DNA from: Octopus sinensis
Taxonomy: Eukaryota
Reading direction: 5' to 3'
Assembly: GCF_006345805.1 (NCBI RefSeq)
Contig: NW_021834168.1
Span: 1-51,949 of the forward strand
DNA length: 51,949 bases
Shown: positions 1 to 51,949 of the stretch, one piece after another
How positions within the stretch are numbered: the stretch's first letter is position 1
Layout: every line of letters starts with the position of its first letter
Made by a program: the position numbers and the translations under genes
The notes under the pieces: model-generated
The model's database searches: none
The model's input: only the letters and a program-made list of their open reading frames with translations
What the model was told of the DNA's origin: nothing

Positions 1-635
1 GAGGTCCATCAAAAAAATTCTATGAAATGAACATTAAACAAAGGGAAATTATGTGTGTGATTGACCGTTGTATTACAAAGAGCAAAAGAGCTATTAGAAT
101 GATCGCTAAGTAAGGGGAGGGAGTAAAGGTAGGGGGAGTAAAAATGTTCATAGCAATCGCGTAAGTGTGCATGTCCATATATATATTTAACGTCAAATAC
201 ACACGTACACATGATAGCTCAACTGTCAAATTTTACATTGACTCACCAACTGTCAAATAAAGAAAGTAGTAAGTAGAAAGAGAGGAAGGATCAGAATGGC
301 TTAAATTTAACATACTCGTCTGTCGGTGAATCAATGAAGAGAATGAGATTGACCATCTGGTACCTCAACCCGTGAACAGAGAACCATATATACCGTAGCC
401 CAAACTACATCTTCTGGCGGCTGAAGCTAAAGAAGTGGTAATAATTGGGCGAACATATTAGATACATCCCATTACCGCAACAATAGGCTCTGTCTTGTGC
501 CTCGAGAAATCAGGATCAACACTCATTATGTAACCATCTAACATGAGACGCAGTTATGTGGTGAGATGGAGATACAGGTCCAACTCATAAATATGCATAT
601 CTAGATATGTAAATAGGAATAAAATATATATTCTG

Positions 636-1033
636 TTACTCTTTTATACGTTTAAGTCATTTTACTGCGGTCATGCTGGAGCTACCCCTTAAAGAGCTTT
701 AATCAAAGAAATCGACCCTTTGTAAGCCTAGTAACTTATTCTATCTGTTTGTTTGGCAGAACCGCTATGTTACAGGTACATAAACACACCAATATTTATT
801 GTTAAGCGATGGTGACGGGGGGACAAACACAGATACAAAGGCACACAGACATATATGTATATATGCATACGTATATGAAGGGATTCTTTCAGTTTCCGTC
901 TACCAAATCCACTCACGAGGCTATGGTCTGACCGAGGCTTTGTAGAAGACTCTTCCCCAAGGTGCCACGCAATGGGACTGAACCGGGAGCCATGCGATTG
1001 GGAAGCAAGCTTTGTACCACACAGTTGCCTACG
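636..1033 (-). mobile_element. tRNA-derived SINE, family A (octopus-type), with internal (TA)/(CA) tract
   Basis: Reverse complement matches other family A copies in the window: head ...ctgtgtggtacaaagcttgcttcccaatcgcatggctcccggttcagtccc..., body gaccatagcctcgtgagtggatttggtagacggaaactgaaagaatccc, 3' ataagttactaggcttacaaa. Confidence 0.85.
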
Positions 1034-1104
1034 ATATATATCAACCCAGAGAATATGTATAAATAATTCTAAAACGTAGCACACATCCACACACATGCAT
1101 AAAA

Positions 1105-1137
1105 ACAAATATACACGCACGCAGTCACACACACAAA

Positions 1138-1197
<60 letters not shown>
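1105..1197. repeat. (CA)n microsatellite
   Basis: Directly visible. Confidence 0.95.
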
Positions 1198-1199
<2 letters not shown>

Positions 1200-1379
1200 T
1201 TCCCTTCTTATTTTAATTGCTACCAGAAGTGCTGTGTTCATGTTAATGGGCCAATTCATTTCCAGGAACACCATGATAGATTCAGACAGTTTGATTGGTA
1301 ATGCAAACCTGTGATTAATATACAAGACCTGCAGATCTGATAAAATTCATTTATACATTGTCTCAGTGGCTCAACTTTT

Positions 1380-1720
1380 AAAGTGTGTCTGCTTTTGATA
1401 ATTCACCACGGCTTTTCTTGTTTACAATGTCACAACTCTTCCTAAAAGGCCACAGTCATCAATCACTTGCCTTAACATTTAGAGCTACGTGTCTTTCAAA
1501 AATTTCACATGCATGTTTCAGATGGAGAATTCGTACAATAACACCGCAAGATTTCTGTTGACTAACTGCATTTACAAATTTGCTTGTATGTCTTCTTCGT
1601 CTTGTGCAATTTCCATGCGTTCTCTACTGCACAGTACAGAGCTACATTAAGTGCTAGCAATATTGTATCTTAAAGAAAACTGTTGCAATTCACTCTAATT
1701 CCACACGTATTCTTTTGAAT
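1380..1720 (-). mobile_element. Possible degenerate piggyBac-like transposase C-terminal remnant
   Basis: Minus-strand translation gives ...LYCAVENAWKLHK..., resembling the piggyBac A.xNAW.LH motif. Many stops; weak. Confidence 0.25.
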
Positions 1721-1770
1721 TTCTCTGTCACCTGAAACCACTTGAAATTGTTAGGATTGTAAAATGCTTG

Positions 1771-1918
1771 AAAATTTGAAAATAATAAAGAAATCCTAGA
1801 AACGCCTTGTATCCGACTTGACCACTAAATATTTTTAGAGACTAGAAGTATGTCTATTCCACGCTGCTCCTAACAAATTCGATACGATCACATCTGTACA
1901 CAAACACACGCACGCACG

Positions 1919-1976
<58 letters not shown>

Positions 1977-1987
1977 TCTCCTTATTT
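1771..1987. repeat. Unclassified ~200-bp interspersed repeat containing (CA)n; second copy at 18192-18371
   Basis: gaaaataataaagaaatcctagaaac...tctattccacgctgctcctaacaaatt...gatcacatctgtacaca(CA)n cttgtctccttattt occurs at both loci. Confidence 0.85.
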
Positions 1988-2149
1988 GACTTTGCTTGCT
2001 TGATAACAGTTAAATAGGCAGTAGTATCCTTGTCAGCTCAGAAATAATGAGATACATGGTGTTGTGGTTTTTTTTGGTGGGGGGTTCTACTTTCCTCCAC
2101 TAAAATATAAAAATTTAAATTCAAATTTTAGCTTCAGAAATAATATTCT

Positions 2150-2355
2150 TTCTTTTCTTTTACTTGTTTCAGCAATTTGACTGTGGCCATACTGGAGCAC
2201 CGCCTTTAGTCGAGAAAATCGACTCCAGGACTTATTCTTTGGAAGCCTAGTGCTTATTCTATCGGTCTTTTTTGCCGAACCGCTAAGTTACGGGGACGTA
2301 AACACACCAGCATCGGTTGTCAAGCGATGTTGGGGGGATAAACACAGACACACAA

Positions 2356-2444
<89 letters not shown>

Positions 2445-2558
2445 CATATATACGACGGGCTTCTTTCAGTTTCCGTCAACCAAATCCACTCACAAGGCTT
2501 TGGTCGGCCCGAGGCTATAGTAGAAGCAAGTTACCTACCACACAGCCACTCCTACGCC
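2150..2558 (-). mobile_element. SINE family A, with a deletion in the tRNA-derived head
   Basis: Matches family A. Head jumps from gctatagtagaag to caagttacctaccacacagccactcctacgcc on the plus strand. Confidence 0.9.
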
Positions 2559-2879
2559 TATTTTAAAGTTTACCTCTCTTCTTGCCTTGTACTTTTCCAA
2601 GCTTCCCTATCTAATAATATTATCATGCCTTTGCTCGCATTTTCCTGCTAGCCCACTCTTATTACAGAGAAGGCTTTTATAGATAAATAACAATTGTTAT
2701 GAAGACAAAAATCTAAAAACAAGAAAATTCAGTTCCTTCAAAAAATTTAAGCTATAGTTAAAAGTAACTTTTATATATTGGCAACAATAAAAAATGCCAG
2801 TGAGAAACTCAAAACAAAGGAGAAAATATTAATAAAACACAGATAGATCGAATGAAGCCAGTGAGAAATCTGTAGAGAA

Positions 2880-3700
2880 AATCTGAGTCGACTAGTGTGC
2901 GACAAAGAAGTCTGATCATGCTCACATTCTCGAGAAATATTGTGAGTTTCCTCATAGAAGAGGATCTAGGTGCGCTTGATGGAATTATTACAAACCAAGT
3001 ACCACATGGGCAGATTGAAATTTGAATATTGTCCTGTAGAATCTTCCGATGGCGTTTATTGCTTTTGCCGCACTCAGACATGGTTATCAGTAGAAGAGTG
3101 ATAGAAAAACGAACATAAAAAATCTCCTGAACCAAAATATCTTATATAAAGTTTTATAATATTGAAAGGAAAAAAAAAATAAATAAAAGATTTCTCCATT
3201 GATATTCAAATGCAAATAAACCTTGATTAAATCATTGAAATAAAAATATTTTTATAAAATGAATTTGGTAATTATAAATTTTTAATGTCTATTTCTAGTG
3301 TTTTATTACATTCAAATATGTTTGACGAATTTTTGCTAATATAATTCAAAATCACAAATTTAATACCAAGCTCTCGTACTTATATTAATTATGAATTTTA
3401 TGGATTTATTAGCTTTTAAAGTTTGGTACATAAACAAATACAGAAAATAATCTTTGGCATTACCATTATTGAATAAATCTATTTTGAAAACGACAAATAA
3501 ACTGTGCTATTAAATGAGTTTAAATTTGTATATTTATGCTTTACATCTAAAAATAATCTTATTATCAAAGGGTCCTGGAATTTTTAAAATTAAATTTGAA
3601 TGAAATTATCTTTTGCACTTTTACATGCACTCAAAACAATATTTTTGCACTTAAAAGTTGCACTAAATAAACAATTTTTTCACCTAAACTCCGGTCTCTA
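2880..3700 (+). mobile_element. Degenerate hAT-like (CGGBP1-related) transposon 3' remnant
   Basis: Frameshifted translation ...KFEYCPVESSD...SDRKTNI resembles the FKYCPxTSxDVERSFS...LSDRR C-terminus. Ends in a TIR-like ccggtctcta at 3691-3700. No 5' TIR seen. Confidence 0.35.
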
Positions 3701-3914
3701 CTTATGAAATATTAGATAAACATGCTTTAAAAATATTAGAAAATTGGAAGAATTTTAGATGCGCAACATTATCTTCCAAGCTCGCATCATACGCACATCT
3801 ACAATAGCTCTGAACCTACCAATGACTTGTAAATGAAATTGGTAGACGAAAACTCCGTGGAAGCCCATCGTACACACACATACACGCACACACACCTATA
3901 TATATATATATATA

Positions 3915-3949
<35 letters not shown>

Positions 3950-4116
3950 CATAAATAATGAGCTTTACACATTTCTTTATTTGTGCATCTTTGACTTACA
4001 GCTGTTACTTATATGCATTAAAGGTGCATTTATGGTTCCGTTTACTCAATCGGTCTAATGATCGATTGAAAAATATTGAACGATTTTGATAAATGCTATC
4101 ATCATCGGAATATATA

Positions 4117-4995
4117 CAGGGTGTCCCAAAAGTTCCTGATGGGTTCAATTTTTATTAACTTCCTTAACTTTACAAATAAATGCATGAAATCTTGATACAA
4201 TATACATGGCATAATGGACATTAATATGCGTAATTCATATTCTGCAACACTACTACATTACAAATGAAAAGAGACATCGCTTAAAGGGCAGCCATTTTCG
4301 GCTTCGCACAGCTGTGCACTTTCCAAAACTTGCACCATAACACCCTCAAGAATTTCAGACCCCACTTCTTTGATTTCCCTATTGATGTTCTTCAGTTGCA
4401 TCAGGCTGTCCGGTTTGTTGACTTAAACCTTCTATTTCAGGTTTCTCCACAAAAAAAAACTTGTCAAGTATGGGGAACGTGAAGGCCATTCAAATTAAAC
4501 CTCACACATGGTTCCAGCAAGATGGGGCAACTGCTCATACCGCAAGAGAAACAATGCAGTTGTTATGGTAGTGCTTTGGAGTGAAAGTAATCTCCCAATG
4601 CAGCAAGGAAAACTGGCCTTCACGTTCCCCAGACTTGACAAGCCCGGATTTTTTGTTGTGGGGATAAATGAAAGATAGGATTTATGTCACCAAACCAGAG
4701 ACCCTGGTGCAACTGAAGGAGAACATCAATGGAGAAATCAGAGAAGTGGGGTCTGAAACTCTTGAGGGTATTATGGTGCAAGTTTTGGAAAGAGCGCGAG
4801 CGTACGAAGCCGAAAATGTCTGCCCTTTAAGTGATGTCATATTTCATATGAGATGTAGTGGTGTTGCAAAATTTGACTTGTGCATATTAATGGCTATTGT
4901 GTCCTTTGCATTGTATCAAAATTTCATACATTTATTTGTAAAGTTAAAGAAGTTATTAAAACCTGACACCCATCAGGAACTTTTGGGACACCCTG
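4117..4995. mobile_element. Palindromic non-autonomous Tc1/mariner element derived from a DD41D (rosa/Visitor-type) transposon
   Basis: Terminal CAGGGTGTCCCAAAAGTTCCTGATGGGT and its exact reverse complement, TA on both sides. Arms 4117-4488 and 4614-4995. Plus strand encodes WFQQDGATAH...WPSRSPDLTSPDFLLWG with 41 residues between the catalytic Asps, then ORF 4668-5135 (KDRIYVTKPETLVQLKENI...). Confidence 0.9.
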
Positions 4996-5571
4996 TACAT
5001 AAATGCGCGCACACATACATACATACATATGTGTATGAATGTTTGCATGTGCGTGTTATATTTGTTCTCTACCACCGCTTGATCACATCACTATGGGGTT
5101 GGTTTGTTTACGTCCTCGTAACCTATTCGACATAAATACCTATGGAATAAGCACCAGACTTAATAAAAGGTATAAGAAAATTATCCCGTTTAAAAGTTGC
5201 ATCTGTGCACTGCTTTGTTTTACTCCACCAATTTTCTTTTACAATATCTCATATTTTATGACCTTAACCACTTTCAATTCGTTCAAGAATTGAATTAGCT
5301 ACAAGGCATAGACAGACACACAAAAAGTAATTGTTCGCTTCAGAATATTATTCACACAGCGTACTGTTTTAAAGAAAATTATACTTTGTCAGAGTTATGT
5401 ACTTCATAATGTTGCTTCTTTTATATTTCTATACAGTCTAAAACAAATATTTTTTTTTATAAAAGTTATAGTAACTAGTCTCAAAGTGTGAATCTGCATA
5501 GATTATTCATCCATTTTACTAGAATAAGCACATTATTCTAAAAGTAATTCCTAAGCTTTATAAATATTTAT

Positions 5572-6060
<489 letters not shown>

Positions 6061-6249
6061 TAAGCACAGATACACATACACACATAATTCTATAATTTTC
6101 ACATGTAAAACTTTTTTAAAATGCTCTTTAATAGTTTCCTTATTTTGTGTCTGTATGTAGAAATTTTAGAGATCTGTGTTTCTTCATCATCTAAAGAATA
6201 AATAACAAAAGAAGAGCGCAACACACACATATTCATAAATATATACATA

Positions 6250-6329
6250 CATACATGCATATATATATATATATAATATATATATATAATCACTAGAGTG
6301 ACCACATGTGGACTCTCTCTCATTACTTG

Positions 6330-6419
<90 letters not shown>

Positions 6420-6532
6420 ATATATATATATATATATAATCACTAGAGTGACCACATGTGGACTCTCTCTCATTACTTGTATTATATATATATATATATA
6501 TGTGTGTGTGTGGGTGGGTGTGTGTGTGTGTA
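6250..6532. repeat. (TA)n tract containing two copies of a ~43-bp unique unit (6291-6333, 6441-6483), ending in (GT)n
   Basis: cactagagtgaccacatgtggactctctctcattacttgtatt appears twice, 150 bp apart. Confidence 0.95.
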
Positions 6533-6760
6533 TAGTTAATCCAAACATGAAAACACACAGAGAAAACACAACAATGCGAGGACGTGAAACAAGCATAGTG
6601 TTATTGGACACTCAGGAAAAGAAAGAATGAAGGAGGATTTAACGTTTCGAGCAGAGCTTTTCATCAGAAAGATAAGAAAAGGAAAGACCCAAGGAAGCGA
6701 AGACGGAGGAACGAAATCGCCAACGATACACCCACGGTCTGACTACCCATGTATATGTGT
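6532..6760 (-). mobile_element. Probable Penelope-like element terminal fragment with hammerhead-like core
   Basis: Minus strand reads CTGATGA-aaagctctgctc-GAAACGTT, the motif typical of Penelope-like termini. Family assignment is inference. Confidence 0.4.
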
Positions 6761-7029
6761 GTGTAAGTGTATAATTTTAAGTTGAATAAATTCTTATGCA
6801 CTGAGAATAATATAAGCACAAGATGCAATAACTCGTTTCCATAACATGTCACTAAATTCCAAAATATTTTCAGCTTGTTACAATAGCAAAAACTGCTATG
6901 ATATTGCATAATCTTCAAAACAGGCAAAACCCAATGTTCAGAACAGATTATCTAGAAGAATAGAAAACATAGATATTTCAAATACTTCATTTGTTATGTT
7001 CCACAACTATTTCAGCAATCCATACGAAA

Positions 7030-7195
7030 ACAATTGAGAAATATATCAACCACTCTGCCTGCAACACCAAGACCGAACTGTTGGGCAAGATGAAGGAGAT
7101 GTTCGGAGATTTTCCTCAGTGAGGGATCCGTGCACCAGTTTTCGGAGCCGTCTCGAGGTCCTGGTGGAATCTGGAGGCTGCTATTGTCATCTCTC
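7030..7195 (+). mobile_element. Tc1/mariner (DD37D-like) transposase C-terminal fragment
   Basis: TIEKYINHSACNTKTELLGKMKEMF...CTSFRSRLEVLVESGG, homologous to the C-terminus encoded at 42350-42520. Confidence 0.6.
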
Positions 7196-7372
7196 AGCCA
7201 TAATCTAATTCATATTTATTGATTTTTCAAAATGCTTTTATTTTTCGATAGGATATTGTACTTTCTTTTCCTTTCTTGCAAACTATCAAATTTAGCCCGA
7301 AAATCCTATATATATATGTCAGTATGTTTTCTTACTCATAATCATAATCATAAAAGCTGTTTTCATGAATAA

Positions 7373-7770
7373 AAATATATTTTTATATTCTAATTACGTT
7401 AGTACGTACTTTCAGATCTTTTAAAGACGTGATTTAATGTCAAAATGTATTAATTGAGAATAAATATTTGCGTTTCAAATTTGAAAAAGAGTAGTTGTAA
7501 TAAATTTCTCCGTTTCCTTTTTAAGTGAAAATAATTTTCATAGATCCTGTTGTGTTTTAAAGTGTGAAAACATTAAATCACGTCTTTAAAAGATCTAAAA
7601 GTACGTACTAACGTAATTAGAATATAAAAATATATTTAATGTATTAATTGAGAATAAATATTTGCGTTTCAAATTTAAAAAAGAGTAGTTGTAATAAATT
7701 TCTCCGTTTCCTTTTTGTTTAAGTGAAAGTAATTTTCATAGATCCTGTTGTGTTTTAAAGTGTGAAAACA
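7373..7770. repeat. Local duplication-inversion X-Y-X(rc)-Y
   Basis: X 7373-7440; Y 7444-7572; reverse complement of X 7570-7637 (1 mismatch); Y again 7638-7770. Confidence 0.95.
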
Positions 7771-8634
7771 CTTGTGAAAACTACGGTTGTGGTAAATTGG
7801 TAAATAACTTATGTTCAAACGTGATTGTTGTCCCGTTTTGAAGTACAAAAATAAATTTGCACCGTACGAGTAATACCAGATTGATTATGGTGGACAGTAT
7901 GAACGTGCACATCTGTTTACATTATCACGTGGATAAAAAAGAGTCGTTTTTATACAGCCGAAGTCCTTTTGTGAATATCACGTATACATCAATTTTGAAA
8001 TAAAGACTAACAAGGCAAGAAATTTATTCTATCTGACATGTATCTCGTAATCAGAGAAGGGATACACAAGTTGAATTGTAACCCATCGGTTGAAGAAGAC
8101 AACTCGATAAAAAAAGGAAAAAAATGTTGTAGATAGAGTATCATCAAATTTGTCTCATGATATCGCATCAGCCTCTTCGGGATTTATACTCTGAATTAGG
8201 TTTCATTATGAGGCATCATTTTCAACGCTTATTGCTCAAGAGCAAATAAAGAAACCTATTGCAGGTCGTAGTCCTACGTTTTGCAACGACACAGTAATGG
8301 AATTGCAGTTAAAAGCAGTTTCAAGTGTCTCATTAAAATTTTGTCATAATACCTTACTTTTTTGAATTTAAATCATTTTTTAATAATTTAATATTTTACT
8401 AATTTTATATTTCAGTTGTAGGATTTTTGATTTTTATGATACCAATCAATTTTATATATTCTTATATTTGTTTTTATGAAAAAAATCCCATGTATATGAG
8501 CGTTGCACTAAGATATTTTCTTGATAATTTTATGACGATTTGGTTATAATATGATTTTAAAAGGATATTCAAATGAAGATGTGAGATGTACGGGGGTGCA
8601 TGAGGCAGAAGTAATGGGCAACACTCACCTCCCT

Positions 8635-8814
8635 ACTCACAGACACACACAGAAACACACAAAGGCACATACACACAAGTATATATACGTTTGTGTATAT
8701 ATACATATAATATATAATATAATTATATATGCATACATATATATATGTATACATATATATATACGCATATACACAGACACGCACACACCCACACACACAC
8801 ACATATATATACAT

Positions 8815-8849
<35 letters not shown>

Positions 8850-8985
8850 CATATACATACATATATATATGCATATATATATGTATATATATTTGTGTAT
8901 GGATATGTATATTTAGATGTATGCTCAAGCATATATTCAAGCATCTTTTGCCATTCAATTAGACTCAAACACAGATGTTTGCATG

Positions 8986-9050
<65 letters not shown>

Positions 9051-9060
9051 ATCTATCTGC
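8635..9060. repeat. Compound (CA)/(TA)/(TATC)n microsatellite region
   Basis: Directly visible. Confidence 0.9.
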
Positions 9061-9299
9061 TTATGTACGTATGCATATATACATATACATGCAATATCAA
9101 TATATCAAACTGATATTGTGGGCGTATAGAAAAGAAGCGTGTGAAGGACAAGGAATGGAACACTTTTGGTGGATCTAAACTCCTTAATATTCTTAAATAT
9201 TGTTCCGATTTTTCGGAATATTGCTGGAATCATCTATCTGAAAGCACAAAGTTAAAACGTAACGTTACAGATCTTTCTTTTAGTCCATGAGTGTCTTGA

Positions 9300-9700
9300 A
9301 ATATGATTAATAACTTACGGCATAGGCAAGCCTTACAGCATATATTTGAACGAAAGTTCTTATGTCCGTATAAAGAAGCATTTAAAAGCATTGACGATTT
9401 CATTTTAAAACGAATCAGACTTTTTTGAAGAAGCGAATATGATAAGAAAGTCTTGTAAAAAATCATTTCTTCGCTTTTGGAATGAATGAATACATTGATA
9501 AAATGAACATTAAAGCAGTTGCAAGCTAATCCGTTGTAAGGTAAATGTATAGTGTTATGATCTTAATACAATATATTAAGGCCTTCAGAAGAGAACTGCT
9601 GTTAAGGGATCAATTATTTGACGATGAATATAGCGATATAGGCTTGTCAAAAGAAATATTTATCAAAATAAAAGTTTCGTTGTTGAAAGGAGTCTCTTTA
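9300..9700 (+). mobile_element. Possible degenerate hAT (Buster/GTF2IRD2-like) transposase remnant
   Basis: Fragmentary translations RHRQALQHIFERKFL and QYIKAFRRELLLRDQL resemble SRGKVLxRIFELR and IKAFxxKLxLxxxQL. Many stops. Confidence 0.3.
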
Positions 9701-10190
9701 GAGTGTTAACGACAGAGAAATATATTATAGTCATTATTGTTGTTAATGTTAAAGTGTCAGGGCCATGTAAGTTACGATGAATGGAAAGACATATTCTCGA
9801 AGTATGCTCAAGAGGAGTCTCTCCTCCCCAAACCACCCCCAAAAAGACATTTTTAGAATGAAAGGTTGTTCGTCCATTTTGGAGATAAATGTTAAGGAAG
9901 ATGATACGTTGAGGATTCGAATCTGTAAATGGAAAATGCGTGCAGAGTGAGCTGTGGTGGTTGTTATTAAATAACTCATTTCACTTTTGCTCGAGTAAGT
10001 CATCCATCAAAATACTACCTGAATGCCATTAGTCTCATATTTTGTTGTGGAGGCGGAGTTCTCGAAAACTTTTAAACACACATATATCAATATGTATGTA
10101 AATACATGCATGCATAATACATACATACATGCATAATACATACATACATACATAAATACATACATACACACATATGTATATATATATGTA

Positions 10191-10608
10191 TACTCTTTTA
10201 CTTGTTTCAGTCATTTGACTGTGGCCATGCTGGAGCACCGCCTTTAGTCGAGCAAATCGACCCCAGGACTTATACTTTGGAAGCCTAGTACTTATTCTAT
10301 CGGTCTCTTTTGCCGAACCGCTAAGTTACGGTGACGTAAACACACCGGCATCGGTTGTCAAGCGATGTTGGGGGGGGGGGACAAACACAGATACACAAAC
10401 ATATACACACACATACACACTCATATATATATATATATATAAATATAAACATATATACGACGGGCTTCCTTCAGTTTCAGTCCACCAAATCCACTCACAA
10501 GACTCTGGTTGGCCAGAAGCTATAGTAGAAGACACTTACCCAAGGTACCACATAATGCGAATGGACCCGGAGCCATGTGGTTGGTAAGCAAGCTACTTAC
10601 CACACAGC
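10191..10608 (-). mobile_element. SINE family A, near full length
   Basis: High similarity to the other A copies across head, internal microsatellite and tail. Confidence 0.9.
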
Positions 10609-11104
10609 CTATATATATATAAATATATATTTAAACCATAAAAGTCAGGCAGTATGAAAGATGAATTCATTTATTTAACCACTTAATATCATAAGAATTA
10701 CGGCCCGTTTCGCAGCCTACGTCATATTAAACACAGAATTTCAGTGTGTAATAAATTATTTTACATATCTGTACCTCCATACATGTTTCGCATTGTAAAG
10801 TACAATTGTACATTTACAAATTAATGAAGATAAAGGAGCTCTTCAGTTAACCAGAACATCATGATTACACAAATGCTTCAGCCGGGTTCACGACGGGAGC
10901 TTTCTGTGGTAGCTACAAGATTCTATGAATCCATATATAACACTACAGATATGTATGTCTGTCTGTCTCTTTGTATGTATGCATCTGTCTATCTAGCTAT
11001 CTATATGCATATTTGTGTGCACACGTATGTCTGTATCTACATCTTCATTTATTTACACATAATTAATTATGAATGCGAGCGTATTGCAAGTTGTTTATAT
11101 ATAC

Positions 11105-11107
11105 GCA

Positions 11108-11198
<91 letters not shown>

Positions 11199-11200
11199 TT
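11105..11200. repeat. (CA)n microsatellite
   Basis: Directly visible. Confidence 0.95.
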
Positions 11201-12649
11201 GTGTGTCTTCTCTTCCGCTTTGTTACAGGATAGTTGTGATTGATGAACGACTGGTGACAATAACTTATTCAAAGTGAAATATATATTATCAACGACATCA
11301 TCTACACTGATGATGAGGGCGACCTTGAGAAGCATAGTGATGCATACACATACGCGTGTGCATACATGTGTTCATATTTGTGACTGAGTATGGGGGCTTC
11401 TGTGTGTCAGTGCGTTTGTGTATACATATATATTACGTATGTATTGTATGAATGCGTGTGATGACTCTTTAACCTTACAAACGCGTCAATATTTAGTGAG
11501 GTTTCGATAGGTTTCCTTGTGGTTAATTGATCGACTATAATGGTGAAGTCATCGACTGTTGAATGGACATTTATAGGACATGAATGAGTCAAAGCCATCG
11601 TAAGTTATTGCTAGCGTGAGTATGTGCATGTGTGAGTATGTGTGTTTGCGTGCTTATGTTAATTACTGTGTATACATGCATGAATGTGGAATGCACAATT
11701 CTGGTAGATTCTTATATCGGCACAAATGAAGCATTGCATTTATTCTTACGCAATGAAATTAATTAAATTGGCCCCGGAATAATGAAAGGCAATAATTAGC
11801 CCGATCTGATTACACTCACTGCAAAATGAGATGTAGTTAGAAAGAGCAGCCAAACAGCGTCTTAACAAAGGAAGGCTACATAAGCTCTCTTGTATTCAAG
11901 CAAATGAGTTTATGCCGTTCCAGAAGAAGGAACAGCATGTGCATATTGCTGGTTTTGATGAACTCTTGCCAAGTACAGGTTAGTGAGAAATGTTTTCTCA
12001 GTTGCTCCACGTACATAAAGAAAAAAACGTCCGCTTTTGTGATAGTCAACTGCTAACTGCAAAGTATGCTGTTATTTTTTTAATCAGGCTGCAAGTTTGT
12101 CTCATTAATTAAACTAGGCAAATATCTTCAATTTAAAGAATTAACGCTAAGTCTCATGATGAGGTTATCTCTCTGAATCTGTTTGACTTTCAAAAACCAA
12201 ACGATAGCAGTTTCTTTTTCCACAGAGTCGATATATTATTATCAACGACCATAAAAGCCAAGGTAAAAATGACATAATTGTACCCCAATTTTTACATATG
12301 GGGATATAGTTATCCCACAAAGGCTGCAGAATCAGAGTGAGAAAAGGGATGCTGTAGCCAAAACCAAGTAAGGAAAGTAGAAACGAGATTTCGTTATGCA
12401 ACTTTAAGGCATTATAGCGAACAAATATGTCGCTTGGTAGGGGTTTGTGTATGAGCAGTAGATAAGACGGAAAGAGCTTTGGTCATGCGAGGCGGTAAGA
12501 CTAACTTTTTCTTCGTTTCCTAGACCTACAAGCCTTCAGCGTTGCAAAACATCGACATTTGTGGTCTTGTACCTAATGTGGCGAAGATTTCCCAATGGAT
12601 GCTATTTCGCTTCATTACACGCTTCATTACAGAGAAAGACATGAATGGC

Positions 12650-12654
<5 letters not shown>

Positions 12655-12725
<71 letters not shown>
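12655..12725. repeat. (CT)n microsatellite
   Basis: Directly visible. Confidence 0.95.
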
Positions 12726-12726
<1 letters not shown>

Positions 12727-14165
12727 AAGTTTATCATACTTTCGCCTAGTGAAATAAAAAGGTTGGGGGAAAGAAATGATATATTTTTGATTGTGTAAGT
12801 TGATTCCTATTTGAAGCAATTCCATTTCACCGTGCAATTTGAATGCTTTTCTCTCTTTTTTTTTCTCTTATAATTCAGCAATGTTCCTCTTTTAGATATC
12901 AATGTTATGAATATAGTAAGAACCCATTACTGAAATAAATTAACCGCATTTGATTTTTGTCAATGTGATCTTTCACTCAAAGCTATACCAAATTGTACAT
13001 CATTATTTAAATAAGAAAATAAACCCAACAAAGAAGAGTACAAAACGATTGATACCACGGAAAATTAAATCAACAATTTGTACAGAAACGCGAGGATACA
13101 GGATAAATGGTAAATTACCCAAACCAATGAAATTGCTTTCTTTTAAATTTCAAATTAAAATAAATCAGATTATTTATTTTTGTTCACCTGTAAATAAGTA
13201 CTGAAATGGAGAGAAGCATGGTCTGTCATTAAACGTATAAACGCGTAAAAACAAGATTACATGCCCCTAAACTGCAAATGCTTAACACTTTGTAATCAAA
13301 AGATAATAGGATATACTTATGATTTGTAATCTGTTAATACTTCTCAGTGATTTTTGTCAAATGGCTTGGAGCTCCTCTCATTAAACTCGCTTAATATTGA
13401 TTGTTTTCTCAAGCATAAGGTTCATTTTTATAAGAAGGAACAAATATTACCCCAGGAATCAATTACAATGCATTATTATATTTATCTAGCCTACCATTAG
13501 CTTTTGATAATACTTTTGTCATTAAAATTACAATGAACGAAAAGAGTTTTGGATGTATTTAATTAGCAATATTTAGACAGACCCTTCCTTCTTCAGTGCA
13601 AATGCCATGCAACCCAACTTCCTTTATAGTTCATCCCTACTCTAGCCACGGATCGATAAAATAGATGACAAATATGTCATGTAAAATTCAATAATCATCA
13701 TCCTCGTTCGCACGAAATTTTGGCATGTAAAAAAAATAATCACTTTTATACACACAAACTGAAGTGGTAATCATGGACCGATGATAAAACATAGTGGAAA
13801 AGCAGCTAGTTCATCTTTTCGCACTCTTTCCATCACGGTGAATTTTATCCTCCCTACTGTACAGTTCAAAGTATATTGTAGAAAGAAAAAAAACATCGTA
13901 GTGTGCGACAGCACTGAATAAGCTCGTGAGGGACAGTTCTGACAAAAATTAGTCAATAGGAGAGTTTATAGATAAGTTCAATGAATTCAATCACCTTGAA
14001 GAGAGAATAATCTTAACATAAACCCTGTTTCCTTTAGTCTGAACGAACGAGAGAGAGAGAGAGGTGGGGAGTGAGGGAGTGAAAGAATTAGAGAATTGTC
14101 ACTTTGAATGCAAAGTTCAGAATAGTAATAGAATTGAAAGCGTGTTGCGGGGGTAGTGTAGCGAG

Positions 14166-14167
<2 letters not shown>

Positions 14168-14228
<61 letters not shown>
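14168..14228. repeat. (GA)n microsatellite
   Basis: Directly visible. Confidence 0.95.
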
Positions 14229-14231
<3 letters not shown>

Positions 14232-14894
14232 GAGAGATGTCTGACAGGTTGTGAAAGGATGTCAAAAATGTGGGTTACAAGGTAAACGAACTTCAGCAAA
14301 AGGAACTAGAGAGAGAAAACAGAAGCCAATAATTCATATCGGAGAGTAAGACGAGGTGGTGCTAAATCAATAACAGACGAAATAGAAAGCAAGAATAATT
14401 TTAAAAAAACCACGCCCCTCCCCCTAAAAATAACAAAAACAACCAAACAAAAGAACACGCGCTTCCACCCAAAATCTCTTTAAAGTTATTTAATTGAAAA
14501 GAGACATTTATATAACATTTTTGGTGTAAGAGATGTATCGGCGAACGTGATGAGAAAACGTGAAGGAGGGATGGTACGAATGGCGAGTAAAGTGAAGGAA
14601 GAAAACAAGAAGTTAAGAACGGATGGTTGAGAGATAGAAAGCTTTAAGCAAGGTCAAGACAGAGGACAGGAAAGAAAACAGATTAGAAGAAAAGAGATCA
14701 AGATCAACGTGTGTGTCTGTGTGCTGGTATGTAATGCTTCGGTCGATCATTGCTTTGTTGATCAAGTTTATGGCGGCCATAATTTAATAACATGTATTGC
14801 AGCCATTCTTTTGTCAAGACGAAATATGCTTGTATTTCCCTTGTGAGACATGTAACTTCTATGGCAAGCACCGCGTTAGTAACAACAATAATAA

Positions 14895-15055
14895 CAACAA
14901 TAGGCACAAGGCCTGAATGTTTTGGGGGAGGGGAATAATCGATCACATCAACCCCAGTACGCAACTGGTATTTAATTTATCAACCCCGAAAGAACGAAAA
15001 TCAAAGTCGACCTCGGCGGAATTTGAACTCAGAACTTAAAGACACACGAAATACC
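14895..15055 (-). mobile_element. SINE family B, tail variant B2, 5'-truncated at ggtatttcg
   Basis: Reverse complement: ggtatttcgtgtgtctttaagttctgagttcaaattccgccgaggtcgactttg...cccctcccccaaaacattcaggccttgtgcc. Confidence 0.85.
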
Positions 15056-15262
15056 TATTTCTTTACTACCCACAAGGGGATAAACACAGATAATACAAAC
15101 AAGGACAGATATAGGTATTAAGTCGATTATATCGACCCCAGGGCGTAACTGGTACTTATTTAATCGACCCCAAAAGGATGAAAGGAGAAGTCGACCTCGG
15201 CGGAATTTGAACTCAGAACGTAGCGGCAGATGAAGTACTGCCGGCGTGCTAACGATTCTGCC
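15056..15262 (-). mobile_element. SINE family B, tail variant B1
   Basis: Reverse complement: tggcagaatcgttagcacgccgg...gagttcaaattccgccgaggtcgac...ccccttgtgggtagtaaagaaata. Confidence 0.9.
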
Positions 15263-15318
<56 letters not shown>

Positions 15319-15470
15319 CCTTTCTACTAAAAGCAAAAGGCCTGAAATTTTGGGGAAGGGGAAATAGTCGATTACATCGACCCCAGTGTTTCACTGGTAC
15401 TTAATTTATCGACACCAAAAGGATGAAAGGCAAAGTCAACCTCGGCGGAGTTTGAACTCAAAACGTAGCC
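15263..15470 (-). mobile_element. SINE family B (B2), 5'-truncated, with (ATT)n tail at 15263-15317
   Basis: Reverse complement: gagttcaaactccgccgaggttgactttgcc...ccccttccccaaaatttcaggcc...agaaaggatt(att)n. Confidence 0.85.
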
Positions 15471-15471
15471 A

Positions 15472-15515
<44 letters not shown>

Positions 15516-15572
15516 ATAATAATAATAATAATAATAATAATAGTAATGATGATGATGATGATAATGATGAAA
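15472..15572. repeat. (TAC)n-(AAT)n-(GAT)n compound triplet repeat
   Basis: Directly visible. Confidence 0.95.
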
Positions 15573-15670
15573 ATGAATTAATAAAATCAGTTGCTTTGCT
15601 ATAAACGTTGGAATTGGTCATTATCTTCCGAAGTAATTTGTCTGTTCCCTGTTCTTGATTGATCCGATAG

Positions 15671-15950
15671 AAAAAATTTGCATCTTCCGCAAACATCGGT
15701 GTAGTTGTCCGTGACGCGGAGGAGAGAAAAATCAATAAGTACAGGGGCCTGGTCGGCTGCTATCAGGTTGTGCCAGTCGCCGTCTTGGCGTCAGCTGTTC
15801 TACGACCTGGTACTACCGATTCCCTCCGCAAAGTAGAGATAGCGGCGGTCCGTCGGAGAAATGCGCTCCGCGACGTGTAGTGGATACTGCAGCAAGCACC
15901 GATGGACATTCTTTGCCGCAGGCCCGCGCGGCCGTTACCTTGTGGTGCTG
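15671..15950 (+). mobile_element. Fragment of the restriction-like endonuclease domain of a CRE/HERO-like non-LTR retrotransposon
   Basis: Met-less frame 15671-15877 reads KKFASSANIGVVVRDAEERKINKYRGLVGCYQVVPVAVLASAVLRPGTTDSLRK...DV*WILQQ, matching the AExRKxxKYxxL...YxxxPxAVETxGxxG...QRxSxA pattern. GC-rich against its flanks. Confidence 0.6.
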
Positions 15951-16359
15951 CTGAGCACCTCACTTGCTTTGAGATATGTGGTCCATGACCCCACCTTCGT
16001 CTTCCGTCTTTTCCCTCTTTTTTTATCTCCTTTTTTCTTTTCTTTTTTCATCCTTTTAAGGTGTTTATTAGCAAATAAATTCCATTCTGTCTTTAATGAT
16101 GTGTAAGCGTACACCATATCAATATCAATAAACGGATTGTCACCTAATAAACGCAGTCAGCTAATAGCAATGAATGAAAGCAACAGTTGGCTTCTGAACA
16201 TGCACTCTAGAAAAGACACACACACACAAAGACACACGCACACAGACACACACACATGCACACACACGTACATACACACACACGCACACGCACACACAAT
16301 AAATATATGTATACACACATTCCTACATGTAGGTCAACGTATATATACAAAAGTACACA

Positions 16360-16364
16360 CACAC

Positions 16365-16397
<33 letters not shown>

Positions 16398-16463
16398 TGT
16401 ATGTATGTATGTATGTATGTATGAATGCATGCATGCATGTATGTATGTATGTATGTATGTATG

Positions 16464-16512
<49 letters not shown>

Positions 16513-16515
16513 ACG
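16360..16515. repeat. (TATG)n-(TATC)n compound tetranucleotide repeat
   Basis: Directly visible. Confidence 0.95.
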
Positions 16516-16761
16516 TATATATATACATGCATACATTTATTTATGCATATATACATACACATGTAAATATTCGAAAAACTCAATTATGCATATACAGTAG
16601 CGTTACTTAAATTATAGTTAATAGTACATTTATGATTAAACATTAATTATTTTCGTTCATTTAGTTACAATTCAAGCAATATGCAAATGGAAGAAACATT
16701 TTCTTTTATTCTTTTAAATGATATAAAGTTAAATATGAAAATTTTAATCAGTCTTATATAA

Positions 16762-16982
16762 TTTGGTTGGTGCCTAATCATTGCGGCTTTTTTCCAATCA
16801 ATTTTATTCAACAAAAACAATAACAGTATTTAACAAAAACGCCTTTAAATGATTATTCCGGAGAATATTCCCCATCTACTTCAATATCTATTTGGCGTTT
16901 TGCTTAAATTGGCGTTTTGTTTAGATTATTCGTTGAATAAAATTTATTGAAAAAAGTCGCAATAATTATGCACCAACCTATT
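16762..16982. mobile_element. Mariner-derived MITE (~220 bp)
   Basis: Imperfect ~50-bp TIRs: ttggttggtgcctaatcattgcggctttttccaatcaattttattcaac versus gttgaataaaatttattgaaaaaagtcgcaataattatgcaccaaccta. Confidence 0.8.
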
Positions 16983-17126
16983 AATTGTTCACGATATTGA
17001 TAATACCACAAAATTAACATTTAACACATATAATATATATTTTTTGAAATTAAATATGTACTTTAAGCTTGACATAAATGAGTCATATGGTTCCACTACT
17101 TGGTTGGGTAACACGGCTAGGAAGAA

Positions 17127-17489
17127 TCTCTCTCTATATAAACAGCAAAATGTCTGTGTGCGTGTCCTTTATACAAATCCACAATTTTTCAATTAGAGGG
17201 CTCGCACTTTCTATGGTCATTCAAACCCATCCAAGGGTGGTCGTGCACATCTTTACATTTCCCCAGTCACCCCGCAAAGCCATTAAAAATCAATAGAAGT
17301 GACATTTTTGTGAATTTTCTATCCAAAACCCAATCAAAATGCCTGAAACCTGATACGCCAATTGAATGCCAGCTAGCTGTATGTGATTGGTCGGAGATTT
17401 GGACAGTACTTGCGTGTATGTGCGCACGCACACAGCTGTATATGCATGCACTAGCACTATGACTCGGCGTTGCCGGGTCATAGTGTTAG
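17127..17489 (+). mobile_element. Probable non-autonomous Helitron (~363 bp)
   Basis: Starts A|TCTCTCTCTATATAAAC...gtctgtgtg and ends with a GC-rich hairpin (ctcggcgttgccggg) then ...gtgTTAG|T (CTRR-like, between A and T). Confidence 0.55.
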
Positions 17490-17724
17490 TCATCTATAAT
17501 GCACCATTGATGTGTATCTGCATTCTATGATTTCGTTGATAAAAATTTTCGCAACAACTCATCTTTTGTCTTTTAATATTTACTTGTGTCAGTCATCATA
17601 TTGCGGACATGTTGGACACCGCGCTGACGGGTTTTAGTGGGAAGATATCACCCCCAGTATTTATATTTTAGTCTGGTATTTATTCTAAAGTCCCTTTGGC
17701 TGAACGATTGTCAGGTGATACACA

Positions 17725-18045
17725 CACGCGTGCACACACACACACACACGCGTGCACACACATACACGCGTGCACACACACACGCGTGCACACACACACG
17801 CGTGCACACACACACGCGTGCACACACACACGTGCACACACACACGCGTGCACACACACACACGCGTGCACACACATACACGCGTGCACGCACACACACG
17901 CGTGCACACACACACACGCGTGCACTCACACACGCGTGCACGCACACACACGCGTGCACACACACACACGCGCGTGCACACACACACACGCGTGCACACA
18001 CACACACGCGTGCACACACACACACGCGTGCACACACACACATAC
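17725..18045. repeat. Minisatellite of (CA)n-CGCGTG units, about 18 copies
   Basis: Repeated cacacacacgcgtg; directly visible. Confidence 0.95.
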
Positions 18046-18191
18046 ACACACTCTTTCTCGATCTCTATCTCTCTCTCCCACCTCTCTCTCTCACTCTCAC
18101 ACACAACGGCTCCCACACAGATTCCCTCTTCGAATTTCACGCTGTAACAGAAGACACTTACCCAAGGTGGTGCACAGTGGGACTGAGCCCC

Positions 18192-18323
18192 AAAATTGAA
18201 AATAATAAAGAAATCCTAGAAACCCCTTGTATCCGACCTGACCACTTAATAGTTTGAGTCCGATTGAGACTAGAAACATGTCTATTCCACGCTGCTCCTA
18301 ACAAATTTGATAAGATCACATCT

Positions 18324-18360
<37 letters not shown>

Positions 18361-18371
18361 TCTCCTTATTT
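18192..18371. repeat. Second copy of the unclassified repeat at 1771-1987
   Basis: Direct alignment by eye. Confidence 0.85.
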
Positions 18372-18596
18372 CTTATTTCTTTATTGCCCACAAAGGGCTA
18401 AACATAGAGGGGACAAAAAGGACAGGCAAACGGATTAAGTCGATTACATCAACCCCAGTGCGAAACTGGTACTTAAATTATCGACCCCGAAAGGATGAAA
18501 GGCAAAGTCGACCTCGGCGGAATTTGAACTCACAACCTAAAGACAGACGAAATACCGCTAGGCATTTCGTCCGGTGTGCTAACGTTTCTGCCAGCT
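18366..18596 (-). mobile_element. SINE family B (B1), near full length, with (AAGAAAT)n tail
   Basis: Reverse complement: agctggcagaaacgttagcacaccggacgaaatgcc...gtgggcaataaagaaataagaaataag. Confidence 0.9.
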
Positions 18597-19462
18597 GTGA
18601 TATTTCCATCACTATCTTCCACTTCTAGATTCATGCTTCTTGGAAGGAACTTTTCTCTTGTACAACGTCGAACATACAAGGAGTTACCTTACTAGAACTA
18701 GACAAATTAAATTTTAAGTTGTTCGGTCTCAAAATTGTTTATCATTCTAACGAGGTTCAACGTTTTCGCTTCTAAATGAGTCAAATGTGAGTTTTCGAAA
18801 ATTTGCGGTTTTTACGTGCAGTATGTCCAACAAATCTATATTACCTTTATCGATTTTTCATAGTACTGCAGGTGGTATTTCTATCAAACTTCGTTCAAAA
18901 TGCCTGTATAAATCCTTTTTCCTGTTCTTTGACGACAACGGGTGAATGTATCGCTTCTCTATTTATATTTATTTCCCGATCGACGATGGTCGTCATAGGC
19001 TCAAATTTCACTAAAATTGAAGAGCAAAGCTTTGAAACACGTTAGCTATAGGTTAGAAATATACTTTCAGCTTATGCAATTGGTCACTCATCAACCGTAT
19101 CTCTGATGTTGAGCTTCTTCATTTAACGCCAATAGTAACACTTAGAATGATATATCGAAATAGCTATTAATACACTTTCTTGCTTAATTAGCGTATCTAA
19201 TCAAATATTGAAATTAAAACTTCCAATTTTGTAAAAATATTCTTAAATTAATGCTGATCACATTTATGACCTTATTAATTCTATAAATATGTACTTATTA
19301 TGTTAATTATATTAATCAAAATTCGTGTTTAATCTAATGTTACTGAAAACACGAAAATGTTTTCTCTCCATATATGTATTTAAAATTCGAATCGTAAGTG
19401 ATTAATTAAACGAAATGAACGCTTAGTAGTATTCTTTATAAACTAAATGAGGGAACTATATG

Positions 19463-19528
<66 letters not shown>

Positions 19529-19905
19529 GTTGAAAAAGGAGTAGAGATCTATAGAAATCAAATTTTTAAGTATGAAAAAGATGTAGGTGGAAATAGCACA
19601 GAAGTAAGTCTAAAACATTTCAATTTAAGAGAGAATTTAATAAAAGATTATATCTTGATCACCAGTCAGGTTCTTGACCACCAGACAGAAGACAGACTAT
19701 TTTTACTTCAAATTTTTGGAAGTTTTGTAAATTTTTACTGATATTTGATTAGATGAAATACATCGAAACCGGTAATATTAATATTTTTATTTATATAATC
19801 TTTTATTAAATTCCCTCTTAAATTGAAATGTCTTAGACTTGCTTCTATGATATTTCCACCTCCATCTTTTACAAACACACGTGTTCGTGTGTATATGTAT
19901 GTATG

Positions 19906-19956
<51 letters not shown>

Positions 19957-20038
19957 ACTTAGACTTAGAAAGGTTTTTGGCCAGTATTGGCCCAGGCCAT
20001 GTCTAACTTAATAGCACCACCTGGCGAAGTCTTTCAGT

Positions 20039-21592
20039 TCAGGATTTGGGCACCAAGGCCCATTCGAGCAGAGAGTTATTGTTTGCGGAGACATATCCGG
20101 GTGTGGGTGGTTTGTCCGGTGCTGTTTGAAGGAATTTGTCCAAAGACTTCTTGAATTTTGTGTGGTCAGTTTCTTTTTTGGCGTGTCCTGGTGTAATGTT
20201 GAAGAGAGCGGGTCCAATTGAGGTGAAATAGTTGTGCCGTATTGTCGTTATGTGATGCGATTTAGATTTTTGTTGTGGACGGATGGCACGTGGTCCAAGC
20301 CTTGGATGCATTTTGAAGGTGATGCCAACATCATTCGGACAGTGCTGATGGAATATTTTCCACATCATGCAGATAATGTAGCGTTCACGGCGTCGTTGGA
20401 GTGAATACAATTTCAGCTTCTCTAGTCTACCCCAGTAGTCAAGGTCTGACATGCCATCTATCTTTTTTGTGATTGACCTTTGGGGGGCTTCAATTCTCAT
20501 AATATTTTGTTTTGTGTAGGGAGACCACAGTGGACAGCAGTATTCAAGGTGGGGTCGGGCAAAAGTGGAGAAGAGAAGGATAATAGCGTGGGAATCTCTC
20601 GACTGGAAGGTTCTGAGAATCCAGGAACACATTCTGCGGGCCATGTCAACTTTGCTGCTTATATGTGTAGCCCAGCTTATGTTGTTGTCCACTGTTACTC
20701 CCAGGTCTCTGATGTTGTTGGATGCCATGAGAATTTCTCCAGAAGGAAGATAGTATGGGAGTTTCAGAGCGTCCTCCCTTCCAAAGTAGATCAGTTCGAA
20801 TTTGTCTTCATTTAGCAACATGTTATTCTTTTCCGCCCATTGGACAACAGCCAGTAGGTCTGACTGAAGGTTTATTCGGTCATCCACGCCATTGATGACC
20901 TTCTGGAGCTTGGAATCATCAGCGAAGGTTCTGATGTTGCTGTGTTTGATGGTGTCAGTAATATCATTTATGTAGATGATGAAGAGAAGTGGGCCCAACA
21001 CAGTGCCTTGTGGGACACCACTGCTGACTTTGGCTGGGCTGGATTTGACTCCTTCGACTACAACATGTTGGGTTCTGTTAGAGAGGAAGCACTTGATCCA
21101 TTGCAGCAGCTTTCCAGTGACACCAATATTGGACAGCTTTCTCAGAAGGATCTTATGATCAACCCTGTCAAAGGCCTTGCTGAAATCAAGGTAGATGACA
21201 TCAGTGTTGGAACCCTCTCCCAAGGCTCTCAAAATGTCATCAAAATGATGCAGTAGCTGCGTCAGGCAATCTCTCCCATTACGGAATCCATGCTGGTTGG
21301 GGTTCAGCATATTATGACTCTCAAGGAAGTGAGTCATACGCGATCTCAGCACCCTCTCAAATACCTTGATGATATGAGAGGTGAGTGAGATTGGACGGTA
21401 ATTCACGACAAGCGATTTGTTTCCTTTTTTGAAAACTGGGACAACAGACTGGGATAGAAGGTCTTCTGGTATATATCCAGCATCCAGTGAGTTCCGCCAC
21501 AGATTGGCTAGAGGGGGTGCAAGTTGGTTTTGACACATCTTCAAGACACAAGCAGGGAACCTATCGGGACCTACTGCTGAATTATGCTTCAT
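20039..21592 (-). CDS. LINE ORF2, reverse transcriptase and C-terminal part (517 aa; frame open upstream to about 21661)
   Basis: NSAVGPD, NYRPISLTS, QHGFR, YLDFSKAFDRVDH, GVPQGTVLGPLLFIIYIND, FADD, RDLGV, RPHLEYC, LYSLQRRRERY. No internal stop. Confidence 0.95.
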   Translation of the reverse strand: MKHNSAVGPDRFPACVLKMCQNQLAPPLANLWRNSLDAGYIPEDLLSQSVVPVFKKGNKSLVVNYRPISLTSHIIKVFERVLRSRMTHFLESHNMLNPNQHGFRNGRDCLTQLLHHFDDILRALGEGSNTDVIYLDFSKAFDRVDHKILLRKLSNIGVTGKLLQWIKCFLSNRTQHVVVEGVKSSPAKVSSGVPQGTVLGPLLFIIYINDITDTIKHSNIRTFADDSKLQKVINGVDDRINLQSDLLAVVQWAEKNNMLLNEDKFELIYFGREDALKLPYYLPSGEILMASNNIRDLGVTVDNNISWATHISSKVDMARRMCSWILRTFQSRDSHAIILLFSTFARPHLEYCCPLWSPYTKQNIMRIEAPQRSITKKIDGMSDLDYWGRLEKLKLYSLQRRRERYIICMMWKIFHQHCPNDVGITFKMHPRLGPRAIRPQQKSKSHHITTIRHNYFTSIGPALFNITPGHAKKETDHTKFKKSLDKFLQTAPDKPPTPGYVSANNNSLLEWALVPKS

Positions 21593-21606
21593 TTCCTTTA
21601 TTACTG

Positions 21607-23055
21607 CTAAGACATCAGGAGCGCCAATGTTATGTCCGATAAAGTGTATTGGGGAGTAACATCACTGATACAGCCCAGATCAGTCATATCAGGATTGCTG
21701 AAAACAGAGCAATATTGTTTCTGCAATATTTCTCCCATGGTTTTGGCATTGTCTTGAAGAGTACCATTTTCATCAATCAGAGGGCCAACAGTAGAACCAG
21801 TGACTCTGTGTTTTTTTGCAAATGAAAAGAACACTTTGGGATTGAGTTTGATCTTCTCAATGGCCCAGGCCTCTTCAGCTCTTCGCTGACTATTGATGAT
21901 AGACATCATGTTGTTTTGGAGTTTATGATTTTTAATCTCTAGCGACGAGATGGCAGTCAGGTTGGTGTGTTGCTGTTGACAGTATTTCAGCATGTTGATC
22001 TTTTTGTTGATTCTTTTAATTTTCCTTATGAGAGATTTTCTATTTCTAGGGATTCGACACTTAGATTTGTTTGCAGATCTTAATGGGGTGTATCTTGCAC
22101 ATATGTTCGTGATGGTGTCTACAAGTGACTGCCAGGACTTTTTGATGTTAGTGGGTGTGTATGTGTGCGTGAAGGACCAATCGACTTGTGCAAGATCATT
22201 ATTGATCGCTTCCCAGTTTGCATTGTGGAAATCCATAGTGTCAAATGGATGAATAGGAGGGATGACATTTGTTTTGCATTTTGGCCAGTGAAATCTCAGA
22301 TCACAGAGAACCATGTCATGGTCGGAGAGTAGGGTTTTCTCCACTGCAATATTGTGGATAGTATCAGTGTGATTGCTGAAAATTAAGTCTAAGACGTTTT
22401 TGTGACATCTCGTTGGTTCGAGTACCAGTTGGGACAAGAAGAAGTCATCCATGAAGTCAAGAAGCGATTCCACTGCCTCCCTGTCAGGGGTTGAGAGAGA
22501 AGAACCTGGCGGCAGACTGTTTGTAGACCAGTCAACCCCGGGAAGGTTGATGTCTCCCATCATTAAAATGTTGTCTGGTTGACACTGCTGAATGAAACAC
22601 TTTATGCTGTTGAGGCATTCCTTGAAGCATGGTAGGGGCGTTTGGGGTGGTCTGTAGAGCCCAACTACTGTTAAGTTGTTGGTTTGACTGAACACAGCGA
22701 CTGCTTCGCAGTATCCATTCGAAAATATGTTCATGGCTTCTGTTGAGAATGAATCATGGACATAAATGGCAGTCCCACCCTTTCTTCTGCCAACACGATC
22801 AGCACGAATGGTTTTGAAATTTTTAACTTTCACCTCGGCTTCCAAGTGGAGGTCACTAAGATGGGTTTCAGTGAGGACGAAGAAAGGGATGTGGTTTGGA
22901 TGGGCCTCGACCCAGTCCTCCAGGAATCTTATCTTCCATTTTTGTGTATTGGTGGAAGGGCTGATGCCTTGGGCATTAAGCAGAAATGTTGAGGCGAGAG
23001 TGGATGGTTTTAATTGTTTTGGTGATTTGTTTATTTGATTGCTTTTTAATGGCAT
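21607..23055 (-). CDS. LINE ORF2, apurinic-like endonuclease part (likely start Met at 23055; joined to the RT frame by one frameshift)
   Basis: [36 protein letters not shown]...LDLIF and SDH are all present. The annotated start at 23181 lies in the flanking (TA)n and is spurious. Confidence 0.9.
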
Positions 23056-23136
23056 GTGTAGTGGGGTAATAGTGGTGGATGGCGGTGGGTGATAGCTCGG
23101 ATGTTTTTTTCCAGTTCTTTTGCTAGATTCATTATA

Positions 23137-23139
<3 letters not shown>

Positions 23140-23178
<39 letters not shown>

Positions 23179-23203
23179 CATATATCTCTTATATATGCAT
23201 ATG

Positions 23204-23285
<82 letters not shown>

Positions 23286-23293
23286 ATATATAT

Positions 23294-23333
<40 letters not shown>

Positions 23334-23345
23334 CATATATATGCA
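23140..23345. repeat. (TA)n tract abutting the LINE 5' end
   Basis: Directly visible. Confidence 0.95.
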
Positions 23346-23424
23346 TATATTCATATATATCCATATATACATTTAAATATTTACATGTATACACACACAT
23401 AGGCACACACATACACGCATTTAT

Positions 23425-24200
23425 ATTGGTTTAGTCAACATGTCCGTTTGACACCAAACTTCAAGCACTCTAATAAGTAGCTAACTTCAGTCTGTTCTTT
23501 GCGCATGCGCACTGATTAGGTACTTGACACTTCAGCATGGTTCGAGGTGAACCCACGACGATACAGGCTGCACTTTTTGCTCTTGGGATTAACCTCAAAA
23601 TGGAGAAACACAGCGAATATCATCGGCAGAGCATACTTTTATATTTGGAAAAAGGCAAGAAACCGGTGGAAACTGGCAGGATGATATTCGTTGTGTATGG
23701 AAAGGATGCTTTTATGGAACGTGATTGTCAGAAGTGGTTTACAAGATTACAATCAGGAAATTTTTCGGTTCAAGATACACTCCACTCTGGCCGGGCAGCT
23801 GAGATTAATTGCGACGAAATGGAGTCAGTCGACGCCAGGATGCTAGTAGACATTTCCCAAATATCCAAATTGAGTGTTGAGAAAATCATCTGGTTACGTC
23901 AGCATATTCGATGTTTGGGTGACGCATCAATTGAATGAGCTTAAAGTAGCCCAACGGATTTCCATTTTCAATTCGCAGCAGAAGCGGGAAGAAAACAAAA
24001 ACCAGCTACTTATTATTGTAGAGAATCGTAACACGGGATGAAAACTCAATCGTCTATAACAAAAAGATGCACAAACGCTTTGCGATTACAACTTGTGTCT
24101 TATTTTCGCTTAAAAGACCGAGCAGACACCATGCTCAATCCAATCCATTCATCCATCCATCCATCCATCCATACATGGACTCAACCATGGTTATGGACTC
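23425..24200 (+). mobile_element. Degenerate mariner (DD34D-type) transposon, 5' half
   Basis: ORF 23537-23938: MEKHSEYHRQSILLYLEKGKKPVETGRMIFVVYGKDAFMERDCQKWFTRLQSGNFSVQDTLHSGR (mariner HTH N-terminus). Downstream VTRDENSIVYN resembles VTGDEKWIVYN. Confidence 0.85.
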
Positions 24201-24413
24201 AACCACGTTCTAAAATAAGTCGAACGGTAAGCTACTATAAATCGGCACGCACTTTCCGGATAACCCAATACTTTGTGAAGGACTCCTTTCACTTTCATAC
24301 CAACATACACACACGAGCGCATATAATTCAGTTAACTGTTCTTTGCTTTTCGTTTTCTTAGTAGGTGCTTAATTATTAGGACGAAATCTTTCTCCGCCTC
24401 CGAAACATGTTAT

Positions 24414-24431
24414 CTGATGATGATGATGATA

Positions 24432-24522
<91 letters not shown>

Positions 24523-24530
24523 TAATAATG

Positions 24531-24622
<92 letters not shown>

Positions 24623-24642
24623 TAATAATAATAATAATAATG

Positions 24643-24677
<35 letters not shown>

Positions 24678-24728
24678 TAATAATAATAATATTAATAATG
24701 ATAATAATAATAATGATAATAATAATTT
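24414..24728. repeat. (GAT)n/(AAT)n triplet array
   Basis: Directly visible. Confidence 0.95.
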
Positions 24729-25275
24729 CAAAGGGTATGCAGATTATTCACAAACGTGAGTGTACAAAATTACGTTTACATTATTCCACATTCTAAAGCA
24801 AACGTCTGTAAAATTTGTTGGTATTGTGATATTTGAAGGAGAAAAGAAATGCATATTTATCGCTTTGAATTATTTGAATTTTCTTCTGGTCATTTCAAAT
24901 TATCTGTGATTCGCTTTCATCTTAATGAACAATACACAGCGCATTGTCGCAGAGAATATTAGCATTGTAATTTTTAATAAAAGCAATGGTTTGCAATTTC
25001 TCATAATACATTGTTGGTGCATATTAAACAAATCTAATACGTTGAAAAATGTAAATTTCCTTCAAGAATCGAATTTGCAACTATTATTCTATCTCGGTTT
25101 ATATAGTCTAGGAATTCAGTTTTGTAGTTTCACTAAAACTTTCAGCCAAAGCACTTCATACTTCGATGCTTCGTGCCGTGTTTACAACGATTTGACATGA
25201 GAAGAAAATACAGTGTTTCGGGACCTGAAACGAGCCCTTCACAAAGATGCCCATGATGGAAAGGAAAAGTCACGA

Positions 25276-25510
25276 GGAGTGGCGGTATTGGCAGAAACGT
25301 TAGCACGCCGGGCGAAATGCCTTGCGGTATTTCGTCTGCCGTTACGTTCTGAGTTCAAATTCCGCCGAGGTCGACTTTGCCTTTCATCCTTTCGGGGTCG
25401 ATAAATTAAAGTACCAGTTACGCACTGGGGTCGATGTAATCGACTTAATACCTATGTATGTCCTTGTTTGTCCCCTCTGTGTTTAGCCCCTTGTGGGTAA
25501 TAAAGAAATA
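25276..25510 (+). mobile_element. SINE family B (B1), near full length
   Basis: tggcagaaacgttagcacgccgggcgaaatg...gagttcaaattccgccgaggtcgactttgcc...gtgggtaataaagaaata. Confidence 0.9.
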
Positions 25511-25699
25511 GGTATTTTGTCTGCCGTTATGTTCTGAGTTCAAATTCCGCCGAGGTCGACTTTGCCTTTCATCCTTTCGGGATCGATAAATTAAAGTACC
25601 AGTTACGCACTGGGGTCGATGTAATCGACTTAATACCTATGTCTGTCCTTTTTGTCCCCTTTATGTTTAGCCCCTTGTGGGTAATAAAGAAATAGGTAT
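25511..25699 (+). mobile_element. Tandem second SINE B unit starting at ggtatt, followed by a stub of a third (ggtat)
   Basis: ggtattttgtctgccgttatgttctgagttc...taaagaaata ggtat. Confidence 0.9.
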
Positions 25700-26442
25700 A
25701 AAAAATCTCTATAACGAACCGACACTTGCATATTCATTCTATCTGCAACCCAAACTTGAATTCGAAGTCATACGATCAGTTTCTTGTATCGTTATTATGT
25801 ATCGAATTCTCTCACCAGCAAACCAGTATTACAAACGGTCTTCATTCCTAGCATATCATATTCTGGATCAATCAACCCAGTATATTCATCCATTTTTTAA
25901 GGTTGAGTGTACTCCCAGGACATTTTGACTGGTTTTTATTAGAAGGCTGAGTGGCAGCTCAAACATTCTTTCGTTGGGCGGCACATAGCCAATAGATCTA
26001 GGACTGGTAAGATGGCGAACAAAAACGTGAAGGGAAAGATGAAAAAGACCACCGATATGATAATATAAAAACAGCCCTTTTGTAAATCTTAAAGTTGAAA
26101 GAGCGAGAATATTTCTGGTCATTGGCGAAAGTACTCGATTAATAAAATTTTCCAACTTTTTATCAAGAATTCTTTTATGTATATAGAATGCAAATAGGCG
26201 ATCGAGAACCGTTGACCGAAAAAAAAAGACTGATTGAAATAATTATTTGGACGGTAGCAAATGTTCAATTAATACAATAAGGTAATATAATCAAGTTTTA
26301 ATAACATAATTTTTTCTATTTCTGGCTAAAAGCGGGTATGTTTTATGCAAAAATCTGTATATTTACACTCTAGAAACATCGCAGACAAACATATAGCGTG
26401 TACATACATACAAACACACACACACACAGACACACACACACA

Positions 26443-26474
<32 letters not shown>

Positions 26475-26741
26475 TACACACACATATCTGCAGTTGCATA
26501 TAACATAAGATTGTATTTTGTATAATACAAATAAAAAAGGGGAAATTCTTTTAATAAAATGTAACAATATAAACTTTTACAGTTAACTTATTTCTATATT
26601 TCGAATATTTTCTTATAATTCGACTAACTGTTGATTTAAAGAACTGTTATTCTTCTAAACTGCTTTATCGAACAATTGAACGATGTTGCGTACATTCCGT
26701 AAAAGTACTTTGGATAAATTACTACCAAACCGACGTGTCTT

Positions 26742-26788
<47 letters not shown>

Positions 26789-26807
26789 CATACATACATA
26801 CATACTT

Positions 26808-26874
<67 letters not shown>

Positions 26875-28734
26875 AGGATAAAACCGATATTTAAATATCG
26901 ATCTTATCAAGTGGCTAGCATGGGAATAAAAACCTTTCAAATGTAATAATTATTTAAAATCATAATTTAGGGTATCTAAAAGCTACCCCCACGCTGAAAA
27001 TAGTCAAAACCTGACTCTAAAGCTACATTAAATGTTCATATAGCACCAGGAGAGAATACAAAGAGACAAAATAAATTAGCAGAAAAAATAAACTATATAT
27101 ATATATAAAAATTATCTTAGGTAACAAGGTAGAAGTTAAACACTCGACAGTGAAAGGTCATTTTCTCAGTTCAATCTGATATTTGAACGGATTTTGATAT
27201 TTGCCTTTCGGCAGCCATTATCAAAAAATCGTCAATTTTTGACAACAGAAAATTATATTCTGTACCTGCAGGCGGTTTTCATTTATAACTCCACAACTTT
27301 GCTTTTTTTTTTTTACCATTCACCAATAACTCATTATACTTTTTTAAAAGTTACTTCCATTAAAAAGTCAATCATGTAATTCTATTACATAAGTTTAACA
27401 ACTTAACTAGTTAGTTATGCGGTTGCTGTTATTGTTTTGCATCAAATCATCCCTGAAGTATTTGACCTATGATCAAAAAGGCCTGCTGTCATGACTGCCC
27501 CCGTCTCTGGGACGACATTATCCAAGCGTTCTTTCATTTTCTTTTAAACATCTTTAAAGACTAATTTTTTGTTTAAATAGACTAATTTGGAATCAATTTG
27601 AAAATAATGAAGAACTTACTTAGATGATATTTGCCTTGGAACACAATTAATATGAGACTTTCATAGAAAGTTTTAATTCACACAAAATTAATTAAATTAA
27701 ATTTAATTGAAAAGTTCTCTTTGAAATAGGAAGTTAGTATCGTATAACCCAGGGCAATCTCTGGTGGTTGGCTTCAAAAGGAAACCAACCTTTTTCAAAG
27801 CAAACGAAACGGCTGTTACTTGAGAATTATTACTTCTAGCCAATGCGGGTTCATGGTACATGGTAAGGTGGTCGACCATTTGACTGGAGGTTGCAACCTT
27901 GCATAAAAGCCAAAAATACCCACGAGATATCGTTTAATATATTTGTTTTAAATCTTTCTCTAGGATCGATAAAATCGATAGGAAAAATTCTGCAGAATTT
28001 TTAATAGCATTTATTATTCAAAGTCACAGTTGTGGTAATAACGATTACATATGCTGCTGTTACTGTAGTTATCAGCGGTGCAGTTATTCTTATTGCTTTT
28101 GTTATTGCTGCTGTATTGTCAGGCGTGATCGAGATGCCTTTATCCAAAAGTGTAGAAGTCGTGATCGTAGCTCTTTTTTTTTTCACGCCGTTACATTTTT
28201 TAGAAAACGATTTAATAGTGGTTCTCTGTGTGCTTGACTGTGTAGTGCACAACAAATCAGATTTCAAATTAAATTTACCGGCACCGGTCGCATCGAAAGT
28301 TTTTTTTTTCTTTTTAAAATATGTTTTAGAGTTAAAAATTTATAAAAGAAACTGTTGCTTATCTTCATTTATTAATCTTGCTTGCGTGTAAAAAAATATG
28401 AATAATACATTTTTCAAGGTGTTCAAGTATTAGTTAAAGTTTTTTACAGCTATAAATTATATTTATAAAGATCTGCAGCGTACTTTGATACCCCTTAAGA
28501 AGTACTGTTTATCAGAGAATGTGAGTGTATGCAGTGTAAGAGATAGATTCAGCTGCTATAACTGGGAATCCGAACAACTGTGCAAATGCTTTTCTTGAAA
28601 GCACTCTGTTGTTGTTGGGCTTAATGGTGGAGGTCTTAGTAGTGGTTATGGAAGTAATGCTAGTGTTTCTGTCGGCGCTAACATCAATGACAAAAGGTGG
28701 TGAGGTAGCAGAGTTGTTAGAAATTTGCAATAAA

Positions 28735-29265
28735 TTGCTTTTGGGTATTTGATCCAGTGCTTAATGTTCTAAGTTCGAAACATGTTGAGATCAACTTTGA
28801 CTCTCATCTATCCAAAATCGATGAAATAAAATATCAGTGAAGTACACGGGTCGATGATATCGACTAACCTCTTCGCATCAAATTTTCTGGCTTTATGTCT
28901 AAATCAAAGACCGTTATTATCAATGACGAAATAAGTGTAGTGGGTTGTCAGACTGGAAACAACGTTAAACATCATACGTTTTGGTATATATTCTGGATCT
29001 TTACGCTCTGAGTTAAAACCACATCCCGGTCGACTTTACCTTTCATCTTTTTGGATTCACTAAAGTCAAGAACTAGTCAAGCACTGGAGTTGGTTTAATC
29101 GACTCGCCTCCTTCCTCCTAATTACATACCTTGTGCCTAAATCAGAAATAATAATTATTAAGGCATCACATTTGTAGAGTCATTAGAGTATAAATAAATA
29201 AATGAGTATAACTTGCAGTATTTTTTTCTGTCTTTACATTCCGAGTTCAATATTCGCCGAGATCA
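28735..29265 (+). mobile_element. Cluster of old, diverged SINE B-like fragments
   Basis: gttctaagttcgaaacatgttgagatcaactttg..., gctctgagttaaaaccacatcccggtcgactttacctttcatc..., gagttcaatattcgccgagatc. Confidence 0.6.
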
Positions 29266-29864
29266 AATTATGTCACACTTGGGACCAAAAGTATTTCAGA
29301 TTTCGGAGTGATTGCTTGTTGTTAACTATAAAATGGGACAACTTGGTTATAGACCTATATTTAAACACGTTACGCAATTACATTCCATAATGCAGCTAAT
29401 AACATGTTGATAGTTGTAGGTTCCGTGTCACACTACATCATGTAACAGTTGCATTTTGGGAACATTTCATTTTTTACCAAAATAACATTGCTTATTACAT
29501 GTTCATTTCAGCTTGGTAACTATATCAGGAAGCTTACATATTGCTGCAGGTATTCACATTTTCATTTTATGCTAAACCACAAAACTTATTATTTTTAAAC
29601 CTATATTTCTCGAGAATTTTCCATTCGTGATGTTTCTGTCAGTCGATAAATCATCGGAATTTGAATTGTTTTTGATTTCTAAATATCGGATAAAAGATTA
29701 TCAACTCCATCTACATTCCACATTCAAGCACCACCAACAGTGATCTCGTCTTTGAACCATGCATATCAAACAAATGGAACAAGATCTATGTAGTACTGAG
29801 TTGATTTACATTCTTAGTAAACATGTTTTGGTGGTTCTTGTGCCAATGCATAGAATAATATATA

Positions 29865-30290
29865 TCTATATAATAAAGCTCAACGCCTGTGTGTATGTGT
29901 GTCTGTACATCTATAGGACGAAAGGGAGTAGAAGATACATAAAAACAAAATATGTGTTCTCATGTAAAATTTTATGAGAAAGACGATGAGCTACATAAAA
30001 TATACTTTCCACTGCGATTGGGGGCTTAAGGGTGGGGGGAAACAACACCTGTGAAATGAAAATAACAACATAACTACTAGGTACTAAATAAAGACGATTT
30101 CCAAAATGTCACCATCTTACAATATTATTTAACCCACTAATGGGGTTTATAACACGGACAGAACCACTTTTTTTATAACACGGGACAGAGCCCCCTTTGA
30201 AAGTGCAAATACATTCACTTTTCGTGGAAGATACATAAAATTTAAGTATGTGTTCTTGGAATAAGTGTACTACAAAACTTCAACAATGCA
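29865..30290 (+). mobile_element. Possible Helitron 5' fragment
   Basis: A|TCTATATAATAAAGCTC...gtgtgtatgtgtgtctgt start pattern and internal short duplications. No 3' hairpin or CTRR seen. Confidence 0.3.
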
Positions 30291-30895
30291 TGTCTCATAT
30301 ATATATACACATGTATATATATATATATTTACATATATATATACATGCATATATATATATATCCTTAAATCCTTAAAAATGTTTTAGCCCGAAGGCCGCG
30401 GCCATGCTGGGGCACCAACAAACATATATTATACATATATATACGTGCATATAAATACACAATATATGTATGTATATATTCTTATATATATGTATTTATA
30501 TAGACCTATATTAATATTCTATAATTATAAACATAATTATAATTAGGGGTCAGCTAATTGCTTTACCACATACTGATTTTAGAATACATACATACATAAG
30601 TTCATACATATACACAGAACACATACATGATTATGTTTATGCGTTTGTGTGCATGCATGTATGTATATGTATATATGTTTGAATGCATGTATATAGATAT
30701 ATGTATATATACTTTATACTACCGAAGGAATCTCCCAGACATTAACACACTTTTCTCTTTGACTACGTAAAAAAGAAATACTGTCTGGATTTCTTACATA
30801 TTTGTTTTGTGCTTTGAAACGCGCGTATGTAATTAATCCAAATTTGTATTAAATCTAATTTTTATATAATTGCTTATGGTTTATTTATACCAATA

Positions 30896-30951
<56 letters not shown>

Positions 30952-31006
30952 TTAAAAGGAGGGTAACTCCCTCGGTGCAATCCCATGGTCGTTCATACAT
31001 GATATA

Positions 31007-31040
<34 letters not shown>

Positions 31041-31213
31041 CATACATGTTATAAAGAGGGCCAGTTTAAGAGACTGTCCTGTGTTTCTCGTTCATAAAGG
31101 GTTTAGCCTCACGGTGTATCTTTGGACCCAAAATGCTGTTGGCCTAAGACCTCTTCAAAATATGGAGGGGGAAATGCCTCTCACTCTCTATCTCTCTTTC
31201 TGTATATATATAT

Positions 31214-31246
<33 letters not shown>

Positions 31247-31303
31247 TATACAAAACAAGGTAGAAAAATAATACTCGAATACCGAAGGTAGTATAGCGTG
31301 TCA

Positions 31304-31475
31304 TTTAAAACTGTAAAAATCTTCACAAACTGTTATTCAGAGTTTCTCCTCACCATTCAACGGACAATTGTGATGAATACTGAATTAAAATTTTGCTTCA
31401 GTATTCAACACCGCTGTCCAACGAACGGGAAAGTGAAATTCTAACAGTTTCTTAAGATTTTTGCAGCTTTATAAA
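31304..31475. repeat. Nested inverted repeat (MITE-like) between (TA)n tracts
   Basis: Outer arms 31304-31366 and 31415-31475 (imperfect). Inner gaatactgaa/ttcagtattc at 31375-31384 and 31397-31406. Confidence 0.75.
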
Positions 31476-31598
31476 TTATATGTATATATATATATATCTA
31501 CATACATGCATTCATACATATATACATACACATACATGCATGCACACAAACGCATTAACATAATCATGTATGTGTTCTGTGTATATGTATGAACGTAT

Positions 31599-31629
<31 letters not shown>

Positions 31630-31934
31630 ATTCTCTATATCGATAATATCTATAAATATTGTTTCCCTTGGCACGTTTTCTTTTAAGTAAGGACATCCTT
31701 CGAAACGAGGAAAATATTTATTCATTCAGTTGATGTTTTCTTTTCTGTTCTTGTTTATTTTCTTATAATTCCCTGTCTCGGTTACCATATGGATTTCCTC
31801 CGAAAGTGAGAGAGATAGGAAGTGAGGAGAAAGAAACTTTCCCTCATTAGAAATTGAATCATATTAATAGCAGTAAGGTAATAGTTTTCTCAACTTTCAC
31901 TATAAATCGTTTTTGTATTATGCTTCTCGTTTCA

Positions 31935-31960
31935 TATACATACATACATACATACATACA

Positions 31961-31991
<31 letters not shown>

Positions 31992-32236
31992 CCTATTCGC
32001 ACACGACAGAATTGAATCTATATATTTACGAAAGAAAGTACATGCATGCACACACACAGGCAGGCAGGCACGCACGCACGTACGCGAGGCACTCACGCAC
32101 ACACACACGCACACACGCACACTCGCACACACGCACACGCACATGTACATATGGTTACATATGTGTGCATGCATATACAACACTGCATATATATACATAC
32201 ATTTCTATATCTGTTAGTATATATATATGTATATAC

Positions 32237-32288
<52 letters not shown>

Positions 32289-32382
32289 ATACATGCATAT
32301 ATATAAATATATGCACAAACACGCATACATGCATACATATATACCCATGATAGGTAGATAATCTTTACAAAAATTCAAATAA

Positions 32383-32421
<39 letters not shown>

Positions 32422-32500
32422 TATAAATAGACATATATACATATATAAATACATATATATATATATACATATACATACACACACACACACACACACACCC

Positions 32501-32578
<78 letters not shown>

Positions 32579-32580
32579 AA
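31935..32580. repeat. Compound (CATA)/(CA)/(TA)/(GT)n microsatellite field
   Basis: Directly visible. Confidence 0.9.
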
Positions 32581-33513
32581 CTGTATGTGTTCAGTATCCG
32601 ATTATCATTTGTTATCGGAAGCTTTAAGACTTACTTAAAACATTCTAATAGTGACGTTTTATTTTGATTATTCTAATGCCTGTCAGTGAGTGGTTCAGCT
32701 ACACAATTTCTCCATCATCTAACTTTCTCTATATATTGCTTTCGTTACCCATCGCACAAATAACAATGCTATTATTTTTACAAACAGAAACCGGCTTAAT
32801 TCCGCAGTGTGGTATAACTGCAGCTCGATTTCGATTTCCGGTTATAACTGTTCCATTTCAAATTGCGACATTATCCTTTATCGTTATTGTAACGTCTATG
32901 AACACCAGAACACAAAAAAAAAAAAATCCTCTCGATGAAAACTACAGGCATTTTCTCTGTAATTTGGGCAAGGGCCTTCTATTGAAGCTTCGTGTCGACC
33001 AATGATTTGTAAGTGAATTTAGAGGACGGAATTCGTGGGGGAAGGAGACGAACAACAATGTTCCCATGTGAGCGGTGATCGGCTTCAAAAATTTTAAAGA
33101 TATATTTCGTAGCATGAAACCAATGGTAGCCTTAATACACAAGTAAAGAATCTTTATCCATCAATATTTACACACACACACCTTTTAAATTCGTCTATGG
33201 CAACGTTAGGGGTTTGCTGGCTACCGTCTAATGATACTGACTAGTAAGTCAGTTTTTCGGGGTTGCATCATGGTTATACCAATATAATGTAGGATAAATA
33301 TAGTAATAACACTAATTCGAGGATGGAATTTATATAATTTAATTAATTAATTAATATAATATAATTGAATTAATTAATCAATCAGTTAATTAATAATTTT
33401 ACCAAGTAGATCGGTACGTTAAAATAACCTTTATAGGTGAAATATATAACCTTTATAGGTAAAATATATAATTCACATGACTTTAACATCAGAGTTGGTG
33501 TCCTTGTATAGAA

Positions 33514-33737
33514 GGCGGCGAGCTGGCAGAAAAGTTAGCACGCCAGGCGAAATGCTTAGCGGTAGTTCGTCTGCCGTTACGTTCAAATTCCGCCGATGTC
33601 GACTTTGCCTTTCATCCTTTCGGGATCGATTAAATAAGTACCAGTTACGCACTGGGGTCGATATAATCGACTTAATCCCTTTATCTGTCCTTGTTTGTCC
33701 CCTCTACGTTTAGCCCCTTGTGGGCAATAAAGAAATA
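33514..33737 (+). mobile_element. SINE family B (B1), full length
   Basis: ggcggcgagctggcagaaaagttagcacgccaggcgaaatgc...gtgggcaataaagaaata; A-box-like tggcagaa and B-box-like gttcaaatt. Confidence 0.9.
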
Positions 33738-34023
33738 TGGGATTAGTACAGTATAGTACGTATTATCCGTGGACATCCTGTTGATCATCTTCATTGATTC
33801 ATTTCATCAGGCGATTCAGCATTATTAGATAAATCAGAGGGGGATGTTTATACCTTTTTGCTAGTATGAAGGCCAATCTAGTAGTGTTGGTATTTCAGTA
33901 TGTACATCTAGCGGGCAGGGTAGATGATGGGATTAAAGGAAGGATGTTAGTAACATGGGAATGGAGGGTGTGTATGTATGTGTGTGTGTGGTGATGTTGG
34001 ATTTATTTGCTATTCATTCTTTC

Positions 34024-34170
34024 AGCCGAGGTCGACTTTGCCTTTCATCCTTTCGGGGTCGATAAATTAAGTACCAGTTACGCACTGAGGTCGATGTAAT
34101 CGACTTAATCCGTTTGTCTGTCATTGTTTGTCCTCTCTGTGTTTAGCCCCTTGTGGGTAGTAAAGAAATA
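34024..34170 (+). mobile_element. SINE family B (B1), 5'-truncated
   Basis: gccgaggtcgactttgcctttcatcc...gggtagtaaagaaata. Confidence 0.9.
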
Positions 34171-34529
34171 TATTCATTCTGCCGATTTTAAGGATGGTCA
34201 CTCTTTCAGCAAATTTAAAGATTGTAGTACATTTCTTTGTTCTATTTCATTCATGATATGACTCCCCTCAATAAATTCTACACCCAACAGGCAGTCAGCT
34301 GCTTTATAGTGGTGTTAGTTAACGGAATTGAGTAATACCACCCCTCTTATGGTGACTTTTTCACTGTAACTCTTATTATAGTGTGTATCATCTTAAACAT
34401 TGGTATCTTTTTTTGAAAAAGCAGTAACAAATTATAGAATAGTGAAGGAACCCATTATGTAGCAGGCATAAGAAATTGGAACTTTATTTGAATACCCCTA
34501 AAGTTATCATACCCGAATTTAATATATAT

Positions 34530-34560
<31 letters not shown>

Positions 34561-34627
34561 GTATATATATGTTCATAAATAGAGAGCAAGAGAGACACAC
34601 ACACGCACACAAAAGCAGACACACTCA

Positions 34628-34666
<39 letters not shown>

Positions 34667-34684
34667 ACATACACACACACACAT

Positions 34685-35048
34685 ATGGCTGTGTGGCAAG
34701 AAACTTGCTTCTCAACCACATGGTTCCAGGTTCAGTCCCATTGCGTGGCACCTTGGGCAAGTGTCTTCTACTATAACCTCGAGCCAACCAAAGCCTTATG
34801 AATGGATTTGGCAAATGGAAAGAAGCCCGTCGTGTATATATATATGTATATATATTTATGTCCGTGTGTGTCTGTGTTTGTGCTCCCACTATCGCTTGAC
34901 AACCGACGTGGGTGTGTTGATGTCCCCGTAACTTAACCGTTGAACGGACGAGACCCAAGAATAAGTACTTGGCTTACAAAGTTCTGGGATCGATTTGTTC
35001 GACTAAAGGCGGTGCTCCAGTATAGCTGCAGTCAAATGACTGAAACGT
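34685..35048 (+). mobile_element. SINE family A, near full length
   Basis: tggctgtgtggcaagaaacttgc...ggttcagtcccattgcgtggcaccttgggcaagtgtc...gcagtcaaatgactgaaac. Confidence 0.9.
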
Positions 35049-35051
35049 GTA

Positions 35052-35098
<47 letters not shown>

Positions 35099-35446
35099 CA
35101 CACACGCACACTCACACACAAACACACACACACACACACACACACACATATGTATGTATTTGTGCCTGTGTATGTTGTATGTGTGTATTCTACGCTGATT
35201 GTTGGTTATTTTACGGCTTCATAACCTAACAATAACTGACCTGAAAATATAAGAACTGGTTACTATTTGTTCGATTACACCAGTCTTGTTGGTACCAGCG
35301 CATGACTACAGTTGGATGACCAAAAACAAGTGAAAGATAAAAGATACAGTCGAACAAAATGCTATTATTAATAATTAGTAGGAGAAAAACCATCGCTCGT
35401 GTTGTCGGTGTTTTGCTAGCTTATACAATCAGTGTATGTATGTATG

Positions 35447-35545
35447 TCATTGTTCAGTTTATTTCAAGATTTCTCTCCAATAGAGAAAGAGCCGGTTTCT
35501 AATCTTGGTTCAAGGAATCACATCAACAACAGGGCATATTTGTTT
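35447..35545 (-). mobile_element. 3' end of an RLE-type LINE, abutting (CATA)n
   Basis: Reverse complement ...ctctttctctattggagagaaatcttgaaataaactgaacaatga|catacatacatac; homologous to 39012-39057. Confidence 0.6.
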
Positions 35546-35590
35546 GTATGTATGCATGCATGCATGCATATATGTATGTATGTATGTATG

Positions 35591-35672
35591 TAAGTCTCCA
35601 CAAACAACAGTATTTGTAACCCGTATATGGTACCATATACGGGTTACAAATACTGTTGTTTGCGGAGACTTA
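35591..35672. repeat. 82-bp spacerless palindrome with 1 mismatch
   Basis: taagtctccacaaacaacagtatttgtaacccgtatatggt|accatatacgggttacaaatactgttgtttgcggagactta. Confidence 0.98.
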
Positions 35673-35874
35673 TTTTTGTAGTAATAGTAATAGCAACTCA
35701 TTCGACTGCTATTTCTAATATTTTCGGTATGTAGTTTAAGCAACTTGTTGCAAATAATCCTTTTATTATAATTATATAATTTTTACCGAATATGGTCCTT
35801 TCCATATCGAAAGACTACTAGGTGAAATTTATTGATTTTATTGAATTAATTATATTTCACCCTTTATATGTATG

Positions 35875-35908
<34 letters not shown>

Positions 35909-35925
35909 TGTATGTATGTATGTAT

Positions 35926-37119
35926 GTTTTCTTTTACTTTTTTTCAGGCATTCGACTGCGGCCTTGCTGGAGCACCGCCTAAAGAGTTTTAGCCGAAGAA
36001 TTCGATTCCAGGACTTATTCTATCGTTGTCTTTTGCCGAACCGTTAATGTATATGTGCAGATTTGTATGTTTTGTTTTGTCTGTATTCTCAAGCATATAG
36101 TTGCATATCTAGACATGCTCATATATGTTTAAATGATAAACAGTTCTTAAAGATTTTTACAGTTCCAGTGATGGGTTGGATCTGTAGTCTTCGAATTAGC
36201 TTTCTCCTTTCTGGTTTTGAGAAGCCCAATTTCTCAAGATTGTTACTTAGGCAGTGTGTTACATATCCCATAGCTCTAATAATCACAGGTATAAACCTGA
36301 ACATTTAATCTGGATAGAGTAACTGCAGATTTCTCAATAGTTCAGCGTAGGTGTCCTCGTTTTCACTCATCTTCAGCTTTACGTTGACATCTGCTGGGTA
36401 GCTAATTTCCACAACTGTGCACAGTTTCTCTTCTCTATCCCAATTGTTGCGCTTACATTTTATTGAGGTCTTCATTGGGTATCTATGTGTGTATGTATGT
36501 ATGGTATGTATGTATGTAGTATGTATGTATGTATGTATGTATGTATGTATGTATGTTTTCTTTTACTTTTTTTCAGGCATTCGACTGCGGCCTTGCTGGA
36601 GCACCGCCTAAAGAGTTTTAGCCGAAGAATTCGATTCCAGGACTTATTCTATCGTTGTCTTTTGCCGAACCGTAATGTATATGTGCAGATTGTATGTTTT
36701 GTTTTGTCTGTATTCTCAAGCATATAGTTGCATATCTAGACATGCTCATATATGTTAAATGATAAACAGTTCTTAAAGATTTTTACAGTTCCAGTGATGG
36801 GTGGATCTGTAGTCTTCGAATTAGCTTTCTCCTTCTGGTTTTGAGAAGCCCAATTTCTCAAGATTGTTACTTAGGCAGTGTGTTACATATCCCATAGCTC
36901 TAATAATCACAGGTATAAACCTGAACATTTAATCTGGATAGAGTAACTGCAGATTTCTCAATAGTTCAGCGTAGGTGTCCTCGTTTTCACTCATCTTCAG
37001 CTTTACGTTGACATCTGCTGGGTAGCTAATTTCCACAACTGTGCACAGTTTCTCTTCTCTATCCCAATTGTTGCGCTTACATTTTATTGAGGTCTTCATT
37101 GGGTATCTATGTGTGTATG
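35926..37119. repeat. Tandem duplication with 629-bp period, bounded by (TATG)n
   Basis: Copy 1 starts at 35926, copy 2 at 36555. The unique parts differ by five single-T deletions in copy 2. Confidence 0.95.
36050..36478 (-). mobile_element. RLE-type (R4/Dong-like) non-LTR retrotransposon fragment: endonuclease C-terminus and start of the 3' UTR (duplicated at about 36677-37100)
   Basis: Minus frame: TSIKCKRNNWDREEKLCTVVEISYPADVNVKLKMSENEDTYAELLRNLQLLYPD*MFRFIPVIIRAMGYVTHCLSNNLEKLG..., matching (NRPDI)VxD...V.I..P.D.N...K..Y..L...PVIIGALG. The RPDI segment appears deleted. Confidence 0.75.
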
Positions 37120-37520
37120 TATGTATGTATGTATGATGTATGTATGTATGTATGTGTTCATGCGTGTATGTGTGAAGGTTTCTTTGGGATTTATTTATGA
37201 TTTCTCCTTCGCAGAATTCGCATATAAAGTGATAAGGCTCTTTTGTTTAAGCCTTGTCAAATCTTGGCGTTTGTAGTTATTTGAATTGCTTGATGTATGT
37301 CCGTCTGCGCGTTGTGCATATGCATGTGGATGCAGATAAACATGCACTGCTATAGTGGGTGTCCGTGTCACGTTAGGAAACCATGCGCGGGGTTTATTGC
37401 TGTTTGTGTGTGCGTGTGTGCATGTGCATTCGATATTCATTTGTGACTGTGTACGTATATTTAACCGGAATTCCTCAAATGATGAACTCTTGAAATATAC
37501 GCATGTACGTGCGTACATTG

Positions 37521-37791
37521 TGGAGGCACATGGTCTAGTGGTTAGAGCAGCGGACTCGCGGTCGCGGAATCGCGGGTTCGAATCTCAGACCGGGCGATGT
37601 GTGTGTTTATGAGCGAAACACCTAAGCTCCACGCGGCTGACTCTTTCGCCACAACTTTCTCTCACTCTTTTCTCCTGCATCTTGCAGCTCACCTGCGACG
37701 GACCGGCGTCCCGTCCAGGTGGGGAACCTATACGTCAAGGAAACCGGGAAACCGGCCCCAATGAGACAGGCGTGGCTCGAGAAGGAACAAA
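37521..37791 (+). mobile_element. tRNA-derived SINE, family C
   Basis: A box tggtctagtgg (37531-37541), B box ggttcgaatc (37575-37584), GC-rich body cctgcgacggaccggcgtcccgtccagg...gaaaccggg. Confidence 0.85.
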
Positions 37792-38394
37792 TGTACGCAC
37801 ATACATACATATACACACCCAGATACACACACATCTACACAGACAGGTGCACACACATATATATTTAAAATTGTTATATATATAAACAATTTGTTAACCT
37901 ACAAGGAGGCTTCCTTTTTTTGTCGCGAATAGATTTATGTAATTTAGCTTATAGCAACAATCTACAAGGAATATCTCAAATATTTTTTTATACTTCTAGT
38001 TGGTGTCGGTTTATGATTCTATTTCGCAGAGTATTACAATAATCTATACTTTTCTGTATGAACTGTGTCAGTTGCTTTAAAATAAACTAAATTTTCACTA
38101 TGGAACGAATGGAACGAAATTGAAGATATAGCATACATACATACATACATACATACATACATACATACATACATACATACATACACACTCACACACACAT
38201 ATATAAAACTACGAATTATTAATGATAGATTATCAATTCGGGCAAAATACTTTATAAGTTGCCTCTTAATACAAATACACCACTTCACTGATTGGAATAA
38301 AGCCACTCATAAGTACGGTTGATACTTAGGCGCACTCTGTCTTCTCTCTGCTTGTGCTCATGCCTCTTACATTCAGGTATTTCGTCGCAAGAAG

Positions 38395-38690
38395 GTTTGA
38401 AGGTGCAAGATTGGGCGAATATGTAGGGTCTGACAAAACTTCCCATCCATGCTCCAGTAACTTTTGTCACGTCTACGAAAAAGTGTGTGGTCTAGCACTG
38501 TCGTAATGAAAGACACTGCTCTTACGATAAAAAAAAAGTGCTGGATGATCGCTGCGTTTAATTTCCCAAGCTAGTAACTGTGTACATCTGAATTAACGCT
38601 CCTGTCCGTGGGAAGAAGCTCTTAAAAGACAACACCCTTCTAATCCCACGAAATAGAAATCATAACCATTTTCGGATGGAGTGTTGATTT
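38395..38690 (-). mobile_element. Mariner transposase catalytic-domain relic
   Basis: Frameshifted minus translation: HPKMVMISISWD*KGVVF*ELLP...FHYDSARPH...QKLLEHGWEVLSDPTYSPNLAPS. Confidence 0.8.
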
Positions 38691-38745
38691 AGAAGTTGTC
38701 AGTGGTTGATCACCGTTCTTTCACCATTTTTTAATGCTTTTTGTT

Positions 38746-38925
38746 GCCCCCCAACATCGCTTGACAACCGATGCTGGTGTGCTTACGTCCCCGTAACTTA
38801 GCGGTTCGGCAAAAGGGACACCGATAGAATAAGTACTAGGCTTACAAAGAATAAGTTCTGGGTCGATTTGCTCGACTAAGGGCGGTGCTCCAGCATGGCC
38901 ACAGTCAAATGACTGAAACAAATAA
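38746..38925 (+). mobile_element. SINE family A, 3' half
   Basis: ccccaacatcgcttgacaaccgatgctgg...cagtcaaatgactgaaacaa. Confidence 0.9.
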
Positions 38926-38934
38926 TAGAATCAA

Positions 38935-39057
38935 AGAATATATGTGCATGTCTAGATATGTAACTATACACATGAGAATACATACATAAAACATACAAAT
39001 CTGCACATACAGTTCTTTCTCAATTGGCAAGAAATCTTGAAATAAACTGAATAATGA
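38935..39057 (+). mobile_element. 3' UTR fragment of the same RLE-type LINE, ending at (CATA)n
   Basis: Overlaps both 36050-36130 (reverse complement) and 35447-35490 (reverse complement). Ends ...aaataaactgaataatga|catacatacata. Confidence 0.65.
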
Positions 39058-39557
39058 CATACATACATATACATATGAACGCACACACACACACGCCGAC
39101 CTACTCATACATACACATAAACACATATTTTGTCTAATGCAAACTCAGAAAAAATAATAAAAAAACTACTAAATAACCTAAAATAAAATAGCATAAAAAG
39201 AGAAAAAAAAGCTCAAATAAATAGAAATTAAGAAATTAAAAACAAAATTTATATTAAAAAAATTTAGAAAAAAAGAGAAATTGTCTCCTGGGAAGTCAAC
39301 ATATCAATCAATTTAAAAAGCTTAGTTTCAACCTTCATCTGTTTGCCGAATCTTTCTCTGATCTATTGCTGATCATTCCATTCTACCATTATCGAATTGA
39401 TCGCCCTAAGTGCGTTTCTTGTGTTTCTCACCGTTTCTTTCCTCATTCAATCTACCACTGCTGGATTTCATTTCTGAATCTGCTTAATTTTCTATCTATC
39501 TTACAGTCTTTGGTTTTTTTTCAGTTTAATTTGTGTCTTTCTGTTATATTTTTTTCT

Positions 39558-39970
39558 ATGTATGAACAAGTATATGTATGCATGTATGTATGTATGTATG
39601 TATGTATGTATGTATGTATGTATGCATGCATGTATGTATGTATGTATGTATGTATGTATGTATGTATGTATGTATGTTTGTATGTATGTTTGTATGTATG
39701 TATGTATATATGAATGTATGTATGTATGCATTTTTGAATAAATATATGTATGTATGTATTATGTAAGTATATATATATACGAATGTATGTATGTATGTAT
39801 CTATTTGTCTGTCTGTCTGATTGCCTGTCTGTATGTCATTCCGTCTGTCTATCCGTTTGTTTGCCCGTCTGTATGTCTGCCTGTCTGCCTGTTTGCCTGT
39901 CTGCCTGTCTGCCTGTCTGCCTGTCTTTCTCCCCTTTCTGCCTCTCTCTCTCTCTCTCACAGCATACCAC

Positions 39971-40043
<73 letters not shown>

Positions 40044-40048
40044 TTATG

Positions 40049-40092
<44 letters not shown>

Positions 40093-40095
40093 CAT
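39558..40095. repeat. Compound (TATG)/(CTGT,CTGC)/(TATC)/(TA)n field
   Basis: Directly visible. Confidence 0.9.
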
Positions 40096-40139
40096 ATACT
40101 CCTTTTCTGTTTGTCTTTCATTAGTACTTATCTCCAACG

Positions 40140-41135
40140 GGACCCTAACCACATCCACCACATTCATCGCAACCACCACAGCAACCACGACCACAACCAC
40201 AACCACAATCTCAACATCCAATTCAACCACCACATCCAACAAAACCAACACAACTAACATAATTCTCTGTAGCTCCGACTCCTTCCTCTTCTCCATCACC
40301 ATCGCTTCATAAACAACTTTTCAATCTTCATTATAACGGCATAATGTTTTCTAGGCCTTCATCCAGCTGCATTATCAATCTTTTGCTCCTTCGCATCGCC
40401 ACCACAACCACCATATCCACCCCCTAACTACCACTACCACTACAACCTCGACCACCTCAGCTATCATACCAACAGCGTCGCCACCATCACCGTTCTAACA
40501 GCAATAACAACAACAACCACCTTTATCATTATCAAAACATAATCCAACAAAAACCGCCATTACCACTATCACAACAAAAGCCATCCATCTACCTTCTGCC
40601 GCAAAATTGCTACCATTAGTGTCAAAAAACCATTACCATCTCCACCAGCACCACCAGTATCAGTAGCACCACCACAATAACCACCACCACCACCACCACC
40701 ACCGCCATCACCACCACCATCACCACCACCACCACCACCACCACCACCACTACCACTACCACCAGAAAGGCCACTACGAAGAGCGCAACCACAACCACCA
40801 CCACTATTATGGCGACGACAACTACCACCACTACCACCACCACCACCACCACCACCACTACCACCATTACCACCAGAAGTGCCACTATGAGGACCGCAAC
40901 CACAACCACCACCCCTACCACCAACACTACCACGACCAATACTACCATCACCACCACCACCACCACCACCACCAGAAGCACCACACCGAGGAGCGCAACC
41001 ACAACCATCAAAATCACCATTATGGCGACGATGACGACAACCACCACCACCACCACCACCACCAGAACCACCACCACCACAACCACAACACCCACCACCA
41101 CTACACCTTCACCGATGTTATCACCAATATCTGAT
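40140..41135. repeat. (ACC/ACA/ACT)n low-complexity tract with a higher-order repeat
   Basis: Triplet-rich. The motif accagaa..ccac.acgaggagcgcaaccacaacca recurs at about 40761, 40871 and 40971. Confidence 0.85.
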
Positions 41136-41504
41136 GAACAGTAGAGATGACTGTGATAAAAGATCATAATACTCAACACATTACATCGAGTATGTACACA
41201 AATTCAGTAGAAGCTTTGCCTCAAGTGTGTAAGTTTGTGCTTAGTTGATACTTTTGCATTTGAATACTTCTGTGTGTACGCACAGGAATATACAAACGTT
41301 GAGTTGCATCTGTATGTAGTTCAATGGACGGGCCGTGTCAGATTCTGTGTCTCTCAGAATCTCCCTGAGAACTACATATGCGTGTCAGTAGGAGGGGCGG
41401 GGCTTAGGCACTTACACGTCAATTTCACGAGCAGGCTGTTCCGTTGATCGAATGAAATAGAACACGCGTCATCGTAAGCGACGGCGAGCCAGGTCACATT
41501 CATT

Positions 41505-41529
41505 CACACACACAGACACAGACTCAGAC

Positions 41530-41560
<31 letters not shown>

Positions 41561-41569
41561 CACATACAC

Positions 41570-41662
<93 letters not shown>
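41505..41662. repeat. (CAGA)n/(CA)n microsatellite
   Basis: Directly visible. Confidence 0.95.
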
Positions 41663-41663
<1 letters not shown>

Positions 41664-41764
41664 TAGTTTTTCCATATATCTGAGGAATTGGAGAAGTTTT
41701 TCCATACGTCTACAAAACTTTCGGTAACAAGAGGAGATAATTCACCGGTTACACGACATATATA

Positions 41765-42570
41765 CAGGGTGTGATGGGTAAATTGTTGCCATTTTATATT
41801 TTTACTTTTGCGCATGCGAATTGTTTGTTTTTGATTTTGTCGACTACACAGCATAGTTGGGTTAGTTGGGCACCGTCTGTGAGAAAAACAACACCATGAC
41901 GAATTTCACTCTGCCAGAAATTTGGAAACGACATGCTGTATTGTGTGGCATTCGCCCCGGAATATTCAATAGGAGTAAATGATGAACACACAAAACAACC
42001 GTTGGTTTGCCGTGTCCTCAAAACATGTACCGAGTGTGATAAAAATCAAACATCCGGTCAACATCACGGCGTTTGGAGTGATTACTACTGAAGGCGACGT
42101 TATGCCTCCATTCACCTTCCAACGCGTCCTCAGACTCTATACGGAAGCCTACATCAAGTGCCTGGAGAAGGTAGTGCTGTCCAGGGTCAAGAGGGTGGCT
42201 ACTGGAAGACTCTATGTCTGGCAACAGGACTCTACACCATGCCACACAAACAGGAGAATCCAGTCATAGCTGTCGGACAATTTCTACGACAACACCACCC
42301 CTAACATCTGGCCACTTAACTCCCCAGACTGCAACCCCCTTGACTATTATGTGTAGGATGCTGTTGAGCGAGAGACCAACAAAACTCTCTGTAACACCAA
42401 AGTTGAACAGATGGCAAGGATTATAGGAGCATTCACCAATTTAAGCAAAAAACCGCCCAGAAGAGTTGCAGGAGATTTCGAAGTCGTTTGGATGCCGTGG
42501 TTGAAACCAATGGCAATTTTACTCTTTAGTATTTCAAGATATTTTTATGTAATTAAATGAAAATTATAAT
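41765..42570 (+). mobile_element. Internally deleted DD37D (maT/Bmmar1-type) transposon
   Basis: TA|CAGGGTGTGATGGG start. Translation ...VWQQDSTPCH...WPLNSPDCNPLDYYV has 37 residues between the catalytic Asps. C-terminus SCRRFRSRLDAVVETNG. No 3' TIR seen. Confidence 0.85.
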
Positions 42571-42573
42571 ATA

Positions 42574-43093
42574 CCGTAAATCCCCGAGCATAGTCCACCC
42601 TTGTGTATAATACGCAGGGGATTTTTAGGGGGCTGTACTTCTGAAAAATCTAAACCTTGTGTATAATACGCACCCTTCTTTAACTTAAGTCGTGCGTAAT
42701 TAAGCCAGCTGCACCTAGCTGAACAAACACTTCGGCGCATGCGTAATACAATAATGGTGATGTTCTTAACTGTTATATAGGAATGTAAATATGTTTGCAA
42801 ATTGTTTTTGTTACATGTTATTCTGTGTTCTGAATACTTTTATTTTAATAAATGTTGCTTACTGCGAGTTATGGATGATTCTTTTATGACTTCATTGTTT
42901 TCAGGCTTAGCTTAAGGTATTTTCGCGCCCGACATCACAAAATGCGTCTGAATAAACATTGCCGGGCAGCAAATAGAGACACGGATATTGCTTAGAAAAT
43001 GTTTTTCATTTTTAACCTCGTACATAGTACACACTAGGGATTTTGATCTTTAAATTTTGGGAAAAAATGCGGATTATCCTCGAGGATTTACGG
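42574..43093. mobile_element. Pogo/Tigger-like MITE (520 bp), TA on both sides
   Basis: TA|CCGTAAATCCCCGAGCATAGTCC...GGATTATCCTCGAGGATTTACGG|TA; subterminal repeat ccttgtgtataatacgca occurs twice. Confidence 0.85.
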
Positions 43094-43700
43094 TACGTAA
43101 TAATATAGATGGCTAAAGCAATTAAAAGCCAAAAAGTTAGAATACATAAATAAGGATGTAAAATAGCACGTACAATTGCTAGAAATAAGAGTTAAAAATA
43201 TAATTCGAATAACCACACAAAATCAACCTCATGAGATGTTCAAAGGGACTGCGAGCCATAACATCTTTCTCTAGCGAGAGAAAACTCACTGGATGAAGTA
43301 ATTTGATAAGACCGTATTATAAGATTTCGAAATTTAACCAATAAAATTTCGTTTCTCTTCAGGGAAATCCACAAATTACTCAGGGTTAAAGAGATAGCTT
43401 GCCTCCCAGTAGCTCGTGAGGACAGCGAACGCCAAATTTAAAAGCGTTTTGAGTGTATATAAGCATACGATAAGATATTATAACGATAAATTAATATTAT
43501 GACATATTGAATACGTTATAATATAGATGGCTAAAGCAGTTAAAAGCCACAAAGGTAGAATACATAAATAAGGGTGCTTAATAGCACCTACAATTGCTAG
43601 AAATAAGAGCTAAAAATATAACTCGAATAGCCAGACAAAATCACCAACTTCATGAGATGTTCAAAGGGACTGCGAGCGGCAAGCCACAACATCTCTCTCC
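43094..43700. repeat. Diverged ~180-bp direct repeats with ~418-bp period
   Basis: taatatagatggctaaagca...catgagatgttcaaagggactgcgagc at about 43094-43272 and 43512-43700. Confidence 0.9.
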
Positions 43701-43763
43701 ATACGGTGAACTGGCAGAATTGTTAGCATGTCGGACAAAAATGCCTAGTGACCTTTTTTTCTA

Positions 43764-43893
43764 GGCGCAGGAGTGGCTGTGTGGTTCCACTGTGTGGCAC
43801 CTTGGGTAAGTGTCTTCTACTATAGCCTCGGGCCGACCAAGGTTGTGAGTGGATTTGGTAGACGGAAACTGAAAGAAGCCCGTCATATATATG

Positions 43894-43926
<33 letters not shown>

Positions 43927-43934
43927 TATATATA

Positions 43935-44009
<75 letters not shown>

Positions 44010-44220
44010 GTATGTGTGTGTATATGTTTCACCTCACCCCAACATCGCTTGACAACTTGATGCTGGTGTGCGTACGTCCCCGTAACTTAGCGGTTCGGCG
44101 AATGGGACCGATAGAATAAGTACTGGGCTTACAAAGAATAAGTCCTGGGGTCGATTTGCTCGACTAAAAGGCGGTGCTCCAGTATGGCCGCAGTCAAATG
44201 ACTGAAACAAGTAAAAGAGT
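43764..44220 (+). mobile_element. SINE family A with head deletion and expanded internal (TA)n
   Basis: ggcgcaggagtggctgtgtggttccactgtgtggcaccttggg...aagaagcccgtc(TA)n...gactgaaacaagtaaaagag. Confidence 0.9.
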
Positions 44221-44560
44221 AGATACATAGGCTATGTTAAAAATTAAAATGTAGATAGGAGACTTTAAAATGTAGTATCCAAACCTTGCTTTGGGTATGT
44301 TCCTAGTATAGTAACACGTTCACAACTTGAGAGCACGTTCACAACTTACGGGTACAAGGCGGCATCCACAATACTGCATTTTAGTCGCAGGATCTATGCA
44401 AGGAATTCCTCGGTGCACGTTTAGTATATTTCAAATAATTGATAGGGAAGACACTGTACTGTAAGCTTTATTTAGCACGACGATCGTTTCGGCTTACATC
44501 TGCACTACTCCCTAGTGGATGGGGGACGATATAATGGAATCCAATGCACAAACGATACTG

Positions 44561-44896
44561 CTATTTTAACCACAGGACTACAACCCCTCCAGCTGGTTAT
44601 TCATTGTACTTCACACTCAATATACATGGCAAGCAGGCAGAGAACTACCTACTATTCTAGCAAAACCAGTGGTTATGTGACACTGTTTTTCTATATATTG
44701 CAAGCTGGAATAAACTACTGCTGTGTCTACGACGAGTATCCATCACTGACGATGTTTGAAATCAGATCGAAATCACGTGATCTGGTGGTCTCCGAGCTAA
44801 AATAGTAGGGAGTTCTCTCTTCGCTTGCAATATGTATCGAGTGCGAAACGCACTGAAGAACCGGCTGGAGGAGGTGTCCTCCTGGGGTTAAAACAG
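44561..44896. repeat. Imperfect inverted repeat with ~100-bp arms and a ~135-bp spacer
   Basis: 44561-44661 aligns with the reverse complement of 44796-44896. Confidence 0.85.
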
Positions 44897-45464
44897 AAAT
44901 TGCTATAGAACACCCACGGTTAAGTGGCGACAACCATTACTTATATATAGATATATATACGTTTGTATGTGTGTGTGTGTGTCTGTGTGTATATTTTTTA
45001 TGATAAAATTAATGTCATCACTACTTGGTGCTTGTGTACCTCAAGCAGGGTCCAATCAAATGCGAGCTTTCCGTGTTGTCAGCTCTCCATTTGTAGGATA
45101 ATTTCCTTCACACCATTCCACTTAAAGACCTTCCAAAGTGTCATAGGCATTACCATCTCTCTTGACTTAGTGATAAAAAATATTCTTCCTGGAGATTTTC
45201 GAGATTTCGAATTTGTTTACAAAACACATCACTTTATGTCACACATAAGTATGTATGTATGTATGTATGTATGTATGTATGTATGTATGTATGTATGTAT
45301 GTATGTATATATCTTCAATCAATTGATGCTCTGTGTTCCTATCTCTCTCTTTCTGTCTCTGCCTATCTCTTTCTATCTCTGTCTCTGTCTCTCTCTTTCT
45401 ATCTATCTATATGTGCCTGTCTATTTTGCAGATATATAGATATATATATTCACACACACAAAAA

Positions 45465-45507
<43 letters not shown>

Positions 45508-46023
45508 TATATATATTGCATAAGCACGTATACATTCATGCATATACATACATACATATGTATTTGTATATAAATCAATACATATGCATGTACTGATAGA
45601 CAGCTAGATAGATAGATAGAAAGATAGATACACAGATAAATAGATAGATAGACAGACAGACAAATATATATATATATATATATATACATGCATACGTACA
45701 TATGTTTGAACAAATATTTGCAGTTACAGCTCAAATTTCCTTTGGTATAAAATTTGTTTCTGAAATTGACGAACGCTTAGAGTAGAGAATTGTATACACA
45801 AGGAAAATTACATTTCAACTTCTCTAACAATGCCGCGTTTTTTGCCTTACGTCAATCACAAACGGATGTAAACAAATCTACCTGGAGCAAACATACATTT
45901 GGTTGTCCTGCTGTTAATCAGTCCCGATGTATTCAGTGTCAGGTTCTTTAGAAACTATGCAACGTTGAACATTCAGAAATGTCTTCTTTCTTTTTTGAAA
46001 ATTTAGACATGAAAAGAAACTTT

Positions 46024-46581
46024 AAAGAAACGTGACGTTATCACCATATGCGGGTATCGCGCACCTCATCAGTTTTCTTTTCTTATATGTACGCATATAA
46101 GAATATCTAAGTATATATGCACATATATATGATTATGAACATATATATATATGTATGTATGTATGTATGTATGAATGTATGTATGTTTGTATGTATGTAT
46201 GTATGTTTGTATGTATGTATGTATGTATGTATGTTGTATGTATGTATGTATGTATGCATGCATGCATGCATGTATGTATTGTATGTATATATATATATAT
46301 CTATATATACATGTATAATATAGATATATAGATATAGCAGATATATATATATATAGTATTATATATACATACATACAGACATACATGCATGCATACATAC
46401 ATACATACATACATAATACATACATACATATACATATACGTATAGATATATTATATATATATATATATATACATACAATATATATATATTCATAACATAT
46501 ATAGATATTTTTATATGTATACATATAAGAAAAGAAAGCTTATGAGGTGCGCGATAACCGCATATGGTGATAACACACGTT

Positions 46582-46585
<4 letters not shown>
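46024..46585. repeat. Foldback element: ~85-bp unique inverted arms around mirrored (TATG)n/(CATA)n tracts
   Basis: aagaaacgtgacgttatcaccatatgcgggtatcgcgcacctcat... versus ...atgaggtgcgcgataaccgcatatggtgataacacacgttctt. Confidence 0.9.
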
Positions 46586-46631
<46 letters not shown>

Positions 46632-46685
46632 TATATATATATAATATATATATATGTATGTATATATATATATCTATATATATGG

Positions 46686-46735
<50 letters not shown>

Positions 46736-46962
46736 ATATATATGAACATACACACACACACCACACACACTATATATATATACATATATACAATATATAT
46801 ATGCGTATATGTATTAAAAACCACAAGTTAAAGTGGTACGTTGTGCGTGGTATATGGTATATATATATATATTGCATGTATGTATGTATACATATATGTG
46901 TGTATATATTATAATATTATGATATATATATATATACACAAACATACAAACACACATAAACA

Positions 46963-47002
<40 letters not shown>

Positions 47003-47489
47003 CATGCATACATACACACATATACACTGTAAAATAAACCACCTATGTAAATTATAGTTATGTCAATGCGTGCGTGAGTTTATGCTTGTGTTTGTGTGTG
47101 TGTGTGTGAGGGAGAGAGAGGAGAGAGAGGGAGAGGGAGAGAGAGAAAGTCAGATGAACGGAAGATTGCCTCCATTGGAAAAGGCGTATGTGTGTGTGTT
47201 TGTGTGTATTTGTGTTTGTTTATCTATGCGGTGTGTCGTGTGTTAAGCATCCATCGGCTATATAATTTTTACTATCTTTATGTGATCTGGTATTCCTGGT
47301 GGCGGTGATGGCCTTTGATTATCCCCCTTAAGCGGTATGAACAAGATGCTTACATGCATCAAAAGACTGTATGTGAAGTTCTCTCAAGTTTACTTTCGCA
47401 GTATTCTGTGTTCTAACACAACATTCACTTTTAAGTGGGGATAAATTACCTTTTGGTATTAATACTATTTCTAACGCCATTGATTAGTT

Positions 47490-47885
47490 TCGTTTGTCCT
47501 TAAGGTATTTTCGCGCCCGACAGCACAAAATGCGTCTGAATCAACATTGCCGGACAGCAAATAGACTCGGACATTGGTTAGAAAATTTTTTTTTATTTTT
47601 AACCTCGTATATAGTACGCACTTGGGATTTTTTATATATTGTAAGCTGGAATAAACTACTGCTACTTCTACGACGAGTATCCATCATGACGATGTTTGAA
47701 ATGATGTCGAAATCACGTGTTCTGGTGCTCTCCGAGTTCTGAGTTTAAATTCCACTAAAGTAGTCTTTGTCTTTATATCCTTTCGGGTTCGATAAAATAA
47801 GTACCATTTGAGTACTAAGTTTGATGTATTTGACTTAGCCCATGCCTCGAAATTTCTGGTCTTGTGCTACAACTTTTAATCAATA
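47490..47885 (+). repeat. Mosaic of a MITE-internal piece, an inverted-repeat spacer piece and a diverged SINE B
   Basis: 47490-47630 resembles 42910-43060; 47630-47735 resembles 44690-44796; SINE B-like sequence follows from about 47735. Confidence 0.85.
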
Positions 47886-47909
47886 TTAATAATGGAACCT
47901 ACATAAAGT

Positions 47910-48100
47910 GGACGAGCTGACAGAATCGTTAGCACGTCGGACAATTGCTTAGCAGCATTTCGTTCGTGCTTAACGTTCTGAGTTCAAATTTCACTGAGGT
48001 TGACATTGATTTTCATCCTTTCGGTGTCGATAAAATAAATACCAGCTGAGTACTGGGTTCAATCTAGTCGAACCACTGACCTCGTGCCAAAATTTAGAGT
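47910..48100 (+). mobile_element. Diverged SINE family B
   Basis: gagctgacagaatcgttagcacgtcggac...gttctgagttcaaatttcactgagg. Confidence 0.75.
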
Positions 48101-48225
48101 CAATACGATCCCAAACCGTCATAAAAATGTAAACTGTACAATACTGCACATGTAAACTCACAAATTACATATTTGTATAGCAATTAGTATAAATATATAT
48201 ATAAACTGATGTATAACTTAACATT

Positions 48226-48415
48226 TATGAGAGGGTGCTGAAAAGATCTTGGCTTTAAGGATGTCGAGAAAGACCTGGTTGGAGGCTCAATATTCCGAGT
48301 GCTTTCACAGGGCTTAGAGAAACTTAAGGACCGCTGTGTGAATCTGAGAGGGGAATATGCTGGGTAAAATCATAATCAACTGATCCCCCTTTATTTTCTT
48401 TTATCCAAAGCTTCG
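48226..48415 (+). mobile_element. Mariner-like MITE relic
   Basis: TIR-like tatgagagggtgctgaaaagatcttggcttta; inner ...tccaaagc resembles the start of the opposite TIR. Confidence 0.45.
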
Positions 48416-48544
48416 TATATATCATTTATATAAAATTGAACTCATTATCTGACTTCATATAAAAAATTCTTGTATGGGCCTGCACCTGCACCTGTACACA
48501 CACACACACAACACACACACACACACACACACACACCACACACA

Positions 48545-48597
<53 letters not shown>

Positions 48598-48623
48598 GTG
48601 TATATACTCTTACTATTTTAGCC

Positions 48624-48824
48624 TTTTACTTGTGTCAGTCATTTGACTGCGGCCATACTGGAGTACTGCCTTTAGTTGAGCAAATCGACCCCAGGACTTA
48701 TTCTTTGGAACCCCAGTACTTATTCTATTGTTCTCTTTTGCCGAACCGCTAAGTTAAGAGGACGTAAACACACCAGCATCGGTTGTCAATCGATGTTGGG
48801 GGGGGACAAACACTGACACAAAAA

Positions 48825-48908
<84 letters not shown>

Positions 48909-49061
48909 CGACGGGATTCTTTCAGTTTCCGTCTACCAAATCCACTCACAAGGCTTTAGTCGGCCCTAGGCTATAGCAGAAGACACTTGCTAAAGGTGCC
49001 ACGCAATGGGACTGAACCCGGAACCATATGGTTGGTAAGCAAGCTACTTACCAGACAGCCA
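48624..49061 (-). mobile_element. SINE family A, full length
   Basis: Matches the family A consensus across head, microsatellite and tail. Confidence 0.9.
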
Positions 49062-49226
49062 CACACACACACATATTTATATATTGCTTAATTACTATTA
49101 CCCATGAAAGTGGTAAAATGTTTTTCATCAGGTGATTATTTTGAATAAGTCTTTCATTTGGTCATAGTTTTATTTTACTCAGCAGAAGAATGAATACACA
49201 AAGTGGGATACTACTTTCGGCAGTAT

Positions 49227-49586
49227 CTGTGTGGTAAGTAGCTTGCTTACCAACCACATGGTTCCAGGTTCAGTCCCACTGCGTGGTACCTTGGTCGAGT
49301 GTCTTCTACTATAGCCTTTTAAGTGGATTTGGTAGTGTATGTGTTTATATGTTTGTGTGTATATGTTTGTGCGTCTGTGTTTGTTCCCCCACCATCGCTT
49401 GACAACCGATGCTGGTGTGTTTACATCCCCGTCACTTAGCGGTTCGGCAAAAAGACACCGATAGAATAAGTACTAGGCTTACGAAAAAATTAAGTCCTGG
49501 GGTCGATTTATTCGACTTAAAGGCGGTGCTCCAGCATGGCCGCAATCAAATGACTGAAACAAACAAAAGAATAAAAGAATAAAAGC
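49227..49586 (+). mobile_element. SINE family A with (AAAAGAAT)n tail, head-to-head with the previous copy
   Basis: ctgtgtggtaagtagcttgcttaccaaccacatggttccaggttcagtccc...gactgaaacaaacaaaagaataaaagaataaaag. Confidence 0.9.
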
Positions 49587-50452
49587 ATAGTGATAAACAA
49601 AACACAAGTATAATTAAAATACAGAAGCAAAAGAAACAAACCCTTGTTTCTGTATTTTGTTTTTTTTTTGTGGATATATTCGACTTTCGTCCGTCACTAT
49701 ATCGATGGGTGTAGTTTTGTAGACAAATTGCTGAAAATAACACTTTGGTTTACGTATTCATTTTGCACGGAGTAAAATGATAGCATGATCTAATGAAAAC
49801 CTTATAAAAAAAATGATCAAGAAACGCATTTTATATCTATGATGGATGATAGTAATTACGGAGTATGTTAATTTTATCATCTCACCAATGCACTGCGAGT
49901 GAAACGATGTGTGGAAACAGTTGAAACTGATTTGATATATAGAATGTCGATCAATCGATTTTCTCGCATTCGTTTCTTTATATAAGCTCTACGGATATTA
50001 TGGAATTCATGACAGGAGTATCCTCACTGTATTATGACATCCGGTTGCCAATAAGTGTGAACGAGTTTTCTATAGAGCACTACGGTTTCTACGCAAATTT
50101 TATTCAATTGCAAACACATACACACACAAATATGTATGTATATAGTATGTATGTATGTATGTATATATGAATGGTATTTGAAAATGTGTGCGTGCGTGCG
50201 ATTACGTTTATGTTATACTATATATATATAGATATATATATATATATATATCATAATATATATTATATATATAAATGTACGCATACATATTTGCGAATGG
50301 CGTGTGTGTATATTTTTAAAAGCACACAGATGGGATATAGATATAGTTATATACGGTCACTTATATATATATATATATATATATGAGAGAACAAGATGTA
50401 CGTGCAAGTATATGTGTATATATATATGTATAAGTCTATATATATATGTGAA

Positions 50453-50491
<39 letters not shown>

Positions 50492-50757
50492 TATATATAG
50501 ATATATAGATAGATAGATAGATATACACAATATTTATATGCATGTACATATATACACTGTACACACTCTCATATGTCTATCTGGACATGTTATAGCACAG
50601 TATATGTATAACGAGTATGATTTAAGCACTGTCTCCCTCTGTCTGTCTTTCTCTCCCTCTCTCCCTCTCTCTCACACACACACACACATGCATACATGTA
50701 CATCACACAACCACACACACATACACACACACAAGCACACACATTCACACGCACACT

Positions 50758-50806
<49 letters not shown>

Positions 50807-51261
50807 CACAAATACATGCTAATATAAATATACACAATGCTTAACTTTCAAGTCACTTCCATCCTATTTCATTTCGTATAAAATTTGTGCACTTATTATT
50901 TTTTTTTCATTCATATCTATTTCTGTTTTATTCTCTATTACTGTATTTATTTTATCGACTGTTCTTTCTTTTTTTTTGTATATATTTATTGACAATCGAC
51001 AAAGAATTTTCTATGGCATATGTCAGGCTATTAAATTCTCAAGTATTTCATTGAAAAGCGGACGTTTACATTGGCATTCAAGAAACGTTGAGGGTTTTGT
51101 GTAAAATCTACATTATGAAAACCCGTAGGCAGTTGTTTGCGAAAGAAACCGTGATTCACAATCATATTGCTAAACTGTTTGCAATGGCTGGCAGTTACTA
51201 ACTGCCTGTCTGTATCTCTGCGTGTCTGTCTGTCCGTCTCACTCATTCTTCCTTCTTTCTT

Positions 51262-51363
51262 TATGTATGTATGTATGTATGTATGTATGTATGTATGTAT
51301 GTATGTATTATGTATGTATGCATGTATTATGTATGTATTATGTATGTATTTATGTATATATGC

Positions 51364-51449
<86 letters not shown>

Positions 51450-51450
51450 T
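51262..51450. repeat. (TATG)n-(TATC)n compound repeat
   Basis: Directly visible. Confidence 0.95.
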
Positions 51451-51780
51451 TCCCCATCTATCTTTATCTATCTATCTATCTATTTCCCCATCTATCTTTA
51501 TCTATCTATATATTTGTCTCTCTGTCTGTCTATCTGTTCCCGTATTGGTGCAAGCATTTTGAAGGTTGCTTTTGATGACAGTCTAACTTTACATAATACT
51601 TACTGCTACTAGGTGGTAGCGTGAGTTAGTGTCTTTTACCATAATATCTGGTAAACCCATAACTCGTGACTGAAATTCAATTAGTGAAACCAGTTTGAAA
51701 ATTCCGTTGGATAGAATGTACCCGGTATTCAAAGTAACAGTTTTTAACATTTACAGTCATGTTGGTTTTTTTCTGGGACA

Positions 51781-51949
51781 TATTGGGTTGGCCAAAAAAC
51801 TCTGTTCGATGTTTTAAGTGAAAATAAGAGATAAATTTTAGACACAAAGCCATTTCTTCAACCAATGGTATAATTACCGATTCGTTCTGGTATCTTCTGC
51901 CATCTTATGGCCAAATCTATTATTCTCTGTTCAAAAGTTTCCTGTCTTT
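51781..51949 (-). mobile_element. Mariner 3' end relic, running off the window
   Basis: Mariner-type TIR tattgggttggccaaaaaa. The minus strand resembles a transposase C-terminus (aagatggcagaagatacc...aatcggtaattatacc, like RWQKI.E.NG.YI). Confidence 0.5.

What the first reader, a model, noticed from the sequence alone, without database searches (positions are those of the whole stretch)
35434..36555. Candidate (CATA)n-targeting RLE retrotransposon (R4/Dong-like)
Seen: minus-strand RLE coding sequence (36478-36125) and its 3' UTR (to 36050), then a ~500-bp interruption, then the 3' end (35545-35447). A separate copy at 38935-39057 overlaps both pieces, showing they are collinear. Both independent 3' ends stop at the same base (...aaactgaa[c/t]aatga) and run into catacatacata. 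The 5' truncation at about 36478 also lies next to a long (CATA)n. Established: RLE elements are often sequence-specific, and Dong targets (TAA)n. I am not aware of a described (CATA)n-specific family. Inference: this family targets or seeds the very abundant (TATG)n tracts. Caveat: the 3' tracts are only about 3 units long and could be an element-encoded tail.
Basis: partly seen in the sequence, partly recalled or inferred. Interest (0 to 1): 0.75.

Follow-up and report, generated by a model that had tools for sequence, protein, structure and literature searches.

The report
Dong-like retrotransposon tied to (CATA)n repeats
This is a dead, broken copy of a Dong-type jumping gene in an octopus genome, and its relatives in other marine animals sit inside (CATA)n simple repeats on both sides, so the lineage most likely inserts specifically into that repeat, a new target for a known kind of element.

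Summary
On the minus strand there is a 5'-truncated C-terminal coding fragment of a restriction-like-endonuclease (RLE) non-LTR retrotransposon, with its 3' UTR in two pieces. A second short copy at 38935-39057 bridges the pieces. Both 3' ends stop at ...aaactgaaYaatga and run into (CATA)3.

Three corrections:
- The coding fragment occurs twice, because a ~625-bp unit (37155-36557 and 36556-35928) is tandemly duplicated. The true 5' junction is 37102/37103, also against (CATA)13.
- The "interruption" is composite: a 123-bp SINE fragment, (CATA)15, and 271 bp of unknown DNA with a palindrome. It lies in the UTR's own CATA-rich stretch.
- The second copy lacks part of the UTR.

Full-length relatives group with Dong (99% bootstrap) inside the R4 clade. 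Five related families from other assemblies end in (CATA)n in the same orientation. Four of them also have (CATA)n at the 5' junction, including a 5'-truncated copy and copies with unique DNA upstream. Sister families carry (CTTA)n at both ends instead.

Best reading: microsatellite-specific integration, as Dong does in (TAA)n, with a different target. The family does not explain most (CATA)n tracts in the window. Octopus evidence alone is thin (five copies). Verdict: new variant of a known kind.

The parts
37103..37155 (-). 5' flanking (CATA)13 tract at the original 5' junction; unique DNA lies upstream
36755..37102 (-). RLE C-terminal coding fragment, upstream copy of the tandem duplication
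   Evidence: 99.4% identical to 36478-36129; tblastn to P0013/P0074
36679..36754 (-). Proximal 3' UTR, upstream duplicate
36557..36678 (-). 5'-truncated SINE-like fragment, upstream duplicate
36479..36556 (-). (CATA)n tract at the junction of the two ~625-bp tandem units
36119..36478 (-). It is 5'-truncated, the PD motif is deleted, there is an in-frame stop at 36307-36305, and the true stop is 36121-36119
36051..36118 (-). Proximal 3' UTR, ending in the CATA-rich internal stretch
35928..36050 (-). Nested 5'-truncated fragment of an abundant SINE-like repeat (about 10 copies in the window)
35867..35927 (-). (CATA)15 tract, probably the expanded internal UTR microsatellite
35596..35866 (-). 271-bp insert of unknown origin; contains a near-perfect palindrome at 35594-35669
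35546..35595 (-). (CATA)/(CATG) tract that precedes the distal UTR
35447..35545 (-). Distal 3' UTR up to the 3' end of the element (...aaactgaacaatga)
35488..35519 (-). Conserved 3' UTR hairpin (CCTTG-stem-loop-CCGG), degenerate in this copy, about 45 nt before the 3' junction
35433..35446 (-). (CATA)3 at the 3' junction
38935..39057 (+). Second, independent copy: 123 nt of 3' UTR with an internal deletion that removes the hairpin; same 3' end
39058..39069 (+). (CATA)3 at the 3' junction of the second copy
38798..38930 (+). SINE-like copy whose 3' end directly abuts the second element copy, so this 5' junction is not (CATA)n

Best explanation
The locus holds two dead remnants of a Dong-type (R4-clade) RLE non-LTR retrotransposon family of octopods.

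The lineage to which this family belongs integrates into (CATA)n microsatellites in a fixed orientation, in the way that Dong integrates into (TAA)n.

Inferred mechanism, by analogy with R2:
- The ORF protein binds the element RNA through its 3' UTR. A conserved hairpin about 40 nt from the 3' end is the likely handle.
- The RLE nicks the (TATG)n strand of the repeat, and the freed 3'-OH primes reverse transcription at the RNA 3' end (target-primed reverse transcription).
- The RNA 3' end itself carries CAUA units that can pair with the nicked strand.
- Incomplete copying gives 5'-truncated inserts, and each insert splits one tract into a 5' and a 3' tract.

Later history of this locus:
- The UTR's own CATA-rich stretch expanded and took up a SINE fragment and a 271-bp piece.
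- Unequal exchange between the 5' flanking tract and the internal tract duplicated a ~625-bp unit.

Shown: homology, clade placement and flank structure. Inferred: cleavage specificity and the order of events.
For: RLE identity:
- C-terminal profile against solved R2 proteins.
- RVT_1 plus CCHC plus (R/K)PD..E..K in the long relatives.

Clade:
-, using reference sequences from the PMC5678591 supplement.

Octopus copies:
- The 3' end is followed by (CATA)2-3 in 3 of 5 copies.
- The 5' junction abuts (CATA)n in 2 of 3 informative copies.

Relatives with (CATA)n:
- TARA family: (CATA)8 at the 5' end after unique DNA, and (CATA)>=12 at the 3' end.
- L025: a 5'-truncated copy between (CATA)~58 and (CATA)~33. 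These are the only sense tracts in 17 kb.
- L026: an intact 1085-aa ORF whose 3' UTR ends in (CATA)n.
- L028 and L029: (CATA)19-28 at both ends.

Sister families:
- L030-L034 have (CTTA)n at both ends, and L031 has unique DNA upstream.

Shared 3' hairpin:
- Covariation supports it: 85.7% of cells paired against 66% in shuffles and 19-43% when the partners are slid.
- It lies at a fixed ~40 nt from the microsatellite.
Against: - Only five octopus copies could be examined. Their 3' tracts are short (0-3 units).
- L001 is followed by ctgacatatat, and L022 has no CATA.
- The second window copy has a SINE tail, not (CATA)n, at its 5' junction.
- The window copy itself has no RT, so its clade placement rests on C-terminal similarity (42-57% identity) to relatives that do.
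- Several related contigs end inside the repeat, so tract lengths and outer flanks are unknown.
- The hosts of the relatives are unknown.
- No empty site was seen.
- No biochemical evidence exists.
Confidence: 0.7

Rival explanations
1. (CATA)n is only an element-encoded 3' tail, like the short microsatellite tails of CR1 or L2 elements. Integration is not sequence-specific, and the (CATA)n seen at 5' junctions is coincidence in a repeat-rich genome.
For: - Octopus 3' tracts are only 2-3 units long.
- One 5' junction is a SINE tail.
- (CATA)n is common in the window, with 31 tracts.
Against: - 5'-truncated copies in three genomes abut sense-oriented (CATA)n.
- In L025 the two flanking tracts are the only sense tracts in 17 kb.
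- Full-length copies have (CATA)n between unique DNA and the element's 5' end.
- Sister families show the same two-sided pattern with (CTTA)n.
Confidence: 0.15
2. The two-sided repeats come from head-to-tail arrays. On this view the 5' (CATA)n is simply the tail of an upstream copy, produced by recombination or rolling amplification rather than by targeting.
For: - The window itself shows a tandem duplication mediated by (CATA)n.
- Several related contigs start and end inside the repeat.
Against: The sequence upstream of the 5' tract is unique DNA that does not resemble the element's 3' end. This holds in the window, L015/L017, L025 and L031.
Confidence: 0.05
3. The family is a major source of the genome's (CATA)n tracts: the tracts are born from the element's tail and internal UTR stretch rather than being pre-existing targets.
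For: - Intact UTRs carry an internal CATA-rich stretch.
- That stretch is expanded to 15 units in the window copy.
Against: - Only 2 of 31 tracts follow a recognisable 3' end of the element.
- Most tracts lie in compound microsatellites such as (GATA)n(CATA)n, (CA)n or (TA)n, with no trace of the element.
- The hairpin model finds only one site in the window.
Confidence: 0.1

Closest known systems
Dong (Bombyx mori; also DongAg, DongBg), R4 clade
   Same: - RLE-type non-LTR retrotransposon.
- RT of the relatives groups with Dong at 99% bootstrap.
- CCHC plus RLE at the C-terminus.
- Embedded in a microsatellite on both sides in a fixed orientation.
   Different: - Dong's target is (TAA)n (PMC3812793). 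Here it is the tetranucleotide (CATA)n, and (CTTA)n in sister families.
- RT identity to Dong is only about 33-38%.
R4 (Ascaris lumbricoides), 28S rDNA-specific
   Same: Same clade: 100% bootstrap for R4 + Dong + these elements.
   Different: R4 targets a site in 28S rDNA, not a microsatellite, and is more distant (28-32% RT identity).
Waldo (WaldoAg1/2, WaldoFs1), R1 clade
   Same: It targets (ACAY)n microsatellites, which include the (ACAT)n = (CATA)n motif (PMC3812793).
   Different: Waldo encodes an APE-type endonuclease and belongs to a different clade. The shared target would be convergent.
Togen (fish, NeSL-related) and some HERO families
   Same: They are RLE elements reported as microsatellite-specific: (TG)n for Togen and unspecified repeats for some HERO families (PMC4640811).
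   Different: They belong to different clades. HERO and NeSL separate cleanly from these elements in the RT tree.
R2 (Bombyx, birds; solved structures 8gh6, 9dou, 9nl2/3)
   Same: Same domain plan of RT, CCHC and RLE. Sequence similarity across RT (E=1e-24) and RLE (E=1e-7). R2 is the TPRT paradigm used here for the mechanism.
   Different: R2 targets 28S rDNA and lies in a separate clade. No Pfam zinc-finger or Myb hit was found in the N-terminal parts of the relatives.

Membership tests
RLE-type non-LTR retrotransposon (R2/R4/NeSL/HERO/CRE group) | PD-(D/E)xK restriction-like endonuclease domain at the C-terminus | tested here: met
   A profile that includes the window peptide aligns with the RLE of solved R2 proteins, E~1e-7, with KPD/VDV/EK..KY matched. 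The window copy itself has lost the PD residues.
RLE-type non-LTR retrotransposon (R2/R4/NeSL/HERO/CRE group) | Reverse transcriptase domain upstream, with a CCHC knuckle between RT and RLE | tested here: met
   Met in relatives P0074, P0105, P0068 and P0013: RVT_1 at E=1e-20 to 1e-29, and CxxC..H..C. Absent from the window copies because they are 5'-truncated.
R4 clade, Dong subgroup | RT phylogeny places the element with Dong/R4 | tested here: met
   NJ tree with 300 bootstraps: relatives + Dong 99%, + R4 100%. The TARA and Argonauta elements fall in a 100% subclade with P0074 and P0068. For the octopus copy this is indirect, through the C-terminal domain only.
R4 clade, Dong subgroup | Insertion inside a microsatellite, with the repeat on both sides in one orientation | tested here: met
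   Seen in the TARA family, L025, L028, L029 and the window main copy, and in the (CTTA)n sisters L030, L031 and L034. Octopus L001 and the second window copy fit only partly.
Dong sensu stricto | Target is (TAA)n | tested here: not met
   The flanks are (CATA)n or (CTTA)n, never (TAA)n.
Waldo (R1 clade) | APE-type endonuclease at the N-terminus | tested here: not met
   The relatives have a C-terminal RLE and no APE domain in Pfam.
HERO clade | RT phylogeny places the element with HERO | tested here: not met
   HERO forms its own 100% clade apart from these elements.
Sequence-specific integration (functional claim) | Protein cleaves the (CATA)n duplex, and orthologous empty sites hold an intact tract | not testable with these tools
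   No whole octopus assembly could be searched, and there is no biochemistry.

The most novel reading that the evidence does not exclude
In this Dong subclade the choice of microsatellite is set mainly by base-pairing between the repeat units at the RNA 3' end and the nicked target strand, downstream of a conserved protein-binding hairpin, rather than by protein-DNA recognition. A family could then switch from (CATA)n to (CTTA)n by changing its tail. That would be a naturally RNA-programmable RLE retrotransposon.
Probability: 0.2. Interest if true: 0.8.

Novelty: new variant of a known kind. Interest (0 to 1): 0.5.

Why it matters
RLE retrotransposons are the model for site-specific target-primed reverse transcription, and they are now being adapted for gene insertion. 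How they read their targets is therefore an active question.

This clade offers closely related families that share a 3' hairpin and a 5' motif but sit in different tetranucleotide repeats, (CATA)n or (CTTA)n, next to Dong's (TAA)n. That is a compact natural experiment on how target specificity changes.

For cephalopod genomics it gives a specific behaviour to the Dong-R4 elements, which have been reported as abundant and recently active in Octopus vulgaris (PMC13282606). It also shows how such inserts destabilise microsatellites locally, through nested insertions and a 625-bp tandem duplication.

The finding is not a new kind of element.

Tried and rejected
- Pfam on the 119-aa window peptide gave only a sub-threshold SAM_TNK hit. 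Homology needed profile searches.
- The first word-indexed search found only two octopus proteins.
- P0002 has no contig on record. L022 and L023 are short contigs.
- The first tree script timed out, and the second gave a meaningless tree because of saturated Kimura distances and a mis-cut P0037. It was redone with Poisson distances.
- Rfam found no ribozyme or other family at the element ends, only sub-threshold miRNA matches to the repeats.
- An exact-pattern scan for the octopus 3' end found nothing in genome contigs or viral contigs, as expected for prokaryotic and viral collections.
A4 worked.
- Literature searches for a (CATA)n or (ACAT)n RLE family found none. Repbase Reports and Novick et al. 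2009 on Anolis R4 could not be read, so prior description in Repbase cannot be excluded.
- ARAGORN finds no tRNA gene in the window, so the tRNA origin of the SINE-like repeat is not shown here.
- I considered whether the SINE-like repeat shares the (CATA)n preference. Its other nine copies have varied 3' flanks, so it does not.

Full report
**Setting.** The window is AT-rich eukaryotic DNA that is full of microsatellites. The closest protein matches to the feature come from Octopus vulgaris and O. bimaculoides, so the window is from an octopus or a close relative. All element coordinates below are on the minus strand unless stated otherwise.

**Checking the observation.**
- Frame 36478-36119 encodes a 119-residue peptide with one internal stop at 36307-36305. 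It ends at a stop codon at 36121-36119.
- The peptide alone hits nothing significant in Pfam. It does match two octopus proteins, at E=6e-24 and 6e-20.
- One of these, P0002, extends the homology upstream through ...CKHDRPDIMI....
- A profile of the three sequences finds 598 proteins in the 1.84-billion representative set. The long hits (P0074 1085 aa, P0105 1139 aa, P0068, P0013) have an RVT_1 domain, then a CxxC..H..C knuckle, then (R/K)PD...(E/D)(I/V)...K.
- A profile of this C-terminal region, window peptide included, aligns end to end with the CCHC + RLE domain of solved R2 proteins (9nl3, 9dou; E about 1e-7). KPD, VDV and EK..KY are in register.
- The peptide is therefore a C-terminal RLE-domain fragment. 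The window copy has lost the five residues that include PD and is dead.
- The short copy at 38935-39057 (+) matches 36126-36052 (87%) and 35490-35447 (91%).
- Both 3' ends stop at ...aaactgaa[c/t]aatga and are followed by (CATA)3.
- Perfect (CATA)n tracts of at least three units cover 2.1% of the window, in 31 tracts. Two independent ends each starting such a tract in the sense orientation is not a chance result.

**Anatomy corrected.**
- A self-comparison shows that 37185-36496 matches 36563-35867 at 97%. The coding fragment, proximal UTR and following repeat piece are each 98.6-99.4% identical between the two units.
- A ~625-bp unit is therefore tandemly duplicated. The layout is (CATA)13, unit, (CATA)19, unit, (CATA)15.
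The original 5' junction is 37102/37103. It also lies against (CATA)13, and unique sequence lies upstream of that tract.
- The duplication is best explained by unequal exchange between the 5' flanking tract and a tract inside the UTR.
- The "~500-bp interruption" has four parts:
  - a 123-bp 5'-truncated fragment of an abundant SINE-like repeat, which has about ten copies in the window;
  - (CATA)15;
  - 271 bp with no other copy in the window, containing a near-perfect palindrome with 39-bp arms (z=-18);
  - a (CATA)/(CATG) tract.
- Other octopus copies show that the intact 3' UTR has a CATA-rich stretch at exactly this position: L001 from O. vulgaris, and Logan contigs L002 and L004. The interruption therefore lies in the element's own internal microsatellite.
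- The second window copy lacks about 55 nt of UTR and sits directly after the 3' end of a SINE copy.

**Clade.**
- I took reference RT-to-CCHC sequences (R2, R8, R9, R4, Dong, HERO, NeSL, Utopia, CRE) from the alignment file supplied with PMC5678591.
- By BLASTP the full-length relatives score 221-336 bits against Dong, 141-273 against R4, and 85-168 against the best R2/R9, NeSL or Utopia sequence (HERO and CRE do not reach the listed top hits).
- An NJ tree recovers the known clades. It places P0074, P0068 and P0105 with Dong at 99% bootstrap, and with Dong + R4 at 100%.
- RT sequences translated from the TARA element and from an Argonauta hians copy fall in a 100% subclade with P0074 and P0068.
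- This agrees with published repeat annotation. Dong-R4 is an abundant LINE class in coleoids and the most numerous recently active RLE class in O. vulgaris, with 5 families and 1129 recent insertions (PMC8967140, PMC13282606).
- The octopus copy has no RT of its own, so its placement is indirect.

**Target or tail: the octopus copies.**

| Copy | 5' junction | 3' flank after the element end |
|---|---|---|
| Window main copy | (CATA)13 | (CATA)3 |
| Window second copy | SINE tail | (CATA)3 |
| L001, O. vulgaris (5'-truncated) | (CCAT)n(CATA)3 | ctgacatatat |
| L002 | not determined | catacatacgtaca |
| L022, a more distant cephalopod-like copy | not determined | no CATA |

This is suggestive but thin.

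**Target or tail: the relatives.**
- TARA Pacific family (P0009). The 4.2-kb contigs start in (CATA)n and end ...gaataagtattaa|(CATA)>=12. Two longer contigs show unique DNA, then (CATA)8, then the element's 5' end.
- L025, a 5.4-Mb contig of unknown host. A 5'-truncated copy lies between (CATA)~58 and (CATA)~33. These are the only sense-oriented tracts in 17 kb.
- L026. It carries an intact 1085-aa ORF, and its 3' UTR runs into (CATA)n at the contig end.
- JGI contigs L028 and L029. These are full-length elements with (CATA)19-28 at both ends.
- In no case does the DNA upstream of the 5' tract resemble the element's 3' end, so these are not head-to-tail arrays.

**Sister families with another repeat.**
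- A covariance model of a short hairpin (next section) located the 3' ends of related elements that have long UTRs (L030, L032, L033). About 40 nt after the hairpin they run into (CTTA)n, not (CATA)n.
- L030 is a full-length element with (CTTA)24 at the 5' end and (CTTA)12 at the 3' end.
- L031 has unique DNA, then (ACTT)18, then the element. L034 starts with (TACT)14.
- The same two-sided pattern with a different tetranucleotide argues that the repeat is a family-specific integration site and not an accident of one genome.
- In a C-terminal-domain tree the (CATA)n families are paraphyletic and the (CTTA)n group is nested, but support is weak at 51%.

**Shared RNA features.**
- The last ~100 nt of seven elements share a hairpin, CCTTG-stem-loop-CCGG.
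- Seven of its nine pairs show changes on both sides. 85.7% of cells are paired, against 66% in column shuffles and 19-43% when the partners are slid.
- The hairpin lies 37-47 nt before the microsatellite in every family.
- In the window it is at 35519-35488 and is degenerate. The second copy lacks it.
- The full-length elements also share GGACGTG about 20 nt after the 5' repeat.
- No Rfam family, ribozymes included, matches either end.

**Mechanism.**
- By analogy with R2 (established biochemistry, not tested here), the protein would bind the 3' UTR, probably at the hairpin.
- It would then nick the (TATG)n strand and prime reverse transcription from the nick.
- CAUA units at the RNA end can pair with the nicked strand.
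- I cannot tell whether specificity comes from the protein, from this pairing, or from both.
- Truncation, nested insertion and unequal exchange then account for the present state of the locus.

**What is not supported.** The idea that this family seeds the genome's many (TATG)n tracts does not hold in the window. Only two of 31 tracts follow a recognisable 3' end of the element. A few more derive from its internal stretch and the duplication. Most tracts are parts of compound microsatellites with no trace of the element.

**Comparison and novelty.**
- Microsatellite-specific non-LTR elements are known. They include Dong in (TAA)n, Kibi in (TC)n, Koshi in (TTC)n, Waldo in (ACAY)n and Togen in (TG)n. 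Some HERO families are also reported to be microsatellite-specific (PMC3812793, PMC4640811).
- Waldo already covers an (ACAT)-type repeat, but it is an APE-type R1-clade element.
- I found no description of a (CATA)n- or (CTTA)n-specific RLE or Dong-type family in the searchable papers. Repbase Reports could not be searched.
- I rate this a new variant of a known kind.

**Confidence.**
- That the feature is a Dong-type RLE element remnant: about 0.95.
- That the lineage integrates specifically into (CATA)n: about 0.7-0.75.
- That the octopus family itself does so: about 0.6.

Noticed in passing
window 35928-37155: A ~625-bp unit is tandemly duplicated at 97-99% identity, with (CATA)n at all three boundaries. 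The unit consists of the RLE fragment, the proximal UTR and a SINE fragment. This looks like recent unequal exchange between microsatellite tracts. TRF missed it because the period exceeds 500.
   Followed up: yes
window 35594-35669 (within the insert 35596-35866): A near-perfect palindrome with 39-bp arms (-42 kcal/mol as DNA, z=-18) lies inside a 271-bp insert that has no other copy in the window. Its origin is unknown; a MITE end or a foldback is possible.
   Followed up: partly
window 651-767, 2154-2286, 10194-10324, 34945-35045, 38798-38930, 44100-44218, 48623-48752, 49436-49571: About ten copies of an abundant SINE-like repeat that ends ...ggcggtgctccagcatggccgcagtcaaatgactgaaacaagtaaaagag. 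Longer copies carry a B-box-like GGTTCAGTCCC and an internal (TA)/(TG) microsatellite. ARAGORN calls no tRNA. The 3' flanks are varied and are not (CATA)n.
   Followed up: partly
L030, L031, L032, L033, L034 (ERZ1740060/ERZ1740067 contigs): Sister Dong-like families with the same 3' hairpin are flanked by (CTTA)n instead of (CATA)n, at both ends. This is an apparent switch of tetranucleotide target within the clade.
   Followed up: partly
L018 ~66-72, L028 ~135-141, L029 ~128-134, L030 ~118-124, L034 ~81-87: A conserved GGACGTG motif (GGATGTG in L034) lies about 20 nt downstream of the 5' microsatellite in full-length elements of different families. It could be a 5' processing or promoter element. 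No Rfam ribozyme matches it.
   Followed up: partly
window 20441-21607 (minus strand): A reverse-transcriptase-like fragment of another LINE (21-33% identity to the Dong-like RTs) that is unrelated to the finding.
   Followed up: no
window 37530-37790: A GC-rich block containing a tRNA-like stretch (ggtctagtggttagagcagcggactc...gggttcgaatc on the plus strand) that ARAGORN does not call. It is probably the head of another SINE family.
   Followed up: no
L022 226-262: A related cephalopod-like copy carries a (TATG)n tract, in antisense orientation, inserted inside its RLE coding region.
   Followed up: no
window 16368-16575, 26700-26805, 51262-51400, 39809-39952: Compound microsatellites such as (GATA)n(CATA)n and (CAGA/CAGG)n blocks. 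Most (CATA)n tracts in the window belong to arrays of this kind and not to element ends.
   Followed up: partly
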